Position numbers and translations under genes: made by a program
Shown: positions 1 through 64,000 of the stretch, piece by piece
Layout: the number at the start of each line of letters is the position of its first letter
Position numbering within the stretch: position 1 is the stretch's first letter
Notes under the pieces: model-generated
Seen by the model: only the letters and a program-made list of their open reading frames with translations
Told to the model about the DNA's origin: nothing
The model's database searches: none
Assembly (NCBI GenBank): GCA_018238155.1
Contig: JABCTZ010000032.1
Span: forward strand, 192,001-256,000
Source: Candidatus Heimdallarchaeota archaeon
GTDB lineage: Archaea; Asgardarchaeota; Heimdallarchaeia; JABLTI01
Length of the DNA: 64,000 nt
Reading direction: 5' to 3'

Positions 1-1185
1 TTTAACAAAAGTGGTCTTACCGATACCATTCTCTCCTAAAATTACTAATGTTTCGCCTTTGTATACTTCGCCCGGTGACACCTTTAATCGAAACTGGTCA
101 AATTTTTTCCACAATGTAGTGAATTTAACGTAGATAGGAACGTTAACCCAGGTTCTTTCTTTGACAACTCTTTGGAAGGTAATTGCTTTACTACGAAAAG
201 TGATGTTCTCTTCCTTCAATCTGCCAGTTAGATAGGCATTTATTCCCGATTTGACACTTTTTACGCCAGAAACAACTCCAAAAGCGTGAGGAGTACCCCA
301 GAGAGCTTGTATTTGATCACTTAGGTAATCAAGAATAGCAATATCATGCTCTACAACTAAAACTGATTTATTCTTCTTAGCTAATTTTCCGAATAATTTT
401 GAAAGATTGAGTCGTTGCTTTACATCAAGGAAATTTCCAGGTTCATCGATAAAATAAACATCAGCATCTTTAGATATTGCAACTGCTATTGAGAATCTCT
501 GACGTTCTCCACCACTGAGATGTTTAAACTCTTTATCAAGCAAAGTTTCTAATTGCAATTCCTTTATTAGTTCCTTTGTATTTCCCAATTCATCTTCTCT
601 AAGAAGGACTTCATGTATAGTCTCCTTTTCTTGAAGGTAATCCGTTAATACTTGCTCTTTGTAAGCAATTTTAATCTTACCATTTTTAAGAGAATTAAAG
701 TAAGAACGATGAAGTGAAAGATCAAGTGTAGTGAACATGTCTTTCCAAGTTAAATCTTCTCTTTCATACTCTCCACCATTTGGGATTGTTTTTCCAGAGA
801 GGATATTTAATACCGTGGTCTTTCCAATACCATTTGCACCAATTAATCCCACAACTTTCCCTTTGGGGAGAAATGGAAGACCGTACAATCGGAAGGCATT
901 TTCTCCATATTGATGGATCGGTTTTTCTTTTAATTCAACGGGTAAACCAACCATTGAAATTGCGTGGGTTGGGCAAACATTGACACAAATTCCACAAGCG
1001 ATGCATTTTTTGCTGTGAATTCTGGCTTTTTTATGAACTTTATCTGGATAAATAACTTTTCTGCCTTTTTTATTTAGAGGGCAAGTTTTCATACAAACAT
1101 GACCACAAGTTGCTGGTTGACACCTATCTAAGTCAACGATGGGTATTCTTGTTTTTGTTTGTTTCCCAGCAGTTCTTTTAGACAT
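1..1185 (-). CDS. rli: ABCE1/Rli ribosome recycling ATPase (runs off the window's left edge)
   Basis: Manual translation from ATG at 1185: MSKRTAG...DLDRCQPATCGHVCMKTCP...CIACGICVNVCP (two Fe-S clusters), HQYGENAFRLYGLP, Walker A GANGIGKTT. Not in the ORF track because no stop lies in the window. Confidence 0.95.
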   Translation of the reverse strand, partial: MSKRTAGKQTKTRIPIVDLDRCQPATCGHVCMKTCPLNKKGRKVIYPDKVHKKARIHSKKCIACGICVNVCPTHAISMVGLPVELKEKPIHQYGENAFRLYGLPFLPKGKVVGLIGANGIGKTTVLNILSGKTIPNGGEYEREDLTWKDMFTTLDLSLHRSYFNSLKNGKIKIAYKEQVLTDYLQEKETIHEVLLREDELGNTKELIKELQLETLLDKEFKHLSGGERQRFSIAVAISKDADVYFIDEPGNFLDVKQRLNLSKLFGKLAKKNKSVLVVEHDIAILDYLSDQIQALWGTPHAFGVVSGVKSVKSGINAYLTGRLKEENITFRSKAITFQRVVKERTWVNVPIYVKFTTLWKKFDQFRLKVSPGEVYKGETLVILGENGIGKTTFVK

Positions 1186-1317
1186 GATATCCGCTCTCCA
1201 AATATAGAGCAATGTGCATTTACATCTTTAGTGGATTTAAGTCTAATATTAAATGTAACGATGTAATCAGTAAGTAACAAGAAATTATTTTTATACTGAG
1301 CTAGCAATTTATCATCA

Positions 1318-2226
1318 ATGTCTCAATTTTTTTCATCAAAATGGAGTGTTCCAGCTCATATCACAGGTTTATTTCAAATAGTTGAGAATGAAAATCCGTT
1401 AAAAATGGGTTCTCGTGGTGCTGGTTTCTCGATAAATAATCCAGTTATTACTCAAGCTGAATCTCGTTTAGCTAAAGTAGGTTCACTCAAAGTATTTTTT
1501 AATAGCGTTCTTATTGATGGAAAAGTTAGCGCTGAAGTGGCAAATTCTTTTGATGATTTCTGGAAAGATAAAGAGTTGTTACTTAACCATTCTAGCCAAC
1601 TTCCAACTGAAGCAGGTTTTGGATCAAGTGGTGCAGGTGCTTTAGGTGCTGCTTTTGCTCTGAATGAATTATTCGATGCAAAAAAAGCCAAAGACGAATT
1701 GGGTCAAATTGCTCATCAAGCTGAAGTTAATTGTCGAACTGGTTTAGGTGATGTAATTGCTCAATATCATGGTTTAGCAGAGATTCGATTGGAACCAGGA
1801 GCGCCAGGAATAGGTGTAATTAAACAGCTTGAATGGTCTCTTGATCGAAAAATTCTATCAATATTCCTTGGAACAATGTCAACAAAGGAAATCATCACAA
1901 GCAAATCACATATTGAAATGATAAATAGAACTTCTGAACCATTATTAGAAGAGTTAAAAAATACACCAACAGTAGATAAGTTTGTAGATTTAAGTTATCA
2001 ATTTTCGAAAAAAGTAGGCTTAATGAGTAAGAAAGTTGAAACAATTATTGAAGAACTTCAAGCGAATGGATATTCTTCAAGTATGATTATGATAGGAGAA
2101 TCGATATTTGTTGTCGGTTCTAGTGATGAGTTAAAACAATGTTCCATTTTTCTTAGGGAAAAATATCCAAAAGCACAGTATTGGATAAACTCATTAGCTT
2201 TAACTGGACCAAGTATAGTTAAGTAA
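1318..2226 (+). CDS. pok: Pantoate kinase (GHMP family)
   Basis: VPAHITGLF, GSRGAG, GFGSSGAGALG, AHQAEV..TGLGDV motifs; first gene of the CoA cluster. Confidence 0.92.
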   Translation: MSQFFSSKWSVPAHITGLFQIVENENPLKMGSRGAGFSINNPVITQAESRLAKVGSLKVFFNSVLIDGKVSAEVANSFDDFWKDKELLLNHSSQLPTEAGFGSSGAGALGAAFALNELFDAKKAKDELGQIAHQAEVNCRTGLGDVIAQYHGLAEIRLEPGAPGIGVIKQLEWSLDRKILSIFLGTMSTKEIITSKSHIEMINRTSEPLLEELKNTPTVDKFVDLSYQFSKKVGLMSKKVETIIEELQANGYSSSMIMIGESIFVVGSSDELKQCSIFLREKYPKAQYWINSLALTGPSIVK

Positions 2227-2260
2227 ATAATAGTACTCTAAATAGAAATAGGTGATAGTA

Positions 2261-3040
2261 ATGACTGAAATTCCTCCCGATCATCCTCGATTTTTATCTT
2301 TAAAGGAACGACATGGAATTATAGAAGGAATGCATCAAAAGATTGTTGCAGAGGCAGGATTAATTGCTCATGGAAGAGGTGAAGCTTTTGATTATCTACT
2401 TGGCGAAAAAACACCCGAGTATGCTTTAGTACAGGAGAAAGCTGCTGTTGCTCATCTGCTGTTGGCAAAAAATCCTATTATATCTATAAATGGCAATGTT
2501 GTTATTCTCTGCCCTACAGAGCTTGTTGAATTGGCAGAAGAAACTGGTGCAAAATTAGAAGTAAATCTCTTTTATCGAACTACTGAGCGAGAGCAAAATA
2601 TAAAGCAAATATTACTTGATGCAGGTGCTACTGAAATTCTTGGTGTAGATTTAGGTGAAAGTGCAGCAACTATTCCTGAAATAACTCACAACCGACGAAT
2701 AGTGGACCCTGATGGAATTTTCAAAGCTGATGTTGTTTTTGTTCCGTTAGAAGATGGTGATAGAACGATGGCTTTGCGAAAAATGGGTAAAATCGTTCTC
2801 TGTGTTGACCTCAATCCGATGTCGCGAACTTCTGTTTGGAGCAATGTTACGATTGTTAATCACGTTAGAAGAGCTGCTCAAGAGATGGTTGTTATTGCAA
2901 AAGAACTTAAAAACCTCACACGTGAGAAATTAAACGAAATACTTGATAATTACGATAACAATAACATGTTGAAAGATAGTGTTAAGCACATGGCTGAAAG
3001 ACTTTTAACACTTTCACAAGAGAAATTACAGGAGGGTTAG
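2261..3040 (+). CDS. pps: Phosphopantothenate synthetase (archaeal)
   Basis: IPPDHPR, GLIAHGRGEAFDYLLGEKT, VPLEDGDR, DLNPMSRT. Start moved to ATG 2261, which follows a GGTGA SD. Confidence 0.95.
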   Translation: MTEIPPDHPRFLSLKERHGIIEGMHQKIVAEAGLIAHGRGEAFDYLLGEKTPEYALVQEKAAVAHLLLAKNPIISINGNVVILCPTELVELAEETGAKLEVNLFYRTTEREQNIKQILLDAGATEILGVDLGESAATIPEITHNRRIVDPDGIFKADVVFVPLEDGDRTMALRKMGKIVLCVDLNPMSRTSVWSNVTIVNHVRRAAQEMVVIAKELKNLTREKLNEILDNYDNNNMLKDSVKHMAERLLTLSQEKLQEG

Positions 3041-3042
3041 CA

Positions 3043-3858
3043 TTGCCCAAATTAACTGCATTTGATATTCAAAAAATGAAACAAGAAGGCAAAAAAATTA
3101 CTATGCTAACAGCATATGATTATAGTTTAGCTTCAATATTTGATGAGGCGAAAATCGATATTCTACTTATAGGTGACTCGATGGGTCAAGCAATTTATGG
3201 TGCTTCCACAACTTTAGAAGTAACTTTGAATATGACAATTCGTCATACTCAAGCAGTTGCTCGTGGTGCGGTTAATTATAGTTTGATCATCGCTGATATG
3301 CCATTTCTGAGTTTTGGTTTGACAGTTGATGAAACTGTTGCAAATGCCGGTCGATTGATTAAAGAAGGTCATGCTGAAGCTGTCAAGCTCGAAGGTTCGA
3401 GTGATAATCGAATAAAAGAAATTGAAGCTATGGTCGATATTGGCATCCCTGTTCAAGGTCATATTGGTTTGATTCCTCAATCTGCATACAAATTAGGTGG
3501 ATACAAAGTCCAAGGAAAAAATGAATCCTATTTCTCTGAAGAGCAATTACTATCTGATGCTAAGCGTTTGGAAGATGCTGGTTGTTTCTCTATTATTTTA
3601 GAAGCAATTCCATTGGATGTTGCTAAGAAGATTACTGAGAGTATTTCAATACCTGCTATTGGAATTGGGGCTGGTCCAAATTGTGATGGGCAGGTGCTTG
3701 TTTGTTATGATATGTTGGGATGTACAACGGGTCATAAACCTAAATTTGTTAAACAATACATTGACCTCCATCAAATAATATTAGATGCAGTCAATAAATA
3801 TGCGAAAGAAGTCAAAGATGGCTCTTTCCCATCTTTAGAATATTCTTACGAGGGATGA
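3043..3858 (+). CDS. panB: 3-methyl-2-oxobutanoate hydroxymethyltransferase
   Basis: MLTAYD, LIGDS, VKLEG, GHIGLIPQ, IGIGAG..CDGQVLV. TTG start 6 nt after GGAGGG. Confidence 0.97.
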   Translation: MPKLTAFDIQKMKQEGKKITMLTAYDYSLASIFDEAKIDILLIGDSMGQAIYGASTTLEVTLNMTIRHTQAVARGAVNYSLIIADMPFLSFGLTVDETVANAGRLIKEGHAEAVKLEGSSDNRIKEIEAMVDIGIPVQGHIGLIPQSAYKLGGYKVQGKNESYFSEEQLLSDAKRLEDAGCFSIILEAIPLDVAKKITESISIPAIGIGAGPNCDGQVLVCYDMLGCTTGHKPKFVKQYIDLHQIILDAVNKYAKEVKDGSFPSLEYSYEG

Positions 3859-3862
3859 AAAA

Positions 3863-4801
3863 ATGTTTCTTGTGTTGGGTAGCGGCAATGTAGGCAGCTT
3901 AATTGGTGGACTTCTTACCCGTGAAGGTTACAATGTTTTCATGATTGGTCGAGAACCTCATATAGCAATCACAGGTGCAAACGGTCTCAAAATTCAAGGT
4001 TTAATAAATAAAAAAATACAACCGATAAATGCAGGTACTTTCGATTATATCTACCCTATTGTGGAGATGCTGAATGAAGAAATAACTTGCATTTTAGTGA
4101 CAACTAAAGCTCATCAAACAAGGCAGGCGGCAGAAGAAATATTACCTATTGTTTGCAAGCACACAACAATCGTTTCAATCCAAAACGGTATTGGTACTGA
4201 AGAAATTTTACAGGAATTGTATCCTGATAATCTAGTTTTACGAGGTGTTACCTCTATTGGTGTTAGCAGACCTAAACCTGGAGTAGTTGAATATTCAGGT
4301 AAAGGTATAACACAAATTGGTTATGCAAATAGTGAGGAGAAAGCAAAAGCAAAATTATTAGTACAATCATTAAATAAATCCGGTTTAGAAGCTGAATTGG
4401 AAATTAATATTCAAGGGGCAGTTTTTACAAAAACAATTGTTAATTGTGCTTTGAATCCTTTGACCGCTATTCATCATGTTAAAAATACTGAAATATTTAA
4501 ACAAAAGAAGCTTAGAGTAAAAGCAACCGCTTTAGCAAATGAAGCTTGGACTGTAACCAAAAAACTTGGGATAAAATTACTGGTGGAAGATCCAGTTGAA
4601 TATGCAATGGATGTTATTAAGAAAACAGGAGAAAATACTAATTCCATGCTATCTGATGTCCAAAATAAAAAGAAAACAGAAATTGACTTTATTACCGGGA
4701 AAATAATTTCTTTCGCAGATGAATTGGAGATTGAAGTGCCACACAATAAAGAAGTATACAAAGAAATACTTGCTATTGAACAAACATATACAGAATTATG
4801 A
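3863..4801 (+). CDS. panE: Ketopantoate reductase
   Basis: GSGNVG Rossmann motif, TKAHQ, IQNGIG, NCALNPLTA, NSMLSD, TEIDFITG. Confidence 0.93.
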   Translation: MFLVLGSGNVGSLIGGLLTREGYNVFMIGREPHIAITGANGLKIQGLINKKIQPINAGTFDYIYPIVEMLNEEITCILVTTKAHQTRQAAEEILPIVCKHTTIVSIQNGIGTEEILQELYPDNLVLRGVTSIGVSRPKPGVVEYSGKGITQIGYANSEEKAKAKLLVQSLNKSGLEAELEINIQGAVFTKTIVNCALNPLTAIHHVKNTEIFKQKKLRVKATALANEAWTVTKKLGIKLLVEDPVEYAMDVIKKTGENTNSMLSDVQNKKKTEIDFITGKIISFADELEIEVPHNKEVYKEILAIEQTYTEL

Positions 4802-4818
4802 AAAAAAGAGGAATATAA

Positions 4819-5988
4819 ATGGAAAAATCAATTTCTGATATCGATCAAAACAAGATTTTGGAAGAGCTAAAGAAAAGACTAGCTTTTGAAAAATCGTACA
4901 ATAAAGTGCTTAGCTCAATGTGCACACCCCCTCTTGAAATTTCACGCTTAATATCTGCTGAATATGCAGAGATAAATTTAGGTGATCCCGGACTTTTCCC
5001 AGAAACCAAACAGATAGAATTTGATGTTCTCAATATTATTGCCAAAATCTTACATGCACCTCAAGAATGGACTGGTTCAATTACTTCTGGCGGAAGTGAG
5101 TCAAATTTATTAGGCTGTTGGGTTGCACGCAATTGGAGTAAAAAAACTAAAGGAATAAAAAATGGTACTTTACTTTTACCTGAATCCGCACATGCTTCAT
5201 TCGAGAAAGCAATAGATATTCTCAACTTAGAATCGAAATGGATACCTCTTACTTCAAAAAATAAACTCGATATAGAGATTCTAAAAGAAGAGCTTGATGA
5301 AACAACAATTGGAATAATAGGAATTGCCGGGGCAACTGGAACAGGTGCTTGTGATGACATCAAAGCTCTAAGTGAAATAGCTCAAGATTCTAACAGTTAT
5401 TTGCACGTAGATGCAGCTCATGGCGGAATGATTTTTCCTTATATGAAAGAAATTGGTAGGCAAGCTCCTGTATTTGATTTTCTGCTGGAAGGTGTAAGTA
5501 GTATTACTTTAGATACGCATAAAATAATGGGTGGTCTGATTCCCGGGGGAAGTATAATTTATCGTTCAAGTGAATTTTCGGATACAATCGCAAAGGGTAT
5601 AACTTACTTGTCTGATTCAACTACAAAACAATTAACGATCACTGGTACACGACCAGGAAATTCTGTTATAGCTTTGTGGGTTTTGTTGAAATATTACGGG
5701 AAGCCGTTCATGATAGATAGAGTTAAGAAAAGTTTTGCTCTAACTGATTACACAGTAAAGAAATTACGTGGAATTTCTTCAATAAGTTTAACTTTTGACC
5801 CAACAATAAATATTATTGGGTTTACAAATACTAAACTGTCTAATGAAAGTCTTGTAGCGAAACTAAAGAAATTTGGTTGGGATCTTTCTTTCTATTCAAA
5901 TTGGACTCGAATGGTAATAATGCCACACTTTTCAATAGAAATGATTGATAAGTTCATTAAAGATTTAGAAAATGTTCTAAAGGAGTAA
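4819..5988 (+). CDS. mfnA: PLP-dependent group II decarboxylase (MfnA/ADC family; probable aspartate 1-decarboxylase)
   Basis: LSSMCT, NLGDPGLFP, TSGGSESN, HVDAAHGG, DTHK (PLP lysine), TGTRPG; located inside the CoA cluster. Confidence 0.88.
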   Translation: MEKSISDIDQNKILEELKKRLAFEKSYNKVLSSMCTPPLEISRLISAEYAEINLGDPGLFPETKQIEFDVLNIIAKILHAPQEWTGSITSGGSESNLLGCWVARNWSKKTKGIKNGTLLLPESAHASFEKAIDILNLESKWIPLTSKNKLDIEILKEELDETTIGIIGIAGATGTGACDDIKALSEIAQDSNSYLHVDAAHGGMIFPYMKEIGRQAPVFDFLLEGVSSITLDTHKIMGGLIPGGSIIYRSSEFSDTIAKGITYLSDSTTKQLTITGTRPGNSVIALWVLLKYYGKPFMIDRVKKSFALTDYTVKKLRGISSISLTFDPTINIIGFTNTKLSNESLVAKLKKFGWDLSFYSNWTRMVIMPHFSIEMIDKFIKDLENVLKE

Positions 5989-5993
5989 TTCAA

Positions 5994-7238
5994 ATGGCAA
6001 AATTCAAGCCTTCAATTCATAGCTCAAAATTGGAAATTACTAGTTCAAAATCTAATCTCTTAGAGGGGAGAAGAATAGTTATTGGATTAACTGGAAGTGT
6101 TGCTGTAGTAGAAACTGTTCACCTTACTAGATTACTAATGAGAAATGGTGCAGAAGTATTTGCAGCAATGACCAAAGCAGCTATCGAATTAATCCATCCG
6201 AACCTAATTGAATGGGCAACTGGAAATCCTGTGATAACTGAGTTAACAGGTCAAATTGAACATGTTCATCTTTGTGGTGAGCATCCCGACAAAGCAGATT
6301 TACTGCTAATTGCTCCTTCTACTGCAAATACAATCGGCAAAATTGCAAGTGGCATAGACGATACTGTCGTAACTACTTTTGCTACTACCGCTTTTGGTTC
6401 TGGAATACCAATTACAATAGTTCCTGCTATGCATTCAACAATGTATGAGAATCCTATTGTTATTGCTAATATTGAAAAACTGAAGAAAACCGGCATTACT
6501 TTTATTGGTCCAAGAAAAGAAGAAGGCAAAGCAAAGATTGCTACAAATGATGAGATTCTTCAGACTATAATTGGCATTCTAGATAAAAAAAAAGACTACA
6601 AGGGTAAAAGAATCGTTGTAACAGCAGGTCCAACACGTGCTTGGATAGATGACATCCGATTTATTACCAATCCAAGTAGTGGACGAATGGGTATTGAAAT
6701 TGCTCTAGAAGCAGCAAGCAGAGGGGCGGAAGTTACACTTCTTTTAGGTCCAACATCGATAATAGTTCCCAATAAGGACATCAACATTATTTCTATTGAA
6801 ACTGTGGATGATCTCGTTTCAGAAATTAATAAGATGAAAAAAATTGATATTTTCATTTCTGCTGCTGCAATAGGTGATTATCACGTAGAGAAAGAAAGTG
6901 GAAAAATACCGTCACTAAAGAATGAACTTAATCTGAAATTAACACCAACTCCAAAAATACTCAATATGGTTCGTAAGAAATACTCAAAAATTAAGATAGT
7001 TGGTTTCAAAGCAGAAACGGCTATCTCTGAAAAAGAATTAATTTCTCGTGCAGAAAAAAGTATGAAGAAAAACAATCTGGATTTGGTGGTTGCTAATTTA
7101 GTCAATAAACCTCAGCAAGGTTTTGGAACAGTGACAAATGCAGTAATAATAATTAAGAAAGACTCAAGTACTGAGCAAATAGCTTTGACGTCAAAGAGAT
7201 TAATTGCCAGGCACATATTAGATAGACTGGTGTTATGA
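5994..7238 (+). CDS. coaBC: Bifunctional phosphopantothenoylcysteine decarboxylase/synthetase
   Basis: TGSVA, APSTANTIGK, PAMH..MY, VTAGPT, RFITNPSSGRMG, GFKAE. Confidence 0.96.
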   Translation: MAKFKPSIHSSKLEITSSKSNLLEGRRIVIGLTGSVAVVETVHLTRLLMRNGAEVFAAMTKAAIELIHPNLIEWATGNPVITELTGQIEHVHLCGEHPDKADLLLIAPSTANTIGKIASGIDDTVVTTFATTAFGSGIPITIVPAMHSTMYENPIVIANIEKLKKTGITFIGPRKEEGKAKIATNDEILQTIIGILDKKKDYKGKRIVVTAGPTRAWIDDIRFITNPSSGRMGIEIALEAASRGAEVTLLLGPTSIIVPNKDINIISIETVDDLVSEINKMKKIDIFISAAAIGDYHVEKESGKIPSLKNELNLKLTPTPKILNMVRKKYSKIKIVGFKAETAISEKELISRAEKSMKKNNLDLVVANLVNKPQQGFGTVTNAVIIIKKDSSTEQIALTSKRLIARHILDRLVL

Positions 7239-8581
7239 TGGATAGTGAAACCGAGTCATTCGTACGTTTTTTCTTTGCTTGTAAAAAACGCTTTAAAAAA
7301 ATGACCTTAAAAGATTTAGAAAAGTATCAATTGAAAAAAGTTCAATCATTGGTACAATATGTGACAGAAAAATCACCTTTTTTTAAAGCATATTATAAAA
7401 ATCGTGATCTTCTTGATGTCTGGAATTTGCCAACAGTAAATAAGAAGATCATGATGGAGAACTTCACAGAGTACACAACCTTAGGTTTCGAGAAAGAAGA
7501 GCTACTTGATTTTTGTCTTCGAATAGAAAAAGAACAGAATTTTACAGAACGCTTTCATGGTTATAATGTAGCAATGTCTTCTGGAACAAGCGGGAGCAAA
7601 GGGATAGTAATAACTAGTCCTGAAGAAGAAAAATATCTTCAAGCAGCTTTATTTTCTCGTTTTGTCTTTCCAAGAGTACTTCGTATTAAGTGGGCTTTTA
7701 TCCTTCGCATTACGACTCCGGCATTCCAAGTAAGCAGATTTGGTCAGCAGTTAACTCATTTCAACTTGCAATTACCTTTAGAAGAATTAAGAAACAAGCT
7801 ACAGAAATTTCAACCCAATATTCTTTCAGCTCCACCATCTATGTTAAGCATTATTTCTAAGGAAGTGCAAAATGGACGATTGAAAATAAAACCAAAAAGA
7901 ATTATTTCATATGCTGAAGTATTATACCCAGAAGTAAAGACAGTAATTGAAGAAACGTTTGATACACTTGTTCATCAGATATATCAAGGAAGCGAAGGCT
8001 CAATAGCAATGACTTGTAAATATGGTAATTTGCATATCAATGAGGATTTAATGAAAGTGCAATTACTTGATAATGAAGGCAATATGACTGAGATAGGAAA
8101 ACCTTGTCATAAGATGATTGTTACTGATTTGAATAAGATTTCACAACCAATAATAAGATACGAATTGAATGACATCATTACTATCTCACCAGAAAAATGC
8201 TCATGTGGATCTAATTTTAGAGTGATTGAGCAAGTTTTGGGACGAGCAGATGATTTATTCTGGGGGCAAAGAGAAAATATTGCAGATCATCAGTTTATTT
8301 TTCCAGATTACATCCGTAGAGCAATTATTAGCAGTTCAGAAGAAATTAGTGAGTACCAAGCAATTCAAAAAAGTTTGTCTCGAGTAATAATTAGAATACA
8401 ATTTAAAAAATCACCTGAAAACCTAGATGTGATACAACAAAAAATCGCAAATGCAGTTCAAAATGTCTTTTCAAAATACAAATGCATTCAACCATCTGTA
8501 TCTGTGGTTTTAGAGAAACCTGAAAGGCATCCAAAATCACTAAAACTTGTACGAATCAAGCGTGATTTTGATATCATTTAA
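7235..8581 (+). CDS. Adenylate-forming enzyme, phenylacetate-CoA ligase / F390 synthetase-like
   Basis: SSGTSG P-loop, QIYQGSEG, LHINED, PIIRYELND, GRADD; start overlaps the coaBC stop. Confidence 0.8.
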   Translation: MMDSETESFVRFFFACKKRFKKMTLKDLEKYQLKKVQSLVQYVTEKSPFFKAYYKNRDLLDVWNLPTVNKKIMMENFTEYTTLGFEKEELLDFCLRIEKEQNFTERFHGYNVAMSSGTSGSKGIVITSPEEEKYLQAALFSRFVFPRVLRIKWAFILRITTPAFQVSRFGQQLTHFNLQLPLEELRNKLQKFQPNILSAPPSMLSIISKEVQNGRLKIKPKRIISYAEVLYPEVKTVIEETFDTLVHQIYQGSEGSIAMTCKYGNLHINEDLMKVQLLDNEGNMTEIGKPCHKMIVTDLNKISQPIIRYELNDIITISPEKCSCGSNFRVIEQVLGRADDLFWGQRENIADHQFIFPDYIRRAIISSSEEISEYQAIQKSLSRVIIRIQFKKSPENLDVIQQKIANAVQNVFSKYKCIQPSVSVVLEKPERHPKSLKLVRIKRDFDII

Positions 8582-8694
8582 TTACTTTCTTGATAAATGT
8601 AGGAGTTACGGCAAAATTATAAACAATAAAATCATTGAAAGTAAAGCGTATCTATCTATCTATCTATTACTATCCATAAGGAGCAGTATAACTA

Positions 8695-9681
8695 ATGGCT
8701 GACAATGTACCTTTTCTCGTTATTAATCCAAATGCAAAAGACAAACGATTGGGCAGAAAGTTAGATAAAATTCTCAAATCAGCAAAGAATGCCTTTGGTG
8801 AATTTCAATATGAATTAACAACAAAAATTGGTGATGGTATACCAATTGCTAAGAGAGCTATTTCTGAAGGCTACAAAACACTTGTCTCTGTTGGTGGTGA
8901 TGGCACCCTAAATGAACTAATCAATGTTGCAGCAAAGACAGATGTAAAAGTTGGAATGATCCCAGGTGGTAGTGCGTGTGATTCGCTTAAAACACATGGA
9001 ATTCCAAAAGATTTCGATAGAGCATTTGAGCTTGTTGCAGAAGGATATTACGAACGCTTTCCTGTTGGTCATATGAAAGGAGATACAGAACGCTATTTTA
9101 TAGAGATGGTAAACGGGGGATTTATTGGCGATACAGCGGATGCTCTTGCTAATCGTTATGAATGGGCTAGTGGAGAAATTGCTTACGGATATGTTGCAAT
9201 TAAAGTGATTATGGGATTTAAACCAATACCTACTAAAATTACCATTGATAATAAAATCATAAGAGAATTAAATACTTCTACAATTGCAATTGCATTAACT
9301 GATTGCATCAGTGGTTTTGAATTTATTCCTGATAATCATCCAAGGCGTGATGATTTTGGAATTATATTTTCGCATCACAAGGGATTGAAATTAATAAAAC
9401 TGTTGTTAAAAGCGGCACGAGGAACTCATTTGAAAAACACAGATGACTTTGAACTCCTTCGAGGAAAACATGTTGTCATTGAAAGTGATATTCCACACAC
9501 ATGGGAAAGTGAAGGGGAAATACCCTCAAAGAAAGCAACTCATATTGAAGTTAATTACATCCCTGATGCAGTGAATCTCTTTATTCCAAAAGGATGGAAA
9601 TATGGTAAATCTTCAAAAGAACGAAATGCCGCTAAGAAACGTGTATTGAAGCATCAACAACCATTTCCAAAAAACGATTGA
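8695..9681 (+). CDS. Diacylglycerol kinase family lipid kinase
   Basis: INPNA, VGGDGTLNE, IPGGS motifs. Confidence 0.85.
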   Translation: MADNVPFLVINPNAKDKRLGRKLDKILKSAKNAFGEFQYELTTKIGDGIPIAKRAISEGYKTLVSVGGDGTLNELINVAAKTDVKVGMIPGGSACDSLKTHGIPKDFDRAFELVAEGYYERFPVGHMKGDTERYFIEMVNGGFIGDTADALANRYEWASGEIAYGYVAIKVIMGFKPIPTKITIDNKIIRELNTSTIAIALTDCISGFEFIPDNHPRRDDFGIIFSHHKGLKLIKLLLKAARGTHLKNTDDFELLRGKHVVIESDIPHTWESEGEIPSKKATHIEVNYIPDAVNLFIPKGWKYGKSSKERNAAKKRVLKHQQPFPKND

Positions 9682-9682
9682 A

Positions 9683-11350
9683 TTAAGCTGTTAATTTTGA
9701 GGAAGTTTTCACTCTTCCACCCATTTTTTCTATTAAGAAAAATGACAAATAGGAAATAATGAGCAAAATTGCTCCAATAGCACTTCCCTGCCCAAATTGT
9801 CTCACACTTCTTAATTTGAATAATGCTACTGTTAAAGTAGCTATTGAACTGTTTCTTAAATAGAAGAAATTCGCAATAGTAAATTCTCCAATACTCAATC
9901 CAACTGCAAAAGCTAGTCCGGCAACAAGTGCAGGTAATAGTAGTGGTGCATAGATTTTTCTTAATTTGAACCAGAAGGTAGCACCAAGTGTTTTTGCTGA
10001 TTCTTCCATCTCAGGATCAATAGCATTTAACCCATTCATCAATGCTCGAGTAACAAATGGATATCCAAGAAGACCATGACTAATTATAATGAATAACCAT
10101 GGATAATTAATAAAAAATATTGCATTTCCAAAAGCTCGATAAATACCAAGGGAAATTGTCATTGATGATACTGCAAGTGGGAGATAGCTAATCATTTCAT
10201 AAGAAACAGATTTTCTTTCTCTTCGATGTTTTCCTAGAACAGCTATTGTGATAATTGCTAATATTGTTGCAAAACAAGCACTACCGATTGCAAATAGAAG
10301 AGTATTCAAGATTGTGCGTGGAATTGATGTACCTAAATAGCTATTCCTTTCAAGTGAGAATATAGCTGCGTAATTCTCAAATGTAAATTGGCCCGTAGAT
10401 GTTTTAATGAAAGAGTTTATCAGAATACTAATCATTGGTGCTAATTCTAAGGTTAACCCTGCTAAGAAACAGAAAGCAAGCAACCACCCACTGAATTTTC
10501 TAAAGAATGTCTTAAACTCTAATTGCGTTCGTGGGAAAACTGCTGTATTACTTGTTTTCTTTTGTTTTGAGTTTCTGCGCATTAGAAGCAAATAACCAAC
10601 AACATAAGCAATAGTAATTATTAATTGCATTATTGCTAATGCTGCTGCTAGGTTTGTTTCTCCAGTAAAATAACTCGAGTTAATTTCAACTTCAACACTT
10701 CGATAATTACCTGGTGTGCCTAACATTAAGATAATACCAAAACTCAGAAAACAAAAATTGAAAGTGAGCATTGCTGCAGTTAAAATTGGTTGCAAGAATA
10801 ATGGTAAATAGATTCTGAAAAAAGAATGAGTGGAATTGCTCTTCATGGTTTTAGCTGCATCGATAAGGTCACGATCGAAATTTCGATAATAAGCAACAAA
10901 ATAGTGGATGACTAAAGGGATATTATAAAATGCATGAGCCATGATAATGGAAAGTAGAGGGATACCAAATAACCCATTTTCAGAAAAGATATTCAAGAAT
11001 CCCATTCCTACTAATACAGAAGGGAGAACAAATGGTACTGTAAACAATGTTAGAAGGATCTTTCTCCCTGTAAATTCATACTTTCCAAAGAAATAGCCTA
11101 ACGGAATACCAATTAAAAGTGATACAATTGTACTGAGTAGTGCTTGTGAAAGAGTAAATGCAAACAATTTGTAATAATATCCATTGGAGAAAACTTTTCC
11201 AAGATATTGGAAGGTAAAACCAGATTCATCTACAAAGCCATAGATTAGAACTGAAAAAACTGGAAATAGAAGAAATAATGTGATAAGCAATATCGGTGTT
11301 AGAAAACCTACTACTCTAACAATTTTCTTACCTGAATATTCAATTGCCAT
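9683..11350 (-). CDS. ABC transporter permease (Fe3+/thiamine ThiP-like, two repeats)
   Basis: Multi-TM protein with two EAA-like loops (LIDAAKTM, MEESAKTLGA) and PFVLPS. Confidence 0.85.
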   Translation of the reverse strand: MAIEYSGKKIVRVVGFLTPILLITLFLLFPVFSVLIYGFVDESGFTFQYLGKVFSNGYYYKLFAFTLSQALLSTIVSLLIGIPLGYFFGKYEFTGRKILLTLFTVPFVLPSVLVGMGFLNIFSENGLFGIPLLSIIMAHAFYNIPLVIHYFVAYYRNFDRDLIDAAKTMKSNSTHSFFRIYLPLFLQPILTAAMLTFNFCFLSFGIILMLGTPGNYRSVEVEINSSYFTGETNLAAALAIMQLIITIAYVVGYLLLMRRNSKQKKTSNTAVFPRTQLEFKTFFRKFSGWLLAFCFLAGLTLELAPMISILINSFIKTSTGQFTFENYAAIFSLERNSYLGTSIPRTILNTLLFAIGSACFATILAIITIAVLGKHRRERKSVSYEMISYLPLAVSSMTISLGIYRAFGNAIFFINYPWLFIIISHGLLGYPFVTRALMNGLNAIDPEMEESAKTLGATFWFKLRKIYAPLLLPALVAGLAFAVGLSIGEFTIANFFYLRNSSIATLTVALFKLRSVRQFGQGSAIGAILLIISYLSFFLIEKMGGRVKTSSKLTA

Positions 11351-11546
11351 CCATTTTCCACCAGTTAGAAAATACTATACCTCATTTATATAAGTCCCTT
11401 ATAAAATAGTTTAGTCTCGCAAGAAAATCAATCAGAAATATGGTAATCTACTCAAAGAGAAGTCCTGAATAAAAAAAGAAAAAACAATTGAATAATTAGA
11501 GAGTTCAAGTATTAAAAAAACAAAAAATGAAAAGAGTGGATAACAT

Positions 11547-12458
11547 TCATTCCATGGGATGAATGAAAGAATTGAAATCAATGATAGTTTCAAAGTTTAC
11601 AATAGCTTTCCCTGGTGTAAAGAGCATTTCAAATTCCTTGTAATCACCAAGTTCGGGATATAATTCGAGTAAATCTAGCAGAACACTTTTGGTTACACTT
11701 TCAGAAGCTCTAGATAATTGTGCCAATCTATCCAAATTTGCAGGTTCTCCTGGTTTGAGGTCTTTGAAAATAATCTTAAAAGCAAGTACAATATTAGATC
11801 GGATAAAATGTTCTATTGAATCAAAACCAAGGAGACGATACAAAATTCTCATTGTATAGGTTCCTTTTCTTTGAATGTAAGCATAAGAACTTTGATTGTA
11901 TGAATTCATAATATCATATTCATAATAATACGCTTTTTGCAACTCCAAGATTGGATCAAATAAATATTCATACATTGTTTTTTGTTCTTCAGCAGTTTTG
12001 TATTTTTTCAAATATTTGAGATATTCAGAGTTATATTTTCCTTTATTGAAATCCTCTTCCAAATTAATACATAATTTATTCATCGTTTTTAGTGGTGTTG
12101 TTTCGAATAGAATCAAAAATGCATATTTCTTCAATCTTTTTCCAAATCTTAAATTCTTTCGAGTTTCAAATAGAATGTCTTGCAAATCTACTAAATCACT
12201 TTTTTCAACAATTGACATAATTTCATTATGTTCCTTCTTGTTTGAATTGTAGATAGCAAGCATTATTAATAGCACTACTAAATAACCTGTTGTAGATAAT
12301 CCGATTAATATTGAAAAAGCTACGTTATAGCCAAGAAAGCCCCATAATAACACCAATAATAAAAATAATAATCCCCATAAAGTTGAAATAAATATTATTG
12401 CAGATCTGAGCGATTTCTGCTGCTTGTGTGTTTCATTATCAAAAAGCGTCGTTTTCAA
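11547..12458 (-). CDS. Hypothetical membrane protein (2 N-terminal TM helices, possible C-terminal winged helix)
   Basis: 303-aa ORF with a hydrophobic N-terminus; C-terminal ANLDRLAQLSRASESVTKSVL is HTH-like. Confidence 0.6.
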   Translation of the reverse strand: MKTTLFDNETHKQQKSLRSAIIFISTLWGLLFLLLVLLWGFLGYNVAFSILIGLSTTGYLVVLLIMLAIYNSNKKEHNEIMSIVEKSDLVDLQDILFETRKNLRFGKRLKKYAFLILFETTPLKTMNKLCINLEEDFNKGKYNSEYLKYLKKYKTAEEQKTMYEYLFDPILELQKAYYYEYDIMNSYNQSSYAYIQRKGTYTMRILYRLLGFDSIEHFIRSNIVLAFKIIFKDLKPGEPANLDRLAQLSRASESVTKSVLLDLLELYPELGDYKEFEMLFTPGKAIVNFETIIDFNSFIHPME

Positions 12459-12610
12459 TGTTGGTCTCTCTGAGATTTAATACCTCTCTCGGTTATTAAA
12501 CATTTAGAATTTTAACTTTAAACTGAATAAGAAGACTAAAGTTTAAAGAATACAAATATTGAAATGAGTGATACATTGTACAAAATATCGTTAAACAAAA
12601 GGTAAGAATC

Positions 12611-13672
12611 ATGCCCTCCATTGAAGTGAAAAACATCTCAAAAAAGTTTGATGATTCAATAGCAATTCAAGATATTAGTTTTAAATTGGAAGAAGGTAAA
12701 TTACTCACTTTATTAGGACCAAGTGGAAGTGGAAAAACAACTATCCTTCGATTAATCGCCGGACTAATTGAACTTGATACTGGTGAGATATTCTTTGATG
12801 ATATTGATGTAGTTAAAATACCTACAGAAGAACGAAATATTGGATTTGTGTTCCAATCATATGCTCTCTTCCCTCATCTCCCTGTTTCTGAGAATATTGC
12901 TTTTGGTCTTGAAACTAGAAAATGGACAAAAGAGGCTATTATAGTTAGAGTAAAGGAGATGCTAGCTTTAGTTGGGCTTACAGGTAAAGGAAAAAGATAC
13001 CCTAGAGAGTTGAGTGGAGGTGAGAAATCCCGAGTAGCACTAGCTCGTGCATTGGCGCCAAATCCCTCTCTTCTTTTATTAGATGAACCACTATCTGCTT
13101 TAGACATGTCACTAAAAGAGACTTTGAGAGAAACAATAAGAAATATACAACAAAAAATTGGTGTTTCAACCATTTATGTAACTCATGATCAAACTGAAGC
13201 AATGGAAATTTCCGATCAAATCTTGGTTCTTGATCATGGTCAAATTGTCGAGAGTGGCTCACCTCAAGAATTGTATTTAGCGCCCAAGAAGAAATTCACC
13301 GCCGAATTTTTCGGCATAACTAATATCTTGACTGGAAAAGTGACTACAATACATGAGCGTTATTATTTGAACCATTCTTCAGGTAGTATCCTCTTACCAA
13401 AAAATTGGTCTTCTACAGTCGATGAAGAAATAACTATAGCAATTTTTCCACAACATATTATTCTCTCAAATAATACTAAAAAGTTAGACAATGAATTTCC
13501 GGCTATTGTTGTTAGTTCTTCTTTTGGAGGATCCATTGTTTCTGTAATTGTTGAAGTAAATGGTTTTCCATTTGAAATTCAATTTACGAGTTCTCGAATA
13601 AAAAACAAATTCACAGAAGGGGAAAAGCTTTACCTTTCTATTCCTGAATCTTCTATTCTCTTGCTTGAATAA
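12611..13672 (+). CDS. ABC transporter ATP-binding protein (PotA/FbpC-like, TOBE domain)
   Basis: GPSGSGKTT, FQSYALFPHL, LSGGE, LLLDEP, YVTHDQ. Confidence 0.93.
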   Translation: MPSIEVKNISKKFDDSIAIQDISFKLEEGKLLTLLGPSGSGKTTILRLIAGLIELDTGEIFFDDIDVVKIPTEERNIGFVFQSYALFPHLPVSENIAFGLETRKWTKEAIIVRVKEMLALVGLTGKGKRYPRELSGGEKSRVALARALAPNPSLLLLDEPLSALDMSLKETLRETIRNIQQKIGVSTIYVTHDQTEAMEISDQILVLDHGQIVESGSPQELYLAPKKKFTAEFFGITNILTGKVTTIHERYYLNHSSGSILLPKNWSSTVDEEITIAIFPQHIILSNNTKKLDNEFPAIVVSSSFGGSIVSVIVEVNGFPFEIQFTSSRIKNKFTEGEKLYLSIPESSILLLE

Positions 13673-13740
13673 AATAGATGACAAATAAGAAATAGAATTG
13701 AGTGAGTAGAAATTATCTACTCAAAAAGTCAATGTATAAC

Positions 13741-14019
13741 TTACAATCTAAATAATTGTAGAGCTTCGATTTCACTTACACCTTCAACTTTCTCTAGAAC
13801 TGATTCAAGGTGATCTTGTAAGCCATCTTGTTCTTCAAAATTGATATCAACAATAAGTGCTACCATTCCAAAAGCAATTGGTCTTTCACCTGAAGCTGTT
13901 ACTTTCATATCTTCAGGTAATGCTTTAATTATTCTTTCTTTTATTACTGCTGGTTTCACGTTTATGTCTTCTGGCAATATTTTGTATGTGCCTACTATTC
14001 TGGTACTTTTTTTAGTCAT
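13741..14019 (-). CDS. ef1b: Elongation factor 1-beta
   Basis: KILPED, PIAFGMVAL, VEGVSEIE pattern; 92 aa. Confidence 0.9.
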   Translation of the reverse strand: MTKKSTRIVGTYKILPEDINVKPAVIKERIIKALPEDMKVTASGERPIAFGMVALIVDINFEEQDGLQDHLESVLEKVEGVSEIEALQLFRL

Positions 14020-14124
14020 TTTTTTTCATCTCATTTCTTTTTTGAATAAAGGACTTTTAATTAACTAGCTTTTTCTGGTTAATGTTTGCTTTTTCTTCTT
14101 TTCGATATGGTTGAAATTCAATTT

Positions 14125-17100
14125 CTATTCTAGTGGAACAATCGTTAGTTTTACTTTTGTTCCATCTATATCCCAATCTGATGAAATACCATCTTTCTTT
14201 GCGCCAACTTTGATAAGTGTTGATAATGTTTCTGTTTTAATGAACTCTGCCCACTTATTCATAGCATTGGTAATTTTTTCATCACCTTTATAGTAAAGTT
14301 CAATATTTTGAGTGTATTCAAGATTTGCTTCTTTCCTCATAGTTTGTACTCTCCGAACAATGTCTCGGACAAGTCCTTCTTGGATAAGTTTTGGTGTTAA
14401 TTTCGTTTTAATGAAAATCTGTCCACCATCAAAGGAAGCATCTGAATATCCTTCTTTACCACTTGAGATTATATCCAAATATTCTTCGTTAACATCAAAT
14501 ACTCCATCTTCTGTTTCTAGTTTGAAGGAATGTTTCTCTCTTATATCTGTAACCGCTTTCTGAGATTTTTCATCTGAAAGATCTTTAATTGCATTTCCTA
14601 CTACATGAGCATTTTGTTTGAACGCCGGTCCTAGAAGTTTGAATTTTGGTTTTAATTGATAGTTAACCATTTCAGAAAGCTCTACTTGGAATGTAATCTC
14701 CTTTATATTGAGTTCTTCTTTGATTTCTGTTAAAAATTGTTTAGCCATTTTTTGTTGAGCTTCAGAGCAAACAACAATCAATTCTTGTAATGGTAATCTA
14801 ACTTTGATGTTAGCTTTATTTCTTGCAGCTCTACCTGCTTCAACGATAGCAATAGTACAATCCATAGCTTTCTCAAGATGGATGAGGATTGCTTTGGGAT
14901 TTTTCTTTGGAAATGCTTCATAGTGAACGCTCAGCATTTCCTTCTTTTTCTTTCCCTTCTCTAATCTTCTAACGAGATTTTGATATAATTCCTCAGCAAC
15001 AAATGGGATAAAAGGTGCGATGATCTTAGTTATCCTTACAAGAGTTTCATACAATGTAGCAAGAGCGTCTTTTTTATCTTTAGTTATTTCTGAGTTCCAG
15101 AATCTTCTTCGTGATCTTCTGATATACCAATTGCTCAAATCTTCAACAACGAATCTATCAATTGCTGCTGCAGCTTTATGAGATTGGAATTCATCTAAAT
15201 TTTCACTTACAGTAACAACTAAAGAATTCAATTTAGAGATTAACCATTGATCTAAAACTGATCTGTCATTTAATTTACTCTCAATAGTTCTTGGATCAAT
15301 ATCATCAATATTGACATTTGTTACAAAGAAGGAATAGACATTCCAGAGAGTGCTGAAAAATCTTCTTCGTGTATCTTCGATAACTTCATTTGAGAAACGA
15401 GTAGGATTCCAAACCGGCGATGAGAAGAAATACCACCTCATTGGGTCTGCTCCTAAAGTATCATAAACCGAAGAAGGGTTTACAACATTTCCAATATGTT
15501 TGCTCATTTTAACTCCTTTCTTGTCAAGAACATGGCCCATAGTTAGGCAGTTTAAATAAGCCGGTTTATTGAAAACAGCAGTACTAATTGCTAGCAAAGT
15601 ATAAAACCATCCTCTTGTTTGATCAATAGCCTCAGTAATAAAATCTATAGGATAATGCTCTTCGAATTTCTCTTTATTTTCAAAGGGATAATGCCATTGA
15701 GCAAATTGAGATGCACCGGATTCATACCAACAGTCGATTACAAAAGGTTCTCTCTTCATCTTTTTACTACATTCGGGACAGAACAAGTCAATTTCATCTA
15801 TCCATGGTTGGTGTAGCTCGAAATCTTCTGGAAGTTCTTTTTTCATATATGACTTTAATTCTTCCACTCCACCAATACAAACTGTCTTATCACAAGTACA
15901 CATCCAAATTGGCAAAGGTGACCCCCAGAATCGCTCACGGCTGAGTGCCCAATCAACAATATTATCTAAGAAATCACCAAAACGACCGTGTTTCAAATGA
16001 GCAGGAACCCAATTGATTTGTTCATTTGTAGCAAGAATTTGCTCACGCAATGTACTCATTCTAATAAGCCAAGCTTCTCGAGCATAATACATTGTGGGTG
16101 TTTTGCATCTCCAACAAAAACCACTTGTATGTTTTGATGTTTTTTCTGTAATTAAACGCTCATCATCTCTAAGTACTTTAATGATAAGTTTATCCGCATC
16201 TTTAATGAACATTCCAGCCCAAGGAGTTATTTCTTCTGTAAAGGTTCCATTTGTTTTGACGGGTTGTAAGAATGGAAGGTTCTTTTGTAATGCAAGTTCG
16301 TAATCTTCTGGACCAAATGCTGGCGCTGTGTGAACAATACCAGTTCCATCTTCTGTACTAACAAAATCAGCTGTAACTACTCTAAATCCTTTCTTTGCTT
16401 CTTTCGCAGGAAGTTTTGCATATGAGAATAATTGTTCATATCGCATTTCTTCCAAATCTTTTCCTTTCATTTTTTCTATTACTTTATAATCATTATTTGG
16501 AAATATTGTAGAAAGTCTATCTTTTGCGAGAATGTACATTTCATCTTCACGTTGGATTTTAACATAATTGATATCTTTTCCAACTGCGAGACCCACATTA
16601 GAAATTAATGTCCATGGAGTTGTTGTCCAAGCTAAAAAGAAGGTGTTTTTTTCTCCTTCTTTAGTAAACTTAATTGTGATTGATGGATCACTTGTTTCCT
16701 TCAACCCTTGTGAATACTCGTGACTACTTAGAGTTACCTCACATCTCGGGCATGATGGAATTACTTTATATCCTTTAATGAGGAGTCCTTTGTCCCATAA
16801 ATCCTTCAAACTCCACCAGACGGATTCAATATAGTTATCCTCCATGGTAATGTAGGCATTATCCATATCGATCCAGAAACCAACTCGTCTGGTCATCTCT
16901 TCCCAATCGCTAACATATTTCATAACTGACTTTCTACATCTTTGATTGAATTTCTTAATACCATAATCAAAAATTTCGGTTTTTGAATTTAATCCCAATT
17001 CTTTCTCAATTTCAATTTCTACTGGTAGACCATGACAATCCCATCCTCCAATTAGAGGTGAAACAAAGAAACCGTTCATAGATTTATAACGAATATAGAG

Positions 17101-17304
17101 GTCTTTCAAACATCTAGTTAAAACATGCCCTACATGCGGCAAACCATTGGCTGTTGGAGGTCCTTCTAAGAAAATGAACTTTTCATTCCCCTTTCGATTA
17201 TCTCTTAATTTATGATAAACATCTTCTTTTTCCCAGAATTTGAGAATCTTTTTTTCGATTTTTGGAAATTCAACGAATGTTTTTACTTCTTTGAAGATAG
17301 TCAT
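14125..17304 (-). CDS. ileS: Isoleucyl-tRNA synthetase (archaeal/eukaryotic type)
   Basis: EGPPTANGLPHVGH, GWDCHGLP, WTTTPWTL, GTGIVHTAP, DQTRGWF, KMSKH. Confidence 0.98.
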   Translation of the reverse strand: MTIFKEVKTFVEFPKIEKKILKFWEKEDVYHKLRDNRKGNEKFIFLEGPPTANGLPHVGHVLTRCLKDLYIRYKSMNGFFVSPLIGGWDCHGLPVEIEIEKELGLNSKTEIFDYGIKKFNQRCRKSVMKYVSDWEEMTRRVGFWIDMDNAYITMEDNYIESVWWSLKDLWDKGLLIKGYKVIPSCPRCEVTLSSHEYSQGLKETSDPSITIKFTKEGEKNTFFLAWTTTPWTLISNVGLAVGKDINYVKIQREDEMYILAKDRLSTIFPNNDYKVIEKMKGKDLEEMRYEQLFSYAKLPAKEAKKGFRVVTADFVSTEDGTGIVHTAPAFGPEDYELALQKNLPFLQPVKTNGTFTEEITPWAGMFIKDADKLIIKVLRDDERLITEKTSKHTSGFCWRCKTPTMYYAREAWLIRMSTLREQILATNEQINWVPAHLKHGRFGDFLDNIVDWALSRERFWGSPLPIWMCTCDKTVCIGGVEELKSYMKKELPEDFELHQPWIDEIDLFCPECSKKMKREPFVIDCWYESGASQFAQWHYPFENKEKFEEHYPIDFITEAIDQTRGWFYTLLAISTAVFNKPAYLNCLTMGHVLDKKGVKMSKHIGNVVNPSSVYDTLGADPMRWYFFSSPVWNPTRFSNEVIEDTRRRFFSTLWNVYSFFVTNVNIDDIDPRTIESKLNDRSVLDQWLISKLNSLVVTVSENLDEFQSHKAAAAIDRFVVEDLSNWYIRRSRRRFWNSEITKDKKDALATLYETLVRITKIIAPFIPFVAEELYQNLVRRLEKGKKKKEMLSVHYEAFPKKNPKAILIHLEKAMDCTIAIVEAGRAARNKANIKVRLPLQELIVVCSEAQQKMAKQFLTEIKEELNIKEITFQVELSEMVNYQLKPKFKLLGPAFKQNAHVVGNAIKDLSDEKSQKAVTDIREKHSFKLETEDGVFDVNEEYLDIISSGKEGYSDASFDGGQIFIKTKLTPKLIQEGLVRDIVRRVQTMRKEANLEYTQNIELYYKGDEKITNAMNKWAEFIKTETLSTLIKVGAKKDGISSDWDIDGTKVKLTIVPLE

Positions 17305-17522
17305 GATATTTTGACCTCAATTAAAAATTAATGATAATAATCAATTTCTGTTATTACTGGTTTTTGAAAACCTCTCTCGCCATTTTAAAGTTTTTTTGAT
17401 ATTATGATTATCTAAAAAAAGATAAAATATTCTCCTTATTTGTGTTTTTAACCTAAACTAAGTATAATACTCTTGTAATATTATCGAAAGTATTATTTGT
17501 AGTATGAATCTATAATTAGTCT

Positions 17523-17852
17523 ATGTTAGATGAAAATAATCAAATGCCAATTGCAGATCTTTCTACAGAAGAGATTGAAACAACATTCGAAGAATCCGAT
17601 GAAGAAAACATGCTTTTCGAAGAAGAAATTTTTGTAGATTCATCAAGGAAATTTACCTTTCGTTCCTTTCTCAGGATGAGTGGCATAACAATTGTTTTCC
17701 TATTGCTAGCTGCAGTTGTTATGATTATTGGTTTGATTGTATACTATTATACTGCTACTGAAACCTTAAGAAATGCTGGTTTTTGGCTAATCATTGTAGG
17801 AGTAATTGTTTTTCTTTTGACAATTATTTTCGGATTTGAACGAATAGAATAG
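17523..17852 (+). CDS. Hypothetical 2-TM membrane protein with acidic N-terminus
   Basis: 109-aa ORF with two hydrophobic helices. Confidence 0.6.
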   Translation: MLDENNQMPIADLSTEEIETTFEESDEENMLFEEEIFVDSSRKFTFRSFLRMSGITIVFLLLAAVVMIIGLIVYYYTATETLRNAGFWLIIVGVIVFLLTIIFGFERIE

Positions 17853-17871
17853 CTCTTGATTTAGATCTTTG

Positions 17872-18069
17872 CTATTTGTTGAAATCTTTTTCAGACCAGG
17901 ATGAGAGTCTGATTTGTTCACTTTTACATTTGGGGCAAACAGTTCTCTGAAAAACTATGCCATCTTCTTCTTTTTGAATATATTCTGCTTCTGCGAAGCG
18001 ATGTCCACAATCATTACAAATATACACATCTGGACGCCATACGTCTGTTTGTTCTTTCTTCTTGGACAT
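17872..18069 (-). CDS. Small zinc-ribbon protein
   Basis: CNDCG...CPKC; likely start ATG 18069 after an AGGTGA SD. Confidence 0.7.
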   Translation of the reverse strand: MSKKKEQTDVWRPDVYICNDCGHRFAEAEYIQKEEDGIVFQRTVCPKCKSEQIRLSSWSEKDFNK

Positions 18070-18280
18070 ATTTCTCACCTTTCTTCTTCTTCAATATTCT
18101 ATATTAGAACTATAAATCTTATTCAAGAATAACATAATAATAGAAATCAAAATATTACTATTAATATTAAATCACTAAGAAAAACAAAACTTTAATAATG
18201 AAGATATTTTTAAAACAAGAAAGAATTGAAAAAGATGTTAATAGAGCTTTATCTTAGATGTTCGGAGTTGCTCAAATACA

Positions 18281-18706
18281 ATGTCATTATGGAAAAATAA
18301 AACTAACAGAACAATATTGATCTCCTCAATATTTCTAGTGCTTGTTTTAGCCTTAATTATTTTCATATCTGTTTACGATGTAGAGAATGAACCATTAATT
18401 GGTTTAATGTGGTTATTTAGTAATGCTGGTGCAATAATAATTGTCGGACTATTGTTCTGGATACTGTATTTTAATCTTTTACTCCTCGTTGGAAGTATCC
18501 GTGAAAAGATGGATGCACTCCCTGGTTGGACTGAAATTGTCATTTGTGCACTCGTTACATTACTACCTGCAATATTCCTTGGGAATTTTGATAACTTCTG
18601 GAAACCCTGGATTGTTTTTGGTATCACTGCTTTAGGTGTAATCCTAATTTCACTATGGTTCTTAATGAGTTCAACAGAAAGAGAAGAATCACCCACGAAA
18701 TCATAA
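18281..18706 (+). CDS. Hypothetical multi-TM membrane protein
   Basis: 141-aa ORF with about 4 hydrophobic helices. Confidence 0.65.
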   Translation: MSLWKNKTNRTILISSIFLVLVLALIIFISVYDVENEPLIGLMWLFSNAGAIIIVGLLFWILYFNLLLLVGSIREKMDALPGWTEIVICALVTLLPAIFLGNFDNFWKPWIVFGITALGVILISLWFLMSSTEREESPTKS

Positions 18707-19080
18707 GAGATTCACAATTGAATCTTTTTCCCCTATTTTTAATAATATCAAGTATATATTGTAAGTAATTTCTTTGTTTCTATTCACTCTTTAGGGAAAA
18801 TTTATTTACTAATAGATTTCTCATTTCTCTTGTAAGACAAAAAACCCCTAAATATCGGTCTTCACTTTGACTGAAAACTGCTATGCGGTATTCGAATTGC
18901 TCTTTAGATTAGACCGAGTCCCAAAATCCTTAATCATCTATTCCCACACATTCGGATTGGATTTTTATGGAATGAACTTTTCATTGGAAAGCTAATAGGG
19001 ATTCCAAGGATGATTTTGTCTGAAGATGGTTAAGTAAGTAAAAATCAACATAAAAGCTGTTTGAAAGGAAAGATGTCAAA

Positions 19081-19818
19081 ATGTCCTATGATTCTGGTGA
19101 AAGAAGGCAATTTATTGATTTAGAGAAAAAAGCTCTTGTTAGATATGTCTATAGAAACCAAAAGTTTGAGATCATTGTTGATCCAGAACTGGCTTTAAAT
19201 TACAAGAAAGGAGCGGATATCCCTCTTTCTGATATAGTTGAAGGCTTTGTTGTTTTTCACAATGCATCCAAAGGCTCGAAAGCTTCAGAAGTTATTTTGG
19301 AGCAAATATTTGAGTCGAACAATAATGAAGAAATTGTTAAGATTATTCTCACAAAAGGTGCATTACAACTTACTCAAGCTCAACGAAAACGTTTACTCAA
19401 AGATAAAGAAGATGCGATTATTAATTTCATTCACATTCATTGTGTTAATCCACAAACAAATAAACCTCATCCTCCTGCAAGAATTGAGGCTGCAATGGAT
19501 GAAGCTGGAGTACATATCGATTATAATCTAGCCCCTGAAATACAGGCAAAAGAAGTTATCAAACAAATTCAAACTATCATTCCAATAAGATTGGAATCCG
19601 TTGTTTTAGCGGTAAAAGTTACTCCTGATTTCACTGGACCTGCTTTTGGTATAGTGTCTGGTGCAGGTGAACTCATTGAAGATCAATGGGGTGATGATGG
19701 GGTTTGGTATGCAAAAGTAGAAATGCCCTCTGGCAAACAAGCTGACTTTCTTGATAAGATTAACGCTTTAACTAAAGGTAAAGCTGAAGTGAAAATTGTT
19801 GAAAGAAAGAGTGAATGA
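19081..19818 (+). CDS. sdo1: Ribosome assembly factor SBDS/Sdo1
   Basis: FEIIVDP, LQLTQAQR, NPQTNKPHPPARIE; precedes the exosome genes. Confidence 0.95.
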   Translation: MSYDSGERRQFIDLEKKALVRYVYRNQKFEIIVDPELALNYKKGADIPLSDIVEGFVVFHNASKGSKASEVILEQIFESNNNEEIVKIILTKGALQLTQAQRKRLLKDKEDAIINFIHIHCVNPQTNKPHPPARIEAAMDEAGVHIDYNLAPEIQAKEVIKQIQTIIPIRLESVVLAVKVTPDFTGPAFGIVSGAGELIEDQWGDDGVWYAKVEMPSGKQADFLDKINALTKGKAEVKIVERKSE

Positions 19819-19862
19819 ATAAATAAAATAACAATTATTATTTAATCTAAGGAGAAAAAAAA

Positions 19863-20612
19863 ATGCCTATATTAATTCAAGATAGATCCATGGTTACTCC
19901 TGGCGAAGTTATCGCTGAAGGAGACTTTTCTATTGGATCTCATGTCTATAGAAGAGAAAAGAAAGTTGTCTCTCAAGTAATAGGTCTCGTAACAATAAAG
20001 GATAACTTTGTAAGTGTAGTCCCTCTTAAAGGAAAATACTTGCCAAGAGTTGGAGATCTTGTTATAGGAGTAGTTACTGATGTTTCTCTTAGTACATGGA
20101 TTGTGGATATCGCAAGTCCATATCCAGGTGTGATGAGAACCTCTATGTCATTAGCAAGACGATTCGATCCAATAAAAGACAAAACAAGGAAAATCTTTGA
20201 TGTTGGTGAAGTACTAGTTGCTAAAGTATTCTCATTCGATCGAACACGCGATCCAATTTTAACAGTTAGACCTGACACTCGTGGTGGAAATTCTCCATAT
20301 CTAGGTAAGCTAAACGGAGGTAGAGTAATTGATGTTAGCCCCTCCAAAATTCCTCGTCTAATTGGTAGAAGAGGAAGCATGATATCAACAATTAAGCATT
20401 TTACAAATTGTAAAATGATTGTTGGTCAAAACGGTCGTGTCTGGTTTAAAGGAAATAACTCTGAAGATGAGTCATTAGTTTTACGAGCAATTGAGAAAAT
20501 TGATCGCGAAGCTCATACTACTGGGTTAACTGATCGAATTAAAGAATTCCTAGAAGAAGCGAAAAAGGAAATGACCTCACCTTCTAAGGAAAACAAATCC
20601 AATAAGAAGTAA
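19863..20612 (+). CDS. rrp4: Exosome RNA-binding subunit Rrp4
   Basis: VTPGE, YLPRVGDLVIG (S1 domain), PRLIGRRGSMI and VGQNGRVW (KH domain). Confidence 0.96.
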   Translation: MPILIQDRSMVTPGEVIAEGDFSIGSHVYRREKKVVSQVIGLVTIKDNFVSVVPLKGKYLPRVGDLVIGVVTDVSLSTWIVDIASPYPGVMRTSMSLARRFDPIKDKTRKIFDVGEVLVAKVFSFDRTRDPILTVRPDTRGGNSPYLGKLNGGRVIDVSPSKIPRLIGRRGSMISTIKHFTNCKMIVGQNGRVWFKGNNSEDESLVLRAIEKIDREAHTTGLTDRIKEFLEEAKKEMTSPSKENKSNKK

Positions 20613-20650
20613 AACTCAGAAAAAAACTTAAGCTAATTAGGTGAAATTTA

Positions 20651-21598
20651 ATGACCAAAAATAAAGAAAAAACTGTGTTATTAACCAAAGATGGTATACG
20701 ACATGATGGTCGTAAAAGAGAAGACTTACGAGAAATTTCATTTGAAGTAGGTGTCTTAGATAGAGCTGATGGCTCCTGTCTAATCCAATGGGGACGAAAC
20801 AAGATTTTAGCCGCGGTATATGGGCCTCGTGAATTGCATCCAAAACACATGCAAATGCCTGGTCAAGCATATATTAGATGTGAATACAGAATGGCAACAT
20901 TCTCTGTTCCTAACAGAAAAAGTCCTGCACCAAAGAGAAGAGAAAAAGAAATTTCTAAATTACTCGGTGAAGCTTTAAACCCTGCATTATTTACTTATCT
21001 CTATCCTCGTTCAGTAATTGATGTATTTATTGAAGTATTACAAGCAGATGGTGGTACAAGATGTGCTGCAATTACCGCTGCATCTTTAGCATTAGCTGAT
21101 GCTGGTATACCAATGAAAGATCTAGTCACAGGAGTTGCCGCAGGTAATCTTTCTGAAAAAATAGTTTTGGATCTTGATGATGTTGAAGATAAAGAAGGTC
21201 TTGGTGACTTACCAATTGCTTATCTTCCAAACTTGGAGAAAGTTGTTCTTCTACAATCTGATGGAATATTCACACCAAATCAATATAAAGAAGCTTTAGA
21301 TATGCTTGTTCCTGCTTGTAAGAAGATCTATCAATTACAACGAAAAGCAATCACTGACAAATACTCTCAAATAAATGAGGCTGTTCAGAAAGATTTAGAG
21401 AAAGAGTCAAAAGAAAAATCTGCAAAAGATAAGGACTCTAAAACCAAAGATGATAAGAAAGACAAGAAAGCTGATGATGGAAAGAAATCAAAAGCTTCTG
21501 AGAAGGAAGAGAAAAAGAAGAAAGGCTTAAAGAAATCTTCCAGAAAGAAAGACGATAAAAAACAAGCTTCTAAGGAAAAAGAAGCTAAAAAGGACTAA
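20651..21598 (+). CDS. rrp41: Exosome catalytic subunit Rrp41 with Lys/Asp/Glu-rich C-terminal tail
   Basis: RHDGR, ADGS, AVYGPRE, QADGGTR, ALADAGIPM, DVED. Confidence 0.96.
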   Translation: MTKNKEKTVLLTKDGIRHDGRKREDLREISFEVGVLDRADGSCLIQWGRNKILAAVYGPRELHPKHMQMPGQAYIRCEYRMATFSVPNRKSPAPKRREKEISKLLGEALNPALFTYLYPRSVIDVFIEVLQADGGTRCAAITAASLALADAGIPMKDLVTGVAAGNLSEKIVLDLDDVEDKEGLGDLPIAYLPNLEKVVLLQSDGIFTPNQYKEALDMLVPACKKIYQLQRKAITDKYSQINEAVQKDLEKESKEKSAKDKDSKTKDDKKDKKADDGKKSKASEKEEKKKKGLKKSSRKKDDKKQASKEKEAKKD

Positions 21599-21615
21599 TT
21601 AGGGAGGCAAATACA

Positions 21616-22470
21616 ATGACAAAAAAAGGTCTAATTAGTGTTGTAGAGCGTGAACACATTCTCTCATTATTAAATCATGGTAAAAGAACTGATGGCAGAG
21701 CCTTCGACGAATTCAGAAAGATAACTATTATTCCTGGATACGTTCAAAAAGCAGAAGGATCAGCAATCGCTAAAATTGGCAAAAGCAAAGTAATTGCAGG
21801 TGTAAAAGCACAAATGGGTACTCCATTCCCTGATACACCAAATAAAGGAGTAATTACTACTACTGTAGAATTAGTTCCAGTAGCTGCTCCTGAATTTGAA
21901 TCAGGACCTCCTCGTGAATTTGCCATTGAACTCGCAAGAGTTGCAGATAGAGCAATACGTGAATCAGAAGCAGTATCAAACGAAGATTTGGTGGTATTAC
22001 CAAGTAAATCTGTTTGGATTCTCTTCATTGATATTTATGTGTTAGATCATGATGGAAATCTCTATGATGCATGTGAACTTGCTGCCTTAGGTGCACTATT
22101 AAATACACAAATTCCTGATGTTAAAATAGTCACAAATGAAAAAGGTGAAGAAGTAGTTGAGCTTCTTGAAACAACTCATCCACTAGTAATGAAGCATGTA
22201 CCTATCAGCTGTACTTTCTCAAAAATTGGTGATAATATCATTGTTGATCCAAATTATGCAGAAGAACACATTCAAGACACACGACTTACACTTGCTTTTA
22301 CAGAAGAAAATAAGATTTGTTCCACACAAAAAGGTGAATCTGGAACCTTTTCTGTAGAAGAAATCAAAAAGTGCATTGATATTGCAGCAGAAAGAACGAA
22401 AGACATAAGAAGTCAACTCGATACAATCGTTGACCCACAAGGAAACCCTTGGTCTGAGGAATCCTCCTAA
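21616..22470 (+). CDS. rrp42: Exosome subunit Rrp42
   Basis: RTDGR, AEGSA, PFPDTP, ELARVADR, DHDGN. Confidence 0.96.
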   Translation: MTKKGLISVVEREHILSLLNHGKRTDGRAFDEFRKITIIPGYVQKAEGSAIAKIGKSKVIAGVKAQMGTPFPDTPNKGVITTTVELVPVAAPEFESGPPREFAIELARVADRAIRESEAVSNEDLVVLPSKSVWILFIDIYVLDHDGNLYDACELAALGALLNTQIPDVKIVTNEKGEEVVELLETTHPLVMKHVPISCTFSKIGDNIIVDPNYAEEHIQDTRLTLAFTEENKICSTQKGESGTFSVEEIKKCIDIAAERTKDIRSQLDTIVDPQGNPWSEESS

Positions 22471-22511
22471 GACCAAATTATTCCATAAATAATACCAAGA
22501 AGGTAAAATCA

Positions 22512-22802
22512 ATGACTCGAAAAACAAAGAAAGTCGGTTCAACTGGTCGTTTCGGACCTAGATATGGTTCTCAACTTAAGAAACGTGTCCTAAAAATAGA
22601 GCAAGGCATGCATGCTGCTCACAAATGTCCAAATTGTGCTAGTCCAAATGTAAAAAGGAAATCAGTAGGAATTTGGACCTGTAAAAAATGCAAAGCAAGC
22701 TTTGCAGGTGGCGCATGGGTACCAATAACTCCAACAGGAAAATCGGCTTCAAGAACAACAATAAGTTTAGAAGAACAACGACTTGAGAAAGCCAAGAAAT
22801 GA
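22512..22802 (+). CDS. rpl37ae: 50S ribosomal protein L37ae
   Basis: GRFGPRYG, CPNC, VGIWTCKKC, AGGAW. Confidence 0.97.
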   Translation: MTRKTKKVGSTGRFGPRYGSQLKKRVLKIEQGMHAAHKCPNCASPNVKRKSVGIWTCKKCKASFAGGAWVPITPTGKSASRTTISLEEQRLEKAKK

Positions 22803-23452
22803 ATGAACGAGAAATATCTCCCTACGAAAAATTTATGTTAACAACCTCTAGGAAACCTAGCCATAGGACGCGTTCTTTTACGCGTGATTTGGTTAGGGTT
22901 ATTCCTTGGTGTTTTCATTTTACCAGAGGTTCATGCAGTCTAAAAGACTTAGCTGAAGAGTTAACAGATTTAGGTATAAACAGGGTTCTAATTTTACATG
23001 AGAGAAAAGGAAATCCTAGTCTCATTAAATTTTATAAACTTGTAAACGAGAAATTAGAAGAAAGAGAGTATCGTGTGCGAATTAAAGGGATTAGTCTTGG
23101 TCGAGAACTAAGAAATGTTAGATCAATTTTTACTTCTGAATCTAAATTTAGCGTAATTAATCAATCAAAATCTGATTTTGGTGAACAACTCTATACTATG
23201 TTATCAATATTCTTTGATTTTCAGCGCACACGTGCACTACCTCAAGACCCCAATTTCAAAGGAATAGCTATTCTGTATTCTGATACTACAGAAGGACACA
23301 TCAATTTAGTTTTTCAACAAATAGAATCGAAGAAGATGATTGGTCCAAGAATAACTATATCTGATGTCTATTTAGGTAAGAAAGGTGAAGCTATTAGTTC
23401 ATTGATGGACATAATTGGTATTGGAAAAAGAAAAAGACAATCAAAGAATTGA
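22799..23452 (+). CDS. Brix/Imp4 domain ribosome biogenesis protein
   Basis: LTTSRKPSHRTRSF, RG, ERKGNP; conserved superoperon position. Confidence 0.85.
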   Translation: MNEREISPYEKFMLTTSRKPSHRTRSFTRDLVRVIPWCFHFTRGSCSLKDLAEELTDLGINRVLILHERKGNPSLIKFYKLVNEKLEEREYRVRIKGISLGRELRNVRSIFTSESKFSVINQSKSDFGEQLYTMLSIFFDFQRTRALPQDPNFKGIAILYSDTTEGHINLVFQQIESKKMIGPRITISDVYLGKKGEAISSLMDIIGIGKRKRQSKN

Positions 23453-23490
23453 TTGTTGTATTTATCTGTTAAAATTCTACTGCTGTTGGG

Positions 23491-23778
23491 ATGATTTTGG
23501 TCGACAATCAAGAGAACAATCATTCATTTAGCTTTATTTCTGAATTAGTAATCAAATCGTTATCTAATAAAGAAATTACAGCTATTTATTCTGCAATATA
23601 TCCAGAAACAACAGTTGAAATTAGTTCAAGAGGAAAAGCAGAAATATTTATCGAAGATGGTATTTGCTTGCGAATGGTTTTTTCTGCTATAGATTTCATT
23701 TCCCTACGTGCAATGGTTAGTTCATATTTAAGATGGATTGATGCAGCAATTTCCTCACTAAATATTGTTGAGTTGTAA
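23491..23778 (+). CDS. pcc1: KEOPS subunit Pcc1
   Basis: IYSAIYPE, A.DFISLRAMVSSYLRWI; follows Brix as in the superoperon. Confidence 0.8.
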   Translation: MILVDNQENNHSFSFISELVIKSLSNKEITAIYSAIYPETTVEISSRGKAEIFIEDGICLRMVFSAIDFISLRAMVSSYLRWIDAAISSLNIVEL

Positions 23779-23910
23779 GAAATAAAATCACTTAATGAAA
23801 TACTCCAAGAATACCTAACAAACAACAGAGTGAAAAGATTTTTAATATAAAGCAAATCAAAACAATCAGAAAGAAAGCAATTCTTAATTGCAAGTATAGA
23901 AGGAATAATC

Positions 23911-24093
23911 ATGACTCACGGTTCAGTACAAAAAGCCGGAAAAGTTAGAAACTCTACACCAAAAGTAGAACAAAAACATCATGTTTCTAGGCATCCCCGG
24001 ACAAGAAACAAACATAATTACTTAAAGCGAAATATAAAGGGTATCCCAACTGGACAACAATCAGGCGCAAAGCGTAGAAGAAGAAGAAGATAA
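23911..24093 (+). CDS. rps30e: 30S ribosomal protein S30e
   Basis: HGSVQKAGKVRNSTPKV. Confidence 0.93.
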   Translation: MTHGSVQKAGKVRNSTPKVEQKHHVSRHPRTRNKHNYLKRNIKGIPTGQQSGAKRRRRRR

Positions 24094-24230
24094 CTTCTTC
24101 CTCATTCATATATCCTATACGTTTATCCTTTTACGTTCAACATTAGCCTAATTTTAAAAAGATTTAGTGTAACAATGGAAGCAAATTTGTTAGTAAAATT
24201 TTAAGTGTAATCTAAGTTATCTTAGTAATA

Positions 24231-25835
24231 ATGGATGTTTCACTCTTGGAAAAAGAAAAAATATATCGTGAAATATTGGAACAAATTATCGCTTCTCCCC
24301 CCAAAAATCAAAAAGGTCTAGCGAAAATTAAAAGAGCTGCTTGTAAAAAATACTCTCTAAATCATTTTCCAAGAAATAGTGATATCCTAGAATGTGCTAC
24401 TGAAAAGGAACGACCAATAGTTCTTCCAATTTTAATCAAAAAACCGAGTAGAACTCTATCTGGAGTTGCTGTAGTTGCTGTAATGAGTAAACCTTTAGCA
24501 TGTCCACATGGGAAATGTACTATGTGCCCTGGCGGACCGGAGGAAGATAGTCCACAATCATATACTGGTTTTGAACCTGCTGCAATGCGTGGGAAAATGT
24601 TTGAATATGATCCTGAAAAACAAGTTACTGCAAGATTGCAACAATTAGAAGCAATTGGTCATAATACTAGTAAAATTGATTTAATTTTAATGGGTGGAAC
24701 ATTACCTGCTGCTCCATTGGAATATCAAGAATCTTTCATTAAGGGTTGTCTTGATGGTGTTACCAAAAGACATTCCAAAACAATTGAAGACGCAATAGAA
24801 TTTGCAGAAACAAGTGAAAGACGTTGTGTAGGCATAACAGTAGAAACACGACCTGATACTTGTTCAATTGAAAATTTAAAACAGCAATTAAATTGGGGTG
24901 TTACTCGAGTAGAAGTAGGTGTGCAAATAGTTAACGACAAAGTTTACACGAGAATTAATCGTGGACATACTGTGGATGATGTGACCAATGCTTTCAAAAC
25001 ACTACGAGATTTAGGTTTGAAAGTTACAGCGCATATGATGGTTGGATTACCTGGTGTTACTTGGGAAAAGGAACTTGAAAGTTTCAAGACCTTTATGCAA
25101 GATTCTAGATTTACACCTGATGAATTGAAAATATATCCATTGATGCTAATGGAAAACACTAAACTTTATCAAGAATATTTAGCTGGTGACTATGAACCCT
25201 TAACTCATGATGAAACCGTCAAGAGAGTTGCAGAATTTAAAATCAATATTCTACCTAGTATTCGTTTGAAAAGAGTATTACGTGATATTCCTGCTACAAA
25301 GATATTTGCTGGACCGAAGAAAAGTGATTTACGGGAATACGCACAAAGACATTTAGAAGAATCTGGACGAAAATGTCGTTGTATTCGTTGCAGAGAAGTG
25401 GGTCATCAAATTAGGAAAGGTATCAATCCTTCAATTGATGATATAGAATTAATTAGAAGGGAGTATGATGCTTCAGGAGGAAAAGAAATTTTTCTTTCAT
25501 ATGAAGATACTTCTCAAGATATTATTTTGGGATTCTTACGTCTCCGTCATCCATCTGAGGATAGACTCATCTCAGGTGTCGGAGAAAAACCATTTTCTAT
25601 CATAAGAGAACTACATATTTATGGGTCTATTGTGGGAATTGGTTTTAATGCAAAACAAGCTTCAGATTGGCAACACAAGGGCTATGGCTCAAAATTAGTT
25701 GAAGAAGCGGTTACAATATCTCGAGATGAAGAGGGAAGTGAATTGTTGTTAGTAACAAGTGGAATTGGTGTTAGAGAATACTATAAAAAAAGAGGATTTG
25801 GAAAGCTCTATCCATATATGGCTCGAGTTTTGTAA
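24231..25835 (+). CDS. elp3: tRNA U34 acetyltransferase Elp3
   Basis: RTLSGVAVVAVM, CPHGKCTMCPGG, ETRPD, LKIYP, RELHIYG, QHKGYG. Confidence 0.97.
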   Translation: MDVSLLEKEKIYREILEQIIASPPKNQKGLAKIKRAACKKYSLNHFPRNSDILECATEKERPIVLPILIKKPSRTLSGVAVVAVMSKPLACPHGKCTMCPGGPEEDSPQSYTGFEPAAMRGKMFEYDPEKQVTARLQQLEAIGHNTSKIDLILMGGTLPAAPLEYQESFIKGCLDGVTKRHSKTIEDAIEFAETSERRCVGITVETRPDTCSIENLKQQLNWGVTRVEVGVQIVNDKVYTRINRGHTVDDVTNAFKTLRDLGLKVTAHMMVGLPGVTWEKELESFKTFMQDSRFTPDELKIYPLMLMENTKLYQEYLAGDYEPLTHDETVKRVAEFKINILPSIRLKRVLRDIPATKIFAGPKKSDLREYAQRHLEESGRKCRCIRCREVGHQIRKGINPSIDDIELIRREYDASGGKEIFLSYEDTSQDIILGFLRLRHPSEDRLISGVGEKPFSIIRELHIYGSIVGIGFNAKQASDWQHKGYGSKLVEEAVTISRDEEGSELLLVTSGIGVREYYKKRGFGKLYPYMARVL

Positions 25836-25837
25836 GC

Positions 25838-27544
25838 TCATTTGAAGAGTAATAAACTATCTCTGAATTTTTCGGGTTTTTTAAACCCAAGAAGATTAAG
25901 TACAGTTGAAGCAACATTGCTCAATCCAGGTTCGTTTACTTGCGGATTTAATTCGTACTCTCCTTTCCAATTTTTATCAACAATCCAAAAACCGACTGGA
26001 TTTAATGAATGAGCTGTTTTTGTTCTACCATCTTTGAATTTCATCTCTTCACAATTACCATGATCTGCAGTAATAATAGTAATGCCATTTTGTTCATTAA
26101 CAATATCGATTAAATCTTCTAGGCATTTATCAACAACTTTAACAGATTTTACTGCAGCATCAATAACCCCTGTATGACCAACCATGTCACCATTTGCAAG
26201 GTTTACTCTTACAAATTTGAATTTATTACTCTTCAAAATTTCAATAACTTGATTACAAACTTCCACCGCTTTCATTTCTGGATGAATTGGAATCATTTCA
26301 TTTGGTTCAGATTGAATCTCAACATATTCTTCTTGTCCTTCGCATACATAACCTGAACGATTTCCGTTCCAAAAATAGGTTACATGCCCAAATTTATGCG
26401 TCTCAGCAATAGCAAATGAGGTAATACCGTTTGAACAACAATAATCGGAGAGGATATCTGTGATATCTGGAGACTTAACCAAATATCGTTTCGGAATAAA
26501 TTTATCTCCATCATATTGCATTAGCCCCACATAATCTATCTGTGGAAAAACAATTCGATCAAATTTATCAAAATTCTCATCCTCAAAAGCTTGAGTAATT
26601 TGGATTGCTCTATCTCCTCTGAAATTAAAATTAACAACTAAATCATCATCAACGATTTTTCCTACAGGTTGCTCCTTTTCATCTATGATTACAAATGGTG
26701 GTAATGTTTGATCGTTTTTATTTGGAAAACAATTGCGTGCATGTGTTATCGCTTCTTCTGCAGATTTGTAATAGCCTTTGTACCCGTTGACAAGTTCTTC
26801 ATCTTCAATAATACCTCGAACATGAGCATTCCATCCTCTTTGAACAATTTTCCAATCTGATTCATACCTATCCATGGTAACTTGCATTCTTCCTCCGCCT
26901 GAAGCAATTCTATAATCATGCTTTTGGTTGGAATATTTACAATTCATTTCTTCCAATTTAGTTTCTAGAGGATAAATAAATTCTAAAGCAGAGTGAGCGG
27001 AAACATCTCTTCCATCTGTAAGAACATGCACTCTTAGATTTTGTATTTTTGCTCTAGCAAAGCCTTCAATTAAACTAATTAGTTGGGATAAATTGCTGTG
27101 AACATTGCCATCAGATAATAGCCCTATAAGATGAACAGTACTGTTTTTAGCTTGTGCTCTTTTCGTCAGTTTTTCCCAAATTTCAGTTTGAAAAATAGCT
27201 TTGGTTTTAATGGATGCACTGACAAGTTTGGCTCCCTGATCAATTATTTGTCCAGATCCCAAAGCATTATGACCTACTTCGCTATTCCCCATATCATTAT
27301 CAGATAATAAACCAACAGCTGGTCCATGAGCTCTTAGTGAACAATATAACATCCTTTCAGAGCACTCTACAGTTATTTTTTGCAATGTCTTTGGTTTAGC
27401 TAGAAACACTGCATTTCCATCATCTTCTTTGCCTAAACCGATACCATCCATAATGATCAATAGTAGAGGACCCGTTCTACCTGTGAACGACTTTAATTTT
27501 TCAAGTTTATACATAGAATTGTCCAACTTTTCAGTAATTTTCAT
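25838..27544 (-). CDS. gpmI: 2,3-BPG-independent phosphoglycerate mutase (GpmI type)
   Basis: MDGIG, DMGNSEVGH, DGNVHS, DGRD, NFRGDRA, DMVGHTG, ADHGN. Confidence 0.96.
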   Translation of the reverse strand: MKITEKLDNSMYKLEKLKSFTGRTGPLLLIIMDGIGLGKEDDGNAVFLAKPKTLQKITVECSERMLYCSLRAHGPAVGLLSDNDMGNSEVGHNALGSGQIIDQGAKLVSASIKTKAIFQTEIWEKLTKRAQAKNSTVHLIGLLSDGNVHSNLSQLISLIEGFARAKIQNLRVHVLTDGRDVSAHSALEFIYPLETKLEEMNCKYSNQKHDYRIASGGGRMQVTMDRYESDWKIVQRGWNAHVRGIIEDEELVNGYKGYYKSAEEAITHARNCFPNKNDQTLPPFVIIDEKEQPVGKIVDDDLVVNFNFRGDRAIQITQAFEDENFDKFDRIVFPQIDYVGLMQYDGDKFIPKRYLVKSPDITDILSDYCCSNGITSFAIAETHKFGHVTYFWNGNRSGYVCEGQEEYVEIQSEPNEMIPIHPEMKAVEVCNQVIEILKSNKFKFVRVNLANGDMVGHTGVIDAAVKSVKVVDKCLEDLIDIVNEQNGITIITADHGNCEEMKFKDGRTKTAHSLNPVGFWIVDKNWKGEYELNPQVNEPGLSNVASTVLNLLGFKKPEKFRDSLLLFK

Positions 27545-27720
27545 TCAAATCATCGTTGCTACTAAAATATTGCTTAAAAACATTTAAGAATATTGATTTT
27601 TATTCTAATAATCCCTTTACTGGAAACAAACTGCATAATAAAGCAAACAAAACTGTAGTAATGCCGCTAAAGAATAATTAATATCTAAGAATTCTTTTGT
27701 AATGAATAGGATTGTAAAAA

Positions 27721-29124
27721 TTGAGTGAAAAAAGGAACATCGAAATAGATGAAACTATCTCAGTTGAAGCAAAAATGAAACCAACCGCTGTACCTGAAAC
27801 AATTATTTTTGAAGAAAAAGAGACTCTTACATCTGAGATCAACGAAGAATCAGCTTTAACACTACCTAAAATTTCACAAAAAAGTGTAGAGCTTTCCGTT
27901 AGAATCGAGACTAGAGATGATTTATCCGGTGTAGCTGTTTTTTCAAAAGAAGATGCAATTAAACTTTCATTACAAGAAAATGACTATGTGGAATTATATG
28001 ATTCTGCAGTTGGCAAATCTGGAGTAATAAAAGCTTGTATTGATGATGAACTCTCGATTGGTTGGATATTAATTGATCAAAATATTTATCATGTCTTCAA
28101 TTTCACAAGCGAGTCATTAAGAGTGAAAGTATTTCAACAAGAACCCTACACAGCGGATAAAGTAACACTTTCCATCAGTTCTTTATCAGGCGATGTTTTT
28201 GACCTAGTGAATGAATTCAGAAATGATAGTAGTTCACTGAAGGAATTTCTGAAAAATTATGTTATTAGAAAAGGTTTAGTGTTAATGTGGAAAGAAAAGA
28301 ATGCTAAAATCAAAATAACTGAAATTCTTCCTGAAATATCTGATGAAGAAGCGATAATTTTCGATTTTAGTAAACCACGAGTTTTAGCTATTATACCTGA
28401 AGGTGGGATAGAATTTAATGCTATTCTTTTAATGGATATCTCAAAATCAATGATCGCTCGAGATTTAGAAGTAATAAATGTCCAACCTGTTATTGAAGAA
28501 ATTAAACACGTTTTTAGATCTGTGCAAGTAGATGCATTTCTCAAAGATTTCAAAGAAGGTAATTACGTAAAAAGAAGATCTGGTGCTGCTTTCGCTGGAT
28601 TGTTATTTTTGAAAGAAAAAGTGAAGCGAGGATTAGATGAAATTATTGGTGTAATTACATTCGCAGAAGAAGCTGAAGTATTGAAATTTGATTATAAACC
28701 ATTCATAAATTCAAAAATAATGTCAAAAGGTGCTGCTGATAGATTTGCCGAGATTATAATAGAAAATGTTGAAGATAAATCAGGTGTTTCAACAAATATG
28801 GCTGGAGCAATAGAAAAATGCCTCTATATTGTAAAACACCTCCCGATACTAAAAAGACGAAATCCTCTACTAGTAATTTTGCTTACTGATGGTTTTGATA
28901 CAAGTAAACGAGTGAAAGAAGCAGTTGAGAAGACTCTGGCTGGAAAAAATAACGTTGTTCTGTATTCAGTCGGAATAGGTCCCTATGTAAATAAACGTGA
29001 ATTGCAAGAGATAAGTGCATTGTGTGGAGGAGAAGTATTCTTACCTGAGAATTTAGAAGAATTGAGTAACTGGTATCAAAATATTGCTCGAGATTTAGCT
29101 ATTCAACTCAGTGAGAATGATTAA
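27721..29124 (+). CDS. vWA-domain protein with N-terminal Cdc48/NSF-N-like region
   Basis: MIDAS DISKS...STNM...LLTDG; residues ~60-210 resemble the Cdc48 N-domain (KLSLQENDYVEL, ADKVTLS, IRKG). Confidence 0.7.
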   Translation: MSEKRNIEIDETISVEAKMKPTAVPETIIFEEKETLTSEINEESALTLPKISQKSVELSVRIETRDDLSGVAVFSKEDAIKLSLQENDYVELYDSAVGKSGVIKACIDDELSIGWILIDQNIYHVFNFTSESLRVKVFQQEPYTADKVTLSISSLSGDVFDLVNEFRNDSSSLKEFLKNYVIRKGLVLMWKEKNAKIKITEILPEISDEEAIIFDFSKPRVLAIIPEGGIEFNAILLMDISKSMIARDLEVINVQPVIEEIKHVFRSVQVDAFLKDFKEGNYVKRRSGAAFAGLLFLKEKVKRGLDEIIGVITFAEEAEVLKFDYKPFINSKIMSKGAADRFAEIIIENVEDKSGVSTNMAGAIEKCLYIVKHLPILKRRNPLLVILLTDGFDTSKRVKEAVEKTLAGKNNVVLYSVGIGPYVNKRELQEISALCGGEVFLPENLEELSNWYQNIARDLAIQLSEND

Positions 29125-29324
29125 CAATATCATTCCCGATATTAAGAACTATTATTTCTAAGATCAATTATCTGCATTTTATAACTTACTTTATTGGTGA
29201 TAGGATTTGATAAAATGAAAGAAAAAGAACGGTTTGAAAAGAAGAAATTCTATTTCGATAGAAGAGTATGATTAACTTACAAAAGATGAGATTGAAACCT
29301 CATAAATTGCTTTTCAACATTGTG

Positions 29325-29666
29325 TCAATCCTTCCACACTTGAGCGCCACAATTAGGACATTCTTCATCGTCATAATTCATTTTCCTACCACAAAATTCA
29401 CATTTAGTTGAAGCTGTTTCTTTGCTAGCTTCATCATATTTTTCTTCAAATTTGACATTTGATTCTTTGCCGCGTTTCATTAGAAATCTAATAAGGAAAG
29501 CGAATCCAATAGTCGTTCCAACAATTACAAGTAACACACCAACAAACATAACTATAGCAAATACCCAGAAAGCGGTGAAGATACCTGAAAAAGGCTCTGG
29601 TATTTCAAGAGCATTAACAATAATGTTAAGTAAATTAGTAGTTATCATTGAATTTAGTCCTTTCAA
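29325..29666 (-). CDS. Membrane-anchored zinc-ribbon protein
   Basis: TM segment followed by CEFCG...CPNCGA. Confidence 0.7.
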   Translation of the reverse strand: MKGLNSMITTNLLNIIVNALEIPEPFSGIFTAFWVFAIVMFVGVLLVIVGTTIGFAFLIRFLMKRGKESNVKFEEKYDEASKETASTKCEFCGRKMNYDDEECPNCGAQVWKD

Positions 29667-29804
29667 TTAGATGATATATTATATGAATTAAGTTTCTCAA
29701 ATTATTTTAGCTTTTCGCTTTTAAAAAGATAACTAATACATAAAAATTGAATTAAAACCTTTTACAAAAGATATTTAATGGTTTATTTTTCTCCGATAGT
29801 ATCT

Positions 29805-29905
29805 GGATCCGTAGCGCAGTTTGGATAGCGCATCTGCCTCCTAATGTAAAACTATAAACAGGAGAAAGTAGAGGGTCGTGGGTTCAAATCTCACCGGATC
29901 CGCCA
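29805..29905 (+). tRNA. tRNA-Arg(CCT) with 23-nt intron at 37/38 (29844-29866)
   Basis: Acceptor stem GGATCCG/CGGATCC, D-stem GCGC/GCGC, anticodon stem TCTGC/GTAGA, BHB helix CTCC/GGAG, T-loop TTCAAAT, encoded CCA. Confidence 0.93.
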
Positions 29906-29941
29906 TTTCATTTTTCTTTCTATCTTATTCAGATTTGTAGA

Positions 29942-30595
29942 TTATTTTCTTTTTTTCCCAATTAATGGAATAAGCATACCAACTTTTTTTTGATATTCAA
30001 TATACTCTTCACCAAATTCTTTCACTAAGATTCTCTCTTCATATTTTGCAGTAAAATAATAACCAATTATTCCTAATAAAAGAGGAAATAGAAGATAATT
30101 GAACATTGTTAATGGCAATCCTATGAAGTAATAACAATATGAAGCATATAATGGATGCCTTACAAATCGGAACCATCCTTTCATAGTTAAGCTCTTAGGA
30201 ATCCCCCAAGAAATGGCTTTTGTGCCGCGAGATACCCGACCAATAATGGCGGTTACTGTTCCAAAAGTAACTAATATCATCCCAATAATCTGAAAGAAGA
30301 TTCCTACAAAAGGAATGTCGAAATTAAAATATAATATGAAATTATCCCAATTCAAAAAATGAAGTATAGACCAAAATAAAAAGAATGACCAAAAAACCAA
30401 ACTAGAAAGTACAGTTACAATTTTGACAAAATTTGATTTATCCCATGGAGGATATTCTTTTGCTCCTGTTTTGGTTTTTTCAACTTTTGAATTATAAGTA
30501 ATAATATCTAGTGGAATATGAACTGTCAAGTAAAGCAAAGCATTAGAACCAATGAAAATCGCTAGGAGATTGTAGTCTAACAAAATGGTACACAA
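29942..30595 (-). CDS. Isoprenylcysteine carboxyl methyltransferase / PEMT family membrane protein
   Basis: GWFRFVRHPLY, YEERIL..FGEEY.EY.KKV. Confidence 0.85.
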   Translation of the reverse strand: MCTILLDYNLLAIFIGSNALLYLTVHIPLDIITYNSKVEKTKTGAKEYPPWDKSNFVKIVTVLSSLVFWSFFLFWSILHFLNWDNFILYFNFDIPFVGIFFQIIGMILVTFGTVTAIIGRVSRGTKAISWGIPKSLTMKGWFRFVRHPLYASYCYYFIGLPLTMFNYLLFPLLLGIIGYYFTAKYEERILVKEFGEEYIEYQKKVGMLIPLIGKKRK

Positions 30596-30742
30596 CCAAA
30601 TATGAAATAATCTACTAATTAAATATAATTGCTATAATCAGTATTTTTTACTATTCCTCATACCAATACTATAAAAATAACCTCTGATATTTAGTTAAAT
30701 AGAAAAAAATAAACAACACTTTTCTCCCTTGAGGGTTAAGAA

Positions 30743-32506
30743 TTGGAATTTGTAAAAGTATTGTTAGTTGACGATGAAGAAAATCTCTTACAGATTACTA
30801 AACTCTATCTAGAAAAAACTGATAGAAAATTTTTGATATCTATTGCTAAATCAGCAAAAATTGCTCTGAATTTATTAGTCAAGGAACCTTTTGATATTAT
30901 CATATCTGATTACAAAATGCCTGAAATGGATGGATTAGAATTTCTAGCACAAATCAAAGATCAAGGTTACAACATTCCTTTCATTATTTTTACCGGTAAA
31001 GGGCGCGAAGAAGTTGCTATTCAAGCACTTAATCTTGGGGCAGAGTATTATTTACAAAAAGGTGGTGACCCTAAAAGCCAATTTAGAGAATTAATCAACT
31101 TGATTGAAAAATCTGTTGAAAAAAGAAAATCTGATATCTCTGTGAGAAAGAGTGAAGAGAAATTCTCGAAAGCTTTTCAATTTAGTCTAAATGGTATATC
31201 TATTATCCGTTTTAGTGATCAAGTATTCTTAGATGTAAATGAGAACTTCATTAAAACTATGGGTTACTCGAGAGAAGAAATTATTGGCAAAAAGTCAAAT
31301 GAATTGAATATTTGGGCTAGGAAAGAGGATTATGAATTTTATTATAAACAATTAATTGAAACAGGAGAAATATTTGATTTTGAAACATTGATAGTAGGAA
31401 AAAATGGTCGTATTATTCCCTTACAGATTTCTGCAACTTTGATTGATATTGAGGGTGAGTTATGTATTCTCTCAATTAGTAGAGATGTTCTTGAGCTCAC
31501 TAAGGCATTAGAAGATTCAAAAGAAAATGAGATTAAATATCGTTTATTATTTGAAGAATCGCCCATTGCTATGTTTAATCTAAATATGTTTGATGTAAAA
31601 AAACACTTAGAAAAGTTTAAAATTACCGATTCGTCTCAATTTTTCGGTGCAATTAGAATACAGCCATCCTTTTTAACTGAACTAATTTCAATTGTAAAGA
31701 TATTAGCTGTAAATAAAACCGCTTTTGAATTAGTAGGTGCAAATAATAGAAATGAGCTTCTCCAATACTTCAATCATGAATATATTATGAAAAATATTGA
31801 CTTGTATTCAAAATTGATTTTACAATTGCTTTTAGGTAATACTCGTTTTGAGGATGAGATTTCAGTTATTAGTTTGAATGATGAAGCGGCAAAAATAATT
31901 CTTAGAGTGTCATTGGCACCAGGATATGAGAAAACGTGGTCTAAAGTTTTTCTATCTGCAGTAAACGTTACCAAAAGAGCACAAGCAGTGACTAATTTAA
32001 GAAAAGAAAGAGAGGTATTCAAAACCATTACTGAGGCTGCTGGTTCATCTGAAAGTGCAGAAGAATTTTTTAATAAAATCCTCAAAGGTTTAGCTGAGAT
32101 ATTGGAGTTTGAATATGCGACTATAAGGATATTAGATAATAAAACACAGTTATTGGAACCTGTTTCAAGTTTTGGTATAGATGAAAAAACTAAACAATAT
32201 CTGAAACCAATTTCAATTGAAGAAAACAATCACAAATTAGTTTCAATCTTACTTGATAAAAAAGTAGTTTCAATTTCCAATACAAAACTTAGTTCAATGA
32301 AGGATTCAATATTCGTTAAAAAATTAAATATCATATCATATGTTTTCTGCCCATTGTTAGATTCAAAGAATTCAATTATTGGATCAATGCAGTTTGGTTC
32401 TAGAGAAAGAAAGTTTTTACTAGAAGACGATAAAGTGTTTTTTAAAACATTTGCAAATATGTCATCAAATTTTTTGGAACATAGACTTAATCATTTTCTA
32501 AGCTAA
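30743..32506 (+). CDS. Receiver-PAS-PAS-GAF signalling protein (no kinase domain)
   Basis: LLVDDE, ISDYKMP, FTGKG, YLQKG; PAS repeats (DVNENF..MGYSREE; LFEESP); C-terminal GAF. Confidence 0.88.
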   Translation: MEFVKVLLVDDEENLLQITKLYLEKTDRKFLISIAKSAKIALNLLVKEPFDIIISDYKMPEMDGLEFLAQIKDQGYNIPFIIFTGKGREEVAIQALNLGAEYYLQKGGDPKSQFRELINLIEKSVEKRKSDISVRKSEEKFSKAFQFSLNGISIIRFSDQVFLDVNENFIKTMGYSREEIIGKKSNELNIWARKEDYEFYYKQLIETGEIFDFETLIVGKNGRIIPLQISATLIDIEGELCILSISRDVLELTKALEDSKENEIKYRLLFEESPIAMFNLNMFDVKKHLEKFKITDSSQFFGAIRIQPSFLTELISIVKILAVNKTAFELVGANNRNELLQYFNHEYIMKNIDLYSKLILQLLLGNTRFEDEISVISLNDEAAKIILRVSLAPGYEKTWSKVFLSAVNVTKRAQAVTNLRKEREVFKTITEAAGSSESAEEFFNKILKGLAEILEFEYATIRILDNKTQLLEPVSSFGIDEKTKQYLKPISIEENNHKLVSILLDKKVVSISNTKLSSMKDSIFVKKLNIISYVFCPLLDSKNSIIGSMQFGSRERKFLLEDDKVFFKTFANMSSNFLEHRLNHFLS

Positions 32507-32597
32507 TTGCTCTTTTTTTTTAAAACAATTAATAATTCATTCATTCGGAAATTTCTTAAAAGGACAACTGAGAAATACTTTACTATGGTGAAATTCT

Positions 32598-34628
32598 TTG
32601 ACTCAAAATCCAGAAATAACTATTATTAAAGCCATTCAAGAGGGACTTGTTAAAGCATTCAAAGAGTTAAATTTAACAGGTAAACCTATAATTCAAGAAA
32701 CGACAAAAAAATCCTCTTTTGGTGATTATTGTTCACCAATATTTCAAATTGCAAAAGAAAATAGGAGAAACCCAAAAGAGCTTGCAAAATTAATTGTCGA
32801 AAGTTTTCCAAAATTAGATTGTGTTGAAGAGGTTTCTGCTGAAGGTGGTTTCGTCAATTATAAGCTTAATCGAGCTCATTGTTCACGTTTAATTTTGTCA
32901 GTGATTCTAGCGAATGAGAAATTCTACCAAAGCGATTTGTACAAAGGTCAAAGAATAATCGTTGAGCACACTTCTGCAAATCCGAATGGACCAATCCATA
33001 TTGGAAATTTTAGAGGTTCAATTATTGGTGATATTTATGCTAGAATATTGAAAGCTGTAGGAGCAGAAGTATTAACAAACTTTTATGTGGATGATCTAGG
33101 GCACCAAATCCCTGTTCTGGTCATTGGATATGAATTGCTGAAAAAGTATGACACTGTACCTACTGAATTAAAAATTGACCATTTACTAGGTAGAATTTAT
33201 GCTATAACACATACTATGTTTGATATCCAAAAAATCAAAAAAGAGCTAAAGGAAAAATACGATTTAATTTTAGGAAAGGACCTCAATTGGATGACGAAAG
33301 AAGATGTAAAGCAATTGAAAATCTCTCTAGAAAAGAAGAATGTTCCTTTAGAAGAGCAAAAAAAGTTTTTGAAGCAAAGTGGGTTTATTCTGAACATTCA
33401 ATCAGACATTCATACAAGATTCAAAACTTTCTATGAAATATTGAAAACATGTATAGAGAAAGATGGTATTGATTTAACCACTGCAGTTCCTGATTTGAAT
33501 AGACAATACATGGATAACGAGAAGGATGCGGTAAGAAAAGTTAGAACGACTTGCGAAGATGCATTACGTGGTCAAAGAGAGGAATTAGCAATTCTGGGCA
33601 TCGAACATGATAATTATGATTGGGAAGCTGATCTTCAATGGTCTGGAAAAGTCGATGCTGCCTTAAAAAAGCTAAACATAAATGGTTTTCTAATTGAGGA
33701 TGGAAAAGCAAGATTGTTTGATGCGAACAAAGCAGCAGACCTCAAAGGTGCAAGAGAATATCTTAAAATGAAGCCATCATATGAAATCCCTAAACCTATT
33801 CTTGTTACATCAACAGGTGATACATTATATCTCTTAAGAGATATTGCTTATTCTCTCAAAAAGGTGGATCATTATTCAGCTGATAAAGTATTCAATGTTA
33901 TAGGTAAAGGACAAGAGCTATCACAACGTCAATTGAATCTTGCAGTGAGAGCGGTAGGACGTGAAGATGCCGCAAATAAAATGTGGCATTTGAATTATGA
34001 ATTTATAGAATTACAAGGTGCTCTTACAAGTATGAGTGCAAGAAGATTACAATACATAACACCTTTAGAGCTTTATGAAAAAACACGAGAAGCTGTATTA
34101 GAGAATTTCCTACAAAATAGAGATTATCCTAAAAAAGAAAAAGATGAAATTGCTCATGATGTTACTGTTGGAGCAATAAAATATTCTATTATTGCAATTG
34201 GTTTAATGAGAAAATTGTTGTTTAATCCCAAAGAAGTAGTTTCGCTATCCAATAACACATCTCCCTTCATTCAGTATGCATATGCTCGTTCACAGAATAT
34301 TCTTGCTAAAACTGATTTCTTATGGGATAAGAAACATGAAAGCACTCTCAAGAGCTTATTTGAGGATGAAGAATGGGCATTAGTTTTATCCCTTCTTAAA
34401 TTACCAAATATATTACTTCATGCTGCTGAGCAGATAAAACCAGAACTAATCAGTAATTACCTCTTTGATTTAGCAAATCTTTTCAATAAATTCTATGATG
34501 CTCATCGTGTTCTAGATGCTACAACAAAAGAACTCATTACTGCACGGTGTGCACTTACTTTTGCTGCCGGAAAGCAGCTCACAGAAGGTTTGAATTTACT
34601 TGGCATTAAATCACCATCAAGAATGTAA
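32598..34628 (+). CDS. argS: Arginyl-tRNA synthetase
   Basis: EHTSANPNGPIHIGN, YLLRDIAY, MSARR, FIQYAYAR. Confidence 0.95.
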   Translation: MTQNPEITIIKAIQEGLVKAFKELNLTGKPIIQETTKKSSFGDYCSPIFQIAKENRRNPKELAKLIVESFPKLDCVEEVSAEGGFVNYKLNRAHCSRLILSVILANEKFYQSDLYKGQRIIVEHTSANPNGPIHIGNFRGSIIGDIYARILKAVGAEVLTNFYVDDLGHQIPVLVIGYELLKKYDTVPTELKIDHLLGRIYAITHTMFDIQKIKKELKEKYDLILGKDLNWMTKEDVKQLKISLEKKNVPLEEQKKFLKQSGFILNIQSDIHTRFKTFYEILKTCIEKDGIDLTTAVPDLNRQYMDNEKDAVRKVRTTCEDALRGQREELAILGIEHDNYDWEADLQWSGKVDAALKKLNINGFLIEDGKARLFDANKAADLKGAREYLKMKPSYEIPKPILVTSTGDTLYLLRDIAYSLKKVDHYSADKVFNVIGKGQELSQRQLNLAVRAVGREDAANKMWHLNYEFIELQGALTSMSARRLQYITPLELYEKTREAVLENFLQNRDYPKKEKDEIAHDVTVGAIKYSIIAIGLMRKLLFNPKEVVSLSNNTSPFIQYAYARSQNILAKTDFLWDKKHESTLKSLFEDEEWALVLSLLKLPNILLHAAEQIKPELISNYLFDLANLFNKFYDAHRVLDATTKELITARCALTFAAGKQLTEGLNLLGIKSPSRM

Positions 34629-34820
34629 ACAATCCTAAATCGATTTTTTTCCAGCTGAAAACGTAATACCTTGATAAGAATGTAGATAACACCACTCTTT
34701 TTCTATTATTTTTGTATCCTTTAATATAAGTGGAAAGTTGGTTGAAGTTTTGTTCACACCATTTTCCAATGAAGACATGCTGAGAATTATTATCAAATTA
34801 ATTTAGTTGGTGTTACTGCA

Positions 34821-36116
34821 GTGAGTGGATCGGAATTTCCAAATAAAAACAATAGAGACCAATATGCTCTTAATGACTTTGTTTCGAGACAAAGAGGAAC
34901 AATTCAAAGAGAGACTAAGAAACCACTTGGAAAAACTAATTGTTATGTGGTAGGTGTAGGTGGCGGTGGAAATAACACTGTAAATCGTTTAATGTCTACT
35001 GCAATACGTGATGCTTTGTGTGTTTGTGTAAACACTGATCTTCAACATTTGAATTCTGTAAAATGTAACACTACTTTGCTTATTGGTAAAAAGACTACAA
35101 GAGGATTAGGTTCTGGCGGAAAACCTGAGCTTGGAAAAGCTGCTGCAGAAGAATCCTATAGTGAAATTCAAAGAATGTTCTCAGATGCAGACATAATTTT
35201 CTTAACATGTGGTTTAGGTGGCGGAACAGGCACAGGAGCAGTCCCTATCATTGCTGAAATAGCTAAAAATTCTGGTGCAATAGTCATTGGAGTTGTTACA
35301 ATTCCATTCAGCATGGAAGGCGGCAGAAAAGAAAAAGCATACAAAGGATTAGCAGAGTTACAAAAGCACTCTGATACTGTAGTGATAATTGAAAATGATA
35401 AATTACTCGAGATAGTTCCTGATTTGCCAATTGAGGAAGCATTTGGTGTTGCAGATGAAGTACTAGCAAAATATATCTATTCAATTATTTCAACAGTCAC
35501 CCAACCAAGTCTTATCAATGTCGATTTTGCTGATTTGAAAACCGTCATTACAAATGGAGGGGTAACTGTCTGTGGAATTGGTGAAGCAAAAGGAGAAGAT
35601 CGAGCCAAAATAGCTGTTCATAAAGCACTGGAAAGTCCTTTGATAAATGTTGACTATAGTGAAGGGTCTGCTGCATTGATTCATGTCACTGGTGGGTCAA
35701 CTATGTCCTTGAAGGAAGCAAGTAGTGTAGTTGAAATAATAAGAGGAAAATTAGAACCTGGTGCAGAAGTAATTTGGGGGACAAAAGTGGACTCAGAATT
35801 AGGTGATTTACTTCGAATAACAATAGTAATCTCTGGAGTACAAAGTGATCAAATCATTGGTATGAGAAAGAAAAATGAAACCATTTATGGAACTTCTATG
35901 CCATATGATAATATTGGTCAAATGAAGGATCCTGTCATACCTCCAAGAGAAAAAGAAAATTGGTTGAAAAAAGACAAACGACCAATATTTAAAGAATTGA
36001 GAAAGAAAACACAAGAGACAAAAGAAGAAATCCCAAAGAAAAAAGCATCAATAAAAGATGAGGAAGATGCTGATCAATTTTGGGATGAGATTGGCGTTTC
36101 AAAAGGTTTACAATAA
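34821..36116 (+). CDS. ftsZ: Cell division protein FtsZ
   Basis: GVGGGGNN, NTDLQHL, GLGGGTGTG, PFSMEG, INVDFADL. Confidence 0.95.
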   Translation: MSGSEFPNKNNRDQYALNDFVSRQRGTIQRETKKPLGKTNCYVVGVGGGGNNTVNRLMSTAIRDALCVCVNTDLQHLNSVKCNTTLLIGKKTTRGLGSGGKPELGKAAAEESYSEIQRMFSDADIIFLTCGLGGGTGTGAVPIIAEIAKNSGAIVIGVVTIPFSMEGGRKEKAYKGLAELQKHSDTVVIIENDKLLEIVPDLPIEEAFGVADEVLAKYIYSIISTVTQPSLINVDFADLKTVITNGGVTVCGIGEAKGEDRAKIAVHKALESPLINVDYSEGSAALIHVTGGSTMSLKEASSVVEIIRGKLEPGAEVIWGTKVDSELGDLLRITIVISGVQSDQIIGMRKKNETIYGTSMPYDNIGQMKDPVIPPREKENWLKKDKRPIFKELRKKTQETKEEIPKKKASIKDEEDADQFWDEIGVSKGLQ

Positions 36117-36194
36117 CTGACTTCCTGATTTCAAGCTCAGAGGTAACCTTATAAAAACTAGTGAATGATGGTTTTTTGCTGTTAGAAGTAAATT

Positions 36195-36270
36195 AGACCC
36201 GTATTGTAGCGGCCAATCATAGCAGTTTTTGAAATTGCTGACGGAGGTTCGAATCCTCTCGGGTCTTCCA
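36195..36270 (+). tRNA. tRNA-Gln(TTG)
   Basis: Acceptor stem AGACCCG/CGGGTCT with the A1-U72 pair typical of archaeal tRNA-Gln, anticodon stem GCAGT/ATTGC with loop TTTTGAA, GGTTCGAATCC, encoded CCA; upstream AACCTTATAAAA promoter-like box. Confidence 0.9.
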
Positions 36271-36306
36271 ATCTTCTTTTTAATGATCTATGTTTGGTTG
36301 GTTATC

Positions 36307-36876
36307 ATGGTATCAGTTAAAATTTTCATTGCAGGCGATCTACATATTCCGTCTAGAGCAGCTATGTTGCATCCAGATTTTGAAAGTGTTCTACTTCAGC
36401 AAGAATGGGATTATATTGTTTTAACTGGGGATCTAACAACTCCTTCAGTTCTTCATCGATTCGAAAAGCTAGCTCGTTCACCAAAAAAACTAATTGTTGC
36501 ACGAGGAAATATGGATCAGATGACTCTCCCACTCAAACCTACTTTTGAAATTGGTTCCCTACGCCTAGGTGCTTTTCATGGAACGGATGTTAACCCAAGG
36601 GGAGATATTCTCCAGCTAAAAAATGTCGCAAAAGAGATGGGTGTAAGAATACTTTTCACAGGACATTCGCATAAAACTTCTATCCATTTTGATGATGAAC
36701 ACATTATCCTTAACCCTGGCACCTCAACTGGAGCTTCAGGAGGAACTTCATGGTCAGTTGATACTGCATTAATTACTATGGAGATTAGTTTGGATAAATA
36801 TGTGATTCTCATCAACTGGTTGAAAATTAATAAAAATGGAAAATTAGAGATTGAACGATTAACAATCAATCTCTAA
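36307..36876 (+). CDS. Metallophosphoesterase, YfcE/Vps29 family
   Basis: GDLHIP, TGD, RGNMD, HG, GHSH, NPGTSTGA. Start moved to ATG 36307 because the longer ORF overlaps tRNA-Gln. Confidence 0.88.
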   Translation: MVSVKIFIAGDLHIPSRAAMLHPDFESVLLQQEWDYIVLTGDLTTPSVLHRFEKLARSPKKLIVARGNMDQMTLPLKPTFEIGSLRLGAFHGTDVNPRGDILQLKNVAKEMGVRILFTGHSHKTSIHFDDEHIILNPGTSTGASGGTSWSVDTALITMEISLDKYVILINWLKINKNGKLEIERLTINL

Positions 36877-36901
36877 AAAAACCCTTTTGGGTTAAAATAG
36901 A

Positions 36902-38572
36902 TTATTTTCTTTTCTTTTTGCTTGCTTTACTAATGATTGTTAAAAGTGCTATTGCAGATAAAGCAATCTCCAATGTTGGCAAAGGAGTAATTTTAGTGTT
37001 CACTGAAGTTGTTTCTGGTGGTGGAGTAGGTGTAGTTGAAGCCGCAGTTGTGAACCAGAAATACTCGGATGTGACTTTATTCAAATTTGTATCCCAAGCT
37101 TCAATGAAGTATGTGTAATTATTTGCTTCATTAAGAGCGTGTTCAATTGAGATATTACCCATAAACGTTGTGCTCCCAGATGCGAATTGTACCATATCAG
37201 TTTGGAGAGCTACTTCACCATCTTTATATGAGTAAAGAAATGCAGTAATATCATTATTGATACAGTAATCATCATCGAGACCAACGGTTACAATGACGTA
37301 ATCTTCGTCTAGAGGAACACCATTTGGGTATCTATCATTCAAATCTACAATTCCTTGAATAGTTGGAGCTTTTGTATCATCAATTACAATTGTTTGATTT
37401 AATTGAATTGGATTCTCATAAAGAGGATAAAAAGTTACAAAGATTGTTTGTTCACCTAAAGGCATATCCCATTCACCAAAGAAGAATAAGAAACTATAGT
37501 TGCCAGTTACTGCATTGACATCAGGAGCAAACCATGCACCAGGTCCATAAGTGTCACTCCATCCAGACAATTGAACAGTTAATGTGTAATCTGAAAAGTC
37601 ATCAAACACACCACCAGTAATAACGAATGCTTGATTTTGTATTTCGCCAACAATTGTTGTGAAGGTTAGATCGGCTGCTTCATTTGTAGAAGAGACATCA
37701 AATGATTGTGTTGAAATAAGCATATTGTATGTGTTATCACAATTAGCAAAACCTAATTCGAAGGATAATGAACTTGAGAAATCAATAACAAAGTCATCTG
37801 TTTCAGTAGTGTCCAATAATCTAATCATTTCTACCGTGTAGTAGTCTTGGAGCGTAGAATTGTAATCTGATGCAACAATGGTATTTGCTTGACTGCCTGT
37901 AGCAACGTTGGTTAAAACGTCTTCCCAAGCATCATACATCGTACCATTTGGTAATATGAATTCATTGGCAATTGACACCCAATTACTATCAACTATTGGT
38001 TTAGCATCTTCAAAAGTATCTGTCTCATTTGTGTTCATTCTGTATGGGAGAGTACCGCCATCAGGTGTGCCTACGTCATCACATTCGAAGGCAAGACCAG
38101 CATTAGTTCTGTTTGATGCTGTCCAAATCATAATATCTGTATCAACTCCATCACTGAAACCAACTTGGATAACATCACCTGCACCATCAATAAAGTTCCA
38201 ATCGACAAGTGATGGGTTATTCAGACCTGTTTTATTCCATTGACCAACGGAAACGTCATAAGTTGTGTCTATCCATTGTAATGCAATGTAAACATTGGTG
38301 GCGTCAAAAGCTAAAGAGACGTTTACTCCACTGAACATTTCAAAGGCTAAGCCTTCCCATTCTGATAAGTCGCCATCAGCAATAATGGTGTAAGCACTTG
38401 CATCTACTGCCCATATACCCTTATCTCCCATCGAGTCTCCCATTGAATTGGGATGAGTACAAAGATTGTGTTCAAGTAAAGATGCACAATCAATTTGTGT
38501 TGCTGATAATAATGCAACAGAAAATATTGTAATTACTATAATTAAACTTGAAAATAACATCATTTTTCTCAT
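36902..38572 (-). CDS. Secreted/cell-surface protein with DOMON/CBM9-like N-terminal domain, Ig-like repeats and C-terminal anchor
   Basis: Signal peptide, ADGDLSEW, YTVEMIRLLDT, Thr/Pro linker, tail LPTLEIAL...KKKRK. Confidence 0.7.
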   Translation of the reverse strand: MRKMMLFSSLIIVITIFSVALLSATQIDCASLLEHNLCTHPNSMGDSMGDKGIWAVDASAYTIIADGDLSEWEGLAFEMFSGVNVSLAFDATNVYIALQWIDTTYDVSVGQWNKTGLNNPSLVDWNFIDGAGDVIQVGFSDGVDTDIMIWTASNRTNAGLAFECDDVGTPDGGTLPYRMNTNETDTFEDAKPIVDSNWVSIANEFILPNGTMYDAWEDVLTNVATGSQANTIVASDYNSTLQDYYTVEMIRLLDTTETDDFVIDFSSSLSFELGFANCDNTYNMLISTQSFDVSSTNEAADLTFTTIVGEIQNQAFVITGGVFDDFSDYTLTVQLSGWSDTYGPGAWFAPDVNAVTGNYSFLFFFGEWDMPLGEQTIFVTFYPLYENPIQLNQTIVIDDTKAPTIQGIVDLNDRYPNGVPLDEDYVIVTVGLDDDYCINNDITAFLYSYKDGEVALQTDMVQFASGSTTFMGNISIEHALNEANNYTYFIEAWDTNLNKVTSEYFWFTTAASTTPTPPPETTSVNTKITPLPTLEIALSAIALLTIISKASKKKRK

Positions 38573-38779
38573 TTTTCTCTCTCCATTAATAATTTAAATT
38601 AGTTAATTAGTCTTCTGACATTTAATAAATATGTCCATTTGCTAATACAAAGGTCAAAAAGTCTTGATGAATTAGCATTTTCATTAAATTAGCTGAAAGT
38701 TAATAATAAAGGGAAATTTTAGATTGAAAAAAACAAAAGCCAATCTCTTACAAATTGAATCCTTTTTTAGGCTTTTTAT

Positions 38780-40453
38780 TTACTTTCTTTTCTTTTTGTT
38801 TGCTTTACCTATGATCGTTATTAGTGCCATTGCTGCTAAAGCGATTTCCAATGTTGGTAAATAAACAATGTGGGAGTTTTCTGAACCAGTTTGAATAGGT
38901 GTGTAAATGCCTGCAATAGATGTAAAGTTAAGTTTTGTTGTTGTAACTTTATTCATGTAAACATCAAATACTTCTACATAATAAAAGTAAAGATAATCAA
39001 TCTCTATATCATGTTCTACAGAAAAGTTTCCTGAAAAAGTTCTGCCCAATATTGAAAATTGAGTCATTTCCACCATTGAGAGAACATCATCACCTTTGTA
39101 ATAATAGAGATATGCTTTCAAATCATCAGTATCACAGTAAGTATCATCTATTCCAATTGTAATTGTTACTTTATCAATATTTAGAGGAATGCCTTTTGGA
39201 TACCAATCCGTAATATTAGTAACTCCGTAGATATGTGGTGGATAAGTATCTTCAATATCTATTAATTGCCATAGAATTATCGGATCTTCATACATTGGAT
39301 TTAAGGTAATCGTAATGTTGTTTGTGCCTATTGGCATATTCCTATTATCATAAAAGAATAAAAAGCTCCAAGAACCAGTAATCAAATCTATGGATGCATA
39401 GTCATAACTATTAGGACCATAAGTGTCATTCCATCCAGAACATTCAATCCGTACTTTGATATTCCCAAAGTCATCGTAAACTTCTCCAGTAATAAGCAAT
39501 GATAGTGATATCTCACTTGGCATTGTGTCAAATGTTAATTCTGCAGGATTATTTGTTATTGTAATTTTAAATGAATTAAAGTTAAATGAATTATAACTTA
39601 CAGTGTGAAAACTACCGCTAATTTCTAGATAAAATGTTAATTCATCACTAACAAAATCTAAAGCACAATCATCGGTTTTGGAAGTGTTTAAAGGTCTCTT
39701 AAATTCCATAATATATTGTTCATTACTATATGTCCAATTCATTGATACATCTGCTTGACTCGCAGATGGAGTAATTAATCCTTCATTATACCAACCATCT
39801 ATTGTAGTGAAATTTGGAATTGCAGAGTAATTGGTGATTGGAGTCCAATTATTATAATAAACAGGTTTAGCATTCCAATAGATATTCTCTGTAGTATTAG
39901 TGTTAATTAGATATGGAGTTAAACCTGTGTCTGGATTTCTACCATAATCATGTTCGAATACATATCCATTGTGAGTTCTATTAGATGCTGTCCAAGTCCA
40001 GAAATCACCTTTTGATATATTATCACTGTGAGCGAATCCCATAGATACTATATCATCCTCTCCATCTATTATCTCCCAATCCGCATCATCTTCATCAATC
40101 ATACCAGTTTTATTCCATGTAAATACTGAATCACTGAAAGTACTATCCGCCCATGTTAAGCCGATATAAACATAATTGGAATCATATGCAAGGTAAACAT
40201 TGACGTTTGAAAGCAGCTCACTTTTAATTCCTTCTTGCTCCCAATCACTAAGATTACCATCTAAAATAAATTCCGTGTTTGTGAATTGTGCAAAAATCTC
40301 ACTATCTCCAATCGGATCACCTAAAGCATCGCTAGAAATTGGTTTAGGTTGGTTATCTCTTTCTGTCTTTATGTAAATGTTCTCATTTCTAAAACTCATC
40401 GAGAATATCACTATTAATACCAAAAAACTTGAGATAATTGTTCTTTTTCTCAT
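38780..40453 (-). CDS. Tandem paralog of the preceding cell-surface protein
   Basis: LDGNLSDW, WTASNRT, GWNDTYGP and the same LPTLEIAL...KKKRK tail; start ATG 40453 after the same GGAGAGAGA leader. Confidence 0.7.
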   Translation of the reverse strand: MRKRTIISSFLVLIVIFSMSFRNENIYIKTERDNQPKPISSDALGDPIGDSEIFAQFTNTEFILDGNLSDWEQEGIKSELLSNVNVYLAYDSNYVYIGLTWADSTFSDSVFTWNKTGMIDEDDADWEIIDGEDDIVSMGFAHSDNISKGDFWTWTASNRTHNGYVFEHDYGRNPDTGLTPYLINTNTTENIYWNAKPVYYNNWTPITNYSAIPNFTTIDGWYNEGLITPSASQADVSMNWTYSNEQYIMEFKRPLNTSKTDDCALDFVSDELTFYLEISGSFHTVSYNSFNFNSFKITITNNPAELTFDTMPSEISLSLLITGEVYDDFGNIKVRIECSGWNDTYGPNSYDYASIDLITGSWSFLFFYDNRNMPIGTNNITITLNPMYEDPIILWQLIDIEDTYPPHIYGVTNITDWYPKGIPLNIDKVTITIGIDDTYCDTDDLKAYLYYYKGDDVLSMVEMTQFSILGRTFSGNFSVEHDIEIDYLYFYYVEVFDVYMNKVTTTKLNFTSIAGIYTPIQTGSENSHIVYLPTLEIALAAMALITIIGKANKKKRK

Positions 40454-40707
40454 TTCTCTCTCTCCACAATTGCTTGAAATAACATTATTGTTCTTCAATT
40501 ATTTAAAAAAAACTGTTCATTTGAATCTTTTTTATGATAAAAACATCCTCAGAAGATTTTTATGTGAAAAAAGTAAACTTCTTTTCTGTAAAATAAGGTC
40601 TCTACGTAATATCTCAATAGAGCTGAGAATATTCGTTGTATTAAAGATAGCTTTCAGCTAATGATAATGCTAGATAGCATGAATAATTATGCTGGATATA
40701 TGCCGAG

Positions 40708-41223
40708 GTGAACAAATCTATGAAAAACGAACATGCAGATATAGATATCGTTTCGAATACATTAGATGCTAGTTCCACTATTGGATATTTCATGGGTTCC
40801 TACAAAGATGTTCTTGGAGTTGGTGTTTTCAATCTATTTGGTGGATCGCTATTTTCAAGTGCAAAGAATTCCAATGGTGATCTTGGATTAGCCGCATTCA
40901 AGTCTTTGTTGGGTTTAGTTGGAAGTCAAATTGATTATATCTTACCTGCAGAAGCTAGTGTCCAATTTATCGCTCCAAACGATATTCTTGTTGGAGTTTC
41001 GAAAATCAGTACTGACAAAATTATGGCTGTTGTTCTCAGTCGTGAAGCACAATTGTCTTCTATTATTCCTAATTTGATTAAGATTACAAAAATGCTTCAG
41101 GGTATGACCGTTAAAGTAAATGCTCTTTCTAATACAAAATGTATGGAATATTGTAATATGACTGCTGCATCGCAATCTAGCCCAAGACAACGCAAAAATC
41201 TAGTCAAAAAATTTGGTGCTTGA
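40708..41223 (+). CDS. Roadblock/LC7-like protein
   Basis: Alpha/beta pattern VLGVGVFNLFGGSLFS...ILVGVSKISTDKIMAVVL...IIPNLIKI. Confidence 0.55.
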   Translation: MNKSMKNEHADIDIVSNTLDASSTIGYFMGSYKDVLGVGVFNLFGGSLFSSAKNSNGDLGLAAFKSLLGLVGSQIDYILPAEASVQFIAPNDILVGVSKISTDKIMAVVLSREAQLSSIIPNLIKITKMLQGMTVKVNALSNTKCMEYCNMTAASQSSPRQRKNLVKKFGA

Positions 41224-41429
41224 ATAAGTAAGGCGCCATCTTTCATTCTTTTTACGAATTCTTTTAATATGTAGTGTTTTTTGAATTAAACTAGTAGAAA
41301 TTTAATCTCCGTATAACCAAAAAGATTTTAATGTTATGAAATTGAAAAAGGAGATGCAAAGGTAGGTAAAAAGTTAAAAACAACAAACTTTGCTTATTAT
41401 CTATATTGAAGTGAAAAAAGGTTATCATA

Positions 41430-43454
41430 ATGTCAAATCGGAAAAGCAACGTGATTATCATCTTCACAATAATGCTAATCGCAATGAATCTAATCGCAGT
41501 AACGCAAATGATTGCCACAAACAACAACCAATTTGATGGCGATAATACCCCATACTCTTTGGTAGATGCTTCAAATGAAGCAATCGTACCTGAGGATCCC
41601 TCATTGAAAGCTACTTCTGAGATTCCATCCTTGAGAAACTGGGATTTATCAATAAATACTTCTCGTATTATTAGACATTACGATTATGGATATTTAACGA
41701 TTAATGATAATATTACTCTTATCAATAACGATAATCTTTCTCTTCCAATATTCCGATTTTCTATCCCACAACATTTAGCAGTAAATTTAGTTGAAATTTC
41801 TGCCAGTTCTATGTGGGCTGAATTTGACGTTCCATTGAATTCTACAAACGTTGAAATCGAATATCAAGACGGGAATTTCACCTATTATATTATGGCACTC
41901 AATCCTATAGTGAATAACGCTTCCTTATATAAAATTCAAATTCATCAAACATATTTACGACCATATGAAATTTTTATATTTAAATCTGAAGACAATCATC
42001 TTTACAATGGTATAAAAATGAACGTAAGCAGAATGCCATTTCTTTCTTTGCCTATTCATACTGCTAGAACTACTTTCTTAAAAGCAGATGATGGTATAAT
42101 AATTAGTTCTCATATCTATCCAAATGAACTAGCGACAATTGGTGATGCATCCGTACTATACAATCCAATCTATAGTGTTCCTGCCTATAATTTTTCAAAT
42201 GAATATGAATCCAATTCAGATGATTACACTTACAAAGTTCAAATCGCTGGATATACATCTTTTACTTCTTCAATTGAAGCAACAAATTATTTAAGAACGA
42301 TTTCAATTGATAATTGGTATTATGCTCATTTTCATGAGGAAATTGAAATAGAAAACTTTGGTATTATTCCTAATGATCCTCTATGGGATCTTTCTGATGG
42401 TCGTGTTTTTGTGTCATTTGCTATGACACGTATCTATATTGGTGTAGATAATGCAGAAAATGTTGAAGTATATGATGAGTATGGTTCATTACCTGCTCCA
42501 TCGGATTCTGAAATAGTTCAAATGAATCGAATCACAGCTTATCTTAGATATCCTGTTTATGGTGGCGGAAAAGTTTCCCTTAATATTGATTACACACTCA
42601 AACTTGAAGATATCCTTCATTTCGAAAAGAATGAATTTATCTTAGATTGTCTGGCAATACCAGAAATACCATTCCATGTGAAAAATTACGAACTAACAAT
42701 AAAATTCCCTCAGGGAAGTAAAGTTCAATACGTTTCATTTGGTGATAAAGCAACAGAATTTGAGCAACATAAATCACCAGTGTTCTTACGAATTGGTCAA
42801 AGAGATACAATCTCTATTACAAAACTCAACCTAACCTCATTCGATAATGTGGATTTACGTGTTGGTTATTATATGTCTGATTTAGCATACTATATTCAAC
42901 CTTTGGTTTATTCACTAATTATCTTCATGGCTTGTTTACTTTATATCGGTGCAAGAACTCTCAGAAAGGATGTAATTGAGAAAGTCATTATTTCTTCTGA
43001 AGATAAGGAAGAAGTTCCAATAGAATTGATTCAAGAATTCGTAGAAAAATACGAAGAGAAGACTGCTATTCAAACAAGGATTACAGAGTTAGATGAAAGC
43101 AGACGAAAGAAGAAAGTCAAAGCTAAAGAATACGATCAACAAAGAAAGATTTTGGAAAGCAAGCTACGCGAAACAATTAAATCACTAGATAAAACGAAGC
43201 GCTCTCTAAAAGAAAAAGGTAGAAAATACCGTGACTCAATTCAAAAGATAGAAGTTAGTGAAGAAAAGAGAATAAGTGTTGAAAGAAGTATCAGTGATTT
43301 GCGAGTAAGGTATATTCGTGAGAAAGCTATTTCAAAAGATGCTTACATCAGAATTCTCAGAGATTATAAAAATCAAATTGAGAAATTTGAAAGAGACATC
43401 GACCGAGAAATCATTAACTTGAGACTCCTAATAGAGCACGAATCAAAGAGTTAG
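41430..43454 (+). CDS. Ribophorin I (OST1/RPN1)-like protein
   Basis: Signal peptide; RTISIDNWYYAHFHEEIEIEN and LRYPVYGG resemble RPN1 motifs; single TM followed by a coiled-coil cytosolic domain. Confidence 0.75.
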   Translation: MSNRKSNVIIIFTIMLIAMNLIAVTQMIATNNNQFDGDNTPYSLVDASNEAIVPEDPSLKATSEIPSLRNWDLSINTSRIIRHYDYGYLTINDNITLINNDNLSLPIFRFSIPQHLAVNLVEISASSMWAEFDVPLNSTNVEIEYQDGNFTYYIMALNPIVNNASLYKIQIHQTYLRPYEIFIFKSEDNHLYNGIKMNVSRMPFLSLPIHTARTTFLKADDGIIISSHIYPNELATIGDASVLYNPIYSVPAYNFSNEYESNSDDYTYKVQIAGYTSFTSSIEATNYLRTISIDNWYYAHFHEEIEIENFGIIPNDPLWDLSDGRVFVSFAMTRIYIGVDNAENVEVYDEYGSLPAPSDSEIVQMNRITAYLRYPVYGGGKVSLNIDYTLKLEDILHFEKNEFILDCLAIPEIPFHVKNYELTIKFPQGSKVQYVSFGDKATEFEQHKSPVFLRIGQRDTISITKLNLTSFDNVDLRVGYYMSDLAYYIQPLVYSLIIFMACLLYIGARTLRKDVIEKVIISSEDKEEVPIELIQEFVEKYEEKTAIQTRITELDESRRKKKVKAKEYDQQRKILESKLRETIKSLDKTKRSLKEKGRKYRDSIQKIEVSEEKRISVERSISDLRVRYIREKAISKDAYIRILRDYKNQIEKFERDIDREIINLRLLIEHESKS

Positions 43455-43548
43455 ATTTTTTCTTTCTCTTTACTCTTTTTATTTTTTCAAAGAGAACGAG
43501 TGGGTTCTTTGTTAATTTTTTCCTTAAATCAAAGAAAGGATGAATGGA

Positions 43549-44136
43549 TTATTCTACCCATCCTTTGAGTGTTTTTTCACATTTTTCACAAGAAAATTTC
43601 GAGTAATCTTTATCAGCCGGTTTTTCATCAACAGAAAATTTTTTCATACCACATTTGCAAACATACCCTCGTATTTTCGCCGGATTGCCAAAAACAAGAG
43701 CATGTGGTGGAACACTTTTTGTAACAACGCTTCCAGATCCTATCATGCAATATTCTCCAAGAGTAACTCCACAAATGATTACCACATTTGCACCAATGGA
43801 TACTCCATCCTCTATTTTTGTTTCAACAATTTTCCATTCCTGGTTAAATGCACGCGGATAAAGATCATTAGTGAAAACCATGTGTGGACCTAAAAAGACA
43901 TTATTACCGATTGTTACCCCGTGATAAACAGAAACTCGATTCTGAATTTTAACTCCATTACCAATTTTTACTCCTGAGTCGATGTACACACTTTTACCCA
44001 AAATGCAGCCTTTACCAAGTTCTGAATTTGAGCGAACATGTGCATGATGCCAGACACTAGTGCCTTCACCAATTTTAGCTCCGTCTTCAACTATTGCAGT
44101 TTCATGGATTCTTACGTTTTTTCTTTCAGTTGTCAT
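43549..44136 (-). CDS. Hexapeptide-repeat N-acetyltransferase (WbpD/WlbB-like)
   Basis: IHETAIV, VWHHAHV, KIQN, VFTNDLYPR, GNPAK, C-terminal CxC/CxxC. Confidence 0.88.
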   Translation of the reverse strand: MTTERKNVRIHETAIVEDGAKIGEGTSVWHHAHVRSNSELGKGCILGKSVYIDSGVKIGNGVKIQNRVSVYHGVTIGNNVFLGPHMVFTNDLYPRAFNQEWKIVETKIEDGVSIGANVVIICGVTLGEYCMIGSGSVVTKSVPPHALVFGNPAKIRGYVCKCGMKKFSVDEKPADKDYSKFSCEKCEKTLKGWVE

Positions 44137-44154
44137 ATTGTTTTCAACGACCGT

Positions 44155-44466
44155 TTACTTTTGTGTTGCTTCTTTGGCAGTATCCCATTCTTTCTTTATT
44201 TCAATTTTTTCTTCGGTAGCTTCTTCTGTTTCGGTTTCAACAAATTTTTCCTTCTTCCATTTACGAACAAAAAGAAATATCTCTAATCCCATGAATGCGA
44301 GTAAAAGTACATCTGCAATTACTAGCAGATAAGTAATATTGGGAAATAATTGTAAAACTTTCACTTGAATATAAATTAATGCCGGGAATATTGCAAAAAA
44401 AGTACCAATGGTACCAATGGTAAAAACTCTATCAGCTTTCATTAGAAATCGTACTAGTGAATCCAT
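44155..44466 (-). CDS. Small 2-TM hypothetical protein
   Basis: 103-aa ORF co-oriented with and 18 nt upstream of the acetyltransferase. Confidence 0.6.
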   Translation of the reverse strand: MDSLVRFLMKADRVFTIGTIGTFFAIFPALIYIQVKVLQLFPNITYLLVIADVLLLAFMGLEIFLFVRKWKKEKFVETETEEATEEKIEIKKEWDTAKEATQK

Positions 44467-44605
44467 TTCTAATATTTTAATTCTCTGGAAAGAGATGATT
44501 ATTTATCAATGAATGATTCTAATTCTCCTATTCATTTGCTTATTTTGGAAAGGATATGGAATCTTTATTAAAGTAACTTCATGATTTTCAGATGTTGGTG
44601 ACTTA

Positions 44606-45931
44606 TTGGTCAAATTTTTCATAGAAACATTCGGTTGTACAGCAAATGTCTCTGCTTCAGAATTAATGGGCTATTTATTATTGGAATGTGGTTTCGAAAA
44701 AACTGATAATAGAGAGAGTGCTGATTTTGTTATTCTTAATACCTGTGTTGTAAAAGCACCGACTGAAAATAAAATTAAAGATCAAATTATCAAGTTAGCA
44801 AGAAGGTTTCCACTCATTATTGCGGGTTGCTTACCACAAGTAATGTCTGATTGGTGTAAAGAAAATATTCCAAAAGCAGCACTAATAGGTGTTGACCATT
44901 TCTATGAAATCTGTCAAGCTGCAGATGCTCTTATGAATGAACAAGAATTTAGATTAATTTCAAGGAAAAGAGAATTCTCACAAGAAACGAAAAGAGTAAG
45001 AGCTAGAGACTTAACTGGAATAATTGAAATATCCAAAGGTTGTACCGGAGAATGTGCTTATTGTATCGTTAGAATAGCAAAAGGATCTTTAGTTTCAAAG
45101 TCACCTGATTTAATCCTAAATGAAGCATCAACGGCATTAAAGGAGGGATGCAGGGAGATTTGGCTTACTGCACAAGATACTGCTTCTTATGGATTTGATA
45201 TCGAGAAAACCCTTTCTGACATAGTAAAGAAAATAGCTGATTTGCCTGGTGATTTTATGATTCGAATAGGGATGATGAATGCGGATTATGCTTTGCAATT
45301 TTTGCCTGAGATAAAAGAAATGTTCAAAATTCCAAAAGTGTATTCATTCATCCATTTACCTTTACAATCTGGAAGTGACAATGTTCTAACTAAAATGAAA
45401 AGAAAATATTCTGTAAGAGAATATTTATTTTTGATAGACGAGCTTCGTAAAATAAAGGATTTTACTATTTCAACCGATATTATTACCGGATTACCTGGCG
45501 AAACTGAAGAAGACTTTAATCAAACGAAGGTGCTCTTAGAAAAAATTCAATTTGATATTGTTAACATTTCCAAATATGGTGATAGAAAAGGTACAGTAGC
45601 AAGCAAATCCAAGGAGAAAATTCCTACAGAAATAGTCAAAGAAAGGTCAGTAATAATTACAAAATTAGTTAATAATATGACTTTAGAGAGAAATAAGAAA
45701 TGGATTGGTTGGCAGGGAGATGCACTAGCATTAAGAATTGATAAGAGAAATAATACCATTTTATTACGAAATAGATTCTATAAATTGATTTCAGTAGAAA
45801 GTTCAACCTTAGTTTTAGGGCAATGGTACAGAGTGGAAATTACGAGAGCACATAAAACTAGATTAATAGGTAATGTTGTTTCTGTGCCGAAAGGACAATT
45901 TGAAATAGTAAATAGGAAGAAACAAGTGTAG
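44606..45931 (+). CDS. tRNA t6A37 methylthiotransferase (archaeal MiaB-like/e-MtaB)
   Basis: ETFGC, NTC.VK, AGCL, radical SAM CTGECAYC, TAQD, HLPLQSGS, TDIITG. Confidence 0.9.
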   Translation: MVKFFIETFGCTANVSASELMGYLLLECGFEKTDNRESADFVILNTCVVKAPTENKIKDQIIKLARRFPLIIAGCLPQVMSDWCKENIPKAALIGVDHFYEICQAADALMNEQEFRLISRKREFSQETKRVRARDLTGIIEISKGCTGECAYCIVRIAKGSLVSKSPDLILNEASTALKEGCREIWLTAQDTASYGFDIEKTLSDIVKKIADLPGDFMIRIGMMNADYALQFLPEIKEMFKIPKVYSFIHLPLQSGSDNVLTKMKRKYSVREYLFLIDELRKIKDFTISTDIITGLPGETEEDFNQTKVLLEKIQFDIVNISKYGDRKGTVASKSKEKIPTEIVKERSVIITKLVNNMTLERNKKWIGWQGDALALRIDKRNNTILLRNRFYKLISVESSTLVLGQWYRVEITRAHKTRLIGNVVSVPKGQFEIVNRKKQV

Positions 45932-45941
45932 GTTAAGAAAA

Positions 45942-46658
45942 ATGGTTCGTTTTGATCTTCATGTTCATACTAATTATTCAGATGGAACAGATTCTACAGA
46001 AGAAATAATTAGGCAAGCAGAAAAAATTGGCTTGGATGGTATTGGAATTACTGATCATGACACTTTTGGTGGGGTACACAAAGCTCTTGAAATTGAAACT
46101 ACGCTCATTATTGTACCAGGTATAGAAATTTCCACTTGTAAGGGACACATACTTGCTTATGGTTTAACTGACGGTGAATTTGAGATAGGACTAACACCTG
46201 CAGAAACTGTCGAGCAAATTCATAGAGTGGGAGGAATAGCAATTCCTGCACATCCATTTGATTATATTCGTTTAGGAATTAAAGATGAAATATACAATAT
46301 TAAGTCTGATGCAATAGAAGTGATTAATGGATGTATAACTTTCAGCCCATGGAATGAGAAAGCAAGAAGAGCAGCTGTTAAATTAGATTTACCAATGATT
46401 GCAGGTAGTGATGGTCACTCAACTGAAGAAATCGGTATTGCTTGGACAGATTTCATATATGAGCCGAAAAACTGGCAAGATGTTATTTCAATGATCCTGA
46501 GAAAAGAAGCAATTCCTGTAGGACGAAACCATCACGTTTTATCATCAAAGATAAGACGATTTTGGAAAGCATTTAAAAAACGAAATGATAGACCAACACC
46601 TTATCCATTTATCAAGCAACCAAAACAGAAAAATAGTAAGAAAATTGTTGAAGAATAA
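45942..46658 (+). CDS. PHP-domain phosphoesterase
   Basis: DLHVHT.YSDG, ITDHD, AHP, GSDGH. Confidence 0.9.
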   Translation: MVRFDLHVHTNYSDGTDSTEEIIRQAEKIGLDGIGITDHDTFGGVHKALEIETTLIIVPGIEISTCKGHILAYGLTDGEFEIGLTPAETVEQIHRVGGIAIPAHPFDYIRLGIKDEIYNIKSDAIEVINGCITFSPWNEKARRAAVKLDLPMIAGSDGHSTEEIGIAWTDFIYEPKNWQDVISMILRKEAIPVGRNHHVLSSKIRRFWKAFKKRNDRPTPYPFIKQPKQKNSKKIVEE

Positions 46659-46667
46659 TTCAAAGAA

Positions 46668-47759
46668 CTAGTTGAAATATTGTTTTAACAGTCGATCTTT
46701 CTTCATAAGTGGAATTAACACTTCACTTGGTTTTTGAAGTTTTGATAGTTTTGTGCTTGTATCAAGCCAATGTTTCCGAGGATTTTTACATAGTTTCTTA
46801 ATTAATTTCTTGGTATCATCAACTGACTGCACAGAGAAACTCGGAAAACCTCTGTCTTCAATAAACTTCTGGGGTTCAAGATGTCGCCAGAAATAAGTTA
46901 TTGAGGGTACACCGAGAAGAGCAGCTTCTCTTGCCATTGTACCTCCACCTGTGATAACAATCTCAGCATTTGATATTAAATTCAAGAAATAGAAACCACT
47001 GGAAGGGATCTCAATTTGCCCTTCAAACTTCTCCAGTATAATTTCTCGTTGAATTTCATATCTAGGAAAAACAACTATTTTTCCTTGATAACATTCAATA
47101 ATATTTTCTAGAATTTCAAGATAGGGCTTGCTATCCTTATCTTTCATATAAGAAGCAAAACTTTCTTCAGGACGGTAAGCTAAATACATATTATCTTTTT
47201 CAATTGCTTTCTCTCTTAGTCTAATGAATTTTTGCTGGTTCTCTCCAGCAATATATTCAACTTCGTCTACACCATTATAATCAAACATTGTTTCTGGATT
47301 TGCTCCAAGGCGAGTGAATGCTTTTTTAGGAATACACGATGGAGTTAACAAGTAATTTGCTAAAGCAAAAGTGAGCTTAGCAACTGGTTTGGAATGAGCA
47401 GTATCATTCATTAAAATCAAAGGAATGCCTAAACCAAAGGCAACTCGAGATGCATCTGGCGAAGAAAAGGATATTGCTACTGCAGGTTTGTATGGTAAAG
47501 AGATGATATTTTCAGCAAGTTTAACAACTCTCTTAACACTTGCTAAGAGTTTTTCCTCTAATGATTTACCACCGTAGAAACCAAATGAGATTGGATCTAT
47601 TTTATGTGCTTTGAAAATGTCTAGAATATAATCATGATCTCGTGTCGTATAATGACATTTAAAACCAAATTTCTGTAACTCTTTGCCAATAGCGAGAAAA
47701 AGCATTGCTTGTTTGGGGGTTAATACTTCGAACCAAACAGTTTTTTCATTGTTATCCAT
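46668..47759 (-). CDS. DUF354 / glycosyltransferase-like protein
   Basis: VWFEVLTPKQ, SPDASRVAFGLGIP, YRPEE..ASY, GGGTMAREAALLG.P; start at ATG 47759. Confidence 0.85.
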   Translation of the reverse strand: MDNNEKTVWFEVLTPKQAMLFLAIGKELQKFGFKCHYTTRDHDYILDIFKAHKIDPISFGFYGGKSLEEKLLASVKRVVKLAENIISLPYKPAVAISFSSPDASRVAFGLGIPLILMNDTAHSKPVAKLTFALANYLLTPSCIPKKAFTRLGANPETMFDYNGVDEVEYIAGENQQKFIRLREKAIEKDNMYLAYRPEESFASYMKDKDSKPYLEILENIIECYQGKIVVFPRYEIQREIILEKFEGQIEIPSSGFYFLNLISNAEIVITGGGTMAREAALLGVPSITYFWRHLEPQKFIEDRGFPSFSVQSVDDTKKLIKKLCKNPRKHWLDTSTKLSKLQKPSEVLIPLMKKDRLLKQYFN

Positions 47760-48048
47760 TTGATTCGTCCAACTTGTGATTATTATTCTCCCAATATTGT
47801 AAATCTTCCTTAAAGAACGCCTTGATAAGTGTATTCCAAACAATTAACCAAAAGAGGAATAAAGCGCCTGAAATAATGACTGAAAGAATTCCAAATGAAA
47901 TTCTATTCTCTGAAAGAAAATAAAGAAGTCCACTTTCATCAAAAAAGATGAAATTAATGAATGAAATAATCATTATGAGAAAAACCCAAACAATAAAGAT
48001 AGCTTTTATTGGGCTCCACGCAGCAATGAGAACTTTTTTGTAACGCAT
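47752..48048 (-). CDS. Small 2-TM hypothetical protein
   Basis: 98-aa ORF whose stop overlaps the DUF354 start. Confidence 0.6.
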   Translation of the reverse strand: MRYKKVLIAAWSPIKAIFIVWVFLIMIISFINFIFFDESGLLYFLSENRISFGILSVIISGALFLFWLIVWNTLIKAFFKEDLQYWENNNHKLDESNG

Positions 48049-48209
48049 TTTAAAGCAAGCTCCTTCAGAGATGTAGTTTTATAACAACTTGATTCATTTT
48101 TGAAAGTTTTTATGCTATTTAACTAAATATCCTAAGATGATATATTTATGATATACAATCAATTTAAATCTAATTACAACTAACCATTAATTTGGAGGTT
48201 TATTATCTA

Positions 48210-48863
48210 ATGACAGAAAAAATATACAACTTACCTTTAATTGGGGACCAAGCACCAAATTTTCATGCAAAGACAACTTTTGGTGAAGTCAACTTTCCAG
48301 ATGATTATAAAGGAAAATGGGTAATACTATTTTCGCATCCGGCAGATTTTACTCCTGTATGTACAACAGAGTTCATTGCGTTTCAAGCAAGAAAGAAGGA
48401 ATTTTCGAAATTGAATGCTGAACTAATAGGACTAAGCATAGATCAAATATACAGTCACATAAAGTGGGTAGAATGGATAGAAGAGAAAATGAAAGTGGAA
48501 ATCGAATTTCCAATTATTGCTGATCATGGCAAAATTGGCAAATTGTATGGCATGGTACACCCAAGCAAATCTGCAAGCACAGTAAGAGCTGTTTTTGTAA
48601 TTGATCCGGAAGGGATTATACGTGCAATAATCTACTATCCACCAGAAATTGGCAGAAATATGGATGAAATATTGCGTATCTTAGAAGCATTCCACATAGC
48701 AGATAAACACAATGTAGCAATGCCTGCAAATTGGCCAAAGAATGAATTGCTAAAAGATAGAGTGATAATTCCACCTGCGAGTGATGTCAAAACAGCAAAA
48801 CAAAGACCAAAAGATTATGAATGCTATGACTGGTGGTTATGCCACAAAGAAAGACCGAAATAA
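48210..48863 (+). CDS. Peroxiredoxin (archaeal Prx6/AhpC type)
   Basis: [29 protein letters not shown]; ATG 48210 after GGAGG. Confidence 0.95.
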
Positions 48864-49039
48864 AAATATCTTACGAAATAAGGCTAAAAATTTATCAGCG
48901 ACAAATAAAAGCTGATAACATCTACTTTTTTTAAGTGTTCTTTATATTGTTGGCGACATAATTATTAATTAGGGAGAAAAATATTATAAGTCATAGTTAT
49001 AATAAAGAAAATCTCAACTAACAAGGAATAGTCTATAAA

Positions 49040-49471
49040 ATGGCTGTAATTGAATCAGGACTAATTGTGAATGGCATACCAATAGTTAGAAGTGAGTATG
49101 CTCCATCAGAGAAATTTGGAGACCCATTTATACGTATAGGACTTTTTACTGCAATTCAATCTTTTGCGGCACAAGCTTTCGGTGATGAAGCAGAAGAAAT
49201 GAAATTCAAAAAATATGTTATTGCAATAAGAGATTTAAATCCGGGAGAAAAAGCACCAATATTAATCTATGCTGTAGCCGAACGCGGAACAGATATTTCT
49301 GAAATGCAAAATCGACTTGAAAATATAAGCAGGAAGATAAATTTGGTGGAAATAATTTTTAATAGTCCAGTTAATACAAAAGAAATTCAAAAAGTCAAAA
49401 ATACAATCGATAAAGAAATGCAAGATCTAAAATTAACACCAGCAGATAGAGCAAAATTCGTTTTTGGTTAA
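49040..49471 (+). CDS. Longin-like domain protein
   Basis: NGIPI...GLFTAIQSFA...EEMKFKKY pattern typical of Asgard longin domains. Confidence 0.6.
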   Translation: MAVIESGLIVNGIPIVRSEYAPSEKFGDPFIRIGLFTAIQSFAAQAFGDEAEEMKFKKYVIAIRDLNPGEKAPILIYAVAERGTDISEMQNRLENISRKINLVEIIFNSPVNTKEIQKVKNTIDKEMQDLKLTPADRAKFVFG

Positions 49472-49559
49472 AAAGAACTTTTTTTACAATTAAACAGAAA
49501 TCTTTAAAATAGCTTTTGAAAGAAAAGAGAATGCTTATTACAGTAAGCAGCAAAAAATT

Positions 49560-49698
49560 CTGGCCCTAACTCAGCTTGGCTAGAGTGCTCGGCTGTAGAC
49601 TTAGTTCGCTCCAATGAAACGTGATTTGGAGTCAGCCTGTATTCGACTGCTAGACAGTGACCGAGATGACCCGAGTTCAAATCTCGGGGGCCAGACCA
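49560..49698 (+). tRNA. tRNA-Tyr(GTA) with 61-nt intron at 37/38 (49599-49659)
   Basis: Acceptor stem CTGGCCC/GGGCCAG (C1-G72), D-stem ACTC/GAGT, anticodon stem CTCGG/CCGAG, BHB helix CTGT/ACAG, T-arm CCGAG-TTCAAAT-CTCGG, encoded CCA. Confidence 0.95.
49599..49659 (+). ncRNA. Candidate intron-encoded H/ACA-like guide RNA (K-loop hairpin)
   Basis: Stem GCTCCAA/TTGGAGT capped by U.U, G.A and A.G pairs (K-loop), then CAGCC antisense to tRNA positions 30-34, and ACA 3 nt from the intron end. Confidence 0.45.
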
Positions 49699-49869
49699 AT
49701 TCTATTTCGATATTTTATCCATTCGAACTTTTCTCAATTCTATCCTTTATGCTCTTCTTACTTTTAGCACAGAATACTGTCTTTCTATGTATTTCTTTCA
49801 ACAGAAATTACTTTCGGAAAACTCTCAGATGAGAAAAAGAGCATAGAAAAAGAAGAACGATAATAAACT

Positions 49870-50121
49870 ATGACTGGAATAAATAACGATTTTCAAGTAA
49901 AGGAAGAGATAGCAGCATTAGATCATCTCGTGGACTGGAGAAGAGAAGCGAGGGAAGTAGAGAAGACCTTGCGATTCTATCCACAATGCGAAAATTTGGT
50001 ACGAGTAAAACTAAAGGAACATAAATACTATCAGAACTTTTACGGTTGTCCTGTATGTGGAGAAACAATCCTGTCAAATGGAATGATACGGTCTCCAAGT
50101 AGCAGAGAATACAGAATGTAA
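49870..50121 (+). CDS. Small Zn-ribbon protein (first Cys apparently lost: YPQC...CPVC)
   Basis: Paralogous to 51250-51531 (REVEKTLR..CPVCGETI vs RELQKTMR..CPKCGEVI). Confidence 0.55.
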   Translation: MTGINNDFQVKEEIAALDHLVDWRREAREVEKTLRFYPQCENLVRVKLKEHKYYQNFYGCPVCGETILSNGMIRSPSSREYRM

Positions 50122-50291
50122 AAAAACGATAATATTATTTTTCTGATTGTTTTGTTTGATGGAAAACAATCCCATAGAATAGAATATTTTCTTCATAGTA
50201 TACGATAAGAATTTTTATAAAATTCAAACCAAAGTTGTTAAGAATATGGGATTTGATTTATTAGTACGGAAGTTTAACAAGTTATTAATCG

Positions 50292-51221
50292 GTGAGTTTT
50301 TTGGAAATTAGCAGATTAAAAGAAATAGCAAAGGAATTAGAAGAAGAATATGAAACGGGATATACTGAACTTAGCAAATTTAGAACTGAAGCAGGAAAAG
50401 AATTACAAGCAAATATGATAGACATAACGAGATTTATCATATCCTTTGAAGCTAGCTATATTTCAACCTCTCTCGGTGCAGAACTTCTTGATTCACTTAA
50501 TCTTAAAATTATGATTAAAGAACGTAAAACTGAAATTATTGAAGAAATATCGGAAAATAAAGGTTTAACACTAGAAAACAGCACACAATTCTATGATCTC
50601 ATAACTGAATATATGGATGAAAGTAGTAATATTTCCACAAAAGAGATTATAAGTGCTTTACCATTTATGAATCCTGAATTCAAAACCATGGAACACTTGT
50701 ATGCTCATTTTTTTGTCTCACTGGTAACTTATATTGATTTATACACAATGAACTTATCTCGTGAAATAATATTGGAGCTAGATACAAAGGATTATGTTGA
50801 ATTCCTTAAAGGATTTAATCCGATGAAAAATCCTAAAGAAAGAATAAATTTTCTAGCTTGATATTTTAGATTATATAATAAGGAACAGCTAAATAAAGAA
50901 ATATTGAAAGGGAAAAAATGGGAAATGATTTTTGATAAGATTATTGATATTAGAGATACAATTTCTCATAGAAATCCATTATTAACTGTAGAAGATTTAA
51001 ATGAGAACTTTATAGAAATGTTACAACAAGCACAAAAGAAATCTCTTGTTATATTTAATCAAACAGAAGAAGAGGATAATATATTGTTATCAAATCTTCT
51101 AAAAAAATATTCATCGAAATTTGTTGTGTTGTTTCTCTTCGAGGATATAATGAGGTATTGTTATAGTTATTTAGCATTAATAGATCAAGCGTTATTTGAG
51201 TCTAAATTTAAGAGGACATAA
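50292..51221 (+). pseudogene. HEPN-domain protein interrupted by one in-frame TGA (50859-50861)
   Basis: ORFs 50292-50861 and 50904-51221 share a frame with no further stop between them; RDTISH (Rx4H) motif in the 3' part. Confidence 0.65.
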
Positions 51222-51249
51222 AAATAGATATTTTCTTTAAAATGAACAA

Positions 51250-51531
51250 TTATTCCCATTTTCTATTATCATTAGGAGTAGTCAAGCGAGGGACTTGAAT
51301 AACTTCTCCACATTTCGGACAAGCGAAATGAAGATAGGTAATATCTCGCTTAACGTAAATGAACAAGTTGAATTGTCCGCATCTACCACAGAGACGCATA
51401 GTTTTCTGTAATTCGCGAATTTCATAACGCAAGAATAAAGCTTTCTTTTTACGGTCATCTTCTGTTTCTCTCCAAGGAGGATGATAAGAGCCATAGGACA
51501 TAAGTAGATCACACTTGAGAAATGGATCCAT
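51250..51531 (-). CDS. Small Zn-ribbon protein
   Basis: CGRC...CPKC; paralog of 49870-50121; start could be ATG 51501. Confidence 0.6.
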   Translation of the reverse strand: MDPFLKCDLLMSYGSYHPPWRETEDDRKKKALFLRYEIRELQKTMRLCGRCGQFNLFIYVKRDITYLHFACPKCGEVIQVPRLTTPNDNRKWE

Positions 51532-52072
51532 CCCATTAAACTGGTTAGCTTAAAGAGATACAAGAAAGTATTCATTTAGAGCTTTAAATACCATAATTCC
51601 TATTACTCTATTGAAGAATTGTATATTCTTTAAATCCCATAAACCTCTCTCCCTATATAAACTCCCTTTTCCTGAGACGAGGGCTCCTTTCTGCTCTCGT
51701 CCGGTTTAAAAAGCTCAAATCAATGTGGAATTTATTTTTAGAGAAATGATCAATTATTGACTTTTTCAAGTATGTGTTTTCCCATTTTTAATTAAAAAGA
51801 AGTTAAATACAAATATGATAAAGGAATGAAAAGAACTCTACTGAGAAAAAATAATTCTTGTAAGATACTGAAAAAATTATTTATTAGTGGATGGGGTTCC
51901 ACAATCTGAATACCCCATCCCATTTTTCCGTCTTCATATCTCGGGAGTGGAGAAGTGTATAACACCGAAGTGTTTTGAGAAACATTCACTTCTTCAAAGA
52001 AACACTAGGATTATCCATTAATTAATGTTCTCCGGAAATAATCAGACAAAATTAGTAGATTAAAAAGAAAAA

Positions 52073-52513
52073 GTGGGAGAGTACAATGGGATAAATATGA
52101 ATGACAACGAAGAAAAACAAATGTATACATTAAAAATAGAAGATGAAAAACTAATAGCATTTATGAGGGAGCTACAAGATAACCCTGAGATGGTCCTCAC
52201 TTGGTCAAAAGAAAGACAGAAATGGTATATACAAGGATTTTTTGATAGCAAGGGATCAGTATTCATTAATGACGAAGGACTGGTAATACTAGCCATAGAA
52301 AGTCGTAAACCGATAAAATTAGATCTAATCTCACAAATATTGAAAGAACGATTCAATATACAGTCTTTTGTTTTTCATTGTACGCATCTGGAAATATTAA
52401 CTGAACCCTCTCAGTTGCTAATGGCCGGTGTCTGGGATATGATAGAGTTCAATAAACAAATAGCTCATTCATCAAATAATGAAAGGGAGAGTTTTAGAGC
52501 AAAAAAGTATTAA
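52073..52513 (+). CDS. Single-motif LAGLIDADG-like protein
   Basis: WYIQGFFDSKGSV resembles the LAGLIDADG helix (YxxGFFDxEG), followed by a beta-beta-helix pattern. Confidence 0.6.
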   Translation: MGEYNGINMNDNEEKQMYTLKIEDEKLIAFMRELQDNPEMVLTWSKERQKWYIQGFFDSKGSVFINDEGLVILAIESRKPIKLDLISQILKERFNIQSFVFHCTHLEILTEPSQLLMAGVWDMIEFNKQIAHSSNNERESFRAKKY

Positions 52514-52835
52514 TTGTATGTGTTTGGTAAATTAAGGGCTATTGTTTTAAATGAAAATTAAAAGTGTCGATTATATTGGTACAATTGGAACGACTTCAAT
52601 ACACTAAAATTTTAAACCGAATCCTGATGCTGATAGTACATTCCTAAATATCAAATCAATTATATCAATTCTAGATGAGATTTGGTATCACAATTAATAA
52701 AAGTTGAAACAATTCTACTTTTTAGAAGTTTAAATAGTTTAATTCAGTATGCTATTATATGATAAAAAATAACCTAAAATATAGATGGCATAAATCTTTT
52801 AAGTTTTACAGACTATTTTTCATTGGGGAAAACTT

Positions 52836-54410
52836 TTGGTTAAAATCATGCAAACAGTATCTAGGTTTTTGAATATTGTCCTTCTCATTGGAGTGGTAGT
52901 TCTCTCATTTTCTCATCAAGTTCTTCCTTCTCTCAACACTAAAATCTCATTTCTAAATGTTGCTGCTGCTAGACCTGCAACTAATCTCACGTTACAGTTT
53001 AGTACTTTTCTTGGTGGGAGTGACCCAGATCATGGACGTAGTATTTCTACTACTGAGGAAGGGAATTGTTATGTCACAGGTTTGACAGAATCAACGGATT
53101 TTCCAACCAAGAATGCTTTTGACAGCTCACTTGGAGGGGATTTGGATGCTTTTGTTTCTAAATTTGCTGCAGATGGTTCCTTACTCTGGAGTACTTTTCT
53201 TGGTGGTAGTAATTGGGATCGTGGTTCTGCAATCACAGCTACTTCTGAAGGGAGCTGTTATGTTATGGGAACGACGAATTCAAGTGATTTTCCACTCCAA
53301 AATGCCTATAACAGTACATTTAGTGGTTTTGAAGATATTTTTCTAGCAAAATTCTCAGCAAATGGGTTGCTACTCTGGAGTACTTACCTCGGTGGGAAAA
53401 ACATGGACTTTGCATCTGACATCGCTGTTACTAATGATGGCAGCTGTTATGTGACTGGTGAAACATTATCTAGTGATTTCCCCACCAAAAACGCTTATGA
53501 TAGCACGTTTAATGACGGTTTTATTGATGCTTTCGTTGCCAAATTTTCAGTAAATGGTACCCTCCTATGGAGTACCTACCTTGGAGGTATTGGTATTGAT
53601 GGGGGTTTTGATATTGCCATTCTCAATGAGGGTAGCTGCTATGTCACAGGTTATACTGCTTCAACTGATTTTCCTACACAAAACGCTTTTGATTCCATTC
53701 ATAATGGTGATTTGGATATCTTTGTTACTAAGTTTGACACTAGCGGGTCACTCCTTTGGAGTAGCTTTATTGGTGGGATAGGGTGGGATGAAGCTTATGG
53801 GATTGCTGCTGCAAGTGATGGCAGTTGTTATGTGACAGGCTATACTGGTTCAATTGACTTTCCCACATTAAATGCTTATAGTAATATCTACGATAACTGG
53901 GGTGATGCGTTTGTTGTCAAGTTTGATTCTGATGGTACCTTGCTCTGGAGCACTTTTCTTGGTGGTAATGGTATTGATCGTGGGTATGATATTGCAGTAT
54001 CCATTGACGGGAGTTGTTACTTAGTTGGTGAGACTTCTTCCACTAATTTTCCTACCATGAAAGCTTATGATGCTTCTAAAAATGATGGGTTTGATGTTTT
54101 TGTTACTAAGCTTTCTTCGGATGGGTTTCTCTTTTGGAGCACATATCTTGGAGGAAGTCGTTCTGATAGAGGATTTGGTATTGCTGTTTCTGAGGAAGGA
54201 AGTTGTTATGTAACTGGGATTACTTATTCAGATGACTTTCCTACACAGAATGCTTTTGATAAAACCTATGTTGCTAAGAGTAATGGTTTCGTTACAAAAT
54301 TCATTGAACCTTTTCAACCTGCAACTTTTTCTAAATATTTTTATGGGTTCTTAGGATTCATGGTCGTCGTTTTGGTCTTAGTAATTTTCTTGTATTTAAA
54401 ACGGAAGTAA
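52836..54410 (+). CDS. SBBP (beta-propeller) repeat cell-surface protein
   Basis: About 7 repeats of LLWSTFLGG..D.G..IA...GSCYVTG.T.S.DFPT.NA; signal peptide; C-terminal TM + KRK. Confidence 0.88.
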   Translation: MVKIMQTVSRFLNIVLLIGVVVLSFSHQVLPSLNTKISFLNVAAARPATNLTLQFSTFLGGSDPDHGRSISTTEEGNCYVTGLTESTDFPTKNAFDSSLGGDLDAFVSKFAADGSLLWSTFLGGSNWDRGSAITATSEGSCYVMGTTNSSDFPLQNAYNSTFSGFEDIFLAKFSANGLLLWSTYLGGKNMDFASDIAVTNDGSCYVTGETLSSDFPTKNAYDSTFNDGFIDAFVAKFSVNGTLLWSTYLGGIGIDGGFDIAILNEGSCYVTGYTASTDFPTQNAFDSIHNGDLDIFVTKFDTSGSLLWSSFIGGIGWDEAYGIAAASDGSCYVTGYTGSIDFPTLNAYSNIYDNWGDAFVVKFDSDGTLLWSTFLGGNGIDRGYDIAVSIDGSCYLVGETSSTNFPTMKAYDASKNDGFDVFVTKLSSDGFLFWSTYLGGSRSDRGFGIAVSEEGSCYVTGITYSDDFPTQNAFDKTYVAKSNGFVTKFIEPFQPATFSKYFYGFLGFMVVVLVLVIFLYLKRK

Positions 54411-54779
54411 TTACATTCCTTCTTTTTGTTAAGAAGTGTTCTTTAAAAAAGTATTATATTAATTTAGCGTTTCTTTGTTACAGTTAATTGTCTAATATTC
54501 CTATATATTGAAAATTGAAATATTTTATTGATTAAAAGTCAATCATTATTTCAAGTTTCGCACATTCTCTGTTTACAAATAACTTTTATTTTGTTTAAAT
54601 ACAGCTCTGATGTTTTATTGACAATAAATGAATTATGAATGGATATTGTACTATAATAAAACAAGTCTATAGACTTAATTTACCTATTTAACCATTAAAT
54701 ACACAAAAAATTTAAATAATTTGTTTGAGCATGTCTTTATGAACATATTCGTTCAAAGAAAATAAATGGAGGGTTTATT

Positions 54780-55691
54780 ATTTCTAAATTTAAGAAAATA
54801 ATGAGTTTGTTTATTCTAGTTGTATTTTTATCAAGTGTTGTAGTGACTTTTCCAAATGTTCGAGGTGCAACAAATTTTAATGGAACAGTTGAAAGTGAAT
54901 ATAGCGACCCAATGAGTGGGGTTACAATTATTCTTGCTGATTGTTATTTCAATATCCTCGACACGACAACAACAAACGGTCAAGGAGATTATAGTTTCTC
55001 TGTGAATCTAAACGGTAACTCCCCCTATTATCTAACAGCTACAAAAAATTACCGTTGGGATACTGATATGGAAATTGTCTATTCTGGAGGAACATATGAT
55101 TTCGAGCTTGATGCAGTTACTGAGAAAATAGCTGTCTTTTTCTGGGCATCCAATGCATGTAATAATGATGAAATAATAGATGGTTACATAGATATTCTTG
55201 AGGATGAAGGTTATACAAAGTTTTACGAATTTAAAGATAGTTCAAATGTTGTTTCAGCTTGTCAAACAGTTGATAGTTATGAACGTGATGTCGATACTAT
55301 TTTCGTCTATATTTTTGGGCATGGACTTAACAGTGGTAGTCATTCTTATACAAATTTCTCGATATCCGGATCAACAGTTTATTCTAATGACTTCCAAGAC
55401 TATATGGACGCTTGGGAATCACCTCGGAAATGTTTGCTGGTCGAATCGTGCTATTCTGGTGATTGGGCAGATGATTTTAACGCTAATCCCTATTTAGCTA
55501 TGTCTACATCTGATGAAAATCATGTATCAAAATATTATACGACATATGAGGAAGGGAAATTTTCTCATTGGTTCTTTGTACGTGTTGATGCAGGATATTC
55601 TGCTGCAAATTCTTTCACTTATGCTGCTGGTATATGTACAACTCAATATCCGAAGAAGAAAGATAACTCAGCCTATACTTGGTTTAATTAG
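54780..55691 (+). CDS. Secreted protein: carboxypeptidase-regulatory-like domain + caspase/legumain-like (clan CD) peptidase
   Basis: FNGTV..PMSGVTI..TTTNGQGDYSF; IFVYIFGHG and LLVESCYSG His/Cys dyad. Start is ATT 54780 (SD-spaced) or ATG 54801. Confidence 0.75.
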   Translation: MSKFKKIMSLFILVVFLSSVVVTFPNVRGATNFNGTVESEYSDPMSGVTIILADCYFNILDTTTTNGQGDYSFSVNLNGNSPYYLTATKNYRWDTDMEIVYSGGTYDFELDAVTEKIAVFFWASNACNNDEIIDGYIDILEDEGYTKFYEFKDSSNVVSACQTVDSYERDVDTIFVYIFGHGLNSGSHSYTNFSISGSTVYSNDFQDYMDAWESPRKCLLVESCYSGDWADDFNANPYLAMSTSDENHVSKYYTTYEEGKFSHWFFVRVDAGYSAANSFTYAAGICTTQYPKKKDNSAYTWFN

Positions 55692-55905
55692 TGGAATAAA
55701 AGAAAGGTATGCTGTTAATTTTCTCTTTTTCTTTTTTCTATCAATTCTTATTAATACTGCTATAGTGATTGGTTAATATTCTAACAATAGAAATATCTCT
55801 TAATTAAAAATAATAAGAATAATAGTAAAAACGAATCCTGATTATACAATGATTCGTTGAACATAGTTATTATTTAATTACAACTAGGAAATAGCATGAA
55901 GATTT

Positions 55906-56193
55906 TTGAGAGAGAAAAGAAAGTCAATGTTTTACCAGTCATTGCAAATGATAATCCTCACTTGGACAAAGGAAAGACAGAAATGGTATATACGAGGATT
56001 CTTCGATGGTAAAGGATTAGTATACTTAAATGAAAATGGATTGGTAATACTAGCTGTGGAAAGTCACAAACCGATCAAGTTAGATCTTATCAAGCAAATT
56101 TTGAAAAAACGATATAATATTCATTCTCTAGTTTTTTATGGAGCTCACACAGAAATATTAGCTGAACCATCTAGAAATAAATCAGAAAGATAG
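55906..56193 (+). pseudogene. Second, truncated LAGLIDADG-like copy
   Basis: LTWTKERQKWYIRGFFDGKG...EILAEPS is highly similar to 52073-52513; similarity spans only ~55951-56172. Confidence 0.6.
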
Positions 56194-56574
56194 TTATATC
56201 CCAGTTTTGTTTCATACAATTCCGGATTCATCAGATCTGAGACGTTAAAGAATGACGCTGTAGCTATTCTTCCAATAATAATATCATCATAATTTATGAT
56301 CTTAATAACTTCCCCCAAAAAACTAGTATATAATTGAGACATTTTATAGGGGTTGGTTTTGCATGAAAGGTCAAGAATCATCAACCCCCCCACTTTTAGA
56401 ATCTTCTCGAAAAGCTAAGTAAGTGATATTTTCCTTCACAAAGATTTTCTTTATCTCGTTATTGTCTTTATATTGACCAACAATTTCGGGTTTGTGAATA
56501 TTTGTAATATTGACAACTTGCACACCTTGTGTGTCTGCTGCTAAATAAGCGTATTCTCCTTCAACATGAAACCC
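56145..56574 (-). pseudogene. LVIVD-repeat protein fragment with frameshift
   Basis: GFHVEGEYAYLAADTQGVQVVNITNIHKP...ITYLAF then, after a frameshift in a G7 run (56385-56391), GGLMILDLSCKTNP; no start codon. Confidence 0.7.
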
Positions 56575-56634
56575 CTATTTTATAGGGTACAATATTTAAA
56601 GCAAAATTATTAGACCCTCCACTCGTAACTACTT

Positions 56635-56922
56635 TCATATCGGAATCATAGTGTTCACATCCTGCGATAAGATATATGGCGAGTTTCCACTAAGTGTTAC
56701 ACTAAGACTATAATAACCCGCACTATTTGTTGATGTATATCCTATTATATTGAAGTAACTATCAGTAATCACTATACTTGCTCCACTAAGTGGATTATTA
56801 TCTTCATCTTTAACATATCCAGTAAAGTTTGATAACGCATGAACATCAATTACTGATACAACCATTCCCGTTAAAATAACAGCTAAAATTATACAATTAA
56901 TTCTCTTTCTCAGTTTAGAAAT
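56635..56922 (-). pseudogene. 5' remnant of a paralog of the 54780 secreted protein
   Basis: NFTGYVKDEDNNPLSGASIVITDSYFNIIGYTSTNSAGYYSLSVTLSGNSPY vs NFNGTVESEYSDPMSGVTIILADCYFNILDTTTTNGQGDYSFSVNLNGNSPY; truncated afterwards. Confidence 0.7.
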
Positions 56923-57253
56923 TTTAATCCCACCTATTTCTTTCCTTAAAGGAAAACCTTATTTTATTAATTAATTATATATTTATATACTTTTTTCACA
57001 ATTATGTATCCAAATCAATTTATTTTTGTTATTACAAAAAATCTCTTTTTCTTCTATTTAACTAATAAGCCAATATCAATACAAATTCCTCCTAGAAAAA
57101 TCAAGGACTTAATATTGGTGTGTTAATACAAATTAAATTGTCTAACATTGAGAAATAATTTTTGCCTTCAATATTTTAGAAAAGAAAAAATTGACTGTAT
57201 CAATTAATGGATATGTAAACTTATAACAGTATGCTTTTAGCTAAATGTTAAAG

Positions 57254-57934
57254 CTATTTTCGTTTTTTAAGTAAAATAATTGTGATGATAATTATAAATG
57301 TTATAGCTGGTAAGACAGCTACAAAGATCAAGAATCCAACATCAGCATAGGTGTGAGTAGATTGATTGTGTGTGTTATTAAATATTGCAACAAAGGCATC
57401 ACGTGTAGCACCTAAGTTATTATCAAAAGCATCTTTTGTTGGAAAATTAGAGGAATAAGTTGTACCCACAATAAAACACCTACCATCATTAGTAACATCA
57501 ATATTATTTCCTTCATCAACTTGACTCCCACCAAGATAGGTACTCCATAGAAGATTTCCTTTAAACGAGAATTCAGATACAAAGATATCAAATGCTCCTT
57601 TTAAGGTATCAGAATTAGCTTTCTTTATGGGGAAATCAGGTGAACCTGTATAGCCTGTAACATAACAATTTCCTACAGTAGAAATTTCTACAGCATAAGC
57701 TCTATCAACATCACACCCACCGAGAAATGAGCTCCATTGTAAAGAGCCTGTCGAATCAAATTTGACAACAAATGCATCACCCCATGAGCTGTATTTGTTA
57801 TCATAGGCTTTTTTTGTGGGAAAATCGTTAGAATTAGTATAACCAGTCACGTAAAGACTTCCATCAATTGCAGTTGCAATATCCCAAACCTCATCGCACA
57901 ACATACCACCAAAGAAGGTATTCCAAAGGAGAGA
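57254..57934 (-). pseudogene. 5'-truncated SBBP-repeat surface protein
   Basis: Three SBBP repeats plus TM and KKRK; the frame extends upstream only to SLLWNTFFGG; no signal peptide. Confidence 0.75.
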
Positions 57935-58185
57935 TCGGAGTTATTGATTTTGCAGATTTATCTGTTGGTAACCCGATGATTGATGTTACCAAAGTATATA
58001 TCGATCATATTGGTGATGGTGCTTTTCAAGCATGCGTTGATGGATACGGCGAAATACAATTAGACCAAGTGAAATTTTTTGCTCTTGGCTGGCTTACTTG
58101 GTTAATTCCTGCTTTATGGAAGAGAAATGATTCTCAAGAACGAGTAGAACGTTTAGCGCAAGTTTTTGACTCTATCTGGAGATAA
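57934..58185 (+). pseudogene. 3' fragment of an aminoglycoside phosphotransferase/kinase-like gene
   Basis: IGVIDFADLSVGNPMIDV motif; upstream HxD catalytic region absent. Confidence 0.6.
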
Positions 58186-58250
58186 TCTCAACTTAGAGTC
58201 ATTTTCTTGAACAAATTTTTTTCAGCGTGTCTGAAATGTGTTTTTTATCC

Positions 58251-58291
58251 GTAACCGAGATGTAGGTGTTCCAATCTCGGGTGACTAATCA
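58251..58291 (+). repeat. Degenerate copy of the tRNA-Tyr 3' half (att-like)
   Basis: GTAACCGAGATG..GTTCCAATCTCGGG vs tRNA GTGACCGAGATG..GTTCAAATCTCGGG (11/12 and 13/14 matching blocks). Confidence 0.6.
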
Positions 58292-58368
58292 TTAACACAT
58301 TTTTATTTTTGATTGAAAAACCTTATTTTTGTAAACGATTACTATAAGATATAGGGTTATGACTCAAA

Positions 58369-58725
58369 ATGGAATTTTCGAGATTAGCTGGGAAAACTGC
58401 TGCAGATAAGAACAGCAATAAATTGGGTAAAATAATTCGAATTGAAAATTTACTTGGAAAAACTGTTAAAAAACTCAAACCACATGCGATTGTTCTTGTG
58501 CATAGAGTGTTCAAATCAGATGTTTTTGTTCCCCTGGATATTGATCTTTTGATAAAAGATGAAGGTTATTTTGCATGGTTTGATATTTTGAAAGAAGATT
58601 TTGATAAAGATGCTAAACAACAAAGAGCTGTTAAGGGCGTAAGAGAAACATATGGGAAATTTGTTGATGCTCCTGGTAATTTAAAATATCCAATGAAACT
58701 ACCTAGGAATAGAAGAAAAGAATAA
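58369..58725 (+). CDS. PRC-barrel-like hypothetical protein
   Basis: FSRLAGKTAADKNSNKLGKIIRI pattern. Confidence 0.55.
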   Translation: MEFSRLAGKTAADKNSNKLGKIIRIENLLGKTVKKLKPHAIVLVHRVFKSDVFVPLDIDLLIKDEGYFAWFDILKEDFDKDAKQQRAVKGVRETYGKFVDAPGNLKYPMKLPRNRRKE

Positions 58726-58905
58726 ATTTCCAAAAACATTAATTTTCTAAGCTTTAGAAAAAAAACAACTAGGTTACTCCTACATCTTTTTAGATAAACA
58801 ATACGTGTTCAAATATTTAAACTCATAAATAGTCATTAAACTGATCTCTATCTATTAATGAATAACTATGTTCAAATCTTGGGTACTAGATCACTTGCTT
58901 CTGTA

Positions 58906-59376
58906 TCATTTTTGATTTTTTTCCAAATCGAGCAAGTGTTGGTATTGCCAATTGCGTTCCTTAGATGTGTTTGTTTTTGCAACGGAAGGCTCTGCAGCAT
59001 AAGTGATAGCTTTAGCGGCATAAGTAGCGGCGTGAACAGCATGACCGACAACATGAGCGGTTGCAGCAGAGTGTCCTGCAGCACGAGCAGCTGCGCAAGC
59101 TGCAGCTTGGTTAGTTTCACGTGCTGCTGCGTGGCTGGCGAATGCAGCACTACGTGCTTCGCTTATTGTTATTTCACTTCGTACCCAAGCACGTCCTGCT
59201 TCGATTGCTTTTCGAGGTCGCTTATCTTTCGGATATATCTCCTCGAAATATGTGAGTACATGCTCGGCGCAATCACTAGCCCAGAGCACTAATATTTTGT
59301 GATCCTGCTTGCTCACAAGTTCTGCAATCGATTTGCTTACTTTTGTATCTACAAATTTTATTCTTTCCAATTCCAA
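58906..59376 (-). CDS. Imm5-like putative immunity protein
   Basis: WASDCAEHVL..FE...P.D.RPR.AI, AARAAGHSAATAHV..HA..AA.YA, ERNWQ. Confidence 0.8.
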   Translation of the reverse strand: MELERIKFVDTKVSKSIAELVSKQDHKILVLWASDCAEHVLTYFEEIYPKDKRPRKAIEAGRAWVRSEITISEARSAAFASHAAARETNQAAACAAARAAGHSAATAHVVGHAVHAATYAAKAITYAAEPSVAKTNTSKERNWQYQHLLDLEKNQK

Positions 59377-59474
59377 ACCTTCTCGAAATTAATTAAGCAC
59401 TTTAGAAAAAAGAGGAAAAGAATGCACTTCATAAAACATTCTTTCTCTTACTGTTTTTTGAAAAAACAACTAGA

Positions 59475-60323
59475 TCATCCAAGTATTATTTTTTTAGCAA
59501 CTTTATCAGCATTTGGTATATTCATTACCCTATATAGGAAATCTCGAACATTTGCTGGTAACTTATCAAGAGTGGAATATGGTTTACCTTCAACTTGAGA
59601 TAAAAGTTCCATAATTGAAGTAATAACGAGAAATACGACTATGGCATTTCCGGGTTCTTTTGTTTTTCTAAACCTTGCAGAAACAGACCTATTTACTAGT
59701 TCAACAAAATCTTGACGAGCAGGGGTTATACCTTGACTGATAAGATTATGAACAATTTCATCTATTCCCCTTTTTGGACCGCTTCTCAAAGATTTATTTA
59801 TTTCTGAAATAAAGGTGACTAACTCAATATCAATTATAACTCCAACATTTGGTATGGGAACTCCCGTTTGCTGTGCATTTTGTTTTGCCATATTTGCTGC
59901 TTCAGCTATAATTGAGTCTGTTTTTCTTACCACTCTTATACTTATAAAAGCAAGAGGACATGCACCAAAAAATAATACCCCACCAAGTATCATGAAAACC
60001 ATTTGTAACGTTTCTGCATTTGGATTATTTGCTATGAAATCCACTCTTCCTGTTACTACGACCATTACAGTACTGATTAGAATTAAACTCACAAATATCA
60101 ATATTATAACAGAAAATACTTTCCTTCTTGCAAAATTCTTATCCAAAATGGCTTTGTCATTATCAGAAATCTTTGTTAGACACATTTCACAAAATCCCTT
60201 AGGAGAGCAATGATGACATATTACTTTTTTACATAATGCACATTGCTTTGGTTGAGTTACATTTCCTTCTCTAGTATTTTTTCCACAATTTGAACAAACG
60301 TATCTTACACTTACAGATGACAT
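59475..60323 (-). CDS. Membrane protein with N-terminal Cys-rich zinc finger
   Basis: Four CxxC pairs followed by two TM helices. Confidence 0.65.
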   Translation of the reverse strand: MSSVSVRYVCSNCGKNTREGNVTQPKQCALCKKVICHHCSPKGFCEMCLTKISDNDKAILDKNFARRKVFSVIILIFVSLILISTVMVVVTGRVDFIANNPNAETLQMVFMILGGVLFFGACPLAFISIRVVRKTDSIIAEAANMAKQNAQQTGVPIPNVGVIIDIELVTFISEINKSLRSGPKRGIDEIVHNLISQGITPARQDFVELVNRSVSARFRKTKEPGNAIVVFLVITSIMELLSQVEGKPYSTLDKLPANVRDFLYRVMNIPNADKVAKKIILG

Positions 60324-60460
60324 ATCTTGTTTTCATTCTCTATTGCTAAAAGTTTTTTCTTCAAAATCTATTATTGAATGATGACTTAGTAAAGCAATAT
60401 AACTTTCAATCTTTAGAAAAAAAATAATGCTATTTTTAAAGGAAATTAAACGATTTTCAT

Positions 60461-61084
60461 TTGATGATTATGAAACAAGCTAGATTGTTTAAGAAAACCA
60501 CTCAAGATAGTTCTTCACTGAGATTCATTTCTTTACTTTTAGTCTTGTTTGTTATTTTTCTTATTCTTCAAAATTCTATTACAAATGTTCATGCTGAAGA
60601 TGATGATGAGGATGACGAAGATGATGATTTTGAGGATGTATCTAAAGATCTTGGATGGGCTGCCATAGGATTATTAGCTGTGAATTCCATCTATGTGCTT
60701 TTTTCAAAGGCATTCAGAATAACAAGAAAATTCTCTGATGAAGGCAAGTTTGCTGCTGTAAAATCCAATACTCGTGCTACTTACCTAAAGGTTCGCAAAC
60801 CATTACAAATTGTTCATGGTATCTCCGGATTTGCTGCATTAGTTGTTTTACTAATCCATGGTGTAGTTCTTACTGATCAAGATTTTGAAGCCGTTGCACT
60901 TGGTTGGGCTAGTGCAGCAATACTTATTTTCTATATTTCAACAGGAATTATTTTGATGTTCAAGCTCAAACCTTTCTGGACTGCAAAGAAAGTAAGAAAG
61001 GCTCTTCTCTTTCTTCACCGAAGTCTTATCCTCTTAGTGCTGATATTTATCTTACACATCGTTCATATAGTAATTAGTGATTAG
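60461..61084 (+). CDS. Multi-TM protein with acidic tract and paired His residues (cytochrome b-like?)
   Basis: EDDDEDDEDDDFED; TM helices carrying H..13..H pairs. Confidence 0.55.
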   Translation: MMIMKQARLFKKTTQDSSSLRFISLLLVLFVIFLILQNSITNVHAEDDDEDDEDDDFEDVSKDLGWAAIGLLAVNSIYVLFSKAFRITRKFSDEGKFAAVKSNTRATYLKVRKPLQIVHGISGFAALVVLLIHGVVLTDQDFEAVALGWASAAILIFYISTGIILMFKLKPFWTAKKVRKALLFLHRSLILLVLIFILHIVHIVISD

Positions 61085-61185
61085 AAGAGAACTAGTAATC
61101 TCTATCTCAAGATAAATTATTTAAGAGGAGATTCCCCCTCTTCAATATTAGGAATAGTAGTCACTCATTGTTGGATGTTGAAATT

Positions 61186-62505
61186 ATGACCCACTACATT
61201 GGCATTCGTCGAGAAACAAAACATGGTGAACGGAGAACTCCACTTGTACCAAGTGCAGTTACTTCATTGAAAGAAAAGTATGATATTCAAACAATTTTGC
61301 AACCACAAGAAACTAGAGCTTTTTCTGATGAAGAATACGAAAAAGCTGGTGGAATAATTAAAGAAGATCTTTCTGAATGTCTAGTTATTTTTGGCATTAA
61401 AGAGATGGAAACTGATATTTTCACCAAAGACGGTGTATACATGTGCTTCCATCATGTTATCAAAGGGCAGAAGGATAACATGCCTATGTTGAAGTATCTT
61501 ATGGATACTGGTTGCACAATATTTGATTATGAGAAAGTAGTTAATGATAAAAATCACCGGTTAATCTTCTTTGGTCGCCACGCTGGTTATGCTGGGATGA
61601 TAGATACCTTACATGGGTTTGGTTTACGCTTACAAGCAGAAGGTTTTGACACGCCTTTTCTCAAAATCAAGCAAGCCTGTGAATATTTCGATTTGAAAGA
61701 AGCTAAAGAGGAAATAGCAAAAGTCAAAGAATTAATTGAAAATGATGGATTACCTGAAGAATTGTGTCCGATAGTCTTTGGTTTCCTCGGCTATGGTAAT
61801 GTCTCTCAAGGTGCCCAATCTATTCTTGAGATTCTTCCTGTTAAGGAGATTGCTCCTGAAGATTTAGCAAAAGCTGTTGAAAACCCCGATCGAAATGAAT
61901 GTAAGAAAGTTATCTATAAAGTAGTCTTCAAAGAAGAGCAAATGGTCAAACCAATTGGTGATCATAAATTCGAGTTGCAAGATTACTACAAACATCCTGA
62001 GAAATATGAAGGCGTTTTTTCAGAGAATTATTTACGGTATCTTGCAGTAATCGTTAATGGAGCTTATTGGTCTGCTAAATATCCCAAGTCAGTTACTAAA
62101 CAAGAATTGAAAGAGTTATTTAGTGATGATTCTCCTCCTCGCTTACGGTTTGTTGGTGACATCAGTTGTGATATAGAAGGTGGATTTGAGGGAACACTAC
62201 GTATTTCCTACATAGACCGACCCTTCTATGTTTTTGATCCATTTAAGAACACAGCTACGGATGGTGTAAAAGGAAAAGGACCTGCTATTCTAGCTATTGA
62301 CCATTTGCCTACCGAAATACCTCGAGATGCTTCTGAATATTTCAGCGGAAAATTAATTCCTTTTGTTCCAGAAATTGCAAAAGCAGATTACGCTGGTTCT
62401 TTTGCTGATGTGAAATTGTCAAAAGATGTTAAAAGAGCAGTTATTCTTTGGCAAGGAAAATTAAATCCCGATTTTGAATACATTGGCGATTTCTTGAAAA
62501 AGTAA
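61186..62505 (+). CDS. Lysine-ketoglutarate reductase / saccharopine dehydrogenase-like (AlaDH/PNT fold)
   Basis: IGIRRE, ERRTPLVP, GIKE, HVIKGQ, DYEK, FGRHAGYAG, GYGNVSQGA, DISCD, IDHLP. Confidence 0.85.
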   Translation: MTHYIGIRRETKHGERRTPLVPSAVTSLKEKYDIQTILQPQETRAFSDEEYEKAGGIIKEDLSECLVIFGIKEMETDIFTKDGVYMCFHHVIKGQKDNMPMLKYLMDTGCTIFDYEKVVNDKNHRLIFFGRHAGYAGMIDTLHGFGLRLQAEGFDTPFLKIKQACEYFDLKEAKEEIAKVKELIENDGLPEELCPIVFGFLGYGNVSQGAQSILEILPVKEIAPEDLAKAVENPDRNECKKVIYKVVFKEEQMVKPIGDHKFELQDYYKHPEKYEGVFSENYLRYLAVIVNGAYWSAKYPKSVTKQELKELFSDDSPPRLRFVGDISCDIEGGFEGTLRISYIDRPFYVFDPFKNTATDGVKGKGPAILAIDHLPTEIPRDASEYFSGKLIPFVPEIAKADYAGSFADVKLSKDVKRAVILWQGKLNPDFEYIGDFLKK

Positions 62506-62525
62506 TCACCGCTATTTCTTTTTTT

Positions 62526-63629
62526 GTGGGATATGATTCTATGCCTTCTTTCATTCCAGGGTTAGAACTTAACAGACAATTTTTTTCTTCTGTTGTCAAA
62601 CCAATTCTAGATACGAACTATCCTGAGCTCAAATATTCTGCAGCAAGAATTGGTTTTGGTTCTGATGTTTTGGGTTTTGATACCAAACGATCAACAGATC
62701 ATGATTGGGGATTTAGAATCGAATTATTTCTTGAAGATGATGATTATTTGGAATTGAAAGATGAAATTTCAGAATGCTTATCTAAAGAACTACCTTCAGA
62801 GTTCTTAGGTTATTCTACTCATTTTGGTGAACCTGATAAAAACGGTGTGAGAGTAATCGGTGCTATTACTGAGGGGTCAGTAAAGCACAGAATAGAATTC
62901 CATACAATAAGTTCTTTTTTCAAAAGCTTCCTTGGAATTCAACCTAACTCTCAGATTTCTGAGCTTGATTGGTTGTCTTTCCCGGAACAGCGTTTGCTTG
63001 CAATCGCAAGTGGTGCTATTTTTCATGATGATCTAAATCGCTTGTCTGAAATAAGACAGAAGTATAGTTATTATCCAAATGAAATATGGTTGTATCTACT
63101 GTCAAAACAATGGGAAATTATTGCAGAAGAGATGCCTTTTCCAGGAAGAGCTGCGGAATTAGAAGATGAATTAGGATTACAGATATTGGTTACTAACCAA
63201 ATAGCTAAATTAATGAAATTATGTTTTTTGTTAGAAAAAAGGTATGCTCCATATAGTAAATGGTTTGGAACGGCATTCAGTAAATTGAATTGTGGACCAA
63301 TATTGCTTCCAATTTTTAGGGAAGTTTTAACAGAAAAAGATTGGGCTAAAAAACAGAAACTTTTAGTAAAAGCCTATAGTATTGGTGCAACAATGCACAA
63401 CCAGCTGAAAATCACAGATTCTGTTGAGATTAAAATAACACCGTTCTTTGACAGACCATATTTGATTATTAATGCAATGGATTTTGCAGAGGCAATTAGA
63501 GCAAAAATAACATTAGACACACTAATAAATTTTGACCCGAAAATTGGTTCAATAAATCAAATTTCAAATGAAACTTTTATTCTTGATGATATTTCGCTAA
63601 TAAGAAAATTTTACAATTCGCTAAAATAA
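62526..63629 (+). CDS. DUF4037 nucleotidyltransferase-like protein
   Basis: GFGSDVLGFD..STDHDWG, WL..PEQRL, YAPYSKWFG. Confidence 0.85.
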   Translation: MGYDSMPSFIPGLELNRQFFSSVVKPILDTNYPELKYSAARIGFGSDVLGFDTKRSTDHDWGFRIELFLEDDDYLELKDEISECLSKELPSEFLGYSTHFGEPDKNGVRVIGAITEGSVKHRIEFHTISSFFKSFLGIQPNSQISELDWLSFPEQRLLAIASGAIFHDDLNRLSEIRQKYSYYPNEIWLYLLSKQWEIIAEEMPFPGRAAELEDELGLQILVTNQIAKLMKLCFLLEKRYAPYSKWFGTAFSKLNCGPILLPIFREVLTEKDWAKKQKLLVKAYSIGATMHNQLKITDSVEIKITPFFDRPYLIINAMDFAEAIRAKITLDTLINFDPKIGSINQISNETFILDDISLIRKFYNSLK

Positions 63630-63685
63630 TCATTCTTGAACTATTATAATTTTAAACCACTTAATATACAAGTCATTTTTACTCT

Positions 63686-63967
63686 CTATTCTAATCCCGC
63701 TAATTTCTTAATTGTTTTCCAGTCTGTTTGTTCTTTCTTAATTGCCGGGTTCAAAATAAAAAAATCCAATTCACTACTCCCTCGGTAATTACCATCTAAA
63801 ACAACTGCATTTTCTCCAAATGTTCTCCACATTTTTTTTATTTCCTCTGCAGTTTTACCCTTTTTTCTGTTCTCTTCTAACGACTCTCTTACCCATCTCC
63901 GAGCAAATTCAATAGCTAGTTCAATTGTTGGAAATCCCTCTATGGTATAATCTTCCTCTGGGTCCAT
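63686..63967 (-). CDS. Hypothetical protein
   Basis: 93-aa ORF; GFPT.ELA.EFARRW, W..FGE. Confidence 0.6.
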   Translation of the reverse strand: MDPEEDYTIEGFPTIELAIEFARRWVRESLEENRKKGKTAEEIKKMWRTFGENAVVLDGNYRGSSELDFFILNPAIKKEQTDWKTIKKLAGLE

Positions 63968-64000
63968 ATGAAAATTATCTATTATTAATACAGCATAGTT

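Follow-up and report, generated by a model that had tools for sequence, protein, structure and literature searches.

A tRNA-Tyr intron of a Heimdallarchaeota archaeon with the predicted features of an H/ACA-like guide for pseudouridine 35 of its own precursor

The window analyzed here is a stretch of 64,000 nucleotides of contig JABCTZ010000032.1 (assembly GCA_018238155.1) from a Candidatus Heimdallarchaeota archaeon. It harbors a tRNA-Tyr(GUA) gene that was missed both by ARAGORN with default settings and by the Rfam tRNA model. The gene was recognized by direct reading and by ARAGORN with introns allowed (option -i), which returned the anticodon gta and a 61-nt intron. The D and T arms can be read in the sequence and the discriminator is an A. 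A preliminary description of this DNA had named the intron and a series of elements within it, all of which are indeed present, as listed here.

49560-49698, + strand: tRNA-Tyr(GUA) gene, CCA encoded (direct reading and ARAGORN -i)
49560-49598, + strand: exon 1 of tRNA-Tyr
49560-66/49688-94, + strand: acceptor stem CUGGCCC/GGGCCAG (read from the sequence)
49591-49595, + strand: G30-G34 of the tRNA, target strand of helix PS2 (pairing counts in 77 sequences; minimum free energy [MFE] fold of the pre-tRNA)
49593-98, + strand: C32 U33 G34 U35 A36 G37 of the anticodon loop (read from the sequence)
49595-97, + strand: anticodon G34 U35 A36 (read from the sequence)
49596-49597, + strand: U35, the proposed target, and A36, the sole unpaired nucleotides of the predicted three-way junction (following from the supported helices)
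49598-49607, + strand: mini-hairpin PS1, with pairs G37(49598)-C49607 and A49599(intron nucleotide 1)-U49606
49599-49659, + strand: tRNA-Tyr intron, 61 nt, at the canonical 37/38 position (ARAGORN with introns allowed)
49606-07, + strand: 5' guide UC (read from the sequence)
49608-49632, + strand: P2, the "GA stem" with its apical K-loop (L7Ae-type site), 10 stacked layers, loop AACGU
49608/49632, + strand: closing pair of P2, G49608.U49632
49609-14/49626-31, + strand: Watson-Crick stem of P2, CUCCAA/UUGGAG
U49615.U49625, G49616.A49624 and A49617.G49623, + strand: non-Watson-Crick pairs of P2, around the loop AACGU (49618-22)
49633-49637, + strand: 3' guide CAGCC, directly abutting P2 and complementary to G30-G34 (49591-95)
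49646-49658, + strand: small hairpin ACUG/CAGU, optional, sequestering the BHB strand in the junction fold
49650-49659, + strand: 3' strand of the rival splicing (BHB) fold, with CUAG 49650-53 facing 49600-04 and ACAG 49654-57 facing C32-U35
49654-56, + strand: ACA, 21 nt past the stem and 3 nt short of the intron end
49660-49698, + strand: exon 2 of tRNA-Tyr

Over-long tRNA calls of 91-98 nt were also made in the window at 15170-15260 (-), 29805-29902 (+) and 52517-52608 (+), one of them with an odd 4-base anticodon. These are probably further intron-bearing tRNA genes that default tools handle poorly.

The intron hairpin has the geometry that had been described for it, namely that of a K-loop of the L7Ae type. 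Its strands 5'-AUGA...GUGAUU-3' correspond to a C'/D'-type K-loop, with tandem sheared G.A pairs, a U.U pair and then Watson-Crick pairs. K-loop hairpins of such strength occur 411 times in 8.16 Mnt, counting both strands of this genome, which gives an expectation of about 0.003 per 61-nt stretch. This low expectation, together with conservation and covariation of the hairpin in 77 introns, rules out a chance origin.

We compared the tRNA-Tyr intron with those of the 11 other intron-bearing tRNAs called by ARAGORN in this genome for which the sequence could be inspected. Those introns measure 26-32 nt, the tRNA-Tyr intron being twice as long, and all of them are plain hairpins in which the K-motif is absent. 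Since the K-loop is confined to Tyr among the called tRNA introns, the module is tied to tRNA-Tyr and not to splicing in general. A separate ARAGORN call outside the window, a "tRNA-Tyr(ata)" with a 26-nt intron, lies about 0.7 kb downstream of cbf5 (contig C21:131469-131587) and looks like a mis-called multi-intron tRNA of other identity.

In a BLAST-type search, homologues were full-length within the genus and family and partial in more distant relatives. All of them keep an intron hairpin with the signature xGA...(R)UGAx although the stem sequence differs (CUCCAA/UUGGAG, CUCCGA/UCGGAG, CACCUC/GAG(U)GUG, CACUUG/CAAG(U)UG and CCCUUG/CAAGG(U)G). A covariance model consisting of the anticodon stem and the hairpin detected the module in 48 of the 83 genomes of the class under strict filters, and in further genera under lax ones. 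Other families of the phylum have a true K-turn, equally oriented and with a distal stem of 3-5 bp, in place of the K-loop, and the two forms interchange without any change of orientation. An exact-pattern scan was run on 185,579 species genomes; among the matches listed were Promethearchaeota/Lokiarchaeia, Thor-, Hermod-, Hod- and Heimdallarchaeota metagenome-assembled genomes (MAGs) and, outside Asgard, MAGs labeled as Woesearchaeota/Nanoarchaeota and Nitrososphaerota. The homologue set used below comprises 77 distinct introns from Heimdall, Loki, Thor, Hermod and Hod lineages as well as from DPANN and Nitrososphaerota MAGs. The comparison of relatives' introns that had been suggested as a check thus came out in favor of the proposal, in that the K-loop and the 3' guide are conserved and the hairpin stem covaries across these 77 introns.

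The module is not found in every lineage. In family f8, the intron is a plain long hairpin without it, and many families of the phylum gave no match to the covariance model; these may have no intron or an intron of another type. In genus g5 (L014, G058, approximately 1446-1506), the PS1 mini-hairpin and a K-turn hairpin are kept and the 3' guide is absent. At its end, the L014 intron repeats the anticodon-loop sequence (CUGUAGAC), and this variant does not fit the pocket model as it stands.

Several tRNA-Tyr genes encountered in the search deserve separate mention. Two contigs labeled as Methanosarcinales MAGs (L223 and L177) carry a tRNA-Tyr with a K-turn intron; the L223 tRNA-Tyr is nearly identical to the Woesearchaeota/Nanoarchaeota type, which suggests that the contigs are mis-binned. 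Two loci of the same genus as the archaeon studied here (L006:560-700 and L009:1442-1611) carry an additional intron (AAAAUCUGAUGGUCAGAUUUUUU..., about 30 nt) that separates the variable region from the T stem. This second intron is not present in the tRNA-Tyr gene of the window, and an extra T-loop intron is also seen in tRNA-Tyr genes of family f3 and in some of family f2. Finally, a sister genome contains a second, degenerate tRNA-Tyr-like copy (L063, G009:C77:21330-21550) in which the anticodon loop reads CUAUAGA and both the K-loop hairpin and the guide are decayed; it is probably a pseudogene or the remnant of an integration site.

To examine the pairing of the intron with the anticodon arm, 44 distinct class-level introns were parsed by anchors independent of the pairing under test. 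G37 lies opposite an invariant C, and the nucleotide preceding that C is paired with i1, the first of the intron, in 44/44. The five nucleotides 3' of the hairpin pair with G34, U33, C32 and G31 in 44/44 and with G30 in 33/44, and the closing pair of the hairpin is G.U, A-U or G-C. The same pairs were then counted in the alignment of all 77 sequences, built from a model restricted to the hairpin and the anticodon stem, from which PS1 and PS2 were absent. G37 and its C are paired in 77/77, position 30 and the guide in 62/76, and the remaining pairs are distributed as follows.

i1-N pair: paired 77/77 (AU 54, UA 16, GC 3, GU 3, CG 1)
Hairpin closing pair: paired 77/77 (GU 56, AU 18, GC 2, UA 1)
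G34 with the guide: paired 77/77 (GC 67, GU 10)
U33 with the guide: paired 77/77 (UA 74, UG 3)
C32 with the guide: paired 77/77 (CG 77)
G31 with the guide: paired 77/77 (GC 64, GU 13)

Each pair of the P2 stem shows 17-46 double changes over the 77 sequences. The covariation score is 0.353 against a shuffle mean of 0.132, none of 500 shuffles reaches the observed value and the score is at most 0.07 with slid partners; relatedness of the sequences inflates these figures, yet the five types of i1-N pair are spread across different families and are independent events. For PS2, the tRNA side is invariant, and a true compensatory change can therefore not be demonstrated in this helix. The changes on the guide side are all wobble-preserving transitions (C/U opposite G, A/G opposite U), giving the variants CAGCC, CAGUC, UAGUC, UAGCC, UAGUU and UGGC. 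PS2 is longer in several lineages, reaching 6-8 bp (CAGCCGG with positions 28-34; UAGUUGGG with positions 27-34), and it is present in the MFE fold of the whole pre-tRNA. A pairing of the 3' guide with the 5' flank of the hairpin is possible in L001, the locus of this species, alone and was ruled out as an explanation of its sequence.

Taken together, the comparative data indicate that PS2, PS1 and P2 form a three-way junction in cis, of which U35 and A36 are the sole unpaired nucleotides. The preliminary description had recognized that CAGCC abuts the stem and is complementary to positions 30-34, and positions 31-34 are indeed paired in every intron. It had also proposed that U35 and A36 stay unpaired, and this follows from the helices supported by comparison. 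As for the 5' guide, it had paired UC with G37 and A38. The pairing does begin at G37, and by covariation the partner of U49606 is nucleotide 49599 of the intron and not A38. In PS1, a possible extra pair C49600-G49604 would leave U49605 bulged.

The loops of PS1 measure 3-8 nt in relatives, many of them being UUU or GNRA, and loops this short argue that the pairing is intramolecular. This bears on the idea that the excised intron, linear or circular, would persist as a stable L7Ae RNP and act in trans on another RNA such as rRNA. We consider this very improbable: the 5' guide covaries with nucleotide 1 of its own intron, which adjoins the exonic G37, PS1 loops down to 3-4 nt imply a hairpin in cis, and the 3' guide matches the invariant anticodon arm.

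We next compared the junction with the known architecture of archaeal H/ACA guides. By the definition of Toffano-Nioche et al. 2015 (PMC4652768), the "GA stem" starts with the pair that closes the pocket and comprises all layers up to and including the second G.A pair. Every crystal structure of an H/ACA RNP shows 10 such layers, as do 14/15 productive P. abyssi guides, altered lengths are deleterious, and 3' guides measure 5-6 nt; the Sso1 guide for Psi35, for instance, has a "10/5/9" fold (PMC4652768). P2 of the tRNA-Tyr intron is made of the closing G.U pair, six Watson-Crick pairs, U.U, G.A and A.G, and hence of 10 layers. The same number is found in 43/44 class-level introns, with one bulged nucleotide in two families. 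The K-turn forms elsewhere have either 10 layers or 9 plus one bulged 3' nucleotide beside the G.A pairs, a variant that is also accepted for Pyrobaculum guides (PMC4652768). Furthermore, the upper stem with its K-turn or K-loop is conserved in the 77 sequences and its stem covaries, U35 occupies the 5' position of the unpaired "UN", as an H/ACA pocket requires, and a bipartite guide that frees the target U and the next nucleotide is present in cis, with a 5' duplex of 2-4 bp.

Two defining features of H/ACA RNAs are missing, which argues against a guide. There is no lower stem of 7-9 bp, its place being taken by the 3-8-nt loop that joins the 5' guide to the substrate, and there is no conserved ACA or ANA box 14-16 nt 3' of the closing pair. 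The module is therefore not a canonical member of the H/ACA family. The ACA that had been proposed as the H/ACA box, located at 21 nt, is confined to L001 and L002, the loci of this species and of its closest relative. Other relatives read GCAG, GCGG or GUAG at this position, and the BHB fold accounts for the ACA. Likewise, the basal stem CU-AG/CUAG that had been drawn below the hairpin is specific to L001 and L002 and belongs to the BHB fold. As the caveats attached to the original proposal had stated, the ACA lies within the BHB strand ACAG, the 5' guide spans 2-4 bp and the pocket-to-ACA distance is 21 nt. As the loop of PS1 occupies the place of the lower stem, a guide acting in cis topologically cannot have one. 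Precedents for both absences have been published: Pyrobaculum H/ACA-like guides have no lower stem, and 14% of them are devoid of any ANA/NCA box (PMC4652768). In assays with Haloferax and M. jannaschii components, the ACA of a single-hairpin guide was dispensable if the typical "UN" was unpaired, and pairing on the 3' side of the pocket weighed more than pairing on the 5' side (PMC7075261). By analogy, these results would make the two departures less severe, and the module seems H/ACA-like in every feature that is open to testing.

A box C/D guide was ruled out. The intron has a single K-motif, terminal C (RUGAUGA) and D (CUGA) boxes are absent, and the strands flanking the K-motif are paired with each other for 7 bp. 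Two crude descriptor scans of this genome for canonical H/ACA sRNAs gave only AT-rich, probably spurious matches.

The intron also has the hallmarks of an archaeal BHB intron. It is located at 37/38, and ACAG (49654-57) forms a 4-bp helix with C32-U35, with the bulges AG/A and UG/A (U G / A38 on the 3' side). In relatives, the 4-nt strand reads ACAG, GCAG, GCGG, GUAG, GUGG or AUGG and pairs 4/4 in 30/44 and 3/4 in 13/44. The 4-bp CU-AG/CUAG stem is the outer BHB helix and is not conserved. The BHB fold is incompatible with the junction because the 5' splice site lies inside PS1 and because positions 30-34 cannot sit in two helices simultaneously. The two folds are nearly iso-energetic on a 78-nt fragment of the anticodon arm (-13.0 kcal/mol for the junction and -12.3 kcal/mol for the BHB fold), and the unconstrained optimum of this fragment includes PS2 and P2. 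In addition, a hairpin that holds the BHB strand (ACUG/CAGU here, CUGC-loop-GCAG in several congeners) is found in part of the genus and not beyond it; in the junction fold, such a hairpin can keep this strand engaged. The junction itself might be taken for a variant BHB, with PS2 as central helix, the bulge U35-A36-G37 and cleavage at 36/37. This reading was ruled out, as the last intron nucleotide is not conserved as a G.

The conserved, covarying three-way junction and its 10-layer ruler make an H/ACA-like guide acting in cis the best reading of these data. We thus hypothesize, and regard as somewhat probable, that the intron acts in cis, as an H/ACA-like guide devoid of an ACA, to direct Psi35 formation in its own pre-tRNA-Tyr. 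According to this model, the anticodon arm and the intron would fold before splicing into the junction of PS2, PS1 and P2, in which CAGCC (49633-37) would pair with G30-G34, and UC (49606-07) with G37 and nucleotide 1 of the intron to give PS1, capped by a short loop. L7Ae would bind the K-loop, and Nop10-Cbf5(-Gar1) would dock on P2 as in H/ACA RNPs. At the base of P2, U35 would be exposed in the 5' position of the unpaired "UN" and would then be isomerized to Psi, presumably by Cbf5. The PS1 loop would stand in the topological place of the lower stem, so that both this stem and the ACA box would be absent. The RNA would finally refold to the BHB, with the anticodon stem restored, C32-U35 paired with ACAG 49654-57 and 49600-04 with 49650-53, and the intron would be excised. 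We propose modification, refolding and splicing in this order.

The same two folds could serve a purpose other than modification. In an L7Ae-bound conformational switch operating without Cbf5, the junction would hide the 5' splice site in PS1 and remove G30-G34 from the anticodon stem, and would thereby control folding or the timing of splicing, delaying or ordering intron removal in tRNAs with several introns. The mutually exclusive folds of similar energy, each of them conserved, are in line with such a switch, as are the extra hairpin sequestering the BHB strand in some relatives and the heavy interruption of Asgard tRNAs (PMC11291895). Genus g5, which retains the K-turn without the 3' guide, fits it as well, and its K-turn and PS1 without a 3' guide count against a guide, as does the 2-4-bp length of the 5' guide. 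However, a switch leaves three observations unaccounted for: U35 and A36 are precisely the nucleotides without a partner, the K-motif is placed exactly 10 layers above these two in 43/44 introns, and the module is restricted to tRNA-Tyr among the called introns of this genome. For these reasons we regard it as unlikely.

The cis guide would require the proteins of an H/ACA RNP. The genome encodes Cbf5 (TruB_N, TruB_C_2, PUA and DKCLD domains; 426 bits to the NCBIfam Cbf5 model), Nop10, a weakly matching Gar1-like protein, L7Ae and L30e. It also encodes Pus7/TruD, a protein of 422 amino acids (contig C41:322533-323729, outside the window; minus strand of locus L031:1195-2460). An absent or degenerate Pus7/TruD had been suggested as a check of the guide proposal, and this expectation was not borne out. 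In M. mazei TruD (PDB 1Z2Z), motif II is GTKDKRALT; here it reads GTKDKMAHT, with a Met in place of the second basic residue and with the first one and the catalytic Asp retained. The basic residue of motif IIIa is intact as well, so that a guide making up for a failing enzyme is not obviously called for. Judged from these motifs, no defect of the kind seen in Sulfolobales is apparent (comparison with PMC2651775). Pus7/TruD was found in 80/83 genomes of the class and 143/151 of the phylum. Over the 40 phylum genomes compared, the second basic residue of motif II varies widely, whether or not the intron module is present, and families of Asgard archaea show DKT, DAH, DSN, DKC, DKF, DHT, DAF and DAW next to the usual DKR/DRH. 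A Pus7 deficiency as the driver of a guide is therefore not supported: TruD is present in nearly all of these genomes, its catalytic Asp and motif IIIa basic residue are kept, and loss of the second basic residue of motif II, seen here (DKM) and in many lineages, occurs with or without the intron.

An intact-looking Pus7 in 80/83 class genomes speaks against the guide, as archaeal Pus7 needs no intron and is able to make Psi35 in intron-less tRNA-Tyr in vitro (PMC2651775). In S. islandicus, aPus7 makes Psi13 only and the H/ACA RNA sR115 makes Psi35 (PMC11077068); given this division of labor, the presence of Pus7 is no argument against a guide.

Alternatively, the junction could present U35 to stand-alone Pus7, with L7Ae only stiffening the scaffold and Psi35 formation depending on the intron as in eukaryotes (PMC2651775). 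The Pus7 gene is present and appears catalytically competent, and the target context U33-G34-U35-A36-G37 is invariant. On the other hand, archaeal Pus7 modifies intron-less tRNA-Tyr in vitro (PMC2651775), and the 10-layer ruler is a feature of Cbf5-Nop10-L7Ae (PMC4652768). Moreover, U33 and G34 of the Pus7 consensus are base-paired within the junction, and the degeneration of motif II, which varies (DKM here; DAH or DKC, among others, elsewhere), shows no clean link to the intron. We know of no partnership between L7Ae and Pus7. This alternative thus seems quite improbable to us.

The closest counterparts of the proposed guide are the stand-alone H/ACA guides of Sulfolobales, which make Psi35 by pairing with the anticodon stem-loop and the intron of pre-tRNA-Tyr (PMC2651775; PMC11077068). 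The Psi35 guides of Sulfolobales and Aeropyrum (Sso1, Sto1, Sac1, Mse2 and Ape7; sR115 in S. islandicus) address the same uridine as the one proposed here. Their target segments are likewise the anticodon stem-loop 5' of U35 and G37 plus the intron 3' of it, and they share the K-turn-capped upper stem, the 10-layer GA stem and a 3' guide of about 5 nt (PMC2651775, PMC4652768, PMC11077068). However, they are encoded by separate genes, act in trans and have a lower stem of 9 bp, with the ACA lying 14 nt from the pocket, whereas the guide proposed here lies within the intron of its substrate, with a loop-closed PS1 and neither a lower stem nor a conserved ACA. The H/ACA-like sRNAs of Pyrobaculum (sR203-sR210) resemble it in the K-turn hairpin between two guides, the truncated or absent lower stem and an ANA box that is degenerate or absent in part of them, and some have a bulged nucleotide beside the G.A pairs, as do Loki and DPANN introns (PMC4652768). 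Unlike the tRNA-Tyr intron, they act in trans through long single-stranded guides, mostly on rRNA, and are not intron-borne.

Eukaryotic Pus7 makes the same modification in the same tRNA and in the intron-containing precursor only, but it does so as a protein-only enzyme that reads sequence and structure context, with no K-turn and no guide pairing. Another tRNA intron, that of euryarchaeal tRNA-Trp, is a box C/D guide aimed at its own pre-tRNA. In N. equitans, the intron of tRNA-Met is C/D-like as well (PMC3491384), and both are similar to the present intron in that a tRNA intron carries an L7Ae-binding guide module. The tRNA-Trp intron directs 2'-O-methylation by fibrillarin-Nop5 through C/D and C'/D' boxes and single-stranded guides, whereas in the tRNA-Tyr intron a single K-motif tops a closed stem and terminal C/D boxes are absent. 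In the published literature that we searched, no description of such an intron-borne guide was found.

Tentatively, and with somewhat less assurance than for the intron studied here, these observations may be joined into a broader reading. Pre-tRNA-Tyr introns of many archaea (Asgard, DPANN and Nitrososphaerota) would carry a self-contained, ACA-less H/ACA-like guide that recruits L7Ae-Nop10-Cbf5 in cis for Psi35 formation and whose fold then switches to splicing. This would be the first pseudouridylation guide acting in cis and possibly the ancestor of the eukaryotic rule by which Psi35 depends on the intron, and the near-universal tRNA-Tyr intron of eukaryotes would be a relic of an archaeal guide.

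If Cbf5 does act at U35, this would represent the first RNA-guided pseudouridylation in cis and the H/ACA counterpart of the tRNA-Trp C/D intron. A minimal H/ACA architecture would then consist of a K-motif, a 10-layer stem and a 5-nt 3' guide, with no lower stem or ACA. Such an activity would also assign a role to this long and conserved intron in the archaea most closely related to eukaryotes, and the reason for the wide retention of the tRNA-Tyr intron together with intron-dependent Psi35, a long-standing question, would become directly testable.
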